DNA of 64,000 nucleotides, from assembly GCF_036507355.1 (NCBI RefSeq), contig NZ_AP027877.1; one strand, given 5' to 3'. Under the pieces are notes generated by a model, which was not told where the DNA came from, searched no databases, and saw only the letters and a list, made by a program, of their open reading frames with translations. Positions within the stretch are counted from its first letter, which is position 1; the number at the start of each line of letters is the position of its first letter. Below, piece after piece: positions 1 through 64,000 of the stretch. Both the position numbers and the translations under genes were made by a program. Source of the DNA: Escherichia coli (GTDB lineage Bacteria > Pseudomonadota > Gammaproteobacteria > Enterobacterales > Enterobacteriaceae).

Positions 1-10077: not shown

Positions 10078-11499
10078 ATGATGAGCAAAATAAACCAAAC
10101 GGATATCGATCGGTTGATTGAACTGGTCGGCGGGCGCGGCAATATTGCGACGGTGAGCCACTGTATTACTCGCCTGCGCTTTGTCCTCAACCAACCGGCC
10201 AATGCCAGACCGAAAGAAATTGAGCAACTCCCCATGGTGAAAGGCTGTTTCACCAATGCCGGGCAATTTCAGGTGGTGATTGGCACCAATGTGGGTGATT
10301 ACTATCAAGCACTGATTGCGTCAACCGGACAGGCGCAGGTTGATAAAGAGCAGGTAAAAAAAGCCGCCCGGCAGAATATGAAATGGCATGAGCAGTTGAT
10401 CTCTCATTTCGCGGAGATCTTCTTCCCGCTGCTGCCCGCGTTGATTAGCGGCGGTTTGATCCTCGGTTTTCGCAATGTGATCGGCGATTTGCCCATGAGC
10501 AACGGTCAGACGCTGGCGCAAATGTACCCTTCCCTGCAAACGATCTACGATTTTCTATGGTTGATCGGTGAAGCGATCTTCTTCTACCTGCCGGTCGGGA
10601 TTTGCTGGTCAGCGGTGAAAAAAATGGGCGGCACGCCGATCCTTGGTATCGTGCTTGGCGTGACACTGGTTTCTCCACAGCTGATGAACGCTTATCTGCT
10701 CGGGCAGCAGCTGCCGGAAGTGTGGGACTTTGGCATGTTCAGCATCGCCAAAGTAGGCTATCAGGCGCAGGTGATCCCGGCACTGTTAGCCGGGCTGGCG
10801 CTGGGCGTTATTGAAACTCGCCTTAAACGCATCGTGCCGGATTACCTCTATCTGGTGGTGGTGCCCGTCTGTTCGCTGATCCTCGCGGTGTTCCTCGCCC
10901 ATGCGCTGATTGGTCCGTTTGGTCGCATGATTGGCGATGGCGTTGCCTTTGCGGTACGTCACCTGATGACCGGCAGCTTTGCTCCGATTGGCGCAGCATT
11001 GTTTGGCTTCCTGTACGCCCCGCTGGTGATCACCGGGGTACACCAGACCACGCTTGCTATTGATTTGCAGATGATTCAAAGCATGGGTGGTACGCCAGTG
11101 TGGCCGCTGATTGCGCTGTCGAATATCGCTCAGGGCTCCGCCGTGATAGGCATTATCATTTCCAGCCGCAAGCACAATGAACGCGAGATCTCCGTGCCTG
11201 CCGCTATCTCCGCCTGGCTTGGGGTCACTGAGCCTGCAATGTACGGCATCAACCTGAAATATCGCTTCCCGATGCTGTGCGCGATGATTGGTTCTGGTCT
11301 GGCAGGATTGCTATGCGGCCTGAACGGCGTTATGGCGAATGGCATCGGCGTAGGCGGCCTGCCGGGAATTCTCTCGATTCAACCGAGCTACTGGCAGGTG
11401 TTTGCGCTGGCAATGGCTATCGCCATCATCATCCCGATTGTACTCACCTCGTTTATCTATCAGCGGAAATACCGCCTGGGCACGCTGGACATTGTTTAA
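10078..11499 (+). CDS. treB: PTS trehalose-specific EIIBC component
   Basis: 473-aa ORF; EIIB cysteine motif (HCITRLRF) then polytopic membrane domain. Confidence 0.95.
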   Translation: MMSKINQTDIDRLIELVGGRGNIATVSHCITRLRFVLNQPANARPKEIEQLPMVKGCFTNAGQFQVVIGTNVGDYYQALIASTGQAQVDKEQVKKAARQNMKWHEQLISHFAEIFFPLLPALISGGLILGFRNVIGDLPMSNGQTLAQMYPSLQTIYDFLWLIGEAIFFYLPVGICWSAVKKMGGTPILGIVLGVTLVSPQLMNAYLLGQQLPEVWDFGMFSIAKVGYQAQVIPALLAGLALGVIETRLKRIVPDYLYLVVVPVCSLILAVFLAHALIGPFGRMIGDGVAFAVRHLMTGSFAPIGAALFGFLYAPLVITGVHQTTLAIDLQMIQSMGGTPVWPLIALSNIAQGSAVIGIIISSRKHNEREISVPAAISAWLGVTEPAMYGINLKYRFPMLCAMIGSGLAGLLCGLNGVMANGIGVGGLPGILSIQPSYWQVFALAMAIAIIIPIVLTSFIYQRKYRLGTLDIV

Positions 11500-11548
11500 T
11501 TTTCTTCGGGGCGCAATTGCGCCCCCTCGCATTCGCAGGAATAACGTA

Positions 11549-13204
11549 ATGACTAATCTTCCCCACTGGTGGCAAAACGGCGTTATCTACCAGATTTATC
11601 CAAAGAGTTTTCAGGACACCACGGGTAGCGGCACCGGCGATTTACGTGGCGTTATCCAACGCCTGGACTATCTGCATAAACTGGGCGTTGATGCCATCTG
11701 GCTAACCCCCTTTTATGTCTCTCCCCAGGTCGATAACGGTTACGACGTAGCGAACTATACGGCGATTGATCCCACCTACGGCACGCTGGACGATTTTGAC
11801 GAACTGGTGACGCAGGCAAAATCGCGCGGGATTCGTATCATTCTCGATATGGTGTTTAACCATACCTCTACCCAACATGCCTGGTTTCGCGAGGCGCTGA
11901 ACAAAGAAAGCCCTTACCGCCAGTTTTATATCTGGCGCGATGGAGAACCAGAAACGCCACCGAACAACTGGCGTTCAAAATTTGGCGGTAGTGCGTGGCG
12001 CTGGCATGCGGAAAGCGAACAGTACTATTTGCATCTCTTTGCACCAGAACAGGCGGATCTCAACTGGGAGAATCCAGCGGTACGCGCAGAGCTGAAAAAA
12101 GTCTGTGAGTTCTGGGCCGATCGTGGGGTCGACGGGTTGCGCCTGGATGTGGTGAATCTGATCTCCAAAGACCCGCGTTTCCCTGAAGACCTGGACGGCG
12201 ACGGGCGTCGCTTCTACACCGACGGGCCACGAGCACACGAGTTTTTGCACGAGATGAACCGCGATGTGTTTACGCCACGCGGGTTAATGACCGTAGGTGA
12301 AATGTCCTCCACCAGCCTTGAGCATTGCCAGCGATACGCGGCTCTGACAGGCAGTGAATTGTCGATGACCTTTAATTTTCATCACCTGAAGGTCGATTAT
12401 CCCGGTGGTGAAAAATGGACGCTGGCTAAACCTGACTTTGTGGCGTTGAAAACATTGTTCCGCCACTGGCAACAAGGAATGCACAACGTAGCATGGAATG
12501 CCTTGTTCTGGTGTAACCACGATCAGCCGCGCATTGTTTCTCGCTTTGGTGATGAAGGTGAATACCGCGTGCCTGCGGCAAAAATGCTGGCGATGGTGCT
12601 GCATGGCATGCAGGGAACGCCGTATATCTACCAGGGCGAAGAGATTGGCATGACCAACCCGCATTTCACGCGCATTACTGACTATCGCGACGTAGAGAGC
12701 CTCAATATGTTTGCCGAGCTGCGCAACGATGGTCGTGATGCCGACGAATTATTGGCAATCCTCGCCAGTAAATCCCGTGACAACAGTCGCACGCCCATGC
12801 AATGGAGCAACGGCGATAATGCCGGGTTTACGGCTGGCGAACCGTGGATTAGCCTGGGCGATAACTATCAACAAATCAACGTAGAAGCCGCGCTGGCCGA
12901 TGAGTCCTCGGTGTTTTACACCTACCAAAAGTTAATCGCACTACGTAAGCAAGAAGCCGTTCTGACATGGGGCAATTACCAGGATCTGCTGCCAAACAGC
13001 CCTGTATTGTGGTGCTATCGCCGTGAATGGAAGGGGCAAACCTTGCTGGTCATTGCCAACCTTAGCCGTGAGATCCAACCCTGGCAGCCAGAGCAAATGC
13101 GCGGCAACTGGCAGCTTGTGATGCATAACTACGAAGAAGCCTCACCACAACCCTGTGCCATGACTTTACGGCCTTTTGAGGCTGTCTGGTGGTTACAGAA
13201 GTAA
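11549..13204 (+). CDS. treC: Trehalose-6-phosphate hydrolase (GH13)
   Basis: 551 aa from ATG at 11549 (MTNLPHWWQNGVIYQIYP) after AGGAA SD; GH13 motif GVDGLRLDVVN. Confidence 0.95.
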   Translation: MTNLPHWWQNGVIYQIYPKSFQDTTGSGTGDLRGVIQRLDYLHKLGVDAIWLTPFYVSPQVDNGYDVANYTAIDPTYGTLDDFDELVTQAKSRGIRIILDMVFNHTSTQHAWFREALNKESPYRQFYIWRDGEPETPPNNWRSKFGGSAWRWHAESEQYYLHLFAPEQADLNWENPAVRAELKKVCEFWADRGVDGLRLDVVNLISKDPRFPEDLDGDGRRFYTDGPRAHEFLHEMNRDVFTPRGLMTVGEMSSTSLEHCQRYAALTGSELSMTFNFHHLKVDYPGGEKWTLAKPDFVALKTLFRHWQQGMHNVAWNALFWCNHDQPRIVSRFGDEGEYRVPAAKMLAMVLHGMQGTPYIYQGEEIGMTNPHFTRITDYRDVESLNMFAELRNDGRDADELLAILASKSRDNSRTPMQWSNGDNAGFTAGEPWISLGDNYQQINVEAALADESSVFYTYQKLIALRKQEAVLTWGNYQDLLPNSPVLWCYRREWKGQTLLVIANLSREIQPWQPEQMRGNWQLVMHNYEEASPQPCAMTLRPFEAVWWLQK

Positions 13205-13216
13205 ATCTTCGCTAAG

Positions 13217-13249
13217 CCCCGGTAATGCCTGTCATTCCGGGGTTTTGTC
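13217..13249 (+). terminator. Rho-independent terminator after treC
   Basis: CCCCGG...CCGGGG stem followed by TTTTGTCT. Confidence 0.7.
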
Positions 13250-13347
13250 TGTCAGCATGTTGTTTTTGTTGATTTTTCAACCAGAAAATTCATTAAAAAA
13301 TTTACATAACGCTGTAGCGCCCGTCATCCGTACGCTCTGCTTTTTAC

Positions 13348-13437
13348 TTTGAGCTACATCAAAAAAAGTTCAAACATCCTTGATGCAAAGCACTATATAT
13401 AGACTTTAAAATGCGTCCCAACCCAATATGTTGTATT
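13348..13437 (+). promoter_or_regulatory. nrdDG promoter region: FNR-like site and two NrdR-box-like palindromes
   Basis: TTGAGctacATCAA at 13348-13362 (9/10 to FNR consensus TTGAT-N4-ATCAA); GCACTATATATAGACT (~13390-13405) and CCCAATATGTTGTATT (~13422-13437) resemble NrdR boxes; about 160-250 bp upstream of nrdD. Confidence 0.55.
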
Positions 13438-13597
13438 AATCGACTATAATTGCTACTACAGCTCCCCACGAAAAAGGTGCGGCGTTGTGGATAAGCGGAT
13501 GGCGATTGCGGAAAGCACCGGAAAACGAAACGAAAAAACCGGAAAACGCCTTTCCCAATTTCTGTGGATAACCTGTTCTTAAAAATATGGAGCGATC

Positions 13598-15736
13598 ATG
13601 ACACCGCATGTGATGAAACGAGACGGCTGCAAAGTGCCGTTTAAATCAGAGCGCATCAAAGAAGCGATTCTGCGTGCAGCTAAAGCAGCGGAAGTCGATG
13701 ATGCAGATTATTGCGCCACTGTTGCTGCGGTTGTCAGCGAGCAGATGCAAGGCCGTAACCAGGTGGATATCAACGAGATCCAGACCGCAGTTGAAAACCA
13801 GCTGATGTCAGGTCCATACAAACAACTGGCTCGTGCTTACATCGAGTACCGTCACGATCGCGACATTGAACGTGAAAAACGCGGTCGCCTGAACCAGGAG
13901 ATCCGTGGTCTGGTCGAGCAGACCAACGCCTCGTTACTCAACGAAAACGCCAACAAAGACAGCAAGGTGATTCCAACCCAGCGCGACCTGCTGGCCGGGA
14001 TCGTGGCTAAACACTATGCACGCCAGCACCTGCTGCCGCGTGACGTGGTGCAGGCACATGAGCGTGGCGATATTCACTATCACGATCTCGATTACTCGCC
14101 GTTCTTCCCGATGTTCAACTGCATGTTGATCGACCTGAAAGGCATGCTGACCCAGGGCTTTAAAATGGGGAACGCCGAGATTGAACCGCCGAAGTCGATC
14201 TCTACGGCAACCGCGGTAACTGCGCAGATTATTGCTCAGGTCGCCAGCCATATTTATGGCGGCACCACCATTAACCGTATCGATGAAGTGCTGGCGCCGT
14301 TTGTTACCGCCAGCTACAACAAACATCGCAAGACCGCAGAAGAGTGGAACATCCCGGACGCCGAAGGCTACGCTAACTCTCGTACCATCAAAGAGTGCTA
14401 CGATGCCTTCCAGTCGCTGGAGTACGAAGTAAACACCCTGCACACCGCCAACGGTCAGACGCCGTTTGTAACCTTTGGTTTTGGTCTGGGCACCAGCTGG
14501 GAATCGCGCCTGATTCAGGAATCGATCCTGCGTAACCGTATCGCAGGCCTCGGTAAAAACCGTAAAACTGCGGTGTTCCCGAAACTGGTGTTTGCGATTC
14601 GCGATGGCCTGAACCATAAAAAAGGCGATCCGAACTACGACATCAAACAGCTGGCGCTGGAGTGCGCAAGCAAGCGCATGTATCCGGATATCCTGAACTA
14701 CGATCAGGTAGTGAAAGTCACCGGTTCGTTTAAAACCCCGATGGGCTGCCGCAGCTTCCTCGGCGTGTGGGAAAATGAAAACGGCGAGCAGATCCACGAT
14801 GGTCGTAACAACCTCGGCGTGATCAGCCTGAACCTGCCGCGTATTGCTCTGGAAGCAAAAGGCGATGAAGCCACCTTCTGGAAGCTGCTGGATGAACGTC
14901 TGGTGCTGGCACGTAAGGCACTGATGACCCGTATCGCTCGTCTCGAAGGCGTGAAAGCGCGCGTCGCCCCGATCCTCTATATGGAAGGTGCTTGTGGCGT
15001 ACGTCTGAATGCTGACGATGATGTTTCTGAAATCTTCAAAAACGGTCGTGCGTCTATTTCGCTGGGTTACATCGGCATCCACGAAACCATTAACGCGCTG
15101 TTCGGCGGCGAGCATGTTTACGACAACGAGCAGCTTCGCGCGAAAGGTATCGCCATTGTTGAACGTCTGCGTCAGGCAGTGGATCAGTGGAAAGAAGAAA
15201 CGGGTTATGGTTTCAGTCTCTACAGCACGCCGAGTGAAAACCTGTGCGACCGCTTCTGCCGTCTCGATACTGCTGAGTTTGGCGTGGTGCCGGGCGTGAC
15301 CGATAAAGGTTACTACACCAACAGTTTCCACCTTGATGTGGAGAAGAAGGTGAACCCGTACGACAAGATCGACTTTGAAGCGCCTTACCCGCCGCTGGCG
15401 AACGGTGGTTTCATTTGCTACGGCGAGTATCCAAACATTCAGCACAACCTGAAAGCGCTGGAAGATGTCTGGGATTACAGCTATCAGCATGTACCGTATT
15501 ACGGCACCAATACACCGATTGATGAGTGCTACGAGTGTGGCTTTACCGGTGAGTTCGAGTGCACCAGCAAAGGCTTCACTTGCCCGAAATGTGGTAACCA
15601 TGACGCCTCCCGTGTGTCGGTAACTCGCCGCGTGTGCGGATATTTAGGTAGCCCGGATGCACGTCCATTTAACGCCGGTAAGCAGGAAGAAGTTAAGCGC
15701 CGCGTTAAACATTTGGGAAATGGGCAAATAGGTTAA
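13598..15736 (+). CDS. nrdD: Anaerobic ribonucleoside-triphosphate reductase (class III)
   Basis: 712-aa ORF; C-terminal glycyl-radical region (RRVCGYLG) and Cys cluster. Confidence 0.97.
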   Translation: MTPHVMKRDGCKVPFKSERIKEAILRAAKAAEVDDADYCATVAAVVSEQMQGRNQVDINEIQTAVENQLMSGPYKQLARAYIEYRHDRDIEREKRGRLNQEIRGLVEQTNASLLNENANKDSKVIPTQRDLLAGIVAKHYARQHLLPRDVVQAHERGDIHYHDLDYSPFFPMFNCMLIDLKGMLTQGFKMGNAEIEPPKSISTATAVTAQIIAQVASHIYGGTTINRIDEVLAPFVTASYNKHRKTAEEWNIPDAEGYANSRTIKECYDAFQSLEYEVNTLHTANGQTPFVTFGFGLGTSWESRLIQESILRNRIAGLGKNRKTAVFPKLVFAIRDGLNHKKGDPNYDIKQLALECASKRMYPDILNYDQVVKVTGSFKTPMGCRSFLGVWENENGEQIHDGRNNLGVISLNLPRIALEAKGDEATFWKLLDERLVLARKALMTRIARLEGVKARVAPILYMEGACGVRLNADDDVSEIFKNGRASISLGYIGIHETINALFGGEHVYDNEQLRAKGIAIVERLRQAVDQWKEETGYGFSLYSTPSENLCDRFCRLDTAEFGVVPGVTDKGYYTNSFHLDVEKKVNPYDKIDFEAPYPPLANGGFICYGEYPNIQHNLKALEDVWDYSYQHVPYYGTNTPIDECYECGFTGEFECTSKGFTCPKCGNHDASRVSVTRRVCGYLGSPDARPFNAGKQEEVKRRVKHLGNGQIG

Positions 15737-15756
15737 TCTTCACTCTACGTTAAGCA

Positions 15757-15890
<134 letters not shown>

Positions 15891-15893
15891 ACA

Positions 15894-16358
15894 ATGAATT
15901 ATCATCAGTACTATCCTGTCGACATCGTCAACGGCCCCGGCACTCGCTGCACCTTGTTTGTCTCCGGGTGTGTTCATGAATGCCCCGGTTGCTATAACAA
16001 AAGCACCTGGCGGGTAAATTCTGGTCAGCCCTTTACCAAAGCAATGGAAGACCAGATCATTAACGATCTGAATGACACTCGTATCAAACGCCAGGGGATT
16101 TCCCTCTCCGGCGGCGATCCGCTGCATCCGCAAAACGTGCCGGATATTCTGAAACTGGTAAAACGCATCCGCGCCGAGTGTCCGGGTAAAGACATCTGGG
16201 TGTGGACAGGCTATAAACTCGACGAACTCAACGCTGCGCAAATGCAGGTTGTTGATTTGATTAACGTACTGGTCGACGGCAAATTTGTGCAGGATTTAAA
16301 AGACCCTTCCCTGATCTGGCGCGGCAGCAGCAATCAGGTGGTGCATCATTTGCGATGA
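15894..16358 (+). CDS. nrdG: Anaerobic ribonucleotide reductase activating protein (radical SAM)
   Basis: 154-aa ORF with Cys cluster (GCVHECPGCYN), downstream of nrdD. Confidence 0.95.
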   Translation: MNYHQYYPVDIVNGPGTRCTLFVSGCVHECPGCYNKSTWRVNSGQPFTKAMEDQIINDLNDTRIKRQGISLSGGDPLHPQNVPDILKLVKRIRAECPGKDIWVWTGYKLDELNAAQMQVVDLINVLVDGKFVQDLKDPSLIWRGSSNQVVHHLR

Positions 16359-16362
16359 TAAG

Positions 16363-16394
16363 TTCCCTGTTACCTGAGTGCAGGCAACAGGGAA
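16363..16394. terminator. Bidirectional hairpin terminator between convergent nrdG and cybC
   Basis: TTCCCTGTT...AACAGGGAA inverted repeat in the 44-bp convergent gap. Confidence 0.6.
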
Positions 16395-16402
16395 ATGAGG
16401 AA

Positions 16403-16792
<390 letters not shown>

Positions 16793-16971
16793 TCACTTCC
16801 TTTTTTATTTACACTTCATCCTTCACACTGCCTCATCGACGGCTACGCTCATTCGCCCGGGTCACGTACTGCGAGTACGCTCCCCGGCCCTCATTCACTT
16901 TCCGTCTCGATGCAGTGCGAATGATTTTGTGTAATTTTTTAGTTTATAGCGCGGCAGGTCGCGCCAGTTTT

Positions 16972-18324
16972 TTACTGCCCGGCGATTTTCATCTCCGGCA
17001 ACAGCACAGAACCACACTGTATATTACTGCGTGTTTCAATATCGTTACCGACGGTGACAATATTGCGCCACATATCTTTTAAATTACCTGCGATGGTGAT
17101 TTCACTAACGGGATACTGAATTTCGCCATTCTCTACCCAGAAGCCCGCTGCACCACGGGAATAATCACCGGTAATGGCACTCACGCCCTGGCCCATCAGC
17201 TCCGTCACCACCAGCCCGGTGCCCATCTCTTTGAGCATTTGTTCGAAGCTTAGCCCTTGTCCGGCAATCCGCCAGTTGTGAATACCGCCCGCATGTCCGG
17301 TGCTTTTCAGCCCCAGTTTCCGCGCCGAGTAGCTGGTCAGCAGCCACTGAGTCAGGATGCCATCTTTAATAATATCGCGACGCTCGGTGCGCACACCTTC
17401 GCTGTCGAATGGCGTCGACGCCAGCCCTTTCAGCAGATGCGGATGCTCTTCAATGGTCAGCCAGTCCGGCAGAATTTGTTTACCCAGCGAATCCAGCAGA
17501 AAGGTAGATTTACGGTAAACCGAGCCACCCGCTATCGCCCCCACCAGATGGCCAAAAAGCCCGGTTGCCACTTCATTGGCAAAAATGACTGGCGCTTTCA
17601 TGGTGGAGAGTTTACGCGGTGACAGGCGCGATAAAGTACGGCGAGCACAGTCGGCCCCGACCCACTCTGGCGTTTGCAGATCGCTCATCGCGCGGCCAAT
17701 GGTGTAGGCGTAATCACGCTCCATATCGCCATTTTCTTCGGCAATTACACAGCTGGAGAGCGAATGACGCGTTGAGCAGTAACCCTGCAACATGCCGTGG
17801 CTGTTGCCAAAAACTTTGACACCGTAGTGGCTGTTAAAACTGCCGCCTTCGGTATTGGTAATGCGTTTGTCCGCCTGCAATGCCGCCTGTTCTGCGCGGG
17901 CCGCCAGTTCAATGGCTTCATCCGGGGAAACTTCAGCAGGGTGGAACAAGTCGAGATCTGGTGCGTCAAAGGCCAGCAGCTCTTTGTCTGCCAGCCCGGC
18001 ACAGGGATCTGGCGAGGTATAACGGGCAATATCCAGCGCCGCCTGTACAGTACGGGCAATGGCCTGCGGGCTTAAATCGGTGGATGATGCGCTACCTTTG
18101 CGGTTCTGGTGATAAACAGTGATCCCCAGCGCGCCATCGCTATTGAATTCAACATTCTCCACTTCACCATAACGCGTGCTTACGCTAATGCCGGTGGTCT
18201 TGCTGACGGCAACTTCCGCACCGTCCGATTTGCCTGAGGCCAACTCCAGCGCAGTGGAAACTGCTTCTTCCAGAATCTTGCGCTGCGCTTCAACTTGAGA
18301 GATTACTTTCATTGCAAGTGCCAT
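16972..18324 (-). CDS. pmbA: Metalloprotease PmbA (TldE)
   Basis: 450-aa ORF; the true start may be the internal MKVISQ a few codons downstream. Confidence 0.93.
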
Positions 18325-18417
18325 AATGTAGAGAGTTTCTCTGAAGTCTAACAGAGAACCGTTTTTCAGTGCGCATCTTAACTGGTAACATTAGCCTCTT
18401 TTTTTAAGGAGCCTGAG

Positions 18418-18969
18418 ATGACTAAGCAGCCCGAAGACTGGCTCGACGACGTTCCCGGTGATGACATCGAAGACGAAGACGATGAAATTATCTGGGTCAG
18501 TAAAAGTGAAATTAAACGTGATGCCGAGGAGCTAAAACGCCTTGGCGCGGAAATTGTTGATCTGGGGAAAAACGCGCTGGATAAGATCCCGTTAGATGCG
18601 GATCTGCGCGCGGCTATTGAGCTCGCCCAGCGTATTAAGATGGAAGGTCGCCGCCGCCAGTTGCAGCTCATCGGTAAGATGCTGCGCCAGCGCGATGTAG
18701 AACCGATCCGTCAGGCGCTGGATAAGCTGAAAAACCGTCACAACCAGCAGGTGGTGCTGTTCCATAAACTGGAAAACCTGCGCGATCGTCTGATCGATCA
18801 AGGTGATGACGCCATCGCTGAGGTATTAAATCTGTGGCCCGATGCCGATCGTCAGCAGCTGCGTACTCTGATCCGCAACGCGAAGAAAGAGAAAGAAGGG
18901 AATAAGCCGCCGAAATCCGCACGCCAGATTTTCCAGTATCTGCGCGAACTGGCGGAGAATGAAGGGTAA
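18418..18969 (+). CDS. yjgA: Ribosome-associated protein YjgA (DarP, DUF615)
   Basis: 183-aa acidic/basic ORF divergent from pmbA. Confidence 0.9.
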
Positions 18970-18995
18970 TTTTCGTTGTTGATGTGAGTATGGTT

Positions 18996-19105
18996 TGCCG
19001 GATGCGGTGCACCTGTAGGCCTGATAAGACGCATCAAGCGTCGCATCAGGCACTATGCTCAAATGCCGGATGCGGCGTGAACGCCTTATCCGGCCTACGC
19101 ACACT
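18996..19105. repeat. REP element cluster
   Basis: GCCGGATGCGGTG..., CCTGATAAGACGCATCAAGCGTCGCATCAGG and GCCGGATGCGGCGTGAACGCCTTATCCGGCCTAC units between yjgA and mpl. Confidence 0.85.
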
Positions 19106-19124
19106 ATATCAGGCTGAGGCCGAA

Positions 19125-20498
19125 TTACTGCGCAGCTTCCGCCTTCTTCGCCAGACCATCCAGCAGTTTCTGATGGATCCCACCAAAACCGCCGTTGCTC
19201 ATCACCAGAATATGGTCGCCAGGCTGAGCGGTTTTCACCACCATATCTGCCAGCGTATCCACATCGCCACTCCAGTGTGCAGGCTGAACGCAGGCTTCTG
19301 CCACTTCTGCCACCTGCCACGGAATATGCGCCGGTTGCAGCAGGAAGACTTCATCGGCACGACCTAATGAAGGTGCCAGATCGTCTTTGCAGATCCCCAT
19401 TTTCATGGTATTCGAGCGCGGCTCCAGCACAGCAATAATGCGCGCCGTACCGCCAACTTTGCCGCGCAGCGCCGCAAGCGTTGCCAGAATCGCCGTCGGG
19501 TGATGGGCGAAATCGTCATATACCGTGACGCCATTCGCTTCACCACGCAACTCCAGACGGCGACGAGCATTAATAAACGAACCCAGCGCGTTAGCGGCAT
19601 CTGCCGGCTCTACACCAACATGGCGAGCCGCTGCAATCGCCATCAGGCCATTGTGCATATTATGTTCGCCTACCAGCGACCATTTCACTTCGCCCACTTT
19701 TTCGCCATCCAGCAAAACTTCCCATTCGGAAGCATCGGTGGTCAGCTTTTTCGCCTGCCAGTGACCCTGCTCGCCCACCAGCTCCTGCTCGCTCCAGCAG
19801 CCCATCGCCATGGTCTGTTTCAGGTTGATGTCGTTTTCCGGCCAGATAATACGGCCCTGCCCCGGAACGATACGCACCAGATGGTGGAACTGTTTCTGGA
19901 TCGCTTTCAGGTCGTCAAAGATATCGGCGTGATCGAACTCAAGGTTGTTGAGGATCAGCGTACGCGGGCAGTAATGGACAAATTTAGAGCGTTTGTCGAA
20001 GAAGGCGCAGTCATACTCATCCGCTTCGATAACAAAGAAGTCGCTTTCGCCCAGACGCGCCGAAACCTCAAAGTTCCCCGGCACACCGCCGATCACAAAT
20101 CCCGGTTTGTAACCGCACTGTTCCAGAATCCAGGTCGCCATTCCCGCGGTGGTGGTTTTGCCGTGTGTACCTGCAACGGCCAGCACCCAACGGTCACGCA
20201 GCACAAAATCGTGCAGCCACTGCGGACCTGACATATAAGGGATGTTTTTTTCCAGTACCGCTTCCACACACGGATTTCCACGGGTCATGGCGTTGCCAAT
20301 AATCACCAGATCCGGCTGCGGGTCGAGCTGGCTGGCATCGTAACCCTGAATCAGTTCAATGCCTTGCTTCTCAAGTAAGGTGCTCATCGGCGGATACACA
20401 TTGGCGTCCGAACCCGTTACTTCATGGCCTAACTGGCGCGCCAGCATCGCCAGACCGCCCATAAACGTGCCACAAATTCCTAAAATATGAATGCGCAT
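19125..20498 (-). CDS. mpl: UDP-N-acetylmuramate:L-alanyl-gamma-D-glutamyl-meso-DAP ligase
   Basis: 457-aa ORF; Mur-ligase P-loop GTHGKTTT. Confidence 0.95.
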
Positions 20499-20673
20499 AC
20501 GTCACTATCCTTTTTTAATCTGCCGCTCATTTTACGCATATGTCGGGCAAGTGAGAAACGCATTTCAGGATAATCCGCAATTTGCTGGCGCGATTCACCT
20601 GAGCGCAACATTCCGATTATTTGTTAAGATTGTTACGGTCGCTTTACTCCATAAACATTGCAGGGAAAGTTTT

Positions 20674-21672
20674 ATGAAAACGTTAGGTGAATTTATTGTC
20701 GAAAAGCAGCACGAGTTTTCTCATGCTACCGGTGAGCTCACTGCTTTGCTGTCGGCAATAAAACTGGGCGCCAAGATTATCCATCGCGATATCAACAAAG
20801 CAGGACTGGTTGATATCCTGGGTGCCAGCGGTGCTGAGAACGTGCAGGGCGAGGTTCAGCAGAAACTCGACTTGTTCGCTAATGAAAAACTGAAAGCCGC
20901 ACTGAAAGCACGCGATATCGTTGCGGGGATTGCCTCTGAAGAAGAAGATGAGATTGTCGTCTTTGAAGGCTGTGAACACGCAAAATACGTGGTGCTGATG
21001 GACCCCCTGGATGGCTCGTCCAACATCGATGTTAACGTCTCTGTCGGTACCATTTTCTCCATCTACCGCCGCGTTACGCCTGTTGGCACGCCGGTAACGG
21101 AAGAAGATTTCCTCCAGCCTGGTAACAAACAGGTTGCGGCAGGTTACGTGGTATACGGCTCCTCTACCATGCTGGTTTACACCACCGGATGCGGTGTTCA
21201 CGCCTTTACTTACGATCCTTCGCTGGGCGTTTTCTGCCTGTGCCAGGAACGGATGCGCTTCCCGGAGAAAGGCAAAACCTACTCCATCAACGAAGGAAAC
21301 TACATTAAGTTTCCGAACGGGGTGAAGAAGTACATTAAATTCTGCCAGGAAGAAGATAAATCCACCAACCGCCCGTATACCTCACGTTATATCGGTTCAC
21401 TGGTTGCGGATTTCCACCGTAACCTGCTGAAAGGCGGTATTTATCTCTACCCAAGCACCGCCAGCCACCCGGACGGTAAACTGCGTTTACTGTATGAGTG
21501 CAACCCGATGGCATTCCTGGCGGAACAAGCGGGCGGTAAAGCGAGCGATGGCAAAGAGCGTATTCTGGATATTATCCCGGAAACCCTGCACCAGCGCCGT
21601 TCGTTCTTTGTCGGCAACGACCATATGGTTGAAGATGTCGAACGCTTTATCCGTGAGTTCCCGGACGCGTAA
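20674..21672 (+). CDS. fbp: Fructose-1,6-bisphosphatase class 1
   Basis: 332 aa from ATG at 20674 ([16 protein letters not shown]). Confidence 0.95.
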
Positions 21673-21680
21673 TCTCCTGC

Positions 21681-21706
21681 GCCTCTCCACACGGAGAGGC
21701 GTTTTT
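21681..21706 (+). terminator. Rho-independent terminator after fbp
   Basis: GCCTCTCC-ACAC-GGAGAGGC stem followed by TTTTTATT; overlaps the 3' end of convergent yjfF. Confidence 0.75.
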
Positions 21707-22700
21707 ATTGCTGCGCAATGTTGACTCTTGTCACTGGCGAACTCTGACGATTCTCCCACAGCACCGTTAATCCACGCTGTAATGCTATAAAAATAAACAA
21801 CAAAATACCGATGGCGATTTTCGTCCACCAGGAACTCAGCGTGCCATCAAAGTTTATGTAAGTCTGAATCAGTCCCTGAATCGCCACGCCAAAAAGCGTC
21901 CCTAATACCGTTCCAACGCCACCGCTCAAAAGCGTACCGCCAATTACCACTGAGGCGATAGCATCCAGTTCCACACCTACGCCCGCCAGCGCATATCCGG
22001 CCTGGGTATAAATCGAGAAGACAATCCCCGCCAGCGTTGCCAGTCCGGTGGAGAGCATATAAATGCGAATAGTGGTGCTGCGAGTGGAAATCCCCATCAG
22101 ATTCGCCGACGTTGCGTTGCCGCCAATGGCGTATACCTGATTACCAAAACGGGTACGATGCGCGAGGAATATGCCGATAACCACCACCGCCAACATCAGC
22201 AGTCCCATCGCACTTAAGCGACCGCCGCCAGGGATTTTCCACGCAAGGCTTGAGAGCGTGTCATAAATGGGATGGTTTATCGGAATCGACTCTTCCGAAA
22301 CGAGATAGCTGACGCCGCGCAAAAAGAACATCCCCGCAAGCGTAATGATAAATGCCGGGATCTTCAGGGCGTCGATCAGAAGCCCCATAAATGCGCCGAA
22401 GGCACAGCCCATCACCAGCACTAGCGGAAACGCCAGCAGCGGCGAGAGGCCGAAATCGCCAACCACTTTTGCCAGAAACACGCCAGTAAAGGCGATCACC
22501 GAACCGACGGAGAGATCGATACCGCCAGAGAGGATCACAAAGGTCATGCCAACGGCGATTATCCCAAGAAAGGCGTTATCGGTCAGGATATTGCAGATCA
22601 CCCTTGTGGAAGCAAAACCGGGAAACTGGGTCAGGCAGTAGAGATAGCCCAGCACAAAGACGCCGATGGTGATCATCAGCGGCAAGTTACGTTTTATCAT
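21705..22700 (-). CDS. yjfF: Galactofuranose ABC transporter permease YjfF
   Basis: 331-aa polytopic membrane ORF, last gene of the ytfQRT-yjfF cluster. Confidence 0.92.
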   Translation of the reverse strand: MIKRNLPLMITIGVFVLGYLYCLTQFPGFASTRVICNILTDNAFLGIIAVGMTFVILSGGIDLSVGSVIAFTGVFLAKVVGDFGLSPLLAFPLVLVMGCAFGAFMGLLIDALKIPAFIITLAGMFFLRGVSYLVSEESIPINHPIYDTLSSLAWKIPGGGRLSAMGLLMLAVVVIGIFLAHRTRFGNQVYAIGGNATSANLMGISTRSTTIRIYMLSTGLATLAGIVFSIYTQAGYALAGVGVELDAIASVVIGGTLLSGGVGTVLGTLFGVAIQGLIQTYINFDGTLSSWWTKIAIGILLFIFIALQRGLTVLWENRQSSPVTRVNIAQQ

Positions 22701-23709
22701 GGCTACGTACTCCTTTAATCAGACTGATAAAGCGTTGCGACTGAACAATCAGCACACAAAGCACCACCACCGCTTTCACCACCTGGTTCATCTCCGGCGG
22801 AAAGCCCGAAAGCAAAATTCCGGTGTTCATCCCCTGAATAATCAGCGCCCCCACCACCGAAAGCAGCAGGTTAAAGCGCCCGCCCATCAGCGATCCGCCG
22901 CCAATCACCACCGCGAGAATGGCGTCCAGCTCCAGCCATAACCCGGCGTTATTGGCATCGGCACCGCGAATATCCGCCGCCACGATAATGCCCGCAATCG
23001 CCGCACATAGCCCGCTCAACACGTAGGTGAGCATGACGATGATTCGTGTGTTGACTCCGGCATTTTTTGCCGCCCGAATGTTGATACCAACGGCTTCGAT
23101 AAACATCCCCAGCGCCGTTTTGCGGGTCAACAGCCAGAACAGGAGAAGCGTCAGCACCGCGATAATGACCGGCGTTGGCAGGAACAACAGCGATCCGCTG
23201 CCAAACCATGAGAGATCCGGCGAGTTAAACGTGACGATCTGCCCGGCGGTGATCAGTTGCGCCACGCCGCGCCCGGCGACCATCAGGATCAGGGTGGCGA
23301 CAAACGGCTGAATTTTGAGGATCGCTACCAGTATGCCGTTCCACAATCCCGCCAGGATGCCGGTGCCCAGGGCGCTTAACAAAACAATCGGCAGGCTGAA
23401 TCCCGCGACCGTCATCGCAGCCGTTGTGGCTCCGGCGATAGCCATCACCGCCCCCACAGAGAGATCGATACCACCGGTGGCGATCACCAGCGTCATACCA
23501 ATCGCCAGTAACGCAACGGGAGCTGCACGGTTAAGAATGTCGATAGGGCTACCGAACAAACGCCCATCCTGAAGCACCACCTGCCAGAAATGGGGGGCTA
23601 CCAGGCTATCGACCAGCAGCACCAGCAACAGTGCCGCCAGCTGCGGCATCCCCGTCGGCCAGTGAAAACGCCTTTTTGGCGGCGTAGTGTCAGGGAGAGA
23701 TTGAGGCAT
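22687..23709 (-). CDS. ytfT: Galactofuranose ABC transporter permease YtfT
   Basis: Polytopic membrane ORF (348 aa in track); start chosen at internal ATG, exact start uncertain. Confidence 0.88.
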   Translation of the reverse strand: MPQSLPDTTPPKRRFHWPTGMPQLAALLLVLLVDSLVAPHFWQVVLQDGRLFGSPIDILNRAAPVALLAIGMTLVIATGGIDLSVGAVMAIAGATTAAMTVAGFSLPIVLLSALGTGILAGLWNGILVAILKIQPFVATLILMVAGRGVAQLITAGQIVTFNSPDLSWFGSGSLLFLPTPVIIAVLTLLLFWLLTRKTALGMFIEAVGINIRAAKNAGVNTRIIVMLTYVLSGLCAAIAGIIVAADIRGADANNAGLWLELDAILAVVIGGGSLMGGRFNLLLSVVGALIIQGMNTGILLSGFPPEMNQVVKAVVVLCVLIVQSQRFISLIKGVRSHDKT

Positions 23710-23722
23710 CACACTGTTCTCC

Positions 23723-25235
23723 TTACGCCGCAATGGCGTTCATGATCGCCGGAACGGAAAGCTGTGCCAGCGGGATCTCCGCCACCTGTTTGCGATCGCG
23801 CATGATGATCACCCGGTCGGCATAGCCCACCAGCTCTTCCAGTTCGGAGGAGATCACCAGCAGCGCCAGACCGTCAGCACACAGCGTTTCAATCAGGCGG
23901 ATGATCTCGGCGTGGGCACCAACATCAATGCCACGGGTTGGCTCATCAAGGATCAGAAATTGCGGTCGGGTTAGTAGCCAACGTGAAAGCAGCACTTTTT
24001 GCTGATTGCCACCGGAGAGAAATTCAATCGGTTGTTCAGTTGAAGGTGTGCGAATGCCAAGCTGGCGGATAAAGCGTTCGGCAATCTCTTGCTGCTCTTT
24101 GCGGGAAATGGGTCGTAGCCAGCCGCGCTGGGCCTGGAGAGCGAGGATGATATTTTCCCGCACCGAGGCGGCGGCGATGATGCCATCGGTTTTCCTGTCT
24201 TCCGGGCAGAATCCGATGCCCAGTACTGAAGCCTGATGTGGCGATCGCAGGGTTTGCGGTTTGCCTTTGATCAACGCCGTGCCGCTGTCAGCAGGTTTGA
24301 TACCGAAGATCACTTCGGCGGTTTCGGTACGTCCGGATCCCAGCAAGCCAGCCAGACCGACGATCTCGCCGGGGTGCACTTCGAGATCAAACGGTGCTAT
24401 CGTTCCTTTTTTGCCGTAATTTTTGAACGCGGCAACGGGTTTGTCGCTCAACAATGTTCGCCCGGCACGCTGTAGCGCGTGGGTATCCAGCTCGCGCCCC
24501 AGCATCATTTTTACCAGTTCGATCTGCGGTAGCTCGCGCGTTTCCCGACAGCCTACGAAACTGCCGTTGCGTAAGACGGTGATCCGATCGCTGACCTGAT
24601 AGACCTGATCGAGAAAGTGAGTGACAAAGATCAGGCTGACGCCGCGATCGCGCAACTGACGCATCAGGCCAAATAATAGCTCCACTTCCTGGGTGTCGAG
24701 GCTGGCGGTGGGTTCATCGAGGATCAGCACTTTGGCGGAGAGATCGATAGCCCGGCAAATGGCGACGATTTGCTGCATCGCCACCGAAAAACGGTTAAGC
24801 GGTTCGCGCACGTCGAGGGAGAAACCGTAAGATGCCATCAGTTCGGTGGCGCGCTTTTCCATCTCTTTACGGCGTAGAAGGCCGAAACGTTTGGGTTCGC
24901 GACCTATGAATAGATTATCAGCAACCGACATATTGGGTAGCAGGTTGACTTCCTGATAGACGGTGCCGATACCGAGTTGTTGTGCATGGGCGGTATTTTT
25001 CGGTGAGATAGCCTGGCCTTCCAGCCAGATGGTGCCGCGATCGGCGTGGTATACACCAGTTAATGCTTTGATTAGCTTTGATTAGCGTTGATTTTCCCGC
25101 CCCGTTTTCACCAAGCAGCGCCATGATTTCGCCACGGCGCAGGCTGAAATCAACGTTGTCTAACGCTTTGACGCCGGGGAAAAATTTACTTAATCCTTCG
25201 GTGCGGAGGATCTCCTGGTGTTGGTCGGTCGTCAT
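23723..25235 (-). pseudogene. ytfR: ytfR (galactofuranose ABC transporter ATPase, two NBDs) inactivated by a +10-bp frameshift
   Basis: ORF track splits it into 24918..25235 (first 54 residues through Walker [14 protein letters not shown], then out-of-frame tail) and 23723..24931 (remainder, [16 protein letters not shown]...). Span is 1513 bp versus 1503 bp expected for the 500-aa K-12 protein (from memory). Confidence 0.85.
25066..25085. repeat. Perfect 10-bp tandem duplication (CTTTGATTAG x2) causing the ytfR frameshift
   Basis: Plus strand reads taatg-CTTTGATTAG-CTTTGATTAG-cgttgatttt; a degenerate third copy follows. Confidence 0.9.
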
Positions 25236-25266
25236 GGTTTCCCCCGGTGTAAAGCGTGCTCCCAGT

Positions 25267-25365
25267 AGGCATGATAAGACGCGGTAAGCGTCGAATCAGG
25301 CTTCAGTGCACCATCGCCGGATGCGGCGCGAGCGCCTTATCCGGCCTACGAATCGGCATCAGGCA
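25267..25365. repeat. REP element cluster
   Basis: GCATGATAAGACGCGGTAAGCGTCGAATCAGGC and GCCGGATGCGGCGCGAGCGCCTTATCCGGCCTAC units between ytfR and ytfQ. Confidence 0.85.
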
Positions 25366-25374
25366 TAGCAACCC

Positions 25375-26331
25375 TCAATACCCCATATTTTTCTTCTTCT
25401 CTAACTCTTCTTTTGCGGTATCAGGCAGGTAAAGGGTGGATTTGGTTAACGTCAGCTTTTCAGGCATGGTGCCGTCTTTTTTGTATTTCTCCAGCGCATC
25501 GAAAGCGGGTCCTGCCATGTTCGGCGTCAGTTCAACACTGGCGTTCGCTTCGCCATCCATCATCGCTTTGTAGATGTCCGGTACACCGTCAATGGAACCC
25601 GTGAGGATATCTTTGCCCGGTTTCAGGCCCGCTTCTTTAATTGCCTGAATTGCACCAATCACCATGTCGTCGTTATGGGCGTAAACCATGCAGATGTTTT
25701 TGCCGTTGTTTTCCGCTTTGATAAAGCTCTCCATGACTTCTTTGCCTTTACTGCGGGTGAAGTCACCTGACTGCGAGCGGATAATTTTGATATTTGGCGC
25801 ATTCTTAATGGCTTCGGCAAAGCCTTTCTTACGGTCAATGGCGACGCTGGCCCCAACGGTGCCCTGCAGCTCCACCACGTTGCATGGTTTGCCATTCACT
25901 TCTTTTACCAGCCAGTCACCGATCAACTTACCTTCGAGGATGTTGTCGGCAGTAACGGTGGTCATATAGAGAGATTTGTCTTTCACATCGATGGAACGGT
26001 CGAGCAAGAAGACCGGGATTTCGGCATCTTTCGCCTCTTTTAATACCGGTTCCCAACCCGTCGCAACCACTGGAGCGATAAAGATCGCATCCACCCCTTG
26101 TGCAACGAAGGAACGTACCGCTTTAATCTGGTTTTCCTGCTTTTGCTGACCATCGGCAATTTTCAACGTAATTCCGCGTTTTTCGGCCTCACTTTTCGCC
26201 ACATTGGTTTCTGCGGCGCGCCAGCCGGATTCCGATCCGACCTGCGAAAATCCTACGGTTAATGGAGCGGCCAACGCCATAGACGACATGGCTGCCGAGA
26301 CTGCAGAGACTACAAGTAAGCGTTTCCACAT
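25375..26331 (-). CDS. ytfQ: Periplasmic galactofuranose-binding protein YtfQ
   Basis: 318-aa ORF with signal peptide; periplasmic sugar-binding fold family. Confidence 0.93.
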   Translation of the reverse strand: MWKRLLVVSAVSAAMSSMALAAPLTVGFSQVGSESGWRAAETNVAKSEAEKRGITLKIADGQQKQENQIKAVRSFVAQGVDAIFIAPVVATGWEPVLKEAKDAEIPVFLLDRSIDVKDKSLYMTTVTADNILEGKLIGDWLVKEVNGKPCNVVELQGTVGASVAIDRKKGFAEAIKNAPNIKIIRSQSGDFTRSKGKEVMESFIKAENNGKNICMVYAHNDDMVIGAIQAIKEAGLKPGKDILTGSIDGVPDIYKAMMDGEANASVELTPNMAGPAFDALEKYKKDGTMPEKLTLTKSTLYLPDTAKEELEKKKNMGY

Positions 26332-26640
26332 AGGGTTGTCCTCGTCGGGGTAATTATTATTGGTGAAAAGATGTTCGCGAAAAAACTATAGACAATTCGT
26401 TATGTAACGGATTGCGTTACATCACACTTCAAAAAAGTAAATAAAACGTTAATCACAAGTTTGTAATCGCTTTCATCTCACTATGAAAAATGCGGCTACG
26501 GTTATGGATTTTCCTGCTCTGTATACCGTCTTAAAACTGGCGAAAAAGGAAAATGAAGACGAAAACAAGCAAAGACATTCGGCGCGAGTTGGCTATAATA
26601 CTCGGCACTTGTTTGCCACATATTTTTAAAGGAAACAGAC

Positions 26641-27171
26641 ATGAGCTTACTCAACGTCCCTGCGGGTAAAGATCTGCCGGAAGACATCTACGTTGTTATT
26701 GAGATCCCGGCTAACGCAGATCCGATCAAATACGAAATCGACAAAGAGAGCGGCGCACTGTTCGTTGACCGCTTCATGTCCACCGCGATGTTCTATCCGT
26801 GCAACTACGGTTACATCAACCACACCCTGTCTCTGGACGGTGACCCGGTTGACGTACTGGTCCCGACTCCGTACCCGCTGCAGCCGGGTTCTGTGATCCG
26901 TTGCCGTCCGGTTGGCGTTCTGAAAATGACCGACGAAGCCGGTGAAGATGCGAAACTGGTTGCGGTTCCGCACAGCAAGCTGAGCAAAGAATACGATCAC
27001 ATTAAAGACGTAAACGATCTGCCTGAACTGCTGAAAGCGCAAATCGCTCACTTCTTCGAGCACTACAAAGACCTCGAAAAAGGCAAGTGGGTGAAAGTTG
27101 AAGGTTGGGAAAACGCAGAAGCCGCTAAAGCTGAAATCGTTGCTTCCTTCGAGCGCGCAAAGAATAAATAA
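26641..27171 (+). CDS. ppa: Inorganic pyrophosphatase
   Basis: 176-aa ORF with DGDPVDVLV motif. Confidence 0.97.
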
Positions 27172-27516
27172 GTTCTTCTAGCGCAATAACCCTGAACGCC
27201 GGGCTTCGGTTAGTAAGGGTTTTTTTATGCCCGCGATAAATAAACTCTCTATTCCACCATCATTATTCTCAGCGGTTGCAAGGCTTGAACGGTAAGAACA
27301 AGCAAACCCGACCACCATTTTGCTGTTCATAGCCACTTGCTGGAAGTTAGCCGACCTCACTCATACTCACCGTTCAAAGCGTGCCCCCGTTTTACCCCTG
27401 CACATTTGTGAACGCCAGCAGAGTTTTTTATGCGATTGCAGATATGGAAAGCGGCTCGGAGAGAAAAGCAAAAGATGGAAAAGTTACAAAAAAAAATCGC
27501 GAGATACATCGCATAA

Positions 27517-27550
27517 AACAACGCCACCCGAAGGTGGCGTGCTTTTATTA
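27517..27550 (-). terminator. Rho-independent terminator downstream of ytfP
   Basis: Minus strand GCCACC-TTCG-GGTGGC hairpin followed by a T-rich run, directly after the ytfP stop. Confidence 0.7.
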
Positions 27551-27892
27551 TTACTTATCCCTGTCTAACCAGTCGCCGCTTTCAATTAGCTTTAATCCAT
27601 CGACGGGTCGTTGATAAACGTACATCCATGCACTCCCGTACGGCGTCTGAATCAACTGGCGCGCGTATTCACCGCCCCTGGTGCGCAAGGCATCAAGTTC
27701 GGCCAGCGTGGCGTTGTCAATACGATAAACTTCACCGTGTACCGTTCCGTTCCCCGGAACTGCGCCTGGATAGTGGCCCAGGCTATACAACTGGTAGTTA
27801 TCGATACTGAAATCGCCCAGTAACTGGGCATTGGTCATCCAGTGACTGTTGCCTTGTTTGTGGCGTAAACTGCCGTAGACAAATATTCGCAT
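27551..27892 (-). CDS. ytfP: Gamma-glutamylcyclotransferase-like protein YtfP
   Basis: 113-aa ORF (MRIFVYGSLRHKQGNSHW...), AIG2/GGCT-like. Confidence 0.9.
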   Translation of the reverse strand: MRIFVYGSLRHKQGNSHWMTNAQLLGDFSIDNYQLYSLGHYPGAVPGNGTVHGEVYRIDNATLAELDALRTRGGEYARQLIQTPYGSAWMYVYQRPVDGLKLIESGDWLDRDK

Positions 27893-27894
27893 TG

Positions 27895-33446
<5,552 letters not shown>

Positions 33447-33609
33447 TTAAACGGCTTAACAAAAATCCAGTAATATGGATTAAAAAGCAGACTAAACCCC
33501 AAATATTTCTTATGTTTTACTTTAGACCTATTCACGGTGGTTATTGTGTGCAAATACGCCTCTTGTTACAACCTTAACCCCAATGACCGATTTTCGGGAG
33601 AGCGACACC

Positions 33610-34248
33610 ATGAGTTTATTTGATAAAAAGCATCTGGTTTCCCCCGCCGATGCCCTGCCTGGACGTAACACCCCGATGCCCGTAGCCACGCTGCATGCGG
33701 TCAACGGTCACTCAATGACCAATGTACCTGACGGAATGGAGATTGCCATTTTTGCGATGGGTTGTTTCTGGGGTGTGGAGCGTCTGTTCTGGCAGTTACC
33801 CGGCGTTTACAGCACCGCCGCAGGTTATACCGGCGGCTATACGCCAAATCCGACTTATCGGGAAGTGTGCTCCGGTGATACTGGTCATGCCGAAGCGGTA
33901 CGCGTTGTTTACGATCCTTCCGTCATCAGCTATGAGCAGTTGCTACAGGTATTTTGGGAGAATCACGATCCCGCCCAGGGAATGCGTCAGGGCAATGACC
34001 ACGGCACGCAGTATCGTTCAGCGATTTATCCGCTGACCCCAGAACAGGATGCCGCAGCTCGCGCCAGTCTGGAACGTTTTCAGGCGGCGATGCTTGCCGC
34101 CGATGACGATCGTCGCATCACCACGGAAATCGCTAACGCCACACCGTTTTATTATGCCGAAGATGACCACCAGCAATATCTGCATAAAAACCCATATGGT
34201 TACTGTGGAATTGGCGGAATTGGCGTCTGTCTGCCGCCGGAAGCATAG
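33610..34248 (+). CDS. msrA: Peptide methionine sulfoxide reductase A
   Basis: 212 aa from ATG at 33610 ([10 protein letters not shown]); catalytic GCFWG motif. Confidence 0.95.
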
Positions 34249-34295
34249 CGTTACGGGTACAAATGTAGTTTGTTGATAAAGTGCTCTTTGTCTAT

Positions 34296-34400
34296 GCCTG
34301 ATGCGGCGTAAACGACTTACCAGGCCTACAAAATCGTCCAAATTCAATATATTGCAAGGACTGCGTAGGCCTGATCGGCATAGCGTATCAGGCAGTTTTG
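34296..34400. repeat. REP element cluster
   Basis: GCCTGATGCGGCGTAAACGACTTACCAGGCCTAC and CGTAGGCCTGATCGGCATAGCGTATCAGGC units between msrA and ytfL. Confidence 0.85.
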
Positions 34401-34570
34401 CATTTTTCAGCTGTCTGAATTTTAACCCTCTGGCGGCTTTACAGTACCTTACGCTATACTAGCCACTGAAAATGCCGGTTCACTTTCTTCGAATCGGCTT
34501 TCAATGTGTATTTCACACAAATTAATCAACTTCCCCTTCCGAGGATCTGGCCTGAAAGGTCGGATAAGAT

Positions 34571-35914
34571 ATGTTAAACAGTATTTTAGTCATACTCTGC
34601 TTGATCGCTGTAAGTGCGTTCTTCTCGATGTCCGAGATCTCGCTTGCCGCCTCACGCAAAATCAAACTTAAACTGCTGGCTGATGAAGGCAATATAAATG
34701 CCCAACGCGTTCTGAATATGCAGGAAAATCCCGGCATGTTCTTTACCGTGGTCCAAATCGGTCTGAACGCAGTGGCGATTCTCGGCGGTATCGTCGGTGA
34801 TGCGGCATTTTCTCCAGCTTTTCACAGCCTGTTCTCCCGCTATATGTCGGCAGAGCTCTCTGAGCAACTGAGCTTTATTCTCTCTTTCTCGTTAGTGACT
34901 GGCATGTTTATCCTGTTTGCGGATTTAACCCCGAAACGCATCGGTATGATTGCGCCAGAAGCTGTGGCTTTGCGTATCATCAACCCGATGCGCTTCTGCC
35001 TGTACGTTTGCACCCCGCTGGTGTGGTTCTTCAACGGCCTGGCGAACATAATCTTCCGTATTTTCAAACTGCCAATGGTACGTAAAGATGACATCACTTC
35101 TGATGACATCTACGCGGTAGTGGAAGCCGGTGCGCTGGCGGGCGTGTTACGTAAACAGGAACACGAGCTGATTGAAAACGTCTTTGAGCTGGAATCCCGT
35201 ACCGTTCCGTCTTCAATGACACCGCGTGAAAACGTGATTTGGTTTGATCTCCACGAAGATGAGCAAAGCCTGAAGAATAAGGTGGCGGAACATCCGCACT
35301 CTAAGTTCCTCGTCTGTAATGAAGATATTGACCACATCATCGGTTATGTCGATTCTAAAGACCTGCTGAACCGCGTGCTGGCTAACCAAAGCTTGGCACT
35401 GAACAGCGGCGTACAAATTCGCAACACGCTGATTGTGCCGGATACGTTAACCCTTTCAGAGGCGTTGGAAAGTTTTAAAACCGCAGGTGAAGACTTCGCG
35501 GTGATCATGAACGAGTACGCGCTGGTGGTGGGGATCATCACCCTCAATGACGTGATGACCACGCTGATGGGCGATCTGGTCGGTCAGGGGCTGGAAGAGC
35601 AGATTGTCGCCCGTGATGAGAACTCATGGCTGATTGACGGCGGCACCCCAATTGACGACGTCATGCGCGTGCTGGATATTGACGAGTTCCCGCAGTCGGG
35701 CAACTACGAAACCATCGGCGGCTTTATGATGTTTATGCTGCGTAAGATCCCGAAACGCACCGATTCGGTGAAATTCGCCGGCTACAAATTTGAAGTGGTG
35801 GATATCGATAACTACCGCATCGACCAGCTGCTGGTGACCCGGATCGACAGCAAGGCCACCGCCCTTTCGCCAAAACTGCCTGACGCTAAAGATAAAGAAG
35901 AAAGCGTCGCGTAA
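34571..35914 (+). CDS. ytfL: CNNM/CorC-family inner membrane protein YtfL (DUF21 + CBS + CorC_HlyC)
   Basis: 447-aa ORF, domain architecture recalled for the family. Confidence 0.92.
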   Translation: MLNSILVILCLIAVSAFFSMSEISLAASRKIKLKLLADEGNINAQRVLNMQENPGMFFTVVQIGLNAVAILGGIVGDAAFSPAFHSLFSRYMSAELSEQLSFILSFSLVTGMFILFADLTPKRIGMIAPEAVALRIINPMRFCLYVCTPLVWFFNGLANIIFRIFKLPMVRKDDITSDDIYAVVEAGALAGVLRKQEHELIENVFELESRTVPSSMTPRENVIWFDLHEDEQSLKNKVAEHPHSKFLVCNEDIDHIIGYVDSKDLLNRVLANQSLALNSGVQIRNTLIVPDTLTLSEALESFKTAGEDFAVIMNEYALVVGIITLNDVMTTLMGDLVGQGLEEQIVARDENSWLIDGGTPIDDVMRVLDIDEFPQSGNYETIGGFMMFMLRKIPKRTDSVKFAGYKFEVVDIDNYRIDQLLVTRIDSKATALSPKLPDAKDKEESVA

Positions 35915-35930
35915 CCCCCAGAAACATCAA

Positions 35931-35956
35931 CGGCTCCTGAATCAGGAGCCGTCTTA
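35931..35956 (+). terminator. Rho-independent terminator after ytfL
   Basis: CGGCTCCTG-AAT-CAGGAGCCG stem followed by TCTTATT. Confidence 0.7.
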
Positions 35957-35990
35957 TTACTGCATAGCACTTTTTACTGCATAGCACTTT
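35957..35990. repeat. Perfect 17-bp tandem direct repeat (TTACTGCATAGCACTTT x2)
   Basis: Two identical 17-mers back to back, ending 2 bp before the ytfK stop codon. Confidence 0.9.
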
Positions 35991-35992
35991 GG

Positions 35993-36199
35993 TTAAGCCA
36001 TCTCTGTTTGCAGACGCATAACCTGACGGTTAACTTCGGACATCACTGACAAATGCAGCTTATCCTTCACTTTTGGGATAAGAATCTTACCCTTATCAAA
36101 TTCAAAAGCGCCAACGTCCTTGATGTATAACCGTCCACGGAACAGGATCTTTACGTACTTCGCCACCTGAAGTGGGTTGTACCGTTGGAAAATTTTCAT
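35993..36199 (-). CDS. ytfK: Small protein YtfK (DUF1107)
   Basis: 68 aa from internal ATG ([20 protein letters not shown]...). Confidence 0.88.
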
Positions 36200-36523
36200 T
36201 GTTATCTCCTGCTGAGTATTACGCCTGTGCGGTGCCACAATCGGCCCAACTATTATGAGGCGCAAATTTTAATGCTTAGTGACTATAGACTATCCGGGCA
36301 ATGTTTCCACCGCGTATAACTTTTTTTACCTAAAGGTTACAATTATTCAGAATTATCTTTTTACCGAAGCGCGGTCTTCAGTATAAGCATTCATTTTTCA
36401 TATGATTTGTGCGCTTGACCGCAAACTGGCATCACACTTGCGGGAAATTCGATAAATAGCACATATGATTAAAACTCAGACCCAAGTGGTCGGATCACCT
36501 GCATATCATAAGAAGGAAACACC

Positions 36524-37078
36524 ATGACCCTACGCAAGATTCTGGCACTCACCTGCCTGCTGTTGCCGATGATGGCTTCCGCACATCAGTTCGAAACCGG
36601 TCAGCGAGTGCCGCCGATTGGCATTACCGATCGGGGCGAGTTGGTGCTTGATAAAGATCAGTTTAGCTACAAAACCTGGAACAGCGCGCAGTTAGTGGGA
36701 AAAGTGCGAGTACTGCAACATATTGCTGGTCGCACCTCTGCAAAAGAGAAAAACGCGACGCTGATTGAAGCGATTAAATCAGCGAAGTTACCGCACGATC
36801 GTTACCAGACCACCACCATTGTTAACACCGACGACGCGATTCCGGGTTCCGGCATGTTTGTGCGCAGCAGTCTGGAGAGTAATAAAAAGCTTTATCCCTG
36901 GTCGCAGTTTATTGTCGATAGCAATGGCGTCGCGCGCGGTGCCTGGCAGCTGGATGAAGAAAGTTCTGCTGTAGTGGTGCTGGATAAGGATGGTCGCGTG
37001 CAATGGGCCAAAGACGGGGCGCTCACACCGGAAGAGGTGCAGCAAGTGATGGACCTGCTGCAAAAGTTGCTCAAATAA
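36524..37078 (+). CDS. ytfJ: Periplasmic protein YtfJ
   Basis: 184-aa ORF with signal peptide (MTLRKILALTCLLLPMMASA). Confidence 0.9.
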   Translation: MTLRKILALTCLLLPMMASAHQFETGQRVPPIGITDRGELVLDKDQFSYKTWNSAQLVGKVRVLQHIAGRTSAKEKNATLIEAIKSAKLPHDRYQTTTIVNTDDAIPGSGMFVRSSLESNKKLYPWSQFIVDSNGVARGAWQLDEESSAVVVLDKDGRVQWAKDGALTPEEVQQVMDLLQKLLK

Positions 37079-37111
37079 TGGCAATAACATAAATTCTGCA
37101 AAAATAATTTT

Positions 37112-37138
37112 CCCCTATCGTTATCTATGGGATAGGGG
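37112..37138. terminator. Bidirectional hairpin between convergent ytfJ and ytfI
   Basis: CCCCTATC-N11-GATAGGGG inverted repeat flanked by A/T runs. Confidence 0.6.
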
Positions 37139-37167
37139 AATTAAGTCTCTGAGTTCTTACGCCGAAC

Positions 37168-47834: not shown

Positions 47835-48473
47835 ATGCCCGGGCGCTTTGAACTAAAACCAACCCTGGAGAAAGTCTGGCACGCGCCGGACAATTTTCGC
47901 TTCATGGACCCGCTGCCGCCGATGCATCGTCGGGGGATCATTATTGCCGCCATTGTATTGGTGGTCGGATTTCTGCTTCCATCTGATGATACGCCCAACG
48001 CGCCGGTGGTGACGCGTGAAGCGCAGTTAGATATTCAGTCGCAATCACAACCGCCGACAGAAGAACAGCTGCGGGCGCAATTAGTCACACCACAAAATGA
48101 TCCTGATCAGGTGGCTCCGGTCGCTCCAGAACCTATACAGGAAGGCCAGCCAGAAGAACAGCCGCAAACTACCCAAACGCAACCATTCCAGCCAGATAGC
48201 GGAATTGATAATCAATGGCGCTCTTACCGTGTCGAACCCGGTAAAACGATGGCGCAGCTGTTCCGCGACCACGGACTGCCCGCTACCGATGTCTATGCAA
48301 TGGCGCAGGTAGAAGGCGCGGGTAAGCCGCTGAGTAATTTGCAAAACGGGCAGATGGTGAAAATCCGCCAGAACGCCAGCGGCGTGGTGACGGGCTTAAC
48401 CATTGATACGGGGAATAATCAACAGGTCCTGTTTACCCGCCAGCCGGATGGCAGTTTTATTCGCGCGCGGTAG
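47835..48473 (+). CDS. ytfB: OapA-domain cell-division-associated protein YtfB
   Basis: 212 aa from internal ATG ([21 protein letters not shown]); membrane anchor plus Pro/Gln-rich linker. Confidence 0.88.
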
Positions 48474-48783
48474 ATGAAGGGTCAACCAGAAGCCAGCTAA
48501 GGATTGTCTCTTTGATGACCTTACGTCTGGCTTCCAGTGCCTGGGGTGAAACCATACTGATGTGATAAACCAGGCCAAGCGTATGCTGGTTGATCAAATA
48601 ATATCCCCCAAGCGCAGCAATATTAATATTCACCTGCAATGGGTCGATATCTGGCTTAAAAATATTGTGTTTCTTCCCTTCATCCAATAAGGATTCCATT
48701 AACTGCAAGTGCGCATGGTTAATTTCTAAGAGACGCTGTGATTTTGCATAATGCACACCTTTACTTTGATTTTCACTATGCAC
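48457..48783 (-). pseudogene. ytfA: ytfA, C-terminal fragment of a putative transcriptional regulator (N-terminally truncated)
   Basis: 108-codon frame that opens without an ATG; I traced the frame upstream to a TAA with no start codon between. Confidence 0.6.
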
Positions 48784-49131
48784 AATTTTTAAAAACCAGG
48801 GATTAGCAATATAATAATCCCATGTAAAATAAATAATTTTCTCAATGGCTTTTTGTGGCTGGTTAACCTGCTGATTAACGAATACACCGATACCGACAGC
48901 GTAGAATAATTACATACCGCACAACAAGAATGTACGGTGTAAGGCGTGGAAGTCATTTTCTCCCCGGGTGCATCGTTATATCCGTGATGAGCGATTTTTG
49001 ATATTAATATCTTTCACCATCCGCTATTTTCACTACTTCAGAAAACAAACTTATTTTTATTAATATCGATTCTTTATTCTGTAAACATTCAGCTGAGATA
49101 TTTATAAAAACATTAAACAGGCAACGATACA

Positions 49132-49926
49132 ATGACATTACCAACCACTATTTATTCATTTCCTGCATATTCACCCCGTTTTTCGTCCACCGACAAACCA
49201 GTAAAATTAAAAATTCATCAATACGCACGCGCTACATTACTTTCAAATCGTGGAAGAGATCATAATTGCGATGGCAGACGTACTGTTGAGATCCACAAAC
49301 TAGATCTCTCAGACTGGCAAGCATTCAATAAGCTAGCGACGAGGTGTAATGCTTACGATGGAATAACAATGAAGGGTGATAATTCTTTTGGATGGAACCA
49401 TGAAGCTACATTAGATAATATTCACGCCCAGAAATACAATAAAGCTTACGCGGGTGCGCGGTTAACCGCAGAACTGAAATATTTATTGCAAGATGTCGAA
49501 TCCTTCGAACCCAACAGTAGATACACAATACACGAGGTTGTTTTGGGACCTGGTTATGGTACTCCAGACTATACCGGCCAAACGATAGGATACGTTGTAA
49601 CCCTTCCTGCCCAAATGCCTAATTGCTGGTCATCTGAACTACCAACAATCGATCTTTATATCGACCAACTTCGCACTGTTACAGGCGTTTCTAATGCCCT
49701 CGGATTCATCATTGCTGCATTGCTAAACGCGTATTCTGATTTACCCCATGATTTGAAAATTGGTCTGCGTTCCTTATCAAGTTCAGCCGCAATCTACTCG
49801 GGTTTGGGTTTTGAGCGAGTGCCGCAGGAGCGAGACATCAGTTGCGCTCATATGTATCTAACGCCAGCAAACCATCCTGACTTATGGACACAAGAGAATG
49901 GTGAATGGATCTACTTGCGAAATTAA
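49132..49926 (+). CDS. yjfZ: Uncharacterized protein YjfZ (AT-rich orphan)
   Basis: 264-aa ORF with AT-rich upstream region; no motif recognised. Confidence 0.75.
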   Translation: MTLPTTIYSFPAYSPRFSSTDKPVKLKIHQYARATLLSNRGRDHNCDGRRTVEIHKLDLSDWQAFNKLATRCNAYDGITMKGDNSFGWNHEATLDNIHAQKYNKAYAGARLTAELKYLLQDVESFEPNSRYTIHEVVLGPGYGTPDYTGQTIGYVVTLPAQMPNCWSSELPTIDLYIDQLRTVTGVSNALGFIIAALLNAYSDLPHDLKIGLRSLSSSAAIYSGLGFERVPQERDISCAHMYLTPANHPDLWTQENGEWIYLRN

Positions 49927-49952
49927 TGCCTGACGAAAAATAGAAAGCAAAA

Positions 49953-49976
49953 CGCCGACCAGTGGTCGGCGTTTTT
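49953..49976. terminator. Bidirectional rho-independent terminator between yjfZ and rplI
   Basis: CGCCGACC-AGT-GGTCGGCG stem with A-run before and TTTTT after. Confidence 0.75.
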
Positions 49977-49996
49977 ACGTCTCGTTGAATAACGAA

Positions 49997-50458
<462 letters not shown>

Positions 50459-50487
50459 TCAAAGTCGTATTAATGGACCGTGACCGA

Positions 50488-51034
<547 letters not shown>

Positions 51035-51040
51035 CAGAAA

Positions 51041-51454
<414 letters not shown>

Positions 51455-51762
51455 TTATTCAGCCTCCTGTCTGGGTCAGCCGAATCCCGGGGAGGCAAGG
51501 AACGTGTTAAAGGTCGGCTGAAAAATGACGCGTTATAGTACTTGTATGCCCCGCTAAACTCAAGGGCGGAGCAGAAATAAATCTCCCCTTTCGCAAATAA
51601 CCTCTAAACCGCTGATTTGAAGTTCATCACATTCCGTCACAGTGTTTTTTCGAACAACTGCATCAGAAATGGTCACCATCAACTTCTTTATCATTGATTA
51701 AAATTAAATCAGAAGATCATCACAGAGGAGAGCACATAAAGTCAGCCGTCGAGGAGGTATCT

Positions 51763-52038
51763 ATGTTCAGTCGAGTTTTAGCCCTTCTGGCTGTGCTTTT
51801 GCTAAGTGCAAATACATGGGCAGCCATTGAAATTAATAACCACCAGGCCAGAAATATGGACGATGTGCAAAGCTTAGGCGTGATTTATATCAATCATAAT
51901 TTCGCCACTGAAAGCGAAGCGCGTCAGGCATTAAATGAAGAGACAGATGCGCAGGGCGCAACGTACTACCACGTAATTCTGATGCGGGAACCGGGGAGTA
52001 ACGGCAATATGCACGCCAGCGCGGATATTTATCGCTAG
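51763..52038 (+). CDS. yjfY: DUF1471-family small periplasmic protein YjfY
   Basis: 91 aa from internal ATG (MFSRVLALLAVLLLSANTWA signal peptide). Confidence 0.85.
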   Translation: MFSRVLALLAVLLLSANTWAAIEINNHQARNMDDVQSLGVIYINHNFATESEARQALNEETDAQGATYYHVILMREPGSNGNMHASADIYR

Positions 52039-52078
52039 CACCAGGTATAACCAACGAAACATTGCCATAGTTTGCTTT

Positions 52079-52104
52079 GCCCCCTTCGCAGGGGGCATTT
52101 TTTT
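52079..52104 (+). terminator. Rho-independent terminator after yjfY
   Basis: GCCCCC-TTCGCA-GGGGGC stem followed by T7; a second inverted repeat (GCTGCGGAA...TTCCGCAGC, ~52111-52160) could terminate the ula operon on the other strand. Confidence 0.75.
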
Positions 52105-52167
52105 GAAAAACGGCTGCGGAATCAGACCAGTTATCTCCCGAAGAAGGAAATTTCCGCAGCGCGTGTT

Positions 52168-52847
52168 TTACTTCTGCCCGTAATAAGCGTTGGGACCGTG
52201 CTTACGCATGAAGTGTTTATTCATCAGGTAGCTGTCGATGTGATTGAGTTGTGGGTTAATGCCGCGGGCAATCCACGCCATTTTCGCCACTTCTTCCATC
52301 ACCACCGCGTTATGCACCGCATCGTGAGCATCTTTCCCCCAGGCGAACGGCCCGTGCTGATACACCACAATTCCCGGCGTATGCAGCGGCTCGGCGTTGC
52401 CCAGCGTTTCGATAATCACTTTGCCGGTGTTCAGTTCATACTCGCCCTGCACCTCTTCTTCGCTTAACCCGCGCGTACACGGAATGTCGCCAAAGAAGTA
52501 GTCGGCGTGCGTGGTGCCTAACGCCGGGATCGCCAGCCCCGCCTGCGCCCATGCGGTAGCATGAGTTGAGTGGGTATGGACAATGCCGCCAAGCGACGGG
52601 TAACGACGGTAGAGTTCAAGATGCGTCGCGGTGTCGGAAGACGGACGATATTCCCCTTCCACCACCTTACCGCTCATATCGACCACCACCATATCGTCTG
52701 CTTTCATGGGGCGACGCCGCTGGGCTTGATCACCACCAGCCCGCGTTCGCGGTCGATAGCGCTGACGTTGCCCCAAGTAAAGGTCACCAGCCCATAGCGC
52801 GGCAGATCCATGTTGGCTTCAAACACCTGCTGTTTTAGCTTTTGCAT
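52168..52847 (-). pseudogene. ulaF: ulaF (L-ribulose-5-phosphate 4-epimerase) inactivated by a ~7-bp deletion frameshift
   Basis: ORF track splits it into 52704..52895 (residues 1-46, ...VIKPSGVA then P*) and 52168..52776 (...[18 protein letters not shown]... to C-terminus); the expected YET tripeptide between them is missing. Span is 680 bp versus 687 bp expected. Confidence 0.85.
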
Positions 52848-53701
52848 TATGCCGCCTCCACCATGCCCGCTTTCGCCATGCGCGCTTTCACCCAATCACG
52901 CGCTTTCGCCACTTCTGCCGCCGGGTCTTCCGCCGTTTCGCTCCACATCTCAATCAGGTATGGCCCGCAATAGCCACTCTGTTTGAGCGTTTCGAAACAA
53001 CGTTCGAAATCCACTACACCTTCGCCAAACGGCACGTTTTTGAAGACGCCCGGTTTGGTGTCTTTCACATGCACCGCGACGATATGCCCGATTCCGGCCT
53101 GCAACTCCATCTGCACGTCGTTATCCCACGCCGACAGGTTGCCGATATCCGGGTAGAGCTGGAACCACGGATTGTTGAGATAGTGCGCGTAGCCCAGCGC
53201 CTTGCTGATGGAGTTCATCAACGGATAATCCATGATCTCCATCGCCAGCGTCACCTGCGCGCGGCTTGCCATCTCAACGCTCTCTTTCAGGCCGTCACGG
53301 AAACGACGACGCGTTTCGTTATTGGCTTCCTGATAGTAAACGTCATAGCCCGCCAGCTGGATCACGCGAATACCGACATCCTGGGCGAACTGGATAGCTT
53401 TACGCATAATCTCCAGCCCCTGCGCCCGCACCGCGTCATCTTCACTGCCCAGCGGGAAACGACGATGAGCAGAAAGGCACATGGACGGCACGCGCACGCC
53501 GGTTTCAACAATCGCATTGACCAGCGCCAGACGCTGCTCGCGGCTCCAGTCGAGGCGCGACAGGCGCTCGTCCGTTTCATCTACCGACATCTCGACAAAA
53601 TCGAAGCCCAACGTTTTTGCCAGTTGCAGGCGTTCCAGCCAGCACTCCCCGGCGGGGAGCGCTTTTTCATAGATGCCAAGCGGGATTTGTTTGGACAACA
53701 T
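52847..53701 (-). CDS. ulaE: L-ribulose-5-phosphate 3-epimerase
   Basis: 284-aa ORF; stop overlaps ulaF ATG by 1 nt. Confidence 0.95.
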
Positions 53702-53710
53702 ATCCGCTCC

Positions 53711-54361
53711 TTAGCCCCACAGTTCAGCGATGGAACGTTTGAACTGACGTGCGGCTTCCACCGGAGAAGCGGCATCACGGATACTACGGCCCGCGATAAA
53801 GACGTGAATCGGAATGCCTTTGAACAGCGGCAGATCTTCCAGCGCCAGGCCTCCGGTGACGGTGACTTTGAAGCCCATATCGGAAAGACGTTTGATCGCG
53901 GTGATGTCCGCTTCGCCCCACGCCACGCCTGCGGCCTGCGCGTCACGGCTGCGGTGATAAACCACCTGCTGAATGCCTGCATCGCGCCACTGTTGCGCCT
54001 GTTCCCAGGTCCAGTAACCGGTCAGTTCGATCTGCACGTCGCCGTTAAACTCTTTTGCCACGTCCAGCGCGCCTTTGGCGGTGTTGATATCCGCACAGCA
54101 AATTACCGTCACCCAGTCAGCGTTGGCTTCGAAGCACATACGCGAAAGGATTTTGCCTGCATCGGCAATTTTGGCGTCTGCCAGTACGATTTTGTGCGGG
54201 TAGAGCGCTTTCAGGTCACGAACCGCACGCACGCCTTCGCCCACGCACAGAATGGTGCCCACTTCGATAATGTCGACTTCTTCGGCAATCAGGCGAGTGG
54301 TTTCGTAGGCGCTATCCATAGTCTGGTTGTCCAGCGCGACTTGCAACATCGGTAATGACAT
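53711..54361 (-). CDS. ulaD: 3-keto-L-gulonate-6-phosphate decarboxylase
   Basis: 216 aa from internal ATG ([20 protein letters not shown]). Confidence 0.95.
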
Positions 54362-54374
54362 GTTCAATTCCTTC

Positions 54375-54839
54375 TTAAGCTGCCGCGTTGGTGCGGTCAA
54401 TGAGATCCAGTACTTCCTGCTCGGTACGGCAGGCGCGTAAACGGTCAAAATTCTCTTCATCTTCAAACAGGTTGACGATCTGCATGATACCCACTTCCTG
54501 GTGAGTATTGGCATCGACCGCCGCCATGGTGATGAGGATATCCACCGGATCGTTGTCGTCGTGGTTAAATTCCAGCGGCTTTTTCAGCGTTACCAGAGAG
54601 AAACCGGTTTTCTTAACACCCTCTTCCGGCCGCCCGTGCGGCATCGCCAGCCCCGGAGCGATAACGAAATAAGGGCCAAACTGTTCCACGCCATCCAGAA
54701 TCGCCTGGTAATAGCGCGGCTCGACAACGTCCGCCGCCACCAGCAGATCGACGCCGATTTTCACCGCGTCCTGCCAGGTTTCAGCTTCAGCCTGCAGGCG
54801 GATGGATTTATTTACAGCCAGCGAATCACGTAATTTCAT
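54375..54839 (-). CDS. ulaC: PTS ascorbate-specific EIIA component
   Basis: 154-aa ORF. Confidence 0.95.
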
Positions 54840-54848
54840 GGCGCGTCC

Positions 54849-55154
54849 TTACTTCACGTCCTGCGGGAAATGCTCTTTGATCACTTCCAGCAGTTTCGGG
54901 CCAAAGTCGGCAGGAGAGAGCATGTTGCGCACGCCAACCACGTATTTGTTGCCGGTCACGGTGATTTCGCCCGCAATGTGCGTAGAAGCGATGATGATAT
55001 CCGCGCCACTCAACTCGCTTTTGTACTCGCCAACCGCGCAGCTGTTTACCGTATGGTCAATGTTTGATTGGGTTAAAAACTGGTCCACTTTCATCTTCAT
55101 GATCATGGAACTGCCTTGTCCGTTGCCACACACAGCCAGAATACGTACGGTCAT
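54849..55154 (-). CDS. ulaB: PTS ascorbate-specific EIIB component
   Basis: 101 aa from internal ATG ([16 protein letters not shown]), phospho-Cys motif. Confidence 0.95.
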
Positions 55155-55169
55155 AATCAAAACTCCTTA

Positions 55170-56921
<1,752 letters not shown>

Positions 56922-57986
56922 ATGAGTAAAGTGAAAAGTATCACCCGTGAATCCTGGATCCTGAGCACTTTCCCGGAGTGGGGTAGCTGGTTGAATGAAG
57001 AAATTGAACAAGAACAGGTCGCTCCTGGCACATTTGCGATGTGGTGGCTTGGCTGCACCGGGATCTGGTTGAAATCGGAAGGTGGCACCAACGTTTGCGT
57101 TGATTTCTGGTGCGGCACTGGCAAACAAAGTCACGGTAACCCGTTAATGAAACAGGGTCACCAGATGCAGCGCATGGCTGGCGTGAAAAAACTGCAGCCA
57201 AACCTGCGTACCACCCCGTTTGTTCTTGATCCGTTTGCGATTCGCCAGATCGACGCGGTACTGGCGACTCACGATCACAACGATCATATCGACGTTAACG
57301 TCGCTGCTGCCGTGATGCAGAACTGTGCTGATGACGTACCGTTTATCGGACCGAAAACCTGTGTGGATTTGTGGATTGGCTGGGGCGTACCGAAAGAGCG
57401 TTGCATCGTGGTCAAACCGGGCGATGTAGTAAAAGTGAAAGACATTGAAATTCATGCGCTTGATGCTTTCGACCGTACTGCACTGATCACCCTGCCTGCC
57501 GATCAAAAAGCGGCTGGCGTACTGCCAGATGGCATGGACGATCGCGCGGTGAACTACCTGTTCAAAACGCCTGGCGGCTCCCTGTATCACAGCGGCGACT
57601 CCCACTACTCTAACTATTATGCGAAGCACGGTAACGAACATCAGATCGACGTGGCGTTAGGATCGTACGGCGAAAACCCGCGCGGTATCACCGACAAAAT
57701 GACCAGCGCCGATATGCTGCGTATGGGTGAAGCGCTGAATGCGAAAGTGGTTATCCCGTTCCACCACGATATCTGGTCAAACTTCCAGGCCGATCCGCAA
57801 GAGATCCGCGTGCTGTGGGAGATGAAAAAAGATCGCCTGAAGTATGGCTTCAAGCCGTTTATCTGGCAGGTGGGCGGCAAATTTACCTGGCCGCTGGATA
57901 AAGACAACTTCGAGTACCACTATCCGCGCGGTTTCGATGATTGCTTCACTATTGAACCGGATCTGCCGTTCAAGTCATTCCTGTAA
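56922..57986 (+). CDS. ulaG: L-ascorbate-6-phosphate lactonase (metallo-beta-lactamase fold)
   Basis: 354 aa from [14 protein letters not shown]; HxHxDH motif ([11 protein letters not shown]). Confidence 0.95.
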
Positions 57987-58093
57987 TCTGTCATTTATAC
58001 CGGGTAGCGTGGAGAAGTTCGCGCTATCCGGCGTAGTATTTCCTGGCTATTTCAAATATCATCTAAAAAAATCAAATTTTATCGGAATAGCTC

Positions 58094-58849
58094 ATGACTG
58101 AAGCACAAAGACATCAAATCCTCCTGGAAATGCTCGCACAATTGGGCTTTGTGACCGTTGAGAAAGTCGTTGAGCGTCTGGGAATTTCGCCTGCCACTGC
58201 GCGACGCGATATCAATAAACTTGACGAAAGCGGCAAACTGAAAAAAGTGCGCAATGGCGCAGAAGCTATTACCCAACAGCGCCCGCGCTGGACGCCGATG
58301 AATCTGCATCAGGCGCAGAATCACGATGAAAAAGTACGTATCGCTAAAGCGGCCTCGCAGCTGGTTAATCCGGGCGAAAGCGTAGTCATCAACTGCGGCT
58401 CCACCGCGTTTCTGCTTGGGCGGGAAATGTGTGGCAAGCCAGTGCAAATCATCACTAATTATCTACCGCTGGCAAATTACCTGATCGATCAAGAACATGA
58501 CAGCGTGATCATTATGGGCGGACAGTACAACAAAAGTCAGTCCATCACTTTAAGCCCGCAGGGCAGCGAAAACAGTCTCTATGCCGGGCACTGGATGTTT
58601 ACCAGCGGAAAAGGGCTGACCGCAGAAGGGTTGTATAAAACCGATATGCTGACAGCAATGGCAGAGCAGAAGATGCTGAGCGTGGTAGGGAAACTGGTGG
58701 TACTGGTTGATAGCAGTAAGATTGGCGAACGCGCGGGAATGCTTTTTAGCCGTGCCGATCAAATCGATATGCTTATCACCGGCAAAAATGCTAACCCGGA
58801 AATCCTGCAACAACTGGAAGCGCAAGGGGTCAGCATTCTGCGTGTTTAA
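58094..58849 (+). CDS. ulaR: DeoR-family repressor of the ula regulon
   Basis: 251-aa ORF with N-terminal HTH. Confidence 0.95.
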
Positions 58850-59595
58850 AGATGCTGGCGGAAAAATGTCACGGCAGCATCTAACGCCTCAGGCGTAATG
58901 CGGTGACGCACGCCTGGCTGCCATGAACAGGTTAGCAGTTTATCCCGTCCCGTCTCGCTTAAGGCCTGCTGCAAACGTAGTGATTCGTCGGCAGGCACAA
59001 CGTCATCGTCGAGGCCATGCCACAGCAGTAGAGGTCTGTCACTAAGTTGTTCCAGGTGGTTTGTCGCTTCCCACTCTGCCAGCGGCGCGACAATGTTATT
59101 GAATTCATTCTGCTGTGCTGTCGTTTCAGGTATCAGCGGTGGAAACAGTGAACGGGCGAGCGATGTAAAATAGCCCGATCCCATCATGCTGGCGGTACAT
59201 TTCACCGTGGGGTGGCGAGCGGTAATTCCCAGTGCCGTCATCGCGCCCATCGACGCGCCACCGACTGCCAGACGGTCATCAAGCAGCCAGTTTTCTTCGG
59301 CTATTGCCGCACGTAAAGTAGTGAATTCCTGCATACTTTGTAGCAAGATTTGCCAGAATTGATTTAACCGCCGCGCTGCGTCACCACTAAAACGACTACC
59401 GTGATCGGGCGCATCCGGCATGATCACCCGCAAACCAGCCTGCGCCAGCGCAACGGCAAAATAGCTATACACCAGACTGGACGAAGTAAAGCCGTGATAA
59501 AAAATCGCGCACGGTAACGGGGTATCTTTTTGTCCGACAGGATAAGCATGAAGAACGGGAATATCTGCCAGCTCGCGTGATTCTATTTCAATCAT
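58846..59595 (-). CDS. yjfP: Esterase YjfP (alpha/beta hydrolase)
   Basis: 249-aa ORF with GxSxG (GGASMG); convergent with ulaR and overlapping its stop by 4 nt. Confidence 0.9.
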
Positions 59596-59776
59596 CTGTC
59601 TCTCCTTTTTGTCTGGTATGACATGAAGAAATCCTTAGCACAAGTTTCTGCTGGCGGTATTAGTTCATAATGTTGAGATGTGGGTTACGCTTTCGTCACG
59701 TTTTCATTCGAAAATCGCGTACCAGGTAACAATTCGGGAACATTCCCCCAAAGTTAAATTAATAAGGCACTACACT

Positions 59777-60106
59777 ATGGTTAGCAGGAAACGTAATAGC
59801 GTTATTTACCGGTTTGCCAGTTTATTATTGGTGTTGATGTTAAGTGCCTGTAGCGCACTGCAAGGTACGCCACAGCCAGCACCGCCAGTAACCGACCATC
59901 CGCAAGAGATTCGCCGCGACCAGACGCAAGGGTTACAGCGAATAGGTAGCGTAAGCACGATGGTTCGGGGTTCTCCGGATGACGCATTAGCAGAAATCAA
60001 AGCGAAAGCTGTCGCTGCAAAAGCTGATTATTACGTTGTCGTCATGGTGGACGAAACCATCGTGACAGGACAGTGGTATTCACACGCCATTTTGTACCGT
60101 AAATAA
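59777..60106 (+). CDS. bsmA: Biofilm/stress lipoprotein BsmA (YjfO)
   Basis: 109 aa from internal ATG (MVSRKRNSVIYRFASLLLVLMLSAC lipobox). Confidence 0.88.
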   Translation: MVSRKRNSVIYRFASLLLVLMLSACSALQGTPQPAPPVTDHPQEIRRDQTQGLQRIGSVSTMVRGSPDDALAEIKAKAVAAKADYYVVVMVDETIVTGQWYSHAILYRK

Positions 60107-60254
60107 ATCAGACAACTTACATAGTCAGCTTTACATTGCTTTGCGTCCCTATGCGTTTACCTGTGCACAATAAATTACCGGCTGGAAGCCTGGGCGTTTA
60201 TTACCGCGATGGAATGCCCTGCAACATGTGGGGAAACGAAAAATGGAGCTGACG

Positions 60255-60530
60255 ATGAAACAATTACTTGCCTCACCCTCGCTGCAATTAGTGACTTATC
60301 CTGCGAGCGCCACGGCACAGTCTGCAGAATTCGCCAGTGCTGACTGCGTGACGGGCCTGAATGAAATAGGTCAGATCTCAGTTAGCAATATTTCAGGGGA
60401 TCCGCAGGACGTGGAACGTATCGTGGCGTTAAAGGCCGATGAACAAGGTGCGTCATGGTACCGCATTATTACCATGTACGAAGACCAGCAGTCTGATAAC
60501 TGGCGCGTACAGGCGATACTGTATGCATGA
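60255..60530 (+). CDS. yjfN: DUF1471-family small periplasmic protein YjfN
   Basis: 91 aa from internal ATG (MKQLLASPSLQLVTYPASA). Confidence 0.85.
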   Translation: MKQLLASPSLQLVTYPASATAQSAEFASADCVTGLNEIGQISVSNISGDPQDVERIVALKADEQGASWYRIITMYEDQQSDNWRVQAILYA

Positions 60531-60554
60531 GTGTCATCTACAGCAAATGAACAA

Positions 60555-60590
60555 TGCCGGATGCGGCGCGAGCGCCTTGTCCGGCCTACA
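60555..60590. repeat. REP element
   Basis: GCCGGATGCGGCGCGAGCGCCTTGTCCGGCCTAC between yjfN and aidB. Confidence 0.85.
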
Positions 60591-60646
60591 ATTTTCACAT
60601 ATTTCATTGAGTTAATCGAAACCAGCGTCGCATCAGTCGTATACGC

Positions 60647-62272
60647 TTACACACACACTCCCCCCGTCGCCCGCAGCAATAAATCATTCTGGATCTGCTC
60701 TGACAACCGTACGCCGCCGCGCGTATCTAACATCACCTGACACCACGCCTGCGCCATTGGCGGAGAGGCATATTTCAACATTTGCGCACCGCAGCCCAGC
60801 AGGAATAGCTGATGAGTAATCTCTCGCCCCAGTTCTTCAGCTGGCTTACGCAGCTGCTGCTGTAAACGACGAACCGCGCGATCAAAATAGCGATCCTGCC
60901 CTTTCACTTCCACAAATGCTTCCGACAATAAGTCGTATACGCCCGCTTGCTTATTGAGAACGCGCAACACATCCAGGCACATAATATTGCCGGAACCTTC
61001 CCAAATACTGTTTACCGGCATCTCCCGGTAAAGCCGCGGCAGCTCGCTCTCCTCGCAATAACCAATGCCGCCCAGCACCTCCATCGCTTCGGCCACAAAC
61101 GGCATACCTCGTTTGCAGATCACAAATTTTGCCGCAGGCGTAAATAAACGCGCCCACAGGGCTTCTTTGGCATCGGCACGCCGGTCCCACGCTCGCGCAA
61201 GACGAAACAGCAACGCCGTTTGCCCTTCAAGCTGAAGTGCCATGCGACTTAAGACATGACGCATAAGGGGCTGTTGGATCAATGGATTACCAAAAACATG
61301 GCGTTGATGTGCATGATAAATCGCCAGCGAAAATGCACGGCGCATCATGGCATGGCTACCCAGGGCGCAATCAAAACGCGTCATCCCCCCCATTTTCAGG
61401 ATCAGACGAATTCCTTCCCCTTCCTGCCCCAATAACCAGCCAATGGCATCCTGAAACTCCACTTCGCAACTGGCGTTAGAGCGATTACCCAGCTTATCTT
61501 TCAGCCGCTCGAGGCGAATCGCGTTGCGTTGCCCGTCAGGCAAAAAGCGCGGCACAAAAAAGCAGGACAGACCGCCCGCGGTCTGCGCCAGCACCAGATG
61601 CGCATCGCTTTGCGGCACCGAGAAAAACCATTTATGCCCCACCAGCCGATAAGAGCCATCTTCCAAACGCTCTGCACGGGTGGTGTTGCTCATGACATCG
61701 GAACCGCCCTGCTTTTCCGTCATTCCCATGCCAATCAACAAACCGCGTTTTTGCCCACCTGGCAATAAGTGAGAATCGTAGCGATCGCTCAACAGCGGCG
61801 TGGTCCAGTCCTGAAACGGCGCGGGTAACATCTGTAACAACAATGGCGTGGCGGCAAAGGTCATCGTTATTGGACATAACGACCCAGCCTCAACCTGCGC
61901 ATGTAACATAAAACGCGCCGCGCGCGCCACAAATGCGCCGGAGCGAGCGTCTTCTTCCCAGGCAAGATTGTGCACCCGATTGGTACATAGTGCCTGCATC
62001 AGCAGGTGCCAGGCGGGGTGAAAACGCACATCGTCCAGACGGCGTCCTTGCGCATCGTAGCGCAATAATTCAGGCGGATTCACATTCGCCAGCCGCCCCA
62101 GTTCAAGGGATTCAGCCGTTCCTAACTGCTGACCAATACTGGCTAGAAAATCGCTATCCCAGCCAGCACCTTCACGCGTTACCGCTTCGCAAAGCGCGCC
62201 ATCAGACAGGTATAAGTTGCTGTTATTTAATGGTATAGCTTGATTAAAAACGATGTGAGTTTGCCAGTGCAC
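60647..62272 (-). CDS. aidB: Adaptive-response acyl-CoA dehydrogenase-family protein AidB
   Basis: 541 aa from a GTG start (VHWQTH...); acyl-CoA dehydrogenase fold; start uncertain by a few codons. Confidence 0.93.
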   Translation of the reverse strand: MHWQTHIVFNQAIPLNNSNLYLSDGALCEAVTREGAGWDSDFLASIGQQLGTAESLELGRLANVNPPELLRYDAQGRRLDDVRFHPAWHLLMQALCTNRVHNLAWEEDARSGAFVARAARFMLHAQVEAGSLCPITMTFAATPLLLQMLPAPFQDWTTPLLSDRYDSHLLPGGQKRGLLIGMGMTEKQGGSDVMSNTTRAERLEDGSYRLVGHKWFFSVPQSDAHLVLAQTAGGLSCFFVPRFLPDGQRNAIRLERLKDKLGNRSNASCEVEFQDAIGWLLGQEGEGIRLILKMGGMTRFDCALGSHAMMRRAFSLAIYHAHQRHVFGNPLIQQPLMRHVLSRMALQLEGQTALLFRLARAWDRRADAKEALWARLFTPAAKFVICKRGMPFVAEAMEVLGGIGYCEESELPRLYREMPVNSIWEGSGNIMCLDVLRVLNKQAGVYDLLSEAFVEVKGQDRYFDRAVRRLQQQLRKPAEELGREITHQLFLLGCGAQMLKYASPPMAQAWCQVMLDTRGGVRLSEQIQNDLLLRATGGVCV

Positions 62273-62355
62273 TGTGTCTCCCTCCATCAATGGCAGTCAC
62301 CATTAGTATGGTCACTGCCATGGATTCATGACAGAAAGAGATTGCTAAAACATTC

Positions 62356-64000: not shown

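Follow-up and report, generated by a model that had tools for sequence, protein, structure and literature searches.

The trehalose operon treBC is usually drawn as a simple two-gene unit, and the question raised by the 64,000-nucleotide stretch of Escherichia coli chromosomal DNA analysed here (the window) is what a perfect palindrome between the two genes might be doing. In the window, treB (PTS trehalose transporter IIBC) occupies 10078-11499 of the plus strand and ends in the stop codon TAA (11497-11499), and treC (trehalose-6-phosphate hydrolase) follows at 11549-13204 on the same strand (ORF list and RefSeq annotation), leaving a gap of 49 nt at 11500-11548. The gap is identical in MG1655, and the names treB and treC are those given by the RefSeq annotation in 5,425 of the 5,426 complete E. 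coli genomes (451-nt query around the site). The palindrome is regarded here as the DNA of a real, conserved, functional and ordinary RNA element. It is likely that this hairpin acts in the sense-strand RNA as a leaky terminator combined with an exonuclease barrier, giving a treB-only mRNA and more treB than treC message.

The first-pass annotation had described a perfect 18-bp palindrome with a GC stem and no T-run after it, and its coordinates and sequence proved exact: GGGGCGCAATTGCGCCCC, at 11508-11525, reads identically on both strands. No perfect palindrome in the window is longer (the runner-up has 14 bp), nor does the window contain a second perfect 7-bp hairpin with an all-GC stem and a loop of 3-8 nt. 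Starting from the treB stop codon, a pyrimidine-only spacer UUUUCUUC (11500-11507) is followed by the 5' arm GGGGCGC (11508-11514), the loop AAUU (11515-11518), the 3' arm GCGCCCC (11519-11525), a weak tail CUCGCAUUCGC (11526-11536) and the treC ribosome-binding site AGGA (11537-11540) with its ATG (11549-11551); the hairpin starts 8 nt past the stop codon. The centroid RNA fold of the surrounding 91 nt contains the 7-bp stem with the AAUU loop, and the hairpin alone is predicted at about -15 kcal/mol. An anti-terminator or alternative pairing was considered and rejected, the 91-nt fold showing this hairpin only (overall z-score 0.04). A minus-strand terminator was likewise discarded, since that strand has GAAGAAAA after the hairpin and no gene in need of termination. 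The gap is also non-coding, because its length varies from 39 to 57 nt among relatives, out of frame and not in multiples of three, and conservation begins at the ATG. The treC frame itself stays open upstream across the gap to a TTG at 11402, giving a mechanical ORF call of 600 aa as against 551; the variation in gap length and the position of the ribosome-binding site identify the annotated ATG at 11549 as the real treC start.

The length of the palindrome is not significant by itself, because a perfect palindrome of at least 18 bp occurs in 23% of Markov-1 simulated 64-kb sequences, a frequency that would suit a chance palindrome without function. Its significance derives instead from conservation and from published RNA 3'-end data. 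For the former, 80 treC loci were taken across Enterobacteriaceae, with one genome per species, and in the 77 loci with both gene ends the sequence lying between the treB stop and treC start codons was extracted; the comparison covers this family, the TreC protein homologue search having returned Escherichia, Salmonella and Citrobacter sequences only and no outgroup beyond it. The hairpin is present in 75 of the 77 loci, as GGGGCGC-N3-6-GCGCCCC or a variant with compensating stem changes, and the spacer between stop codon and stem measures 5-15 nt. In a 71-sequence alignment, three blocks of the gap are invariant and no others: the GGGG, a CC in the 3' arm and the AGG that belongs to the ribosome-binding site; the neighbouring ATG start codon is invariant as well. 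Identity to E. coli amounts to 98.1% in the stem and 60% in the loop, while the neutral comparison, four-fold degenerate third positions among codons 1-120 of the adjacent treC, gives 46.8%. A stem kept at 98% against 47% at neutral sites, with compensatory changes, together with the dominant RNA end that three data sets place at the hairpin (see below), leaves the chance explanation with practically negligible probability, and it was conservation that led to its rejection.

The loop varies freely, from 3 to 6 nt in length, and its commonest form among relatives is the non-palindromic AGTT, the palindromic AATT being limited to E. coli, Kluyvera and Enterobacter soli. As only the stem is conserved, the perfect palindrome that the first-pass annotation emphasised is correct for this sequence and incidental to the element. 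The flank is also patterned: the up to 8 nt preceding the stem are 93% pyrimidine across orthologues, and the base adjoining the stem is never A (C in 52, T in 23 and G in 1). As a side observation, the called gap of one Citrobacter locus (Citrobacter sp. Res13-Sevr-PEB04-36, L014:2415-2491) is 77 nt long, with treB ending about 30 nt early relative to a close relative (L009) and the hairpin and its flank unchanged, which could reflect a premature stop codon or a frameshift in the treB C-terminus.

The stem behaves as a paired structure. In an ungapped alignment of 54 distinct sequences, base pairing is kept in 98.9% of cells and changes on both sides occur at three of the seven stem pairs: one is a C-G replaced by U-A, seen in Citrobacter gillenii and a relative, and the other two are pairs that have been swapped in Buttiauxella. 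Not one of 500 shuffles gave pairing and covariation as high as those observed. Symmetric double changes could also track a co-evolving protein, and half-sites GGGGCGC and GCGCCCC conserved around a variable 4-bp centre would fit a dimer site, as they would if a dimeric regulator (TreR or another) bound the double-stranded DNA there and the site served as a roadblock or second operator within the operon. However, a loop of 3 to 6 nt would shift the spacing of such half-sites, and the single-sided changes have a bias that DNA recognition would not favour, five of them leaving a G·U pair on the sense strand (L002, L065, L074, L079 and the E. coli variant H35) and one a C·A (L022). This asymmetry is modest and favours a sense-strand RNA structure.

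A further test of the DNA-site explanation is provided by the putative operator of the operon itself. The palindrome GGGAACGTTCCC upstream of treB, conserved in 75 of the 77 loci, is probably the operator of TreR, a LacI-family regulator, and it proved unrelated to GGGGCGC-N4-GCGCCCC when the two were compared. The hairpin shares with LacI-family operators an inverted repeat in the tre locus, but it lacks their central CG, varies in loop length and carries wobble-type substitutions. In the window, GGGAACGTTCCC forms the core of a perfect 14-bp palindrome, CGGGAACGTTCCCG, located between treR and treB at 9999-10012 and followed by TTTTT, 36-49 nt ahead of the start site published for treB (MG1655 4466210, window 10048); CGGGAACGTTCCCG also resembles a treR terminator, and one sequence may be doing both jobs.

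The two loci that lack the small hairpin are equally instructive. In Buttiauxella brennerae (L075:2383-2500) and B. gaviniae (L076:2337-2500), the gaps extend to 118 and 164 nt, respectively, and an ERIC-like imperfect palindrome stands in the hairpin's place. Of 33 positions in the B. gaviniae core, 31 agree with the MG1655 repeat that lies between aceF and lpd, while B. brennerae retains the outer arms of the repeat without the core; the predicted RNA hairpins reach -29 kcal/mol in B. brennerae and -59 kcal/mol in B. gaviniae. The ERIC-like palindrome at the treB–treC junction of these two Buttiauxella species thus offers a long RNA hairpin; ERIC (enterobacterial repetitive intergenic consensus) elements are found in intergenic regions that are transcribed, and the E. 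coli hairpin has no sequence relationship to ERIC, is ten times shorter and is not repeated. Since an unrelated structured repeat stands in for the hairpin in these two species, the required property would be RNA structure. Taken with an RNA 3' end that maps exactly at the foot of the stem, the wobble pairs and the dissimilarity to the putative TreR operator, this replacement makes the protein-binding site suggested by the first-pass annotation very improbable, and that suggestion is not retained.

Published maps of RNA ends place the element in its transcript, and MG1655 positions were converted by taking the window coordinate as 11500 + (4464758 − MG1655 coordinate). Term-seq of cells grown in LB to OD 0.4 reported a dominant curated 3' end at 4464728(-), equivalent to window 11530, with 425,606 average reads; it was classed as the primary 3' end of treB, and the printed sequence ends in ...GGGGCGCAATTGCGCCCCCTCGC (Adams et al., 2021, PMC7815308, Supplementary file 1). 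The end after treC (4463010) had 64,109 reads in the same data and five ends internal to treB had 24,000-49,000 each (PMC7815308). SMRT-Cappable-seq in rich medium, which follows whole 5'-triphosphate transcripts, resolved two isoforms from a single start site at 4466210 with 8,155 reads, a treB-only isoform ending at 4464727 (window 11531) and a treB+treC isoform ending at 4463009 (Yan et al., 2018, PMC6131387, Supplementary Data 1, Rich_TTS). Both ends were flagged novelTTS, that is, absent from RegulonDB at that time (PMC6131387). The counts listed for 4464727 are 514 (at the site), 54 ('passing') and 6,108 (within the next 50 bp downstream), those for the long isoform 1,148, 309 and 684. 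They are used qualitatively, as the columns for 4464727 do not add up, with 54 'passing' reads against more than 2,000 that reach the treC end; read in this manner, transcripts started at the treB promoter mostly have their ends at the hairpin or slightly past it, and the smaller part extends through treC (PMC6131387). A third data set, TRS, lists a terminus at 4464717-4464732 (window 11526-11541), peaking at 4464726 (11532) and classed as 'Alternative primary in TU' for treB (PMC10687069, file 4). The treB 3' end is therefore already present in three public tables (PMC7815308, PMC6131387 and PMC10687069), while the TERMITe tables contain no treB entry and the list of bicyclomycin-sensitive Rho termination regions contains neither treB nor treC (PMC7815308), which is indirect evidence for an end formed independently of Rho.

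The ends of the three data sets, at 11530-11532, lie +5, +6 and +7 past the stem and 5-7 nt ahead of the treC ribosome-binding site. Since this site and the ATG both lie 3' of the mapped end, the treB-only RNAs lack both. Furthermore, treB accumulates over treC, as seen from 425,606 against 64,109 Term-seq reads, with the end at the hairpin about 6.6 times that at the operon-end terminator, and from the short and long isoforms of SMRT-Cappable-seq; 3'-end counts of this kind reflect RNA stability as well as the frequency of end formation. The proposal of the first-pass annotation that the palindrome is a processing or stability element is borne out by these maps, and the comparison of treB and treC transcripts that it recommended has in effect been made genome-wide, the published data showing unequal levels. 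Discoordinate expression, with the treB message exceeding that of treC, is thus what these data suggest.

Two further Term-seq signals were noted in the window. The ridA 3' hairpin TCCGGGCTATCATGCCCGGA (5744-5763), followed by TTAAGTCTG without a T-run, has an end at MG1655 4470491 (window 5767) 4 nt past its stem, with 188,006 reads (PMC7815308), making two hairpin-ended transcripts in the window that lack a U-run. Another end at window 10082 (MG1655 4466176), 4 nt into the treB frame, has 47,785 reads, a Rho score of 0.86 and an intrinsic terminator score of 1.44, and four more ends lie inside treB (PMC7815308); early termination, pausing or decay may lie behind them.

The next question is whether RNA polymerase stops at the hairpin or whether the 3' end is left there by decay, as termination and processing with trimming give the same signal in Term-seq, SMRT-Cappable-seq and TRS. 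The stem-loop itself, with seven G-C pairs and a 4-nt loop, agrees with the GC-rich stem of 5-14 bp and short loop expected of an intrinsic terminator. However, no U-rich tract lies directly 3' of the E. coli stem in the tail CUCGCAUUCGC: the sequence following the hairpin in the window is CTCGCATTCGC, without a T-run and with only one U in its first 5 nt, and a simple terminator scan did not call the E. coli hairpin. The tail scores 2.05 (2.05-2.09 over CUCGCAUU(C/U)GC), as against 4.61 for the comparator, the canonical operon-end terminator 3' of treC (13217-13257; CCCCGG...CCGGGG followed by UUUUGU, with a Term-seq end). Owing to this poor U-tract and the absence of a scan call, efficient intrinsic termination at the E. 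coli tail is doubtful, and because the U-tract is deficient the E. coli copy is not filed as a canonical intrinsic terminator.

The orthologues present a different picture, and many of them qualify as canonical. The U-run rule of the terminator scan is passed by 28 of 76 orthologous hairpins, the tail score is at least 2.5 in 54 of the 76, and the 10 nt 3' of the stem are 50% T overall. Runs of 5-6 U follow the stem in Klebsiella, Kosakonia-like, Trabulsiella and Pluralibacter loci; the Klebsiella tail is CCTTTTTTG, the counterpart of CATTCGC or CATTTGC in E. coli, and the scan calls the hairpins of Klebsiella michiganensis L006 (…CCCC CCTTTTTTGT) and of locus L058 (…CCCC TTCTTTTTTG) terminator-like. 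In Salmonella and Citrobacter, the tails score 1.54 and about 2.1, respectively, and the stem is equally conserved there. The statement of the first-pass annotation that the palindrome is not a canonical terminator therefore holds for E. coli, where 2.05 stands against 4.61, but it does not extend to dismissing termination, in view of the U-runs in 28 of the 76 orthologues.

A pure decay barrier would account for the E. coli data without any polymerase stop: an endonuclease (for example, RNase E) would cut the full-length treBC mRNA within treC or ahead of it, and trimming by PNPase or RNase II would carry the new end back to the stem, leaving a protected treB fragment comparable to that at the malE–malF REP. 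The weak U-tract of E. coli, a Term-seq end just 5 nt past the stem, the strict retention of the hairpin in Salmonella and Citrobacter despite the weakest tails, and the strong Term-seq end at the ridA hairpin, which indicates that such ends are common, all fit this explanation. Nevertheless, a barrier to decay needs no U-runs, yet runs of 5-6 U are found in several genera, and the TRS peak and the SMRT-Cappable-seq end lie at the usual release distance of a terminator, the TRS and long-read ends falling on the UU of the tail at about +6 to +8. Protection from decay as the only activity of the hairpin is hence a possibility to be taken seriously, though one held tentatively.

In the preferred reading, which combines leaky termination with protection, treBC is transcribed from a single promoter upstream of treB, the hairpin would form in the RNA after the treB stop codon, and it would define the 3' end of a discrete and abundant treB-only mRNA. 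Only RNAs that read through the hairpin would carry the treC ribosome-binding site, such that treC would be expressed from those alone and the two genes would be uncoupled. The hairpin would have been ancestrally a U-tailed, factor-independent terminator; its leaky termination would be clear in the genera with a U-run after the stem, whereas E. coli, Salmonella and Citrobacter, whose U-tract appears to have decayed, would retain it only weakly. In addition, the stem would block 3'-to-5' exonucleases and stabilise RNAs ending there, whether these were terminated at the hairpin or cleaved farther downstream. The structure, its conservation and covariation, the in vivo 3' end and the two isoforms are shown by the data, whereas the respective shares of termination and protection, and any consequence for the ratio of TreB to TreC protein, are inferred; no measurement of TreB and TreC at the protein level was found.

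Two other functions can be weighed against the same observations. The first is that a small regulatory RNA or sponge, cut from the treB mRNA end, could have the hairpin as its 3' module, or else that the hairpin could protect the 5' end of a processed treC mRNA; in both cases the balance of treB to treC mRNA would not be its main concern. RNAs bound by Hfq or ProQ have a similar 3' module, in which a GC hairpin comes after a U-rich tract, the UAA|UUUU just past the stop codon may resemble an RNase E site, and the 3' end is very abundant in Term-seq. However, the 3' U-tail required by Hfq is absent from E. coli, the last codons of treB are not conserved above coding-sequence expectation in the 71-sequence alignment, the Rfam 15 covariance models gave no match to the gap at E-values up to 10, and the literature search found no small RNA at the locus, which together render this function quite unlikely.

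The second is that the leaky terminator might be adjustable, serving as an intra-operon valve whose read-through varies with the distance between ribosome and RNA polymerase and with growth or osmotic state. This idea is prompted by the location of the stem only 5-15 nt past the treB stop codon and by the base before the stem that is never A. According to a 2026 preprint, an A adjoining the stem lowers terminator read-through. The never-A base would be consistent with a terminator that is kept leaky. Such a valve is a speculative and unlikely elaboration; if true, its read-through would set the TreB:TreC ratio and consequently the steady-state level of trehalose-6-phosphate. This metabolite is the inducer of TreR as well as an intermediate of osmoprotective trehalose synthesis. 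As a variant of the same idea, the abundant hairpin-ended treB 3' fragment could have a regulatory role of its own.

Variation within E. coli bears on how the K-12 data are to be read. The hairpin is unchanged in three of four variant genomes sampled; H37 carries GGGGCGT-CATT, and in H35 the basal stem pair is G·U. One common polymorphism was observed near the hairpin, at position 11534, which is C (CATTCGC) in K-12, the window and 754 genomes, and T (CATTTGC) in about 4,650 genomes, or ~86% of complete E. coli, as well as in almost all other genera. The K-12 allele has one U fewer in an already weak tail, and the K-12 3'-end data may understate termination in typical strains. Apart from this, three matches to the treB–treC junction lie on plasmid-typed records, a few genomes have two copies, and one complete E. 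coli genome lacks the treB–treC region.

The treBC operon therefore yields two messages in unequal amounts, and the element that probably underlies them is kept across Enterobacteriaceae, which makes it relevant to the modelling or engineering of trehalose uptake. It also provides a clean natural illustration that a short hairpin can mark a dominant RNA end even when no U-run follows. In the searchable literature, no paper on this hairpin, its conservation or its function was found, nor any mutational test of it. No general principle is changed by these results, as making more of an operon's first gene than of its second by means of a hairpin is ordinary in bacteria, and intra-operon hairpins that attenuate or stabilise are textbook.

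It is with two such classes, the intra-operon attenuating terminators and the intercistronic stabiliser hairpins, that the behaviour of the treB–treC hairpin is best compared. With leaky intra-operon intrinsic terminators, such as the rplL–rpoB attenuator and the read-through terminators of SMRT-Cappable-seq (PMC6131387), which give the genes before and after them unequal mRNA levels, it shares a GC stem-loop right after a stop codon, an RNA 3' end a few nucleotides past the stem, and a short and a long isoform from one promoter. The proper U-run of that class is found in the Klebsiella, Kosakonia-like and Trabulsiella orthologues, whereas the U-tract is degenerate in E. coli, Salmonella and Citrobacter. 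With stabilising hairpins that hold back 3' exonucleases, such as the malE–malF REP and the hairpin after pufA in Rhodobacter, it has in common a stable hairpin placed between the two genes of a sugar-uptake operon and an upstream segment more abundant than the downstream one, with no U-run needed; it is a stable, structure-conserved hairpin between the cistrons of one transcript, as expected of an intercistronic stabiliser. Unlike the malE–malF REP, it is single-copy, locus-specific and 18 nt long, and lies outside the REP/BIME family: a REP/BIME repeat was rejected because the hairpin occurs at one place per genome in 5,411 E. coli genomes and is the sole hairpin of its type in the window, and 510 kb of related loci yielded it just once more, again at a treB–treC junction (L072). 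On the basis of these likenesses, the hairpin appears to combine the features of a leaky terminator, retained with its U-run in several genera, with those of a stabilising hairpin that needs none.

Follow-up and report, generated by a model that had tools for sequence, protein, structure and literature searches.

The known FNR, NrdR and DnaA sites of the nrdDG control region are retained in an Escherichia coli genome segment with several decayed genes

Results

Gene order and identity to K-12

The window, i.e., the whole stretch of DNA that was analyzed, has a length of 64 kb and is collinear with the region 4476-4412 kb of K-12, with an identity of 98-99%. It contains nrdD and nrdG, which encode the class III anaerobic ribonucleotide reductase, downstream of three tre genes. 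The following features define the locus:

9012-9959, treR
10078-11499, treB
11549-13204, treC (stop codon at 13204)
13205-13597, treC-nrdD intergenic region, 393 bp
13214-13246, plus strand, putative intrinsic terminator of treBC, with a GC-rich hairpin and a UUUU tail; bounds the nrdDG control region on the upstream side
13598-15736, plus strand, nrdD coding sequence, 712 aa, intact, with the Pfam domains ATP-cone, NRDD and Gly_radical
15894-16358, plus strand, nrdG coding sequence, 154 aa, intact

The hairpin starts 10 nt past the treC stop codon and had been overlooked by a simple scan. Its predicted RNA fold has a free energy of -18.5 kcal/mol (z = -4.3), and none of 200 shuffled sequences was as stable. 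Together with the U-run it is probably the treBC terminator, as judged from its structure and position.

Among 5,426 complete genomes of E. coli, 5,425 had a match to the intergenic region, located upstream of the annotated nrdD. Compared with MG1655, the treC-nrdD region has six SNPs in 396 bp. Five of them are located upstream of 13310, outside of the known sites, and the sixth, at 13369 (T in place of C), falls in the spacer that separates both FNR sites and is the sole difference to K-12 in the regulatory core. From 13370 through the nrdD ATG every base is the same as in K-12. At the same locus, the two FNR 14-mers, the NrdR boxes with the 15-bp linker between them, the DnaA boxes and the entire leader are those of the MG1655 nrdDG promoter. 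A 58-mer covering the FNR sites, with the T at 13369, is shared without changes by 2,998 of 5,419 E. coli genomes, and a 57-mer covering the NrdR boxes by 4,565 of 5,422. The core sequence is a common E. coli allele. The exact NrdD protein was indexed in 52,233 blocks of the assembly collection, which is too many to be informative about the source.

For the analysis of conservation, 450 bp upstream of nrdD were collected from 80 loci of different Enterobacterales species, and the counts given below refer to 81 sequences. Mean conservation values refer to 70 aligned, distinct sequences of Enterobacteriaceae.

Two FNR sites upstream of nrdDG

The sites that were localized between the treBC terminator and the nrdD start codon are the following, with positions relative to the inferred transcription start:

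13349-13362, no strand assigned, FNR site 2 (upstream), TTGAGCTACATCAA, centre 13355.5, published position -64.5
13380-13393, no strand assigned, FNR site 1 (promoter-proximal), TTGATGCAAAGCAC, centre 13386.5, published position -33.5
13390-13405, no strand assigned, NrdR box 1, GCACTATATATAGACT, about -30 to -15
13407-13412, plus strand, putative -10 hexamer TAAAAT, -13 to -8
13420, plus strand, inferred nrdDG transcription start (+1)
13421-13436, no strand assigned, NrdR box 2, in register, ACCCAATATGTTGTAT, about +2 to +17
13486-13494, minus strand, DnaA box in the nrdD leader, perfect 9-mer TTATCCACA, about +67 to +75
13563-13582, minus strand, published "double DnaA box", i.e., a perfect TTATCCACA at 13563-13571, 2 bp, and a weak TTAAGAACA at 13574-13582, about +144 to +163

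The initial annotation of the sequence had claimed an "FNR half-site pair" between 13340 and 13440 that agrees with the FNR consensus at nine of ten positions. The motif is indeed present in this region, and TTGAGCTACATCAA agrees with the consensus TTGATnnnnATCAA at nine of ten positions, but it is one complete FNR site and not a pair of half-sites. A bare match of this quality is not beyond chance, i.e., six matches to TTGATNNNNATCAA with at most one mismatch were found in the 64 kb, versus 2.9 +/- 1.6 expected. A weight matrix was then derived from Table S6 of Myers et al. 2013 (PMC3688515), i.e., from 62 ChIP-supported FNR sites without the nrdD site, and it placed FNR site 2 at rank 1 of the 63,987 window positions, with 17.9 bits.

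The same study reported the motif TTGATGTAGCTCAA at an FNR ChIP-seq peak at nrdD in K-12 (summit at 4460925, U00096.2), with a PatSer score of 15.68 and a ln p of -14.45, compared with a cut-off of -10.75 (PMC3688515). This motif is the reverse complement of the window 14-mer at 13349-13362. The supplementary FNR expression table of Myers 2013 lists ratios of 0.36 for nrdD and 0.27 for nrdG (PMC3688515). Site 2 reached at least 10 bits in 80 of the 81 sequences, and its start was 41 bp ahead of NrdR box 1 in 65 sequences; in a further 14 the distance was 38-40 bp.

Two other positions in the window also had high FNR matrix scores. The second-best match was GTGATTTATATCAA (51880-51893, 17.3 bits) within yjfY, and the third-best was TTGATTAAAATTAA (51694-51707, 15.2 bits) in the rpsF-yjfY intergenic region. 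In an excerpt of the Myers 2013 peak list, none of the FNR peaks is located between nsrR and nrdD.

The promoter-proximal site had not been described in the initial annotation. It scored 10.8 bits with the same matrix, which is rank 10 in the window, and it keeps a perfect TTGAT half. The two sites are spaced by 31 bp, which matches the published positions, i.e., -33.5 for site 1 and -64.5 for site 2 according to PMC10425943, which cites Roca et al. 2008. Anoxic SAXS revealed two FNR dimers on the K-12 54-mer TACTTTGAGCTACATCAAAAAAAGCTCAAACATCCTTGATGCAAAGCACTATAT (PMC10425943), from which the window differs by one mismatch, the spacer base at 13369. Activating FNR sites are mostly centred at -41.5 (Myers 2013, PMC3688515), and a position of -33.5 is unusual. 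Table S6 of Myers 2013, which contains only motifs that pass the cut-off, has one motif at nrdD, and site 1 is missing from it.

In 63 of the 81 sequences site 1 reached at least 10 bits, and it always started 10 bp before NrdR box 1. The commonest form was TTGATGCAAATCAC, with a score of 15.4 bits. A site 1 of at least 10 bits was absent, among others, in five distant genera, i.e., Edwardsiella, Hafnia, Yersinia, Dickeya and Serratia.

A pair of NrdR boxes at the promoter

Two AT-rich 16-mers had been claimed to resemble NrdR boxes. Both are present, and the first, GCACTATATATAGACT at 13390-13405, had been placed exactly, but the second, CCCAATATGTTGTATT at 13422-13437, was off register by 1 nt. 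In its own frame CCCAATATGTTGTATT scores -18; it shares 15 of its 16 bases with the in-register box ACCCAATATGTTGTAT.

The two boxes are separated by a 15-bp linker, so that their centres are 31 bp apart. They span the stretch from 208 to 162 bp before the nrdD ATG, which overlaps with the inferred core promoter. Box 1 and FNR site 1 have 4 bp (GCAC) in common. The NrdR matrix was derived only from the boxes of nrdAB and nrdHIEF (probe sequences of PMC12176259), and the nrdDG boxes were kept out of it because circularity was to be avoided. With this matrix box 1 was the best match in the window (14.2 bits) and box 2 was the second-best (13.6 bits). The score of the pair at a spacing of 31 bp was 27.8, compared with a maximum of 19.6 in 100 simulated 64-kb sequences. 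Reportedly, Rodionov and Gelfand proposed ACACWATATATWGTGT as NrdR consensus in 2005. Each of the two boxes has three mismatches to ACACWATATATWGTGT, and they are the sole 16-mers in the 64 kb with three or fewer.

A third NrdR half-box, CTACTACAGCTCCCCA at 13453-13468, 32 bp past box 2, was considered and rejected. It contributes about 2.4 bits, as calculated by subtraction from the score of the pair (16.0), and its conservation is low.

The 57-bp nrdDG probe that has been used for binding studies (PMC12176259) corresponds to the window positions 13385-13441, without any differences. NrdR bound this probe with a KD of 160 nM in the presence of ATP and dATP and of 152 nM in the presence of ADP and dATP, and with ATP alone binding was not detected (PMC12176259). 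The linker at nrdDG was also given as 15 bp (PMC12176259). The affinity for the E. coli nrdAB and nrdHIEF probes was similar, i.e., 113-187 nM (PMC12176259). The box pairs of these two operons, like that of nrdDG, consist of imperfect palindromes of 16 bp with an AT core in the centre, separated by a linker of 15 bp, and they overlap the core promoter. The three operons have different partner regulators, i.e., nrdAB has DnaA and H-NS, nrdHIEF has Fur and IscR, and nrdDG has H-NS and FNR (PMC12176259).

In Salmonella, mutation of either NrdR box derepressed nrdDG (Panosa et al. 2010, PMC2892513). The arrangement in Salmonella Typhimurium is like that in the window, with a distance of 31 bp both between the two NrdR boxes and between the two FNR sites, and a box 1 that overlaps an FNR site, an overlap that had been pointed out by the authors (PMC2892513). 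The NrdR pair was found in all 81 sequences, with pair scores of 20-34 and a spacing of 31 or 32 bp. The K-12 nrdR gene itself is located far outside of the region that is equivalent to the window.

Transcription start and -10 element

The transcription start at 13420 was deduced from the centre of FNR site 2 (13355.5) and its published position of -64.5 (PMC10425943). With this start, the hexamer TAAAAT at 13407-13412 is probably the -10 element, as judged from the published site positions. Its mean conservation in the 70 Enterobacteriaceae sequences is 0.94. A simple sigma-70 scan did not reveal any complete plus-strand promoter at the nrdDG control region, as would be expected if the promoter depends on an activator and lacks a good -35 element, and this outcome was not counted against a promoter.

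A perfect TATAAT is present at 13445-13450, 9 bp after NrdR box 2. It does not have a matching -35 element, and it is partly conserved. It could belong to a secondary promoter, or it could only be part of a conserved early transcribed stretch.

DnaA boxes in the nrdD leader

From the inferred start the nrdD leader has a length of 178 nt. As DnaA boxes, 9-mers that fit TTATNCACA were accepted, ideally TTATCCACA. The window contains three perfect boxes, versus 0.4 expected, and two of them are located in the nrdD leader. The third, at 4693-4701, is within pyrB; it was treated as a chance match and rejected as a site.

In a DnaA ChIP-seq study, nrdD was among 16 bound regions, with a peak at 4462739 and a 62-fold coverage over the control (Wade lab 2024, PMC11317965). 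Based on the nrdD coordinates, this peak corresponds to about position 13519 of the window, between both perfect boxes. The double box tTTAAGAACAggTTATCCACAg of the same study (PMC11317965) corresponds to 13562-13583. Unlike the published double boxes, the second perfect box, 77 bp upstream at 13486-13494, does not have an adjoining partner, as judged by eye.

The DnaA boxes were retained in nearly all of the 80 Enterobacterales loci. In the Enterobacteriaceae both leader boxes share one orientation. In nine loci from Edwardsiella, Hafnia, Limnobaculum, Yersinia, Dickeya and Serratia the upstream box is inverted, so that the two boxes (TTATCCACA ... TGTGGATAA) are convergent. The survival of the motif after a strand change in distant genera points to recognition of the DNA by a protein and not to an RNA element. 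An Rfam scan of 13150-13700 yielded only chance-level matches, far under the gathering scores, and no known RNA element in the leader.

Three loci, from Escherichia sp. ESNIH1, Pseudescherichia vulneris and UBA7338, have a leader that is about 105 bp shorter, with NrdR box 1 at -103 from the ATG versus about -208. A DnaA box was not found in these three leaders. Their FNR and NrdR sites are intact.

A direct repeat in the leader, ACCGGAAAACG at 13518-13528 and 13539-13549, was also considered as a site. It was rejected, as it falls in the stretch of the leader with the lowest conservation (mean 0.37).

Conservation and strength of the FNR sites

The conserved islands in the alignment of the 70 Enterobacteriaceae sequences fall on the mapped sites, as is exemplified by the following mean values:

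FNR site 1, 0.92
NrdR box 2, 0.84
DnaA box 13486-13494, 0.93
Perfect box of the double DnaA box, 13563-13571, 0.94
Remaining leader, 0.37-0.49

The relative strength of the two FNR sites was different between genera. In most Enterobacteriaceae genera the proximal site is strong and nearly invariant (TTGATGCAAATCAC) and the distal site is weaker, at about 12-15 bits. The same was true for the Salmonella locus that was retrieved, from S. enterica subsp. arizonae, with 15.4 bits for the proximal site versus 12-15 bits for the distal site. In Escherichia the order is reversed. In the window and in E. albertii the distal site has about 17.8 bits and the proximal site about 10.7 bits, and in the E. 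coli representative of the survey the values are 18.3 bits and 6.3 bits, respectively. The 4-bp overlap of the proximal FNR site with NrdR box 1 was preserved throughout.

In these three Escherichia-lineage sequences the distal site is thus close to the consensus, and the proximal site is degraded. From these scores it is conceivable, although the odds are clearly against it, that the two nrdDG FNR sites have traded strength in the Escherichia lineage.

Decayed genes elsewhere in the window

Several other loci in the window differ from their K-12 counterparts:

252-815, yjgL, mostly lost; only nt 7-570 of 1815 align with K-12, with 90% identity
23723-25235, ytfR, 10-bp insertion and frameshift; 105 aa versus 500
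27259-27388, chpSB site, without the chpS-chpB toxin-antitoxin pair that is found in K-12
39232-39999, IS1 in cpdB, 768 bp, with a 9-bp target duplication (gattaagtt), interrupting codon 4
52169-52847, ulaF, 7-bp gap and frameshift; open reading frame of 47 aa versus 228

The IS1 insertion cuts cpdB off from its own start codon and promoter. The element was assigned based on its recognisable ends and its sequence, and the matching E. coli elements are annotated as IS1 transposase. Among the 5,426 complete genomes of E. coli, only 19 covered most of a query across the cpdB/IS1 junction. The six top matches listed consist of two joined pieces that are about 550-580 bp apart, i.e., they have a different junction. 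Shigella does not seem to be included in this collection, and a Shigella origin is therefore putative.

At the position of cybC (cytochrome b562), downstream of nrdG, an open reading frame of 128 aa is present on the minus strand (16403-16789). In K-12 MG1655 cybC is an annotated pseudogene.

The initial annotation had remarked that the regulatory region is intact in a genome that is otherwise losing genes. As far as the window shows, this was borne out, with nrdD and nrdG at full length and cpdB, ulaF, ytfR and yjgL disrupted.

Discussion

Taken together, the segment is, with a probability of about 0.93, the native and fully preserved promoter and leader of nrdDG from the E. coli/Shigella lineage, which combines three known inputs. 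That the nrdDG control region has FNR, NrdR and DnaA sites is already known, and there is little new biology in their presence. Sequence identity, matrix ranks and conservation were determined here, and the ChIP-seq results for FNR and DnaA as well as the in vitro binding results for FNR and NrdR come from K-12 or from identical or near-identical DNA. The genes fnr, nrdR and dnaA are located outside of the window, and their presence in the genome is assumed.

According to this reading, [4Fe-4S]-FNR dimers would occupy site 2 at -64.5 and site 1 at -33.5 when oxygen is absent, and they would activate a promoter with TAAAAT as -10 element and no usable -35 element. NrdR bound to its boxes would cover the stretch between -35 and -10 as well as the start site, and therefore RNA polymerase should be blocked sterically. 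Owing to the 4 bp that box 1 and FNR site 1 have in common, NrdR should probably also compete with FNR. The replication status would be a further input, with DnaA on the perfect boxes at 13486-13494 and 13563-13571 in the leader, from where it may act positively or negatively.

Three other explanations were weighed against this reading. The motifs could be chance matches in AT-rich intergenic DNA without any regulatory role, and indeed hits of the FNR consensus with one mismatch show no enrichment in the window. This explanation has practically no chance of being correct, given that FNR site 2 and the two NrdR boxes have the top ranks with their respective matrices, that the sites are conserved at fixed offsets over 80 loci from many genera, and that ChIP-seq, in vitro binding and mutant data have been published for the same sequences (PMC3688515, PMC12176259, PMC10425943, PMC2892513). 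Another explanation concerns the position of the promoter. If the main promoter or a second promoter made use of the TATAAT at 13445-13450, the FNR sites would be centred at about -70.5 and -101.5, a class I-type arrangement, and NrdR box 2 would lie over the -35 region. This would fit to the perfect -10 hexamer, to the partial conservation of 13437-13452 past NrdR box 2, and to the fact that an FNR site at -33.5 is atypical for activation. However, the published start places the FNR sites at -33.5 and -64.5 (PMC10425943), a -35 match is lacking at a distance of 16-18 bp from this hexamer, where the promoter scan was negative as well, and TAAAAT at 13407-13412 is better conserved (0.94) than TATAAT, so that a promoter at 13445-13450 is very improbable.

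The last explanation is that only the upstream FNR site at 13349-13362 works in this lineage, and that TTGATGCAAAGCAC is a decayed relic, the space of which is merely filled by NrdR box 1. Site 1 is weak in the window (10.8 bits, rank 10), it has a G in Escherichia where most Enterobacteriaceae carry a T in TTGATGCAAATCAC, and in one Escherichia representative its score is down to 6.3 bits. In addition, the site is missing in the distant genera named above, and only a single above-threshold motif was listed at nrdD (Myers 2013 Table S6, PMC3688515). On the other hand, two FNR dimers were observed by SAXS on the K-12 54-mer (PMC10425943), and the site retains its perfect TTGAT half and the exact 31-bp spacing to site 2. 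A loss of function of site 1 is thus unlikely, but less so than a promoter at the downstream TATAAT. Site 1 was reportedly found by Roca and colleagues in 2008 to be required for full induction. The preferred reading remains a control region in which both FNR sites take part.

With respect to the initial annotation, the scans with the FNR and NrdR matrices and the comparison with mapped sites had the same outcome. The matrices ranked the claimed motifs first (FNR) as well as first and second (NrdR), and the FNR ChIP-seq motif, the published FNR positions and the 57-bp NrdR probe all coincide with them. The proposed anaerobic and dNTP-responsive control of nrdDG is well founded, because the FNR and NrdR sites are the published ones and the Salmonella box mutants derepress nrdDG. 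The account was incomplete and not wrong, i.e., it had missed FNR site 1, the overlap of this site with NrdR box 1, and the DnaA boxes of the leader. The locus can serve as a clean positive control, in which a reader without any tools placed the published FNR site and both NrdR boxes to within one base. Position, pairing, spacing and context were reliable in such calls. The match to nine of ten consensus positions was unreliable, because about three are expected by chance per 64 kb.

If the exchange of strength between the two FNR sites is functional, anaerobic activation would have moved to the distal site in Escherichia. The direct competition between FNR and NrdR at the proximal site would then be looser, and oxygen and dATP signals would be combined in an altered way. 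For the organism itself, the system for anaerobic dNTP supply has been maintained together with all of its known control sites, while the neighbouring genes cpdB, ulaF, ytfR and yjgL are decaying. The maintenance of this system amid decay fits to a gut-adapted, facultatively anaerobic lifestyle.

Follow-up and report, generated by a model that had tools for sequence, protein, structure and literature searches.

What are the two short inverted repeats that lie between pmbA and cybC in this stretch of Escherichia coli DNA (64,000 nucleotides, hereafter the window)? An earlier note, made from the sequence alone, had left them unexplained and pointed out that the second resembles a plus-strand terminator although the genes on either side read from the minus strand. 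Both repeats are present, at 16865-16879 and 16949-16964, and cybC and pmbA are indeed both carried by the minus strand. The setting is as follows:

15894-16358, plus strand: nrdG
16403-16789, minus strand: cybC (cytochrome b562), downstream gene of the pmbA-cybC unit, in the intact 128-aa form with signal peptide
16790-16971: the pmbA-cybC gap, 182 bp, 3′ of pmbA and 5′ of cybC
16972-18324, minus strand: pmbA/tldE (metalloprotease subunit), upstream gene of the pmbA-cybC unit

The reading that we favour, with a probability of about 0.8, is that the gap is the intercistronic spacer of a minus-strand pmbA-cybC operon and holds an ERIC element together with a relic pmbA terminator, that is, two stem-loops of different origin.

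Comparison with about 5425 complete E. coli genomes distinguished three alleles of the gap. The long allele, which is that of the window, has the 182-bp gap with the ERIC; the 401 bases around the hairpins are 100% identical in several bovine and human E. coli isolates. The short allele has 54 bp between pmbA and cybC and no ERIC. The K-12 allele is the long allele minus 26 bp (equivalent to window 16771-16796). This deletion, seen in MG1655, BW25113 and J53 (L001, L005, L009), takes out the cybC start codon and part of the ribosome-binding site, and cybC is therefore a pseudogene in the MG1655 record. In other K-12 records, annotated automatically, cybC is called as a shortened gene of 366 nt. 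When presence or absence was assigned by identity bands, the ERIC was present at this locus in 3884 and absent in 1547 of the 5431 matching records from these genomes. The 182-bp and 54-bp alleles, which surround an otherwise identical pmbA-cybC pair, could provide a natural test of the effect of an ERIC on a bicistronic mRNA. In one mouse isolate (E. coli strain S1, L003, 753-1436), an IS1 is inserted in the gap. Small ORFs spanning the gap were rejected as mechanical artefacts with nothing backing them, and an Rfam scan of 16300-17100 at E <= 10 returned noise only (two matches, mir-51 and sR30).

The first repeat lies inside a larger element:

16808-16935, 128 bp, transcribed copy on the minus strand: a diverged full-length ERIC/IRU (RU-1) miniature inverted-repeat element, as identified by alignment and profile
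16865-16879, minus strand: hairpin 1, CGTACT-GCG-AGTACG, the apical stem-loop of the ERIC

ERIC repeats, 127 bp long, were described by Sharples & Lloyd 1990, Hulton et al. 1991 and Wilson & Sharp 2006 (passages in PMC2759123 and PMC2229807). The reference used here is the 127-nt E. coli ERIC consensus quoted in PMC2759123. The published orientation corresponds to the plus strand of the window, and the pmbA-cybC mRNA carries the reverse complement. A blastn search of the window with the consensus alone gave no match (genome-size statistics, word size down to 7), and the identification took pairwise alignment, paralogous copies and a profile. The element is collinear with the consensus over consensus positions 3-125, with 84/124 identical bases (68%); the alignment scores 85, a value to be compared with 32 at most for shuffled sequences (n=300). 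With an nhmmer ERIC model excluding the copies of the pmbA-cybC locus, the element was recovered end to end (envelope 16808-16935, E = 2.1e-16). A model built from the consensus and other-genus copies only still gave a full-length match (E = 5.7e-4). By these measures 16808-16935 is an ERIC element.

The copy shares with ERIC/IRU/RU-1 elements its length of 128 bp, its single long stem-loop, its terminal inverted repeats (TTACAC / GTGTAA), its intergenic position within a transcription unit, and the occurrence of several copies per genome with presence/absence differences between strains. It differs from them by its 68% identity, by the absence of the ERIC2 site and by its degenerate terminal TA dinucleotides. 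The terminal dinucleotides are TT and AT, not TA, and the flanks differ between the ERIC-free and the filled alleles, which bears on target-site duplication. The core is recognisable yet altered (CGTAC...GTACG versus CTTAC...GTAAG), and the ERIC2 primer has no match in the window with up to 3 mismatches, nor a match in the fetched loci. A conserved central core and the ERIC-PCR primer sites are a trait of typical copies and no requirement for membership.

Full-length relatives, 70-77% identical to this copy, were found at acpH-queA, puuC-puuR and gppA-rhlB, and the acpH-queA copy has the classical ERIC core. With the diverged pmbA-cybC copy as query, the median E. coli genome had 3 detectable places. 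The copies at cybC-pmbA, acpH-queA, puuC-puuR and gppA-rhlB have common ends, ACACTTCATCCTTCA...GAATGATTTTGTGTA, unlike the E. coli ERIC consensus (E. coli copies compared in L006, L007 and L008, at about 800-930). This suggests that the four copies may form a distinct ERIC sub-group.

The ERIC is a 128-nt imperfect palindrome. As RNA, its minus strand folds at -63.8 kcal/mol (z = -9.0) and its plus strand at -44.7 kcal/mol (z = -5.3). The family alignment gives a consensus structure of 27 pairs, 9 of which show compensatory changes. Hairpin 1 folded alone has z = -1.1 to -1.6, within chance for its composition. A repeat search extends its arms to 16857-16870 / 16874-16887, and in the family alignment the apex helix (columns 59-63 paired with 69-73) is conserved. 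Its pair 60-72 is G-C in the three Escherichia copies at the locus and U-A in the family, a compensatory change. Hairpin 1 therefore gains its significance as the tip of the 128-nt palindrome. Neither repeat is left unexplained: the first is the apex of an ERIC that the profile finds at E = 2.1e-16, and the second, detailed below, is a conserved stem-loop of pmbA.

No ERIC element is annotated in the RefSeq records inspected, and a diverged copy such as this one escapes BLAST with the consensus, so that anyone reading raw sequence is bound to come upon such palindromes anew. Full-text literature searches pairing ERIC with cybC or pmbA turned up nothing relevant, and the pmbA-cybC ERIC locus is missing from the supplements of PMC2267715. 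ERIC elements and terminator-derived stem-loops have long been known. What is found in the gap removes an 'unexplained' label and is of little importance beyond annotation.

Published K-12 data were then used to place the repeats on transcripts. In MG1655 the genes are on the plus strand (tldE 4457959-4459311, cybC pseudogene 4459488-4459855), and the ERIC copy corresponds to about 4459349-4459476. SMRT-Cappable-seq (PMC6131387, Supplementary Data 1) reports a unit running from a TSS at 4457944 to a TTS at 4459900 and fully covering b4235 and b4236. Its TSS has 105 reads, of which 17 end at the TTS, 7 end <=50 bp downstream and 11 run beyond. In K-12, pmbA and cybC are co-transcribed, and the same would hold for the window strain. 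The supplements of PMC6131387 contain no coordinate in 4459300-4459499, so that the gap contains no reported start or end.

A TRS re-analysis (PMC10687069, Supplementary Data 2) gives a sense 3′ terminus at 4459461-4459476, dominant at 4459472, called in one re-analysed dataset among those listed, and a second sense 3′ terminus at about 4459899, past cybC. Through the MG1655 sequence (L009), the first of these corresponds to window 16823-16808, with the dominant position at 16812:

16808-16823, minus strand: last bases of the 3′ arm of the sense-strand ERIC stem, counterpart of the mapped K-12 RNA 3′ end

In K-12 an RNA 3′ end thus lies at the ERIC base, and a similar end may exist in the window strain. 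Adams et al. 2021 give no 3′ end for pmbA or cybC in the table rows listed. The transcript data all come from aerobic K-12 cultures, and K-12 has the ERIC together with an untranslatable cybC. Because the 26-bp deletion abolishes cybC translation, the K-12 3′ end at the ERIC base might in part reflect Rho-dependent termination in untranslated cybC followed by trimming, and would then perhaps be absent in the window strain.

A further hairpin, TTCCCTGTT...AACAGGGAA, is found at 16363-16394, between the convergent nrdG and cybC. The K-12 cybC transcript ends map just past it (MG1655 about 4459899-4459900), with a poor U-run, CUUAUCAU; on the nrdG (plus) strand there is no U-run at all.

The favoured reading of the gap as an operon spacer brings in one more feature:

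16790-16809, minus strand: conserved block with the leader and Shine-Dalgarno sequence of cybC, AAUAAAAAAGGAAGUGAGCA, immediately 5′ of its AUG and adjoined by the ERIC

We propose that pmbA and cybC would form one transcription unit on the minus strand of the window and that the ERIC would have inserted downstream of the hairpin left from the old pmbA terminator and ahead of the conserved cybC leader. Transcribed within the operon mRNA, the element would fold into a stable hairpin of about -64 kcal/mol. By analogy with other ERICs and REPs, such a hairpin may act as a barrier to 3′-to-5′ exonucleases and as a processing landmark, and the barrier would give the pmbA message a defined, protected 3′ end. 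The ribosome-binding site of cybC would be left free: the predicted fold of the intergenic RNA does not pair the leader block. The analogy draws on passages describing the role of ERIC in Yersinia and of REP in operons (PMC2229807, PMC3184786, PMC10969869). The transcribed strand folds better in 8 of the 10 ERIC copies of known orientation, but the E. coli consensus is already biased (-61.8 kcal/mol for the reverse complement versus -45.2 kcal/mol), which makes this strand preference weak evidence for selection at this copy.

According to passages on De Gregorio et al. 2005, Yersinia ERICs modulate mRNA decay (PMC2229807, PMC3184786, PMC10969869); in that model the effect is orientation-dependent and involves an RNase E site in a terminal repeat, whose exposure is presented in PMC2229807 as induced by ribosomes. 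Like them, the pmbA-cybC ERIC is co-transcribed between two genes of one transcript and would form an RNA hairpin. In contrast to them, the E. coli element starts 36 nt past the pmbA stop, with hairpin 2 in between. If the Yersinia model needs the element near the upstream stop, the terminating ribosome should be out of reach of this ERIC. In Citrobacter, Salmonella diarizonae, Enterobacter asburiae, Kosakonia and Phytobacter, on the other hand, an ERIC does adjoin the pmbA stop, in the opposite orientation.

The second repeat lies between the ERIC and pmbA:

16947-16966, minus strand: hairpin 2, sense U-GGCGCG-ACCUGC-CGCGCU-A, a conserved intercistronic stem-loop
16968-16974, minus strand: pmbA stop UAA (16974-16972) and the following sense A-run, the complement of which is TTTTTTA on the plus strand

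Hairpin 2 begins 7 nt past the pmbA stop codon. On the sense strand it has 7 pairs and folds at -11.1 kcal/mol. The outermost pair of the window allele is G-U in the sense RNA, but reading the plus strand gives an A-C mismatch instead. Within 8 nt past the stem, the sense strand has 2 U (window allele) or 3 U (short allele), without a U-run in either.

To follow hairpin 2 outside E. coli, the pmbA locus was compared in 80 Enterobacteriaceae species. cybC lies downstream of pmbA, on the same strand, in 79 of the 80, with a gap of 28-70 nt in most, and about 45 of the 80 have a GC-rich hairpin located after the pmbA stop and ahead of the cybC leader. The orthologues of hairpin 2 have a sense-strand U-run (>=5 U) in about 15 species, and a U5-U8 sense tail in Franconibacter, Leclercia, Silvania, Siccibacter, Atlantibacter and Pluralibacter gergoviae. 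Judged by their form, the U5-U8-tailed hairpins of these genera are textbook intrinsic terminators of pmbA. An alignment of 21 species gave hairpin 2 a covariation score of 0.252, versus 0.126 in shuffles, and none of 500 shuffles attained it; this alignment was anchored on predicted hairpins, which favours structure. The loop-closing pair is G-C, A-U, C-G or U-G and is never broken. Hairpin 2 therefore gains significance through its conservation across genera with covariation. Chance inverted repeats were also considered for the two hairpins, and are excluded by the ERIC family membership of one and the cross-genus conservation of the other.

Hairpin 2 resembles intrinsic terminators and REP-type stabilising stem-loops in being GC-rich and in lying a few nt past a stop codon; REPs in operons were presented as stabilising stem-loops by Higgins et al. 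1982 (in the passages of PMC3184786). It also resembles intrinsic terminators through its orthologues, which bear a true-terminator U-run in other genera. It differs from them in Escherichia, where only 2-3 U are found in 8 nt, transcripts pass and no 3′ end is reported. The orthology and the covariation are observed; we infer from them that hairpin 2 is probably the relic stem-loop of an ancestral pmbA Rho-independent terminator whose function would have been lost in Escherichia. With its sense U-run gone, it would no longer stop the polymerase efficiently, and cybC would be expressed by read-through. The terminator look of the plus strand would be a by-product of the stop codon and A-run just 5′ of the hairpin.

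The same conservation can be turned towards another reading, according to which hairpin 2 is a sequence-specific regulatory RNA, a site of protein or RNase binding or of cleavage, that sets the cybC:pmbA ratio. E. coli shares the 18-nt GGCGCGACCTGCCGCGCC, its 6-nt loop ACCUGC included, without any difference with six species from five other genera (loci sharing it: L018, L024, L070, L073, L081, L086), whose pmbA third-codon identity to E. coli is only 54-63%. This sequence occurs without a U-run in E. coli, Citrobacter amalonaticus, Citrobacter sp. R56, Yokenella, Trabulsiella and a Pluralibacter. A loop of NCCUGC type is kept in about 26 species, and 16300-17100 matches no Rfam family. Such exact conservation of the loop across genera exceeds the need of a decayed terminator and counts against viewing hairpin 2 as one. 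On the other hand, the counterpart of hairpin 2 is lost in Enterobacter and in the Klebsiella oxytoca group, and elsewhere an unrelated loop is followed by a plain U-run; this pattern suits a generic terminator or stabiliser more than a specific site that is essential. Such a site has no known partner, and no processing site appears among the published 3′-end table rows listed. We consider a regulatory site of this kind unlikely.

The resemblance of hairpin 2 to a plus-strand terminator, from which the earlier note had suggested an antisense or small-RNA terminator, concerns its other strand. Hairpin 2 would then be a plus-strand intrinsic terminator, antisense to pmbA and cybC, for example a backstop against read-through from the convergent nrdDG or the end of an antisense RNA before it reaches pmbA. 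The shape is real. GCGCG-GCAGGT-CGCGC at 16949-16964 is followed by CAG, T6 (16968-16973) and ACTG, and this form of the window allele, a GC stem, CAG and U6, fits a plus-strand terminator. A pattern scan detected 3 terminator-like sites in 800 bp versus 1.2 expected and flagged hairpin 2 on the plus strand, where the terminator-like shape is found in both alleles. The short allele has it in canonical form on the plus strand: a 9-pair stem directly adjoined by U6, with -17.6 kcal/mol and z = -3.8. The nrdG-cybC hairpin at 16363-16394 lacks a plus-strand U-run, which makes it conceivable that nrdDG read-through reaches hairpin 2 under anaerobiosis. Expression of nrdDG is expected to be low in the aerobic cultures that were the only source of transcript data.

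Against a plus-strand terminator in the window allele, the stem has only 5-6 pairs, lies 3 nt from the U-run and folds at -8.7 kcal/mol with z = -1.25, and 18 of 200 shuffles fold equally well. A scan detected no promoter-like site upstream on the plus strand. At the positions equivalent to hairpin 2 (MG1655 44593xx), no 3′ end on either strand appears among the rows listed in Adams 2021, the TRS re-analysis and SMRT-Cappable-seq, so that a plus-strand transcript ending there is missing from the published aerobic K-12 rows listed. The homologous loci, moreover, show a terminator hairpin in the pmbA sense. The A-run after the pmbA stop, from which the plus-strand tail derives, is found in Escherichia only, with a length that is not fixed (TAA is followed by 3-5 A in L010-L013; K-12 has one A more than the window), whereas the hairpin itself is conserved family-wide. 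A plus-strand role therefore cannot explain the conservation of the hairpin. The plus-strand T-run overlaps the pmbA stop codon (TTA at 16972-16974) and, read from the sequence, is only the complement of that stop codon and of the Escherichia-specific A-run. The plus-strand terminator is thus unsupported, and we hold it to be quite improbable.

The notion that the repeats are DNA-level operator or promoter palindromes of cybC, bound by transcription factors, keeps in its favour their position upstream of cybC, the palindromes typical of operators and a weak -35/-10-like pair of the short allele (GCGACC, 17 nt, CATAAT) that we read over the hairpin and leader, below scan threshold, but it is very improbable given that palindrome 1 is fully accounted for as a member of a dispersed repeat, that scans detected no sigma-70-like promoter site in the gap of either allele, and that SMRT-Cappable-seq has no coordinate in the gap and covers cybC by the transcript from the pmbA promoter. 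Of the cybC promoter region put forward in the earlier note, the location upstream of cybC thus stands, while the gap has no reported start and cybC shares its transcript with pmbA.

Besides the conserved loop of hairpin 2, what is mildly interesting in an operon spacer holding an ERIC and a relic terminator is the independent occupation of the same spacer by ERICs across genera, in both orientations. An ERIC of opposite orientation adjoins the pmbA stop in Citrobacter sp. Res13, Salmonella enterica diarizonae, Kosakonia sp. S29 and two Phytobacter species. The Enterobacter asburiae spacer also has an ERIC in the opposite orientation adjoining the pmbA stop, with a further nested insertion. 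In several Citrobacter and Lelliottia species, only both ERIC ends remain, the middle being deleted. The loci are:

L020, L030, L036, L059, L063, L065, at about 3354-3580 each: spacer ERIC in the opposite orientation
L014, L017, L019, L025, L040, L043: ERIC remnants

This distribution points to at least two independent ERIC insertions, in opposite orientations, into one short spacer: one in Escherichia, the other in Citrobacter, Salmonella, Enterobacter, Kosakonia and Phytobacter. It could be imagined that the 18-nt stem-loop, unchanged across genera although synonymous sites are near saturation, is an undescribed, sequence-specific cis-regulatory RNA of the pmbA-cybC operon and the spacer a recurrent ERIC landing site, a combination that we find unlikely. 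If it were true, selection might use ERIC hairpins to retune cybC expression as the terminator decays.

Inserts other than ERIC fill gaps of 100-230 bp elsewhere (L021, L023, L052, L057, L048-L051). To our reading, those of L052 and L057 look REP/BIME-like, and other palindromic inserts are found in L023 and in the Raoultella loci. The gap of 218 nt in L021 is an artefact of start-codon choice, its sequence already including the cybC start.

On the other side of the spacer, the cybC leader block is nearly invariant in almost all of the 79 cybC-carrying loci. The 20-26 nt that immediately precede the cybC start, (T)AATAATAAAAAAGGAAGTGAGCA, are almost invariant in about 70 species of many genera (L010-L089). 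In species that keep AATAATAAAAAAGGAAGTGAGCA, the identity of the CybC protein drops to 60-70%, and the conservation of this block exceeds the need of a Shine-Dalgarno sequence alone.

What the first reader, a model, noticed from the sequence alone, without database searches (positions are those of the whole stretch)
27172..27550. No chpS/chpB toxin-antitoxin pair between ppa and ytfP
In K-12, as I recall it, the ChpBI/ChpBK (PemIK/MazEF-like) pair lies between ppa and ytfP. Here the gap is only 379 bp and contains no ORF resembling a PemK/MazF-fold toxin or an AbrB-fold antitoxin, only terminator hairpins and short alternate-frame ORFs. This marks the locus as differing from K-12 and is a clean example of presence/absence polymorphism of a chromosomal TA module at a fixed site.
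Basis: partly seen in the sequence, partly recalled or inferred. Interest (0 to 1): 0.4.

Follow-up and report, generated by a model that had tools for sequence, protein, structure and literature searches.

The report
Decayed chpSB toxin–antitoxin scar
The short spacer between ppa and ytfP in this E. coli lacks the K-12 chpS/chpB toxin–antitoxin pair but is not an empty site: it holds a badly decayed remnant of the toxin gene, a common allele of a locus polymorphism that is already published, so the finding is real but ordinary.

Summary
K-12 has chpB and chpS in an 886-bp gap at this exact site.

The "clean presence/absence" reading is only partly right. The gap is a scar. Window 27254-27378 (- strand) is colinear with chpB codons 7-48 at 72% DNA identity (shuffle z = 28). 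It carries two in-frame stops and two 1-bp deletions. The chpB stop and last codons survive at 27249-27259. Part of the chpS upstream region survives at 27388-27540.

Relative to K-12 there are two deletions. One is 195 bp inside chpB, flanked by a CCACCA microhomology. The other is 312 bp and removes the sequence next to the chpS start, all of chpS and the chpB start.

Among 5426 complete E. coli genomes, 3098 carry intact chpSB and 2320 carry this scar, including BL21; at least one of those has esiB beside it. The same scar occurs in E. albertii, so it is old. True empty sites in other genera are 90-165 bp.

The three-state locus (chpBS, esiB, neither) was published in 2013. Interest is low.

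The parts
26641..27171 (+). ppa (inorganic diphosphatase), the conserved left flank of the site
   Evidence: 176-aa ORF. Annotated as ppa in the matching genomes.
27188..27228 (+). ppa terminator: a hairpin AACCCU...AGGGUU followed by U7. It is shared with K-12 and with other genera.
   Evidence: Fold; the energy is not exceptional (z about 0). The same hairpin with its T-run is conserved next to ppa in C. amalonaticus, S. diarizonae and Raoultella. It is 93% identical to K-12 over gap positions 1-88.
27249..27259 (-). Relic of the 3' end of chpB: a stop codon (TAG here, TAA in K-12) plus the last codons (..V E *). This is the right-hand copy of the CCACCA microhomology.
   Evidence: Pairwise alignments.
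27254..27378 (-). Relic of chpB codons 7-48. It is 72% identical to K-12 chpB and has two in-frame stops and two 1-bp deletions.
   Evidence: blastn gives E 8e-19. The local alignment scores 48 against 10.0 +/- 1.35 in 1000 dinucleotide shuffles, z = 28. The frame-corrected peptide matches ChpB residues 7-48 at 22 of 42 positions. tblastn gives E 0.002. The relic with the same junctions is present in L008 and in E. albertii L010.
27379..27387 (.). 9-bp junction filler (GCGTGCCCC) at the 312-bp deletion. That deletion removed chpB codons 1-6, all of chpS and 49 bp upstream of the chpS start.
   Evidence: These are the unaligned bases between the blastn blocks. The junction is the same in the other scar alleles.
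27388..27520 (-). Remnant of the chpS upstream region (K-12 positions about -50 to -200 from the chpS ATG). This sequence belongs to the chpSB module, not to the empty site.
   Evidence: 86% identical to K-12 and 100% identical to the chpSB-bearing strain O111:H2 12A. It is absent from the 90-165 bp empty sites of other genera.
27521..27540 (.). Bidirectional terminator hairpin ACGCCACC-N4-GGTGGCGT that ends ytfP transcription.
   Evidence: Terminator scan finds it on both strands. Fold is -19.9 kcal/mol, z = -4.5. It is conserved in all genera inspected.
27551..27892 (-). ytfP (gamma-glutamylcyclotransferase family), the conserved right flank of the site
   Evidence: 113-aa ORF, 100% identical in nucleotides to K-12 ytfP.

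Best explanation
The 379-bp ppa-ytfP spacer is the chpSB-null allele of a known multi-state E. coli locus, and it is a degraded chpSB operon rather than a never-occupied site. An ancestral chpS-chpB operon, in the same position and orientation as in K-12, suffered two deletions. The first is an in-frame 195-bp deletion inside chpB (about codons 49-113) between two CCACCA repeats. The second is a 312-bp deletion that removed the 49 bp upstream of chpS, all of chpS and the first six chpB codons. The remaining chpB fragment then decayed, acquiring stops, frameshifts and about 28% substitutions. Today the allele encodes no toxin and no antitoxin. The only working elements left are the convergent terminators of ppa and ytfP. 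The sequence anatomy, the allele frequencies and the presence of the scar in E. albertii are shown by tool results. Three points are inferred. First, the toxin was probably disabled before or together with the antitoxin, because losing the antitoxin alone would be counter-selected. Second, the CCACCA microhomology probably mediated the first deletion. Third, the scar is probably about twice as old as the E. coli/E. albertii split, an estimate from a rough neutral clock.
For: K-12 has chpB and chpS in an 886-bp spacer at this site. Three colinear homology blocks link the window spacer to the K-12 spacer: gap 1-88 matches K-12 1-90 (93%), gap 83-207 matches K-12 286-412 inside chpB (72%, E 8e-19), and gap 217-369 matches K-12 725-876 (86%). 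The shuffle test gives z = 28. The frame-corrected relic peptide is 52% identical to ChpB residues 7-48. The best ChpB tblastn hit in the whole 64-kb window falls at 27355-27272 on the correct strand. No gap ORF matches Pfam PemK or MazE. The scan found no promoter-like site and Rfam gave no family match. Small ORFs in the gap are not conserved among scar alleles. In the survey, 3098 of 5426 genomes have intact chpSB and 2320 have the scar, BL21 among them. The same two junctions occur in E. albertii and in another non-coli Escherichia, and their flanking genes are diverged at species level. The 21 substitutions shared by all three relics fall evenly over codon positions (8:8:5), as expected for decay after inactivation. 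Genuinely empty sites in other genera are only 90-165 bp, consisting of two terminators back to back. The literature already describes chpBS, esiB and neither as states at this locus.
Against: The relic is far more diverged from intact Escherichia chpB (28-30%) than scar alleles are from one another (4-13%) or than intact chpB genes are across Escherichia species (1-6% in this segment). Simple in-situ decay therefore needs a very old origin, with the intact allele coexisting all that time. The window-to-E. albertii divergence of the spacer (11-13%) is about half the third-codon-position divergence of tamB and ytfQ (26-27%). The scar may therefore have crossed species by recombination rather than predating the split. 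The order of the two deletions cannot be read from the sequence. The exact boundary of the 312-bp deletion is uncertain by about 10 bp. No expression data were available.
Confidence: 0.9

Rival explanations
1. Virgin empty site. On this view the strain never had chpSB, K-12-type strains gained the module by insertion, and the 379 bp is the unoccupied target.
For: No toxin or antitoxin ORF is present. A global MAFFT alignment shows one big gap and looks superficially like a simple indel.
Against: Local alignment finds colinear chpB coding homology in the same orientation. It also finds chpS upstream sequence that is absent from real empty sites. Those sites are 90-165 bp in Citrobacter, Klebsiella, Kluyvera, Enterobacter and S. 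diarizonae.
Confidence: 0.02
2. Recent, strain-specific deletion of a K-12-like chpSB operon.
For: The flanking genes are nearly identical to K-12: ytfP 100%, ppa 99.1%, tamB 99.0%.
Against: The identical spacer is found in about 2000 genomes, and the allele in 2320. The relic is only 72% identical to K-12 chpB. The same junctions occur in E. albertii with about 11% divergence.
Confidence: 0.01
3. Same scar, different history. The high divergence of the relic reflects origin from a divergent chpB allele of another Escherichia-related lineage. That allele would have been brought into E. coli and E. albertii by homologous recombination through the conserved ppa and ytfP flanks, rather than decaying in place for a very long time.
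For: The divergent sequence is sharply confined to the spacer, while ytfP next to it has no differences from K-12 for 512 bp. Flank haplotypes recombine freely: O111:H2 12A has chpSB together with a right flank 100% identical to this window. The ppa-spacer-ytfP core is half as diverged from E. albertii as the outer genes.
Against: The relic is closer to Escherichia chpB (p about 0.30) than to any other genus sampled (0.42-0.53). The stem substitutions are spread evenly over codon positions, so they accumulated without coding constraint. No donor lineage with a matching intact allele was found among the 80 loci.
Confidence: 0.25
4. The relic persists because it has acquired a function, for example a small RNA, a small protein, or spacing and insulation between the convergent ppa and ytfP terminators.
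For: A 125-bp pseudogene fragment has survived in many lineages despite the bacterial deletion bias. The relic is 95.5% identical between the window and L008, while the whole spacer is 90% identical.
Against: There is no Rfam match and no promoter-like site. ORFs are not conserved among scar alleles. Scar alleles differ by up to 11-13%, as expected for unconstrained DNA. In E. albertii the relic is no better conserved than the rest of the spacer.
Confidence: 0.05

Closest known systems
chpS-chpB (chpBI-chpBK) type II toxin-antitoxin operon of E. coli K-12 (Masuda et al. 1993, as cited in PMC7167474)
   Same: The chromosomal site is the same, between ppa and ytfP, and the orientation is the same. 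The window keeps DNA homologous to chpB codons 7-48, the chpB stop region and the distal chpS upstream region.
   Different: There is no chpS at all, no chpB start and no chpB codons 49-113. The remaining fragment has stops and frameshifts. No toxin or antitoxin can be made.
Three-state ytfP-ppa locus of E. coli: chpBS, esiB or neither (Pastorello et al. 2013, mBio, PMC3735183)
   Same: This window is the published 'both esiB and chpBS absent' state. That paper counted 32% neither, 53% chpBS and 15% esiB among 47 genomes. My counts on 5426 genomes are 57% chpSB and 43% scar; esiB is in about 3.4% of genomes and lay beside the scar in the one esiB genome I examined.
   Different: The passage I read treats the state as simple absence. 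Here the 'absent' state is shown to be a chpSB scar. In strain GN02323 esiB sits beside the same scar rather than replacing chpSB.
Decay of the chromosomal ccdO157 toxin-antitoxin system across E. coli (Mine et al. 2009, Genetics 181:1557, listed in the references of PMC7167474; content recalled from my own knowledge)
   Same: A chromosomal type II TA module at a fixed intergenic site, intact in some strains and degenerate or missing in others of the same species.
   Different: It is a different TA family (CcdAB versus MazEF/PemIK-like) at a different locus. Here one particular two-deletion scar is shared by 43% of genomes and by E. albertii, rather than there being many independent inactivating mutations.

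Membership tests
PemK/MazF-type toxin (ChpB; Pfam PF02452) | An intact ORF of about 110-116 aa that matches the PemK_toxin profile | tested here: not met
   None of the three gap ORFs scanned (60, 82 and 77 aa), nor the frame-corrected relic peptide, matches PF02452 even at E <= 10. K-12 ChpB matches at 1e-25.
MazE/AbrB-type antitoxin (ChpS; Pfam PF04014) | An ORF of about 80 aa upstream of and overlapping the toxin gene that matches the MazE_antitoxin profile | tested here: not met
   tblastn with ChpS finds nothing in the spacer. There is no Pfam hit. DNA alignment shows the whole of chpS deleted.
Pseudogene relic of chpSB (scarred deletion allele) | Colinear nucleotide homology to chpB at the orthologous site and strand, beyond chance | tested here: met
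   72% identity over 127 columns, E 8e-19. Shuffle z = 28. The relic is closest to Escherichia chpB among all chpB genes sampled.
Pseudogene relic of chpSB (scarred deletion allele) | Disabling lesions: deletions, frameshifts and premature stops | tested here: met
   Deletions of 195 bp and 312 bp, two 1-bp deletions, and in-frame TGA and TAA codons.
Unoccupied (virgin) ppa-ytfP site | A spacer made only of the ytfP and ppa terminators with a short linker, as in genera without chpSB (90-165 bp) | tested here: not met
   The window spacer is 379 bp and carries about 250 bp of chpSB-module sequence that is absent from the empty sites of Citrobacter, Klebsiella, Kluyvera, Enterobacter and S. diarizonae.
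Published 'esiB- chpBS-' state of the ytfP-ppa locus (PMC3735183) | Neither esiB nor chpBS genes between ytfP and ppa, with conserved flanking genes | tested here: met
   The 379-bp spacer has no room for the 1473-bp esiB. chpSB genes are absent. The flanking order ytfQ-ppa / ytfP-tamB is conserved.

The most novel reading that the evidence does not exclude
The intact chpSB allele and the two-deletion scar may be a very old presence/absence polymorphism that spans species boundaries in Escherichia. Both states occur in E. coli (57:43). The scar occurs in E. albertii and in another non-coli species. Intact chpSB occurs in E. whittamii and three other non-coli lineages, and in each species the allele is diverged roughly in step with its immediate flanking genes, ytfP and ppa. 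The decay of the relic suggests an origin about twice as old as the E. coli/E. albertii split. If the polymorphism is maintained by selection, for example a benefit of ChpBK under some phage or stress regimes against a cost elsewhere, or selfish re-invasion by the addictive module balanced by loss, it would be an unusually long-lived balanced polymorphism of a chromosomal TA module.
Probability: 0.25. Interest if true: 0.45.

Novelty: already known. Interest (0 to 1): 0.2.

Why it matters
The practical value is modest. chpSB is one of the canonical K-12 toxin-antitoxin modules deleted in the Δ5 and Δ10 strains used in persistence studies. About 43% of complete E. coli genomes naturally lack it, including the workhorse strain BL21. 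Surveys that score the locus as present or absent, by PCR or by gene calls, miss the fact that the "absent" state is a specific, old, shared scar. That fact changes the evolutionary reading from repeated gain of a mobile module to ancient residence followed by loss. A different scar in Citrobacter sedlakii and chpSB orthologues at the same site in five other genera point the same way. The ppa-ytfP spacer also appears to be a general cargo hotspot in Enterobacteriaceae. None of this opens a new mechanism or a long-standing question.

Tried and rejected
- The global MAFFT alignment of the two spacers spread the relic across chpS sequence and hid the homology. I replaced it with small-word blastn and affine-gap pairwise alignments.
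- tblastn at E <= 1e-3 against the loci set did not detect the relic. Only DNA-level comparison and a permissive tblastn did.
- Pfam scans of all gap ORFs and of a frame-corrected relic peptide found nothing relevant.
- An Rfam scan of 26300-28000 at E <= 1 gave only a sub-threshold S15-leader hit inside ppa (16.8 bits against a gathering score of 39.5), which I treat as chance.
- The promoter scan found no site.
- The small ORFs (28 aa on +, 60 aa on -) were checked across scar alleles and are not conserved.
- Strain HH45 looked at first like an intermediate allele. It contains a GC-rich low-complexity stretch and a relic that switches from K-12-like to window-like sequence. I treat it as a probable assembly or polishing artefact and did not use it.
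- Literature searches for a described chpB remnant found none in the held library. One search call failed on a term-length limit.

Full report
**The observation.** The window carries ppa at 26641-27171 (+), ytfP at 27551-27892 (-) and tamB at 27895-31674 (-). Its ORFs are short. None matches the PemK/MazF toxin profile (PF02452) or the MazE/AbrB antitoxin profile (PF04014), while K-12 ChpB and ChpS match at E 1e-25 and 1e-11. In K-12 strain TG1 the same interval is 886 bp and holds chpB and chpS, both on the ytfP strand. MG1655 has the identical chpSB sequence.

**Empty site or scar.** A global MAFFT alignment showed one long gap and a poorly aligned middle segment. Small-word blastn resolved this into three colinear blocks.
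- Gap 1-88 matches K-12 gap 1-90 at 93%. This block covers the ppa terminator, the chpB stop codon and the last chpB codons.
- Gap 83-207 (window 27254-27378) matches K-12 gap 286-412 at 72%, E 8e-19. This lies inside chpB, at codons 7-48.
- Gap 217-369 (window 27388-27540) matches K-12 gap 725-876 at 86%. This is the distal part of the 211-bp region between ytfP and chpS.

A local-alignment score of 48 for the middle segment compares with 10.0 +/- 1.35 (maximum 16) in 1000 dinucleotide-preserving shuffles, so z = 28. After frame correction the relic reads FER*VMSEVG*LPASGYEQQNGGRV.LVLTVQALQPLRIMMV. This matches ChpB residues 7-48 at 22 of 42 positions. It contains two in-frame stops and two 1-bp deletions. 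The best ChpB tblastn hit in the whole 64-kb window lies here, on the correct strand, at E 0.002.

Relative to K-12 the allele has two deletions. One is 195 bp (65 codons) inside chpB, bounded by CCACCA on both sides. The other is 312 bp and removes chpB codons 1-6, all of chpS and 49 bp upstream of the chpS start. Nine unaligned bases (27379-27387) mark that second junction. The spacer is a scarred deletion, not an empty site.

**What a real empty site looks like.** I fetched 80 ytfP loci from one genome per species. In many Citrobacter, Klebsiella, Kluyvera, Enterobacter, Raoultella and Salmonella diarizonae genomes the ppa-ytfP spacer is only 90-165 bp. It consists of the conserved ytfP terminator hairpin (ACGCCACC-N4-GGTGGCGT), a short linker and the ppa terminator. 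About 250 bp of the window spacer is therefore chpSB-module sequence, including the 27388-27520 segment that might otherwise be taken for ordinary flank.

**Distribution in E. coli.** Of 5426 complete E. coli genomes, 3098 hold at least 80% of K-12 chpSB and 2320 hold at least 80% of this 379-bp spacer. That leaves about 8 genomes with other states. BL21 derivatives carry the scar (H34). Scar alleles are diverse, at 100%, 94.7%, 93.7% and 88.6-88.9% identity to the window. They occur in distant backgrounds, for example BL21 and an APEC O2:K1:H5 strain.

A third state exists. In strain GN02323 the scar is present and the 1473-bp esiB gene is inserted between it and the ytfP terminator. The insertion is bounded by a second terminator-like hairpin. 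esiB is found in 187-188 genomes.

Flank haplotypes recombine. O111:H2 strain 12A has intact chpSB together with a ytfP-side flank 100% identical to this window, whereas K-12's flank is only 86% identical. Between the window and K-12 the high divergence is confined to the spacer. ytfP has no differences, and the first mismatch on that side is 512 bp away.

**Prior literature.** Pastorello et al. 2013 (PMC3735183) describe exactly this locus. In CFT073 esiB lies between ytfP and ppa, in MG1655 the ChpBS system lies in the same place, and in several strains both are absent. Among 47 genomes they counted 53% chpBS, 15% esiB and 32% neither. PCR and pan-genome surveys also treat chpBIK as variable. 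The presence/absence polymorphism is therefore already known. I found no paper in the held library that describes the chpB remnant. That is absence of evidence only.

**Age and history.** These conclusions are partly inferred.
- The same two-junction scar, 378 bp long, occurs in E. albertii NBRC 107761 (L010) and in a non-coli Escherichia deposited as E. coli SCPM-O-B-8794 (L008). Spacer identities to the window are 89% and 90%.
- Their flanking genes are diverged at species level, with tamB at 89.6% and 91.0%.
- Intact chpSB at the same site occurs in E. whittamii and three other non-coli Escherichia. Their chpSB nucleotide identity to K-12 is 90.6-94.6%, similar to the flanks.
- More distant ChpB orthologues (64-78% amino-acid identity) sit at the same site in Enterobacter asburiae, Lelliottia, Kluyvera, Pseudocitrobacter and an unnamed enterobacterium.
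- The module therefore looks like an old resident of this spacer that has been lost repeatedly. Citrobacter sedlakii carries a different scar, produced by a single deletion that leaves the 3' third of chpB.
- The window relic is closest to Escherichia chpB (p about 0.30, against 0.42-0.53 for other genera).
- Over 125 columns, 21 substitutions are shared by all three relics against invariant intact genes. They fall evenly over codon positions (8:8:5), which fits decay after inactivation.
- On a rough neutral clock the relic's total decay of about 28% compares with about 13% per lineage at third codon positions of tamB and ytfQ between E. coli and E. albertii. This suggests an origin about twice as old as that split.
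- The estimate has caveats. The spacer, ytfP and ppa are only 11-13% diverged between the two species, which is half the value for the outer genes. Inter-species recombination of this 1.25-kb core, or origin from a divergent donor allele, cannot be excluded.

**What the spacer does now.** I found no promoter-like site and no Rfam family at or near threshold. The small ORFs are not conserved among scar alleles. The ytfP terminator hairpin is strong (-19.9 kcal/mol, z = -4.5) and reads as a terminator on both strands. The ppa terminator hairpin with its U7 tail is conserved across genera, although its folding energy is unremarkable.

The most likely reading is a non-functional remnant flanked by two working terminators. 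The strain lacks the ChpBK endoribonuclease and the ChpBI antitoxin. By the usual logic of type II TA modules, which I infer rather than test here, the toxin must have been disabled before or together with the antitoxin. Either the in-frame 65-codon deletion came first, or the 312-bp deletion removed the promoter, the antitoxin gene and the toxin start in a single event.

**Verdict.** The polymorphism is already published. The new details are the scar anatomy, the sharing of the scar with E. albertii and the hotspot nature of the site across genera. These are minor additions. Interest 0.2.

Noticed in passing
window 25065-25074 (ytfR, - strand, about 23723-25235): ytfR, the galactofuranose ABC transporter ATPase gene, carries a 10-bp tandem duplication (GCTTTGATTA twice) relative to strain O111:H2 12A. 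The duplication shifts the frame just after the Walker A motif ([13 protein letters not shown]...), so the gene is a pseudogene here. The closest genome, 2013C-4974, also has ytfR annotated as a pseudogene.
   Followed up: partly
L017 3734-5227; L016 3603-4945; L041 3382-5007; L054 3387-5971; L011 3510-5582; L033 3389-4711: The ppa-ytfP spacer is a cargo hotspot across Enterobacteriaceae. S. arizonae and C. youngae carry an Hcp-domain protein with a long C-terminal extension, followed by a small downstream gene; the one in C. youngae is a DUF4926 protein, while the one in S. arizonae matches no Pfam family. Silvania, E. soli and Pluralibacter carry a methyl-accepting chemotaxis protein. Pluralibacter also carries a RelE-like plus HTH pair. 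Citrobacter carries a TonB-dependent receptor. E. cloacae and E. mori carry three unannotated small membrane-like ORFs.
   Followed up: partly
L027 3343-3683 (Citrobacter sedlakii NBRC 105722): An independent and differently shaped chpSB scar. The chpS upstream region (81.5% identical to K-12) is joined directly to the 3' third of chpB (63% identity over 252 columns, E 3e-18). This indicates a single deletion of chpS plus the first two thirds of chpB.
   Followed up: yes
L088 1903-3937 (E. coli GN02323); also CFT073 and LF82: In GN02323, the one esiB genome I examined, the same chpSB scar is kept. esiB is inserted between the scar and the ytfP terminator, bounded by a second terminator-like hairpin (GCCACCTGCGGGTGGCG). 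In that genome esiB accompanies the scar rather than replacing chpSB, and its scar is the most diverged E. coli version seen (88.6%).
   Followed up: partly
L087 1893-2404 (E. coli HH45): A 512-bp spacer with about 130 bp of GC-rich low-complexity sequence. Its chpB relic is K-12-like for about 100 bp and then switches to window-like sequence. PGAP annotates a partial PemK/MazF pseudogene there. It is probably an assembly or polishing artefact, or possibly a rare recombinant.
   Followed up: partly
L003 3952-4163 (E. coli O111:H2 12A) compared with window 27388-27550: The spacer segment between ytfP and chpS exists in deeply diverged haplotypes; K-12 and the window are 86% identical there. These haplotypes are shuffled between intact and scar alleles: 12A has chpSB with a flank 100% identical to the window.
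   Followed up: partly
window 25375-30500 compared with L010 (E. albertii): Third-codon-position divergence from E. albertii is 0.26-0.27 in tamB and ytfQ. It is only 0.115-0.124 in ytfP and ppa, and 0.11-0.13 in the non-coding spacer. The central 1.25 kb is half as diverged as its surroundings. The cause could be introgression, codon-usage constraint or a locally low mutation rate.
   Followed up: no
window 27106-27162 (+): A sub-threshold Rfam hit to the ribosomal S15 leader (16.8 bits against a gathering score of 39.5, E 0.58) inside the 3' end of the ppa coding sequence. It is almost certainly chance.
   Followed up: no

Follow-up and report, generated by a model that had tools for sequence, protein, structure and literature searches.

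The spacer between the convergent genes paeA (ytfL) and ytfK raises a simple question: what is the perfectly duplicated 17-bp element that fills most of it, and why is it there twice? The locus was analysed in a 64,000-nt stretch of Escherichia coli DNA (hereafter the window; contig NZ_AP027877.1 of assembly GCF_036507355.1), in which the initial annotation had noticed the repeat and had suggested that it might be a strain-specific duplication or a conserved feature. The array proved to be a polymorphic tandem multiplication of a conserved element of the ytfK 3'UTR that is perfectly complementary to the small RNA (sRNA) FnrS. The features needed to follow the argument are as follows, in window coordinates.

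34571..35914, plus strand: paeA (ytfL) coding sequence, 447 aa, convergent with ytfK, stop codon at 35912-35914 (open reading frame and annotation).
35917..35933, minus strand: conserved block adjoining the hairpin, forming the 3' tail of the ytfK transcript (plus strand AGAAACATCAACGG, ytfK strand CCGUUGAUGUUUCU).
35929..35953, both strands: bidirectional intrinsic-terminator hairpin common to paeA (ytfL) and ytfK, terminator-like on either strand.
35957..35973, minus strand: repeat unit 1, hairpin-proximal, read from the sequence (ytfK mRNA strand AAAGUGCUAUGCAGUAA).
35974..35990, minus strand: repeat unit 2, stop-codon-proximal, extra relative to the ancestral single copy (sequence and strain alignment).
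35993..35995, minus strand: ytfK stop codon (open reading frame).
35993..36199, minus strand: ytfK coding sequence, 68 aa, stringent response modulator YtfK (open reading frame and RefSeq annotation of orthologous loci).

In the window sequence, TTACTGCATAGCACTTT occurs twice head to tail (35957-35973 and 35974-35990) with zero mismatches, and Tandem Repeats Finder returned the same array as the top-scoring one of the 64-kb window (35953-35990, period 17, score 69), in agreement with the perfect 17-bp repeat originally described between the terminator hairpin and the ytfK stop codon. Perfect repetition extends over exactly 34 nt, since the flanking bases mismatch (A35956 against T35973, G35991 against T35974). 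By simple arithmetic, a tandem duplication of 17 nt without mismatch would turn up by chance in a 64-kb sequence with a probability of about 64000 x 4^-17, or about 4e-6, and the repeat goes beyond chance similarity because the array varies by whole units between genomes (see below). The convergent spacer that holds it is 78 nt long; the array begins 4 nt past the hairpin and stops 2 nt short of the ytfK stop codon, and makes up nearly all of the single-stranded part of the ytfK 3'UTR, so that its original placement in that 3'UTR, between stop codon and terminator, stands.

The terminator hairpin (bounds 35929/35930 to 35952/35953) is G+C-rich, with stem ACGGCTCCTG / CAGGAGCCGT and loop AAT; across more than 50 Enterobacteriaceae loci its stem is kept and its loop is variable. 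The tail that follows the hairpin on the ytfK transcript is GUUGAUGUUUCU and has no U run. As a separate observation, GTTGATGTTT within the block at 35917-35933 is kept in most Enterobacteriaceae genera, far beyond the needs of an ordinary terminator tail. In two single-copy strains, 3347558 and CUVET19-1704, the hairpin reads GGCTCCCGAATCAGGAGCC in place of GGCTCCTGAATCAGGAGCC, a T-to-C change that breaks the T-A pair second from the loop and leaves the loop-closing G-C pair isolated. Scanning the locus against Rfam (E up to 1) returned no family. Readings of the motif as a promoter, as a LexA-like or other operator or as a palindrome were considered by inspection and set aside, as no convincing match was seen; by inspection also, the motif has no inverted repeat beyond TGC/GCA.

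FnrS is an Hfq-dependent sRNA that is induced by FNR in the absence of oxygen and mostly represses functions that are dispensable anaerobically. Nucleotides 65-78 of fnrS (MG1655, NC_000913.3, 1409129-1409250) read TTACTGCATAGCAC (RNA UUACUGCAUAGCAC) and are identical to the first 14 nt of the unit on the plus strand of the window. Each unit of the ytfK mRNA is therefore a perfect FnrS antisense, containing GUGCUAUGCAGUAA, a perfect 14-15 nt complement of FnrS nt 64-78. The initial annotation's guess that the repeat might matter to the ytfK transcript pointed in the right direction and missed the antisense identity of the unit. Pairing was scored by longest-run statistics, local duplexes and multi-strand cofolding. 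Unit 1, together with the U from position 35956, gives a 15-nt Watson-Crick run with FnrS nt 64-78 (core duplex -25.3 kcal/mol), and unit 2 and every further unit give 14 bp with FnrS nt 65-78 (core duplex -24.0 kcal/mol). The longest complementary run observed, 15 nt, compares with a mean of 6.1 nt and a maximum of 12 nt in 5,000 shuffles of the UTR.

Multi-strand cofolding, in which the structures of both RNAs are included, accommodated a second FnrS molecule on unit 2, and the predicted cofolding gain was -16.9, -35.4 and -53.7 kcal/mol for one, two and three sites with one, two and three FnrS molecules, respectively. Within FnrS, the predicted fold places nt 62-67 and 69-71 in a weak, A/U-rich hairpin and leaves the rest of nt 64-78 unpaired. 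Neighbouring sites lie 3 nt apart, and two FnrS-Hfq complexes may clash sterically, which cofolding does not take into account. Each added junction creates, by inspection, an A-rich AGUAAAAAG of the ARN type; A-rich stretches of this type bind the distal face of Hfq. In the gap between the FnrS site and the hairpin, UAAGAC in E. coli (window 35951-35956) is complementary to FnrS nt 43-52 (UUGUCUUACU), as is the equivalent gap of Franconibacter pulveris, AGUAAGACAA; judged from the sequences, this may be a second short contact or chance.

The pairing site is conserved well beyond E. coli. Outgroup loci were collected from species-representative genomes with a degenerate pattern for the YtfK C-terminus, which yielded 55 orthologous loci. 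The 13-mer GTGCTATGCAGTA (ytfK strand; RNA GUGCUAUGCAGUA) is exact in 40 of 56 loci, with a surrounding spacer that varies in length and sequence; the genera with an exact match include Salmonella, Enterobacter, Lelliottia, Leclercia, Kosakonia, Yokenella and Trabulsiella. The motif lies 2-12 nt from the ytfK stop codon and 7-23 nt from the hairpin. A perfect FnrS run of at least 11 nt was found in 42 of 54 full-length Enterobacteriaceae ytfK 3'UTRs, in all cases inside FnrS nt 60-82, and control windows from the same loci and shuffled sequences gave runs of 8 nt at most. In UTRs of the Kosakonia and Salmonella types, the predicted pairing is longer, at some 23 bp when G-U pairs are counted (-32.8 and -32.6 kcal/mol). 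The site is lost or eroded in the Klebsiella/Raoultella group and in some Citrobacter (one C. freundii locus is eroded).

For the sRNA partner, fnrS was taken beside zntB in eight genera other than Escherichia. FnrS nt 1-93 are 100% identical in E. coli, Salmonella, Citrobacter, Phytobacter, Leclercia, Yokenella, Kosakonia, Franconibacter and Raoultella, and within E. coli the identity of FnrS reaches 99% or more in 5,389 of 5,392 genomes. The site therefore evolves opposite a partner that does not vary, which leaves no covariation between FnrS and its site to be scored. Across the nine genera the terminator loop of fnrS alone varies, an extreme conservation for an sRNA. A second GCAGUA hexamer, complementary to UACUGC of FnrS, lies 9-14 nt past the main site in seven loci outside Escherichia (the ytfK 3'UTRs of Lelliottia, Leclercia, Phytobacter and relatives), against a chance expectation, roughly estimated, of about 0.4 loci. 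In one further locus (L054) the first site is degenerate and the second GCAGUA hexamer is intact. At the level of sequence, these second hexamers suggest that other lineages have independently duplicated part of the FnrS-complementary core.

Published RIL-seq tables show that the ytfK 3'UTR and FnrS are very frequently ligated to each other on Hfq in vivo. The chimera ytfK.EST3UTR-fnrS ranks first in both wild-type Hfq-FLAG replicates, with 112,573 and 85,192 chimeras, and in replicate 1 it is about 2.4 times as frequent as the next pair, ChiX with chiP/ChiZ (PMC12262471 Table S4). Its count drops steeply when the rim or the distal face of Hfq is mutated: the chimera was seen 11 times or went undetected in R16A, a rim mutant, and numbered about 1,000-2,000 in Y25D and about 11,000-15,000 in K31A (PMC12262471). 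The chimera coordinates, 4439412-4439899, are coarser than the repeat and do not place the junction on it (PMC12262471). The strain from which these data came, K-12, carries the two-site allele. In Salmonella, the ytfK mRNA is 31.8-fold enriched in Hfq co-immunoprecipitation (PMC2515195).

The copy-number survey covered 5,426 complete E. coli genomes, of which 5,420 were hit by a 351-nt query, with match lengths of 351, 334 or 368 nt (+0, -17 and +17), and alignment of the locus gave two perfect units in the window and in K-12 DH5alpha, one in ECOR29 and three in O157:H7 EDL933, the remainder being almost identical. With a 200-nt single-copy query, 1,031 genomes fell in the two-copy identity band; a three-unit probe found at least two units in 1,244 genomes and at least three in 218; and a flank-anchored five-unit probe found four units in three genomes and none above four. 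A second series of match lengths, 200, 217, 234 and 251 nt, likewise differs by whole units. The allele spectrum over the 5,426 genomes is accordingly one copy in about 4,170 (77%), two copies in about 1,026-1,031 (19%), three copies in 215 (4%) and four copies in three; these are database frequencies rather than population ones, as laboratory derivatives of K-12 (about one third of the sampled two-copy rows) and O157:H7 are over-represented. Thus neither of the two original suggestions, a strain-specific duplication or a conserved feature, fits a polymorphic allele of one to four copies, and the further possibility raised there, that all related genomes carry the same two copies, does not hold, with about 77% of these genomes being single-copy.

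Two copies are present in MG1655 (NC_000913.3, 4439796-4439829), BW25113, DH5alpha, DH10B and MC4100. Among those listed, the three-copy genomes are all O157:H7 strains or strains of O157:H7 size, including EDL933 and Sakai, and the four-copy genomes are PA20, 20R2R and strain 472. The 20R2R entry, a 'culture mutant', was considered as a laboratory expansion from Sakai and rejected as such, since, like PA20, it originates from Pennsylvania and probably derives from that strain. Nearly all multi-copy genomes (roughly 1,244) have perfect units, only three falling below 95% identity. A link between multi-copy alleles and insertion of ytfI was also considered and proved partial only: a ytfI-like gene is present in about 1,605 of 5,426 genomes against 1,244 multi-copy genomes, and the PU-1 group has two copies without ytfI. 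The gene between ytfJ and cysQ is itself a presence/absence polymorphism. The window has a ytfI-like ORF there (37168-38079, minus strand), 98.5% identical to the copy in the K-12-derived XL10-Gold; in other genomes ytfJ adjoins cysQ directly, and GPEC464 has a different hypothetical gene at that place.

The direction of change follows from the outgroups. The array is single-copy in E. albertii, in five further divergent representative genomes of Escherichia and in every other genus, and one copy is therefore ancestral. For its tempo, 16 E. coli loci were compared over 1,200 nt of flank on either side. Four strains of the O157:H7 type with different copy numbers (NE122 and CEC96047, two; EDL933, three; PA20, four) show no differences over the 2,400 nt of flank, and the change by whole units must therefore be very recent. 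The array behaves as a slippage-prone variable-number tandem repeat (VNTR), with slippage ongoing in O157:H7: its units lie head to tail, its alleles differ by whole units, and its copy number shifts within a clone independently of flank mutations. Two-copy alleles occur on two well-differentiated proximal haplotypes, one of the window and K-12 type and one of the PU-1 and GPEC464 type, and each has single-copy counterparts only 0-2 substitutions per kilobase away from it. Repeated identical de novo duplications seem unlikely because the duplication junction is identical everywhere and has no microhomology. An old single duplication followed by recurrent two-to-one contraction, or short-tract recombination, fits better; contraction from two copies to one always restores the ancestral sequence. 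The two-copy allele of the window is inherited and is not a new event.

Taken together, the unit in the ytfK 3'UTR is probably a conserved FnrS pairing site that has been tandemly multiplied, with between one and four sites arising by gain and loss of whole units. In the scheme proposed here, the single ancestral site is retained throughout Enterobacteriaceae; certain E. coli lineages acquired a tandem duplication of the entire site together with a 3-nt AAA spacer; and slippage during replication, or unequal recombination, now lets the array grow or shrink by whole units. Anaerobically produced FnrS would pair with the ytfK 3'UTR site on Hfq. This may place the ytfK mRNA under FnrS-dependent control, or let abundant ytfK mRNA act as a sponge that titrates FnrS, or do both, in that pairing could destabilise the ytfK mRNA, the ytfK mRNA could titrate FnrS, or coupled degradation could do the two at once. 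With every extra unit a transcript would gain a further docking site for FnrS, and stoichiometry or avidity would be altered in this way. YtfK promotes SpoT-dependent (p)ppGpp accumulation and peroxide tolerance, and either outcome (control of ytfK or titration of FnrS) is biologically sensible. No mutation or compensatory-mutation evidence for the regulatory outcome was found in the accessible literature, to which the original FnrS papers do not belong. Extra copies are clearly not required, about 77% of E. coli genomes and all outgroups having one.

This last fact is also an argument for regarding the multiplication as a neutral minisatellite seated on a functional site, in which the single ancestral FnrS site does all the work and the extra copies, products of slippage with no measurable effect on regulation, drift or hitch-hike in the lineages that carry them (K-12-type, PU-1-type and O157:H7). 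Copy number varies in a clone with identical flanks, as it would at a mutational hotspot, and the close spacing of adjacent sites, 3 nt apart, agrees with this account as well. Set against it are the preservation of the complete 14-nt complement in every extra unit, with units near-universally perfect, the predicted additivity of binding energy, the origin of the top RIL-seq rank in a two-copy strain, and the independent appearance of a second GCAGUA element downstream in other genera; none of these points proves an effect of copy number. We regard neutrality of the extra copies as a serious possibility, at somewhat less than an even chance.

It is much harder to maintain that the motif serves another role, as part of the bidirectional terminator, as an AUG-CAG-stop mini-ORF translated by reinitiation after ytfK or as a protein or RNase site, and that the FnrS match is incidental. 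The motif does contain AUG CAG UAA, its in-frame stop being UAA, UAG or UGA by genus, with the variants AUG-CGG-UAG, AUG-CGA-UAG and AUG-CAA-UAG, and the post-hairpin tail is likewise conserved with no obvious connection to FnrS. However, the AUG has no preceding Shine-Dalgarno sequence, and the conserved 13 nt well exceed a 9-nt mini-ORF and coincide exactly with the FnrS complement; a part in termination sits poorly with a distance between motif and hairpin that ranges from 7 to 23 nt; and coincidental complementarity would have to account both for the pairing in Kosakonia- and Salmonella-type UTRs, which reaches some 23 bp with G-U pairs counted, and for FnrS-ytfK 3'UTR chimeras being the most abundant on Hfq. 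A role of this kind is accordingly considered very improbable.

Finally, a recent strain-specific slippage or an assembly artefact in the window, for which another private tandem duplication in its ytfR might have spoken, is refuted by the presence of the same two-copy allele and flanks in many independent genomes (MG1655, BW25113, DH5alpha and wild isolates) and on at least two well-differentiated flank haplotypes. The initial annotation had seen the ytfR duplication correctly (GCTTTGATTA occurs twice at 25065-25084), and had taken the two repeats together as a sign of recurrent slippage in this genome. The 10-bp duplication breaks ytfR (about 23723-25235 on the minus strand) into two ORFs, one of 402 and one of 105 aa. 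It was seen in none of the 5,421 E. coli genomes compared, which have the 231-nt form against 241 nt in the window; it is a private frameshifting lesion of the source of the window, or a sequence error. As the ytfR duplication is private and the 17-bp allele is old and widely shared, with repeat and flanks identical in unrelated strains, the two repeats are unrelated in age, and neither the recent event nor the common slippage that had been suggested is upheld.

Returning to the multiplied FnrS site, a stronger reading is that the array is a naturally tunable sRNA dosage element, in which the number of units sets how much FnrS is captured per ytfK transcript; we put this forward tentatively, and consider it rather doubtful at present. 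If it were true, unit number would tune the coupling of the anaerobic FNR/FnrS circuit to YtfK-dependent SpoT/(p)ppGpp signalling and peroxide tolerance, with three sites as the setting of O157:H7, two as that of K-12 and one as that of most strains, and the locus would be contingency-like at the level of RNA-RNA stoichiometry rather than of coding frame or promoter. If copy number were neutral, the array would still be a clean, previously unlisted VNTR that varies inside O157:H7.

A literature search with the unit sequence in either orientation, or for a tandem repeat or VNTR at ytfK/ytfL, found no relevant paper, nor any account of the pairing site, of how it is conserved or of how its copy number varies. 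What is new is an sRNA site whose dosage is a natural polymorphism; the ytfK-FnrS interaction itself is already in published RIL-seq tables. The site offers a sequence-level explanation for an uncharacterised top RIL-seq interaction, at a locus that links oxygen sensing (FNR/FnrS) to the stringent-response modulator YtfK. Target sites and sponges of sRNAs are normally seen as fixed, and here the most abundant Hfq pair of K-12 probably rests on a site present in one to four copies. K-12 is unrepresentative in this respect, carrying a non-ancestral two-site allele against the single site of about 77% of genomes and the three sites of O157:H7. The alleles together form a natural series for probing site multiplicity in bacterial sRNA titration and target control.

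Several known systems bear comparison, the nearest in function being mRNA-borne sponges and decoys of sRNAs and sRNA target sites located in 3'UTRs. Enterobacterial sponges and decoys include SroC (from gltIJKL) against GcvB, the chbBC intergenic decoy against ChiX, and 3'ETS-leuZ against RyhB and RybB. Sponging of GcvB by SroC has been described (10.1101/2024.02.12.579971). Like sponges of the SroC and chbBC type, the ytfK element is a non-coding part of an mRNA with extended complementarity to an Hfq-dependent sRNA, and its chimeras are very abundant; unlike them, it lies in an intact 3'UTR between stop codon and terminator, is a putative sponge, and is tandemly repeated with a copy number that varies between strains. 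Regulation through a 3'UTR is exemplified by Spot 42 acting on the hilD 3'UTR of Salmonella. In both cases the sRNA pairs past the stop codon and not at the ribosome-binding site, and Hfq is involved. The ytfK 3'UTR differs in being very short (about 60-80 nt) and in forming with FnrS a predicted duplex that is unusually long and perfect (14-15 bp, and about 23 bp in other genera).

As a repeat, the array resembles the bacterial VNTR loci used in multilocus typing (MLVA), which arise by slipped-strand mispairing and of which there are both generic E. coli and O157:H7 panels. It shares with them perfect head-to-tail units, whole-unit polymorphism and variation inside the O157:H7 clone, and differs from them in its narrow range (one to four copies) and in a unit that coincides with a conserved functional RNA site. 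A conceptual analogue is found in eukaryotic 3'UTRs with multiple microRNA sites and in engineered microRNA sponges, where, as here, a repeated small-RNA site in a 3'UTR raises the binding capacity per transcript; the machinery differs, being Hfq and RNase E rather than Argonaute, and the multiplicity at ytfK is a natural polymorphism within a species.

Follow-up and report, generated by a model that had tools for sequence, protein, structure and literature searches.

Between the conserved genes ytfB and rplI of Escherichia coli, a truncated regulator gene, ytfA, lies divergent from yjfZ, an AT-rich orphan gene. This arrangement raises the question of whether the two genes form a regulatory unit or have come to be neighbours by some other route. 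We addressed this question in a 64,000-nucleotide stretch of the E. coli contig NZ_AP027877.1 (assembly GCF_036507355.1), referred to here as the window. A sequence-only reading of the window had described ytfA as truncated, lacking an ATG, and divergent from the 264-aa yjfZ across a 348-bp AT-rich gap; inspection of the reading frame, Pfam searches, alignment and PGAP annotation all bear this description out. The same reading proposed that ytfA and yjfZ are what remains of a small module of regulator and target, possibly acquired horizontally, in which the regulator has been cut short, and this proposal fares differently. The left flank of the locus is ytfB (47835-48473, plus strand; tblastn 100% over 212 aa), which is annotated in all related records and whose 3' end overlaps the ytfA stop by 17 bp; the right flank is rplI (49997-50446, minus strand).

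On the minus strand, the frame ending at 48457 stays open over 150 codons and is bounded upstream by an in-frame TAA at 48910-48912. Its earliest ATG is codon 71, and its first start-type codon is a GTG at 48783, which is not preceded by a Shine-Dalgarno sequence and defines the 108-codon ORF (48457-48783, minus strand) called ytfA in the sequence-only reading and in the old K-12 annotation. Homology to TetR proteins runs past this GTG to 48859, for 133 codons plus the stop; the pseudogene remnant, hereafter ytfA', occupies 48457-48859 on the minus strand and comprises codons 83-215 and the stop codon of a 215-aa TetR/AcrR regulator. Its translation corresponds to residues 83-215 in alignments with intact 215-aa orthologues, with 98-100% identity to the E. 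coli proteins, and codons 1-82 fall within a 544-bp deletion described below. At the DNA level, ytfA' is 99% identical to two intact alleles, L006 (positions 2865-4023) and L004 (BLAST). Pfam assigns the remnant to TetR_C_29 (E = 5.3e-20; 72.2 bits against a cutoff of 26.2; profile positions 27-119 of 119), with no match to TetR_N, the N-terminal helix-turn-helix. PGAP labels ytfA' a pseudogene ("incomplete; missing N-terminus"), and a 2025 bioRxiv preprint also handles ytfA as a pseudogene. ytfA' is a C-terminal regulator fragment that retains the ligand-binding domain, has lost the helix-turn-helix and has no start codon. The "gap" between the 108-codon ORF and yjfZ (48784-49131; GC content 0.336 versus 0.512 for the whole window) is itself partly genic: 76 bp of the 348 bp are regulator sequence, and a further 103 bp are the relic of a reductase gene.

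The intact form of the regulator is common. Among 5426 complete E. coli genomes, 3132 (~58%) carry the intact regulator/promoter segment. There, ytfA encodes a 215-aa TetR/AcrR regulator that is always divergent from a CoA-dependent catabolic operon of six to eight genes: a short-chain dehydrogenase/reductase (SDR) gene, which comes first and is annotated as "3-ketoacyl-ACP reductase", followed by genes for a xylose-isomerase-like TIM barrel protein, an enoyl-CoA hydratase, a family-I CoA-transferase and a fumarate-reductase-like flavoprotein, and then either an MFS (DgoT-like) transporter (1686 genomes) or a TRAP transporter (1446 genomes). We observed intact islands of the TRAP type, and of the MFS type with yjfZ, without yjfZ, or with a hipBA-like module instead. 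Islands at the same ytfB-rplI site are also present in E. whittamii, E. albertii, Klebsiella spallanzanii and Entomohabitans. The locus between ytfB and rplI is polymorphic, the regulator and its CoA-dependent organic-acid operon being its ancestral or an alternative state; our literature search returned nothing on the function of the island. A CRP site reported in ETEC, TGTGATCACTATCGCA (PMC4287617), has an exact match in L004, inside the region that is deleted from the window. The palindrome ATCAACCA-N6-TGGTTGAT is conserved in the intact loci of E. coli and Entomohabitans and is a candidate operator of intact YtfA. Both elements are found only in intact alleles, within the deleted segment, and the palindrome has no match anywhere in the window, even when up to three mismatches are allowed.

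These alleles bear directly on the proposed module. The two genes are adjacent and divergent in the window, and both are AT-rich (GC content 0.40-0.43 versus 0.51 for the window); moreover, 288 genomes have an intact ytfA and yjfZ within the same interval. Nonetheless, the other 2844 of the 3132 genomes with an intact ytfA lack yjfZ, and intact ytfA faces the catabolic operon rather than yjfZ. In the 288 genomes that have both, yjfZ is always ~8 kb away, at the far end of the operon after the MFS gene, on the operon strand and beyond a terminator-like hairpin. Full-length ytfA homologues are not linked to yjfZ, an outcome that the sequence-only reading had itself named as refuting its proposal. 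Islands of the outgroups lack yjfZ, the operator-like palindrome is missing from the window, and Escherichia sp. E1V33 has the same truncated allele without yjfZ. We therefore consider a horizontally acquired regulator-target pair to be extremely improbable. Since yjfZ is a separate segment, is missing from a lineage that bears the same truncation, and accompanies an intact ytfA in only 288 of 3132 genomes at a distance of ~8 kb, we conclude that it is not the target of the regulator.

What, then, produced the divergent layout? The truncated allele, found in 2226 of the 5426 complete genomes, carries the junctions of two deletions between short direct repeats. The first (48855-48862) contains GTGGCTGG, a decayed copy of a 7-bp direct repeat, GTGGCGG, that is present at both breakpoints in intact alleles (L006 4000-4050 and 4545-4595, compared with the window); these are separated by 544 bp in the intact allele. 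Immediately beyond it lies the reductase relic (48863-48965, plus strand), 103 bp corresponding to codons ~30-64 of the SDR gene, with two in-frame stops. This relic is 82.5% identical to L006 4568-4670 (BLAST). We considered whether a match of 82% identity could be paralogous or due to chance, and rejected this possibility: the 32-residue translation is in frame and colinear with codons 30-64 of the intact SDR, the relic is identical among scar alleles, and an identity matrix shows that its derived changes are common to the E1V33 relic. The second junction (48951-48958) has the microhomology AGTCAT[T/C]T, copies of which are located at SDR codon ~60 and ~80 bp downstream of the MFS gene, and corresponds to a loss of ~7.3 kb.

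A 544-bp deletion between the GTGGCGG repeats took out codons 1-82 of the TetR gene, the intergenic region with its CRP site and palindrome, and the first ~29 codons of the SDR gene. A second deletion, of ~7.3 kb at AGTCAT[T/C]T, eliminated what remained of the operon. Together, these events left a dead C-terminal regulator fragment and the 103-bp SDR relic. In our judgement, the pairing of a regulator fragment with yjfZ is very probably the scar of an old deletion, with the divergent layout a by-product of that deletion and not a regulatory design. The scar appears to be old: a divergence of 17% separates the relic from intact genes, and the relic has derived changes in common with an Escherichia lineage that is ~9% diverged. 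Recombination with intact alleles may have kept the ytfA' flank E. coli-like in the meantime.

It is conceivable that ytfA' is still functional, yielding from its GTG a 108-aa protein consisting of the ligand-binding domain only. The window, K-12, GF3-3 and E1V33 all have the frame intact; dN/dS is low (0.04-0.14), even between the two truncated lineages; and CRISPRi of ytfA altered expression of dapE and bssS, according to a preprint. We do not favour low dN/dS as a sign of function, given that IS609 splits ytfA' in about three-quarters of scar alleles, that the gene is frameshifted in strain 103, and that the sequences are nearly identical to intact alleles. Indeed, the K-12 ytfA' protein is identical to the C-terminus of the intact L004 protein, which fits recent recombination better than selection on the fragment, and recombination with intact alleles probably accounts for the low dN/dS. 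The interruption by IS609 occurs in O157 and many other strains, with ~1750 additional split places found; these insertions and the frameshift in strain 103 indicate that ytfA' is dispensable. The remnant also lacks a promoter region, an ATG and a Shine-Dalgarno sequence, and the CRISPRi effects could arise through ytfB, which overlaps ytfA convergently. We infer that ytfA' has no function; a surviving ligand-binding protein is very unlikely.

AT-rich in composition, yjfZ behaves as a discrete indel. It lies within a separate presence/absence segment of 844 bp (49095-49938, plus strand), in a cargo slot that immediately precedes the rplI terminator; 2522 of 5426 complete E. coli genomes (~46%) have this segment. 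The coding sequence (49132-49926, plus strand; 264 codons, ATG start) is preceded by an AT-rich spacer (48966-49094), which in intact alleles with both the MFS gene and yjfZ separates the MFS-gene terminator from yjfZ, and which E1V33 has kept: the E1V33 sequence is colinear with the window from 47701 to 49094 and then resumes directly at 49939. On the other side, a GC-rich hairpin terminator (49949-49975) between the convergent yjfZ and rplI genes forms the right-hand boundary, which is the same in all alleles. The junctions of the 844-bp indel have no convincing target-site duplication, repeats or mobile-element signature. yjfZ very probably sits beside the leftover of the regulator by accident.

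Any promoter of yjfZ should fall in the 48966-49094 spacer or in the next 37 bp. Scanning 48400-50050 for the sigma-70 consensus gave five sites versus 4.7 expected, such that no yjfZ promoter stands out above chance. Binding of H-NS and of RpoD holoenzyme has been reported for the yjfZ/ytfA spacer of K-12 (PMC3946193). yjfZ is probably an autonomous, monocistronic gene, and probably also H-NS-silenced, the latter on the strength of that K-12 literature table.

An alternative possibility is that yjfZ belongs to the MFS-type island as its final gene, encodes an accessory enzyme of the pathway, and survived an internal deletion. In L005 and L006, it lies on the operon strand 270 bp downstream of the MFS gene; the deletion-2 breakpoint is upstream of yjfZ, so that the scar allele could derive directly from the configuration with both the MFS gene and yjfZ; and an acyl-CoA-using enzyme of the GNAT superfamily, the fold predicted for YjfZ below, would suit a CoA-dependent pathway. 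However, only 288 of the 1686 MFS-type genomes have yjfZ, the MFS-type islands of E. whittamii, Klebsiella and Entomohabitans lack it, and elsewhere the slot on the rplI side is filled by a hipBA-like toxin-antitoxin module or by a gene for an EamA transporter. The yjfZ paralogue, yjiC, is a stand-alone gene, and the GC content of yjfZ is 0.42, versus 0.50-0.55 for the operon enzymes. Membership of the island is thus unlikely, and we favour yjfZ as independent cargo.

Nor do we think that yjfZ is a spurious AT-rich ORF. Although it is an orphan with a weak Shine-Dalgarno sequence, and we found no data on its function or expression, its 264 codons are intact in all eight alleles compared, with dS up to 0.10 and dN/dS of 0.27; its paralogue yjiC shares 38% identity and 58 invariant columns; and the predicted fold is coherent. 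A non-coding yjfZ is accordingly improbable in the extreme. YjfZ matches DUF2686 (PF10887) over its full length, with 507 bits against a gathering cutoff of 25, as do all 13 aligned YjfZ/YjiC family members. Homologues outside Escherichia/Shigella were not found: word-indexed and exhaustive HMMER searches gave only YjfZ/YjiC and fragments, apart from two matches to large proteins that we dismissed as repeat-protein noise. A tblastn search of phages gave no match, and "plasmid" matches were to non-mobilizable E. coli records of 0.37-4.9 Mb, probably mislabelled chromosomal sequence. Our literature search for DUF2686 likewise yielded nothing on function.

Structure prediction for YjfZ, which the sequence-only reading had suggested, gave a GNAT-like fold, in AlphaFold2 (AF2) models of low to moderate confidence (pLDDT 47.7 and 59.0) built from a shallow alignment. 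The predicted order of elements, b1-a1-a2-b2-b3-b4-a3-b5-a4-b6, is the mixed alpha/beta order of GNAT proteins, and an invariant TVxGVxNxxGF is on the b4-a3 loop of YjfZ/YjiC; the motif contains glycine but is not the canonical Q/R-x-x-G-x-G/A. The YjfZ/YjiC profile matched only DUF2686 in Pfam at E <= 10 and no PDB chain below E = 0.16, and a comparison with the E. coli GNAT YjgM in hhalign gave a probability of 0.1. The models suggest that YjfZ is probably a divergent, acyl-CoA-dependent acyltransferase-like protein with a GNAT fold. We lean slightly towards a picture in which YjfZ/YjiC would be a young, fast-diverging GNAT branch, restricted to Escherichia and beyond the reach of sequence methods, with yjfZ coding for an enzyme that varies between strains and possibly acts to modify a small molecule or a macromolecule, and housed in a recurrent cargo slot.

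The locus is ordinary and has mostly been annotated before; the small novelty is the GNAT assignment, by which the uncharacterised DUF2686 family gains a hypothesis, a GNAT acyltransferase, that can be tested at the level of the fold. Our analysis also removes a false lead, in that regulon inference, CRISPRi screens and the interpretation of gSELEX data should not count the ytfA/yjfZ pair as a regulatory module. The presence of yjfZ in less than half of complete E. coli genomes bears on the proposal to use the gene as a universal marker for E. coli. Lastly, K-12 has lost a CRP-linked, TetR-controlled catabolic island that is intact in more than half of these genomes.

The C-terminal domain of ytfA' belongs with those of TetR/AcrR repressors of the TetR_C_29 subgroup that are divergent from their own catabolic operons, and the intact ytfA loci have the classic TetR layout of a divergent operon with a palindrome in the spacer. 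By contrast with the intact YtfA of E. coli B2/ETEC, E. albertii and E. fergusonii, the window copy has no helix-turn-helix, start codon, promoter or operator. YjiC (E. coli b4325), the only DUF2686 paralogue, resembles YjfZ over its full length and in its invariant motifs; both genes are monocistronic, stand-alone and confined to Escherichia/Shigella, but yjiC sits between iraD and uxuR, also in E. albertii, whereas yjfZ is in the rplI-proximal cargo slot. Members of the GNAT superfamily (BH2621, 2qml; an acetyltransferase toxin, 7byy; TacT/AtaT; AAC(6')-Ib; SpeG) have no sequence-profile similarity to YjfZ, which differs from GNATs in its ~50-residue disordered N-terminus, its long a1-a2 insert, and TVxGVxN in place of Q/RxxGxG/A. 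In GNAT-toxin modules such as TacAT, AtaRT and KacAT, the toxin has an upstream antitoxin partner; by contrast, there is no antitoxin ORF before yjfZ, where the indel extends only 37 bp upstream, and yjiC is likewise solitary. The scar itself resembles microhomology deletion scars at other E. coli accessory loci, which likewise have short direct repeats at both breakpoints, a decayed relic with stops and a secondary IS insertion; it differs from them only in its age and in its presence in a divergent Escherichia lineage.

The window has an E. coli-like gene order, cycA-fklB-ytfB-ytfA'-yjfZ-rplI-rpsR-priB-rpsF; among complete E. coli RefSeq genomes, the best identity for positions 48400-50000 is 98.4%, and the yjfZ segment is 97.7% identical to that of the K-12 derivative C600. 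The DNA is thus not from K-12, and might derive from a Shigella or from an E. coli lineage as yet unsampled. ORF and GC measurements bear out the sequence-only reading of a start-less 108-codon ytfA frame divergent from a 264-aa yjfZ across a 348-bp AT-rich gap. The frame of the ytfA' remnant (48457-48859, minus strand), which ends at 48457, has 150 open codons bounded by a TAA at 48910-48912; its first start-type codon, a GTG at 48783 that gives the 108 codons, lacks an upstream Shine-Dalgarno sequence, and its first ATG is codon 71. The yjfZ ORF (49132-49926, plus strand) has 264 codons, and the GC content of the gap is 0.336, versus 0.512 for the whole window. The proposed truncation of the regulator also holds: the sole Pfam match in ytfA' is TetR_C_29 (E=5.3e-20), with no match to the HTH domain that defines TetR regulators, and the frame aligns with 98-100% identity to residues 83-215 of an intact 215-aa protein in other E. 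coli strains. We conclude that ytfA' is a pseudogene, and it is already annotated as such: in related genomes, RefSeq/PGAP labels the corresponding 402 bp a TetR/AcrR pseudogene ('incomplete; missing N-terminus'), and a 2025 preprint likewise handles ytfA as a pseudogene.

The idea that ytfA and yjfZ are a regulator-plus-target module does not survive comparison with intact alleles, in every one of which the regulator is divergent from a catabolic operon rather than from yjfZ. That operon carries genes for an SDR ('3-ketoacyl-ACP reductase'), a xylose-isomerase-like TIM-barrel protein, an enoyl-CoA hydratase, a FadX-like family-I CoA-transferase and a fumarate-reductase-like FAD protein; its last position is taken either by TRAP DctQMP genes or by a gene for a DgoT-like MFS transporter. 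This island also occupies the ytfB-rplI site in E. whittamii, E. albertii, Klebsiella spallanzanii and Entomohabitans teleogrylli. Across 5426 complete E. coli genomes, the intact regulator/promoter segment is present in 3132, a number equal to the sum of those with the MFS gene (1686) and those with the TRAP genes (1446); the yjfZ segment is present in 2522 and the scar allele, with its two deletions between ytfB and rplI, in 2226. The contiguous MFS-spacer-yjfZ junction is found in 288 genomes, such that yjfZ accompanies intact ytfA in only 9% of cases, and there it lies ~8 kb from ytfA, beyond a hairpin 3' of the MFS gene. Hence, full-length ytfA and yjfZ are not linked, and the divergent ytfA'/yjfZ pair is a juxtaposition produced by deletion.

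BLAST comparison of the window with an intact MFS-type allele that carries yjfZ (L006) gave three colinear blocks: 47701-48859 with L006 2865-4023 (99% identity), 48863-48965 with L006 4568-4670, inside the SDR gene (82.5%), and 48963-50600 with L006 12001-13638 (97%). The window is therefore missing two segments, of 544 bp and 7330 bp. In L006, the first is bounded at both ends by the 7-bp direct repeat GTGGCGG and the second by AGTCAT[T/C]T; these are microhomology deletions of a typical kind. The first removed TetR codons 1-82, the SDR 5' end, and the regulator-operon spacer elements (L006 4269-4479), namely a CRP site known from ChIP-seq in ETEC H10407 (PMC4287617) and an adjoining palindrome. 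The ChIP-seq motif, TGTGATCACTATCGCA, is exact in a second intact allele (L004 1463) and has one mismatch in L006. The palindrome, ATCAACCA-N6-TGGTTGAT (L004 1480-1501), is the only inverted repeat in the spacer and has perfect 8-bp arms, with an exact counterpart in Entomohabitans and an approximate one in Klebsiella; we infer that it is a putative operator of the intact regulator. It has no match with up to 3 mismatches anywhere in the 64-kb window. Together with the CRP site, it appears to offer a ready-made operator/promoter for finding the island's inducer.

The intact regulator exists in E. coli as two deeply diverged haplotypes with ~90% DNA identity over the TetR gene and the ytfB 3' end (L005 and L008 versus L004 and L006), differing at the C-terminus (...NPARG versus ...DPSSTAHE). 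Each occurs with both MFS and TRAP ends, indicating mosaic recombination across the island. Separately, E. coli M171-1 (L007 7058-8623) has an IS1 between a 117-bp TetR C-terminal stub and a truncated dctP. This is an independent decay of a TRAP-type island, and the island has thus been lost more than once, through different mechanisms.

Translated, the 103-bp SDR relic left in the window corresponds to SDR codons ~30-64 and contains two in-frame stops. Its copies in scar-type E. coli match one another fully or at 99%, but identity is only 84.5% to the Escherichia sp. E1V33 relic and 82% to SDR genes of intact E. coli alleles. The window and E1V33 relics have derived changes in common, one of the stops among them. 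At 91% identity, E1V33 is colinear with the window from ytfB through ytfA' and the two junctions to the spacer, which argues for a single, old origin of the scar. The ytfA' remnant of E. coli is nearly identical to intact E. coli C-termini (dS 0.04; dN/dS 0.04-0.14), with zero amino-acid differences between K-12 and L004. We read this pattern as the result of recombination with intact alleles, which would have homogenised the flank, rather than of selection on the fragment, a reading supported by disruptions of the remnant: it is frameshifted in strain 103, and is split in O157:H7 and many further lineages by IS609 (tnpA plus a TnpB/InsQ RNA-guided nuclease gene; L003 2297-3944, and L091-L093) at one fixed position, equivalent to window ~48564. 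From ~1750 extra split matches, we estimate that roughly three quarters of scar-type genomes carry the split.

E1V33 jumps from window position 49094 straight to 49939, and so lacks exactly 844 bp, made up of yjfZ, the 37 bp before it and the 12 bp after it. This segment shows no target-site duplication; it either entered a long spacer or disappeared from E1V33. MFS-type alleles that lack yjfZ have other contents in its slot, between the island MFS gene and the rplI terminator: a 101-bp spacer in ET490 and E. whittamii, and a hipBA-like module (HipA-family toxin gene and HTH gene; L088 3921-5683) in the B2 strain NRG 857C. An EamA transporter gene occupies the same slot in K. spallanzanii (L013 1342-2262). 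Given these varied contents, the site directly upstream of the rplI terminator behaves as a variable cargo slot. Found in just 2522 of the 5426 genomes, yjfZ cannot serve as a signature gene for E. coli as a whole. Moreover, the 'YjfZ' qPCR and Sanger primers and probe of PMC11057252 match the paralogue yjiC (L094 5001-5831) with 0-2 mismatches, and the yjfZ genes of K-12 C600 and the window contain no site for them within 2 mismatches.

For the K-12 yjfZ/ytfA spacer, in vitro binding of RpoD holoenzyme and an H-NS-associated flag have been reported (Shimada et al., PMC3946193). A consensus promoter scan for yjfZ gave nothing above chance; the likeliest promoter location is the 169 bp 5' of yjfZ (48963-49131) common to scar and MFS-plus-yjfZ alleles. 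All eight yjfZ alleles compared are intact (mean dS 0.060, mean dN 0.016, ratio 0.27), indicating a real gene under moderate constraint. Matches to yjfZ on 'plasmids' are non-mobilizable E. coli records of 0.37-4.9 Mb, probably mislabelled chromosomal sequence, and no homologues were found in phages.

The finding as a whole is ordinary; its remaining value lies in the allele history, the population frequencies and a GNAT hypothesis for DUF2686, of which YjfZ is a bona fide member. An exhaustive HMMER search of 1.84 billion representative proteins recovered nothing beyond YjfZ fragments and a single paralogue, YjiC (~38% identity). In both E. coli and E. albertii, the yjiC gene stands alone between iraD and uxuR. 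A GNAT toxin module was ruled out, since yjfZ has no antitoxin-like partner gene. Sequence-profile methods gave no link between YjfZ/YjiC and GNATs, making the assignment a fold-level hypothesis only. The AlphaFold2 models are of low to moderate confidence (YjfZ, pLDDT 47.7; YjiC, pLDDT 59.0, pTM 0.60), and scores increased along with model confidence; YjfZ is a probable divergent GNAT. GNATs bind the CoA pyrophosphate at the b4-a3 loop, and it is on the predicted b4-a3 loop that YjfZ and YjiC would place their family-invariant TVxGVxNxxGF motif.

Follow-up and report, generated by a model that had tools for sequence, protein, structure and literature searches.

A rare 7-bp deletion splits ulaF into two reading frames within an otherwise intact ula regulon of Escherichia coli

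In a 64,000-nucleotide stretch of an Escherichia coli genome (here referred to as the window), ulaF, the last gene of the ulaABCDEF operon, has lost seven bases and shifts frame after codon 46. The deleted allele is present in independent assemblies, is rare among sequenced genomes and lies beside intact neighbouring genes. We consider it to be a genuine, recent and lineage-specific loss-of-function allele (probability of roughly 0.88), with the loss of enzyme activity and the metabolic phenotype being what we would predict from the lesion. The locus comprises the following features.

52168–52847, minus strand: ulaF pseudogene, 680 nt compared with 687 nt in intact alleles
52709–52710, minus strand: deletion junction; TACGAAA (ulaF nucleotides 139–145) is absent between these two bases
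52704–52847, minus strand: ORF1, 47 codons plus TGA; UlaF residues 1–46 plus a proline (GVA-Pro-TGA)
52168–52707, minus strand: ORF2, 179 codons plus TAA; UlaF M50–K228

Read 5′ to 3′ on the minus strand, the gene (52847–52168) opens with ATGCAAAAGCTAAAACAG, and its start overlaps the stop of ulaE. End-to-end alignment with the annotated ulaF of strain 100416 gave three mismatches and one 7-bp gap, and when strain 100416, the K-12 derivative EV36 and O157:H7 are aligned, the sole indel is the same seven-column gap, TACGAAA between GCC and CCATGAAAGC. When the genes are compared one by one with those of strain 100416, the gap falls at ulaF nucleotides 139–145, and the shifted frame meets its first stop at codon 48. 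The loss takes out codons 47 (TAC) and 48 (GAA) together with the first base of codon 49 (ACC). Where intact alleles read GCC TAC GAA ACC ATG AAA GCA, the deleted allele joins GCC to CCATG, and the frame runs AGC GGC GTC GCC CCA TGA AAG CAG ACG; across the junction the deleted allele is GCCCCATG and its intact counterpart is GCCTACGAAACCATG. In place of an uninterrupted frame of about 228 codons, the window gene stops after 47, and putting TACGAAA back in silico restores the 228-aa UlaF. Residues 1–46 are 100% identical and residues 50–228 are 99.4% identical to an intact allele, with Y47, E48 and T49 gone. An earlier, sequence-only reading of this DNA had described a net loss of 7 bp within 52690–52730 that reduces three codons to ‘cc’, leaves residues 1–46 native and leads at once to TGA. 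Alignment bears out every element of that description, with the junction falling between 52710 and 52709. The difference from orthologues is deterministic, and chance plays no part in it. The comparison with K-12 that it had proposed gives the same answer, as EV36 carries TACGAAA and the window does not. Judged by its reading frame, the window gene is best classed as a pseudogene of the UlaF family and not as a functional member.

The identity of the gene is supported by its neighbourhood and by protein family models. From bdcR to yjfM the window follows the annotated gene order of E. coli, which here runs rpsF–yjfY, ulaFEDCBA and ulaG–ulaR–yjfP; in the collinear annotated RefSeq loci, ulaF is the last gene of ulaABCDEF, overlaps the stop of ulaE and is followed by yjfY. 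The top NCBIfam model for the intact orthologue is NF009003 (509 bits, cut-off of 331). The AraD model NF006047 follows with 385.6 bits, and the related 4-epimerase subfamily model NF009002 with 367.6 bits, short of the 386 that NF009002 requires. ORF2 alone scores 396.5 bits against positions 50–228 of NF009003, which is above the cut-off of 331, and ORF1 scores 90 bits against model positions 1–46; PF00596 (Aldolase_II) is assigned to both ORFs in public gene calls. Synteny with the annotated RefSeq loci and the best-scoring model thus agree with the earlier naming of the gene as ulaF, and collinearity with those loci confirms its distal place in the operon. Compared with E. coli K-12 UlaF (SgaE), an L-ribulose-5-phosphate 4-epimerase, the window allele has the same locus, the same neighbours, the same ulaE/ulaF overlap and the same NF009003 assignment, but is split by the 7-bp deletion into ORFs of 47 and 179 aa.

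The junction recurs in other assemblies. Both the NCBI draft assembly GCA_905398585.1 (contigs L006 and L009) and the Logan assembly of SRR31122001 (contig L008) share this junction and match the window at 100% identity across the 1 kb that surrounds the lesion, and the ENA metagenome contig ERZ926208 (L007) also has the 7-bp junction. The 47-aa ORF1 was found on 7 contigs, one of them 4,643,937 bp in length, and its product is identical to GenBank BED24090.1, ‘hypothetical protein [Escherichia coli]’, the sole named record for ORF1. Scattered differences from the window (4 in 14.1 kb for L006/L009 and 8 in 20.5 kb for L008) identify these as separate isolates of one lineage, and the deletion is therefore older than their split.

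Seven additional public contigs (L010–L016), from different samples, start 0–2 nt before the ATG of ORF2 (window-equivalent positions 52707–52709), and their haplotypes are 17–22 mismatches from the window. One of them, L013, shows other gaps, each of 1 bp, and seems to be an assembly of low quality. We rejected this group as evidence for the deletion; the common starts most likely arise because exact-protein look-up selects for gene calls at contig edges, or may alternatively reflect assembly-graph breaks from mixtures of deleted and intact strains.

Among complete genomes the allele was not encountered. A 71-nt junction query gave a best match of 71/78 (91.0%, reflecting the 7-bp gap) among 5216 matching RefSeq complete E. 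coli genomes, so that none of the 5216 matching genomes, out of 5426 (210 were without a megablast match), has the deletion, and a 711-nt ulaF query reached a top identity of 98.6% in the same collection. Scanning JGI metagenome contigs and GTDB species-representative genomes with the degenerate pattern CCAGCGGYGTYGCCCCATGAAAGCRGMCGATATGGT gave no exact match to the junction, and a search of the open-access literature for ulaF/sgaE mutants or pseudogenes in E. coli found nothing relevant. The deletion allele is rare and limited to a small clade.

These observations bear on whether the lesion is real, whether it arose once and how it arose. We give almost no credence to a sequencing or assembly artefact that conceals an intact ulaF: it has in its favour just the general point that assembly errors can produce indels, with nothing specific found, whereas a 7-bp loss in non-repetitive, non-homopolymer sequence is atypical of platform error, at least three further assemblies with different accessions and pipelines (NCBI draft, Logan and ENA metagenome) show the very same junction, and the carrier isolates differ from the window by scattered SNPs. 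The junction in further assemblies excludes sequencing error, one of two findings that the sequence-only reading had named as able to overturn it; the other, that the native gene has the same sequence here, fails because the intact E. coli alleles examined all carry TACGAAA. The metagenome contig L007 is less simply accommodated. It differs from the window by 10 mismatches over 523 positions, with no gap, and does so even at the nearest polymorphic sites, 67 and 110 bp either side of the deletion; a single recent origin does not fully explain this haplotype, which may represent a deeper branch, recombination, assembly noise or recurrence. An identical deletion on such a background is what a hot spot for separate losses on different backgrounds would produce, but we hold recurrence to be very unlikely, given that every one of the 5424 matching RefSeq complete genomes is separated from L007 by at least 9 mismatches as well as the 7-bp gap, which leaves L007 nearer to the window allele than to any of them, that several of its differences are found in none of these genomes, as a contig of low coverage or a deeper branch of this lineage would show, and that no sequence feature favours repeated loss of precisely these 7 bp. 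By its sequence, L007 probably belongs to the same lineage, whether it branched off deeper or was poorly assembled.

The mechanism that had been proposed for the loss, slipped-strand mispairing between short ATGAAA direct repeats, did not survive alignment and now seems highly improbable. Intact ulaF holds one ATGAAA, not two; what lies 8 bp upstream is ACGAAA, out of register with a 7-bp loss. Slippage between this imperfect pair predicts GCCTACGAAAGC, and the observed sequence is GCCCCATGAAAGC. The other nearby repeat in the intact gene, CC...CC, has a 9-bp period, and so no repeats bracket the loss and neither period equals it; periods of 8 and 9 bp predict other losses and other products. 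As read from the alignment, the deletion can be placed in one way only, its edges sharing no base (0 bp of microhomology). The ten intact alleles aligned show no ancestral repeat with a 7-bp period, and 71/78 is the closest that any of the 5216 matching RefSeq genomes comes to the junction. The points that would speak for slippage are the 8-bp spacing of ACGAAA and ATGAAA and the ytfR tandem duplication of 10 bp, a real slippage event in another part of the window (see below). By its edges, the loss is instead a simple small deletion without microhomology.

To place the lesion in the enzyme, we aligned UlaF to the AraD crystal-structure sequences 1JDI and 1K0W (E = 3.5e-94). The corresponding residues are distributed over the two ORFs as follows.

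Metal site: AraD D76, H95, H97 and H171; UlaF D74, H93, H95 and H167; encoded in ORF2
Catalytic residues: AraD D120 and Y229; UlaF D118 and Y225; encoded in ORF2
Phosphate pocket: AraD N28, K42 and S44-G45; UlaF N27, K41 and S43-G44; encoded in ORF1

Samuel et al. are said to have reported, in Biochemistry in 2001, that N28 and K42 of AraD bind phosphate, and we take N27, K41 and S43-G44 of UlaF to be phosphate-pocket residues by correspondence with AraD. The metal ligands and the catalytic Asp and Tyr are all still encoded, solely within ORF2, so that the phosphate-pocket and catalytic residues are divided between ORF1 and ORF2 rather than carried on one chain. In AraD, D120 and Y229 are catalytic and the zinc site consists of three histidines (PMC5434028). 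The deleted segment lies directly after the PSG phosphate loop, where an aromatic residue (Y or F) is conserved in AraD and three FucA structures and the length is fixed.

The ATG of native Met50, with which ORF2 begins, overlaps the stop of ORF1 as ATGA (52707–52704), and gene callers in public assemblies treat the locus as two ORFs, with ORF2 as a separate 179-aa gene. Anti-Shine–Dalgarno pairing energies gave no Shine–Dalgarno sequence upstream of ORF2 (−1.7 kcal/mol, compared with −5.7 to −9.3 kcal/mol at six genuine ula start sites). An X XXY YYZ slippery heptamer is absent at the lesion, and the downstream fold is not significant (z = −1.69), with no hairpin at 5–9 nt and the first stable one about 30 nt away. 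Translation from the native Shine–Dalgarno sequence and ATG would stop at the TGA after 47 residues, yielding a peptide that would bear just the N-terminal phosphate-pocket residues N27, K41 and S43-G44, and ORF2 would be reachable only by inefficient termination–reinitiation at the accidental ATGA overlap. From the frameshift and the split of the active-site residues, and because ORF2 has no Shine–Dalgarno sequence and the lesion has neither a heptamer nor significant structure at stimulator distance, we expect that no functional UlaF is made.

The remainder of the ula regulon is undamaged.

52847–53701, minus strand: ulaE, intact (full length, no indel, no private substitution)
53711–54361, minus strand: ulaD, intact
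54375–54839, minus strand: ulaC, intact
54849–55154, minus strand: ulaB, intact
55170–56567, minus strand: ulaA, intact
56568–56921: ulaG–ulaA divergent regulatory region; the ulaA-proximal half equals K-12 (alignment of 11 sequences)
56922–57986, plus strand: ulaG, intact
58094–58849, plus strand: ulaR, intact; DNA 100% identical to the K-12 allele

None of the seven genes (ulaA–E, ulaG and ulaR) is shortened, and none has an indel or a premature stop. Relative to a panel of eight diverse E. coli, they have 0 private nonsynonymous and 2 private synonymous changes, and ulaF has no private substitution besides the deletion. The operon had earlier been described as otherwise intact; this stands for ulaA–E, which are full length and without indels, premature stops or private amino-acid changes. 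Because the rest of the regulon is intact and without lineage-private amino-acid changes, the loss of ulaF looks recent on sequence grounds. The pristine upstream genes would fit continued selection as well, were the pathway still used by way of a paralogue or a leaky allele.

The three isolates that carry the deletion differ among themselves at nine sites, of which two (window positions 56753 and 56885) are in the 354-bp ulaG–ulaA spacer. At both of these the window is ancestral, and it is the sister isolates that have the derived bases; this variation could reflect chance or a regulatory adjustment after the loss of ulaF. A compensatory regulatory mutation in the window itself was rejected, as both spacer sites are ancestral and the ulaA-proximal half equals K-12. 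In a separate case, E. coli TB06053 from freshwater (L020, NZ_CM129847.1), the stretch from ulaR to ulaD has given way to an integrase-associated island, and the annotation shows shortened versions of ulaE and ulaF; the island is another natural route to the loss of the ula pathway.

An allele that remains leaky or functional is unlikely, although two routes to residual activity can be drawn. Termination–reinitiation at the ATGA overlap could make some C-terminal fragment, which would then have to reassemble with the N-terminal one; against this stand the weak pairing upstream of ORF2 (−1.7 kcal/mol) and the placement of phosphate-pocket and catalytic residues on separate chains. Alternatively, tRNA-Pro could slip by −1 on C_CCA_TGA, from CCA to CCC beside a slow stop codon, to give a full-length protein in which Pro replaces Y47-E48-T49. 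A −1 shift at C CCA TGA leads precisely into the downstream UlaF frame; however, the site lacks an X XXY YYZ heptamer, the structure at stimulator distance is not significant (z = −1.69), and the segment lost has the conserved aromatic residue and conserved length after the PSG loop that are seen in AraD and three FucA structures. The pristine state of all remaining ula genes would fit a pathway still in use, but a recent deletion explains it equally well. We therefore retain loss of function as the preferred reading.

In the published pathway, UlaABC together with UlaG, UlaD and UlaE take ascorbate to L-ribulose-5-phosphate, UlaF converts L-ribulose-5-phosphate to D-xylulose-5-phosphate, and YiaQRS (SgbH, SgbU and SgbE) are paralogues of UlaDEF (bioRxiv 10.1101/2020.09.08.288738). 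With UlaF lost, ascorbate would still be imported and converted up to L-ribulose-5-phosphate, because ulaABCDE, ulaG, ulaR and the promoter are intact. Onward metabolism would then hinge on the paralogous epimerases AraD or SgbE, encoded elsewhere; no second ulaF homologue (araD or sgbE) is present within the 64-kb window. Should AraD and SgbE be unexpressed, poor ascorbate fermentation would be expected. The suggestion made from the sequence, that the pathway stalls at L-ribulose-5-phosphate unless AraD or SgbE compensates, is plausible and follows from the published pathway. AraD (1JDI and 1K0W) and SgbE/YiaS share with UlaF the class II aldolase fold family, the conserved metal and catalytic residues and the reaction; unlike ulaF, their genes belong to the ara and yiaK-S operons, respond to different inducers and lie outside the window. 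Build-up of L-ribulose-5-phosphate is toxic in AraD-deficient cells (PMC7269641, citing Englesberg 1962), and by analogy ascorbate might inhibit the strain as arabinose inhibits araD mutants. The classical araD-null, arabinose-sensitive mutants (Englesberg 1962; PMC7269641) likewise lose the 4-epimerase with the upstream steps intact, but here the substrate is ascorbate, the regulon is ula, the phenotype is predicted only and two paralogues could buffer the loss.

The deletion is one of three inactivations in the 64 kb, the others being a 10-bp duplication in ytfR and an IS1 insertion in cpdB. In ytfR (23723–25235, minus strand), which encodes a galactofuranose ABC transporter ATPase, a 10-bp tandem duplication at 25055–25084 places a third GCTTTGATTA unit beside GCTTTGATTA-GCGTTGATTT, shifting the frame so that a stop follows after about 105 of 504 codons. 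This duplication is absent from the RefSeq complete E. coli genomes with a full-length match (best 91/101) and is a true slippage event. In cpdB, an IS1 of 768 bp (39232–39999) is inserted after nucleotide 11 (site 39223–40008), bounded on both sides by the 9-bp target duplication GATTAAGTT, and severs the gene from its own start codon and promoter. The ulaF allele is like the ordinary frameshift and IS pseudogenes of natural E. coli in being a small indel in a dispensable catabolic gene, and differs from them only by the accidental ATGA stop/start overlap at native Met50. A contig of the sister isolate GCA_905398585.1 ends in 78 bp of IS1 (L009 14114–14191, window-equivalent position about 48592) at a point where the window is IS-free; the sister isolate thus has an additional IS1 copy, and IS1 appears to be active in the deletion lineage.

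Over 24 kb, the best RefSeq complete E. coli match is 98.8% identical to the window. Individual genes are 99.5–100% identical to ordinary alleles of different strains (ulaG, 99.8% to O157; ulaE, 99.9% to strains A30 and GDSC2227PM; ulaR, 100% to K-12), which points to a recombinant mosaic and not to an exotic lineage. A Shigella or EIEC origin, suspected from the IS1, the three lesions and the 98.8% identity, is unsupported, the ula genes being a mosaic of ordinary E. coli alleles and the one named record for ORF1 carrying the label E. coli. Elsewhere in the window, an AT-rich segment of 1.2 kb between ytfJ and cysQ (37066–38290) contains a 303-aa ORF on the minus strand (37168–38079), which we take to resemble K-12 ytfI. 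Strain 100416 lacks this ORF, which seems to be a variable accessory gene of an ordinary kind. In strain 100416, treB is frameshifted (L004 14962–16379); the window copy (10081–11499) is intact.

The significance of the finding past strain annotation is small: it is a rare new null allele of a well-known gene and an ordinary pseudogene. In annotation, the 47-aa and 179-aa ‘hypothetical’ ORFs should be merged as one ulaF pseudogene, and the 7-bp junction GTCGCCCCATGAAAG serves as a diagnostic marker of a small E. coli clade. Were the allele leaky after all, the lineage would keep a throttled Ula pathway, which would explain the undecayed ulaA–E, ulaG and ulaR. Under the preferred reading of lost function, the allele predicts a testable defect, namely poor anaerobic fermentation of ascorbate, perhaps accompanied by an inhibitory effect of ascorbate as L-ribulose-5-phosphate builds up, provided that neither AraD nor SgbE steps in. 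It also offers a natural test of how far three paralogous 4-epimerases can substitute for one another.
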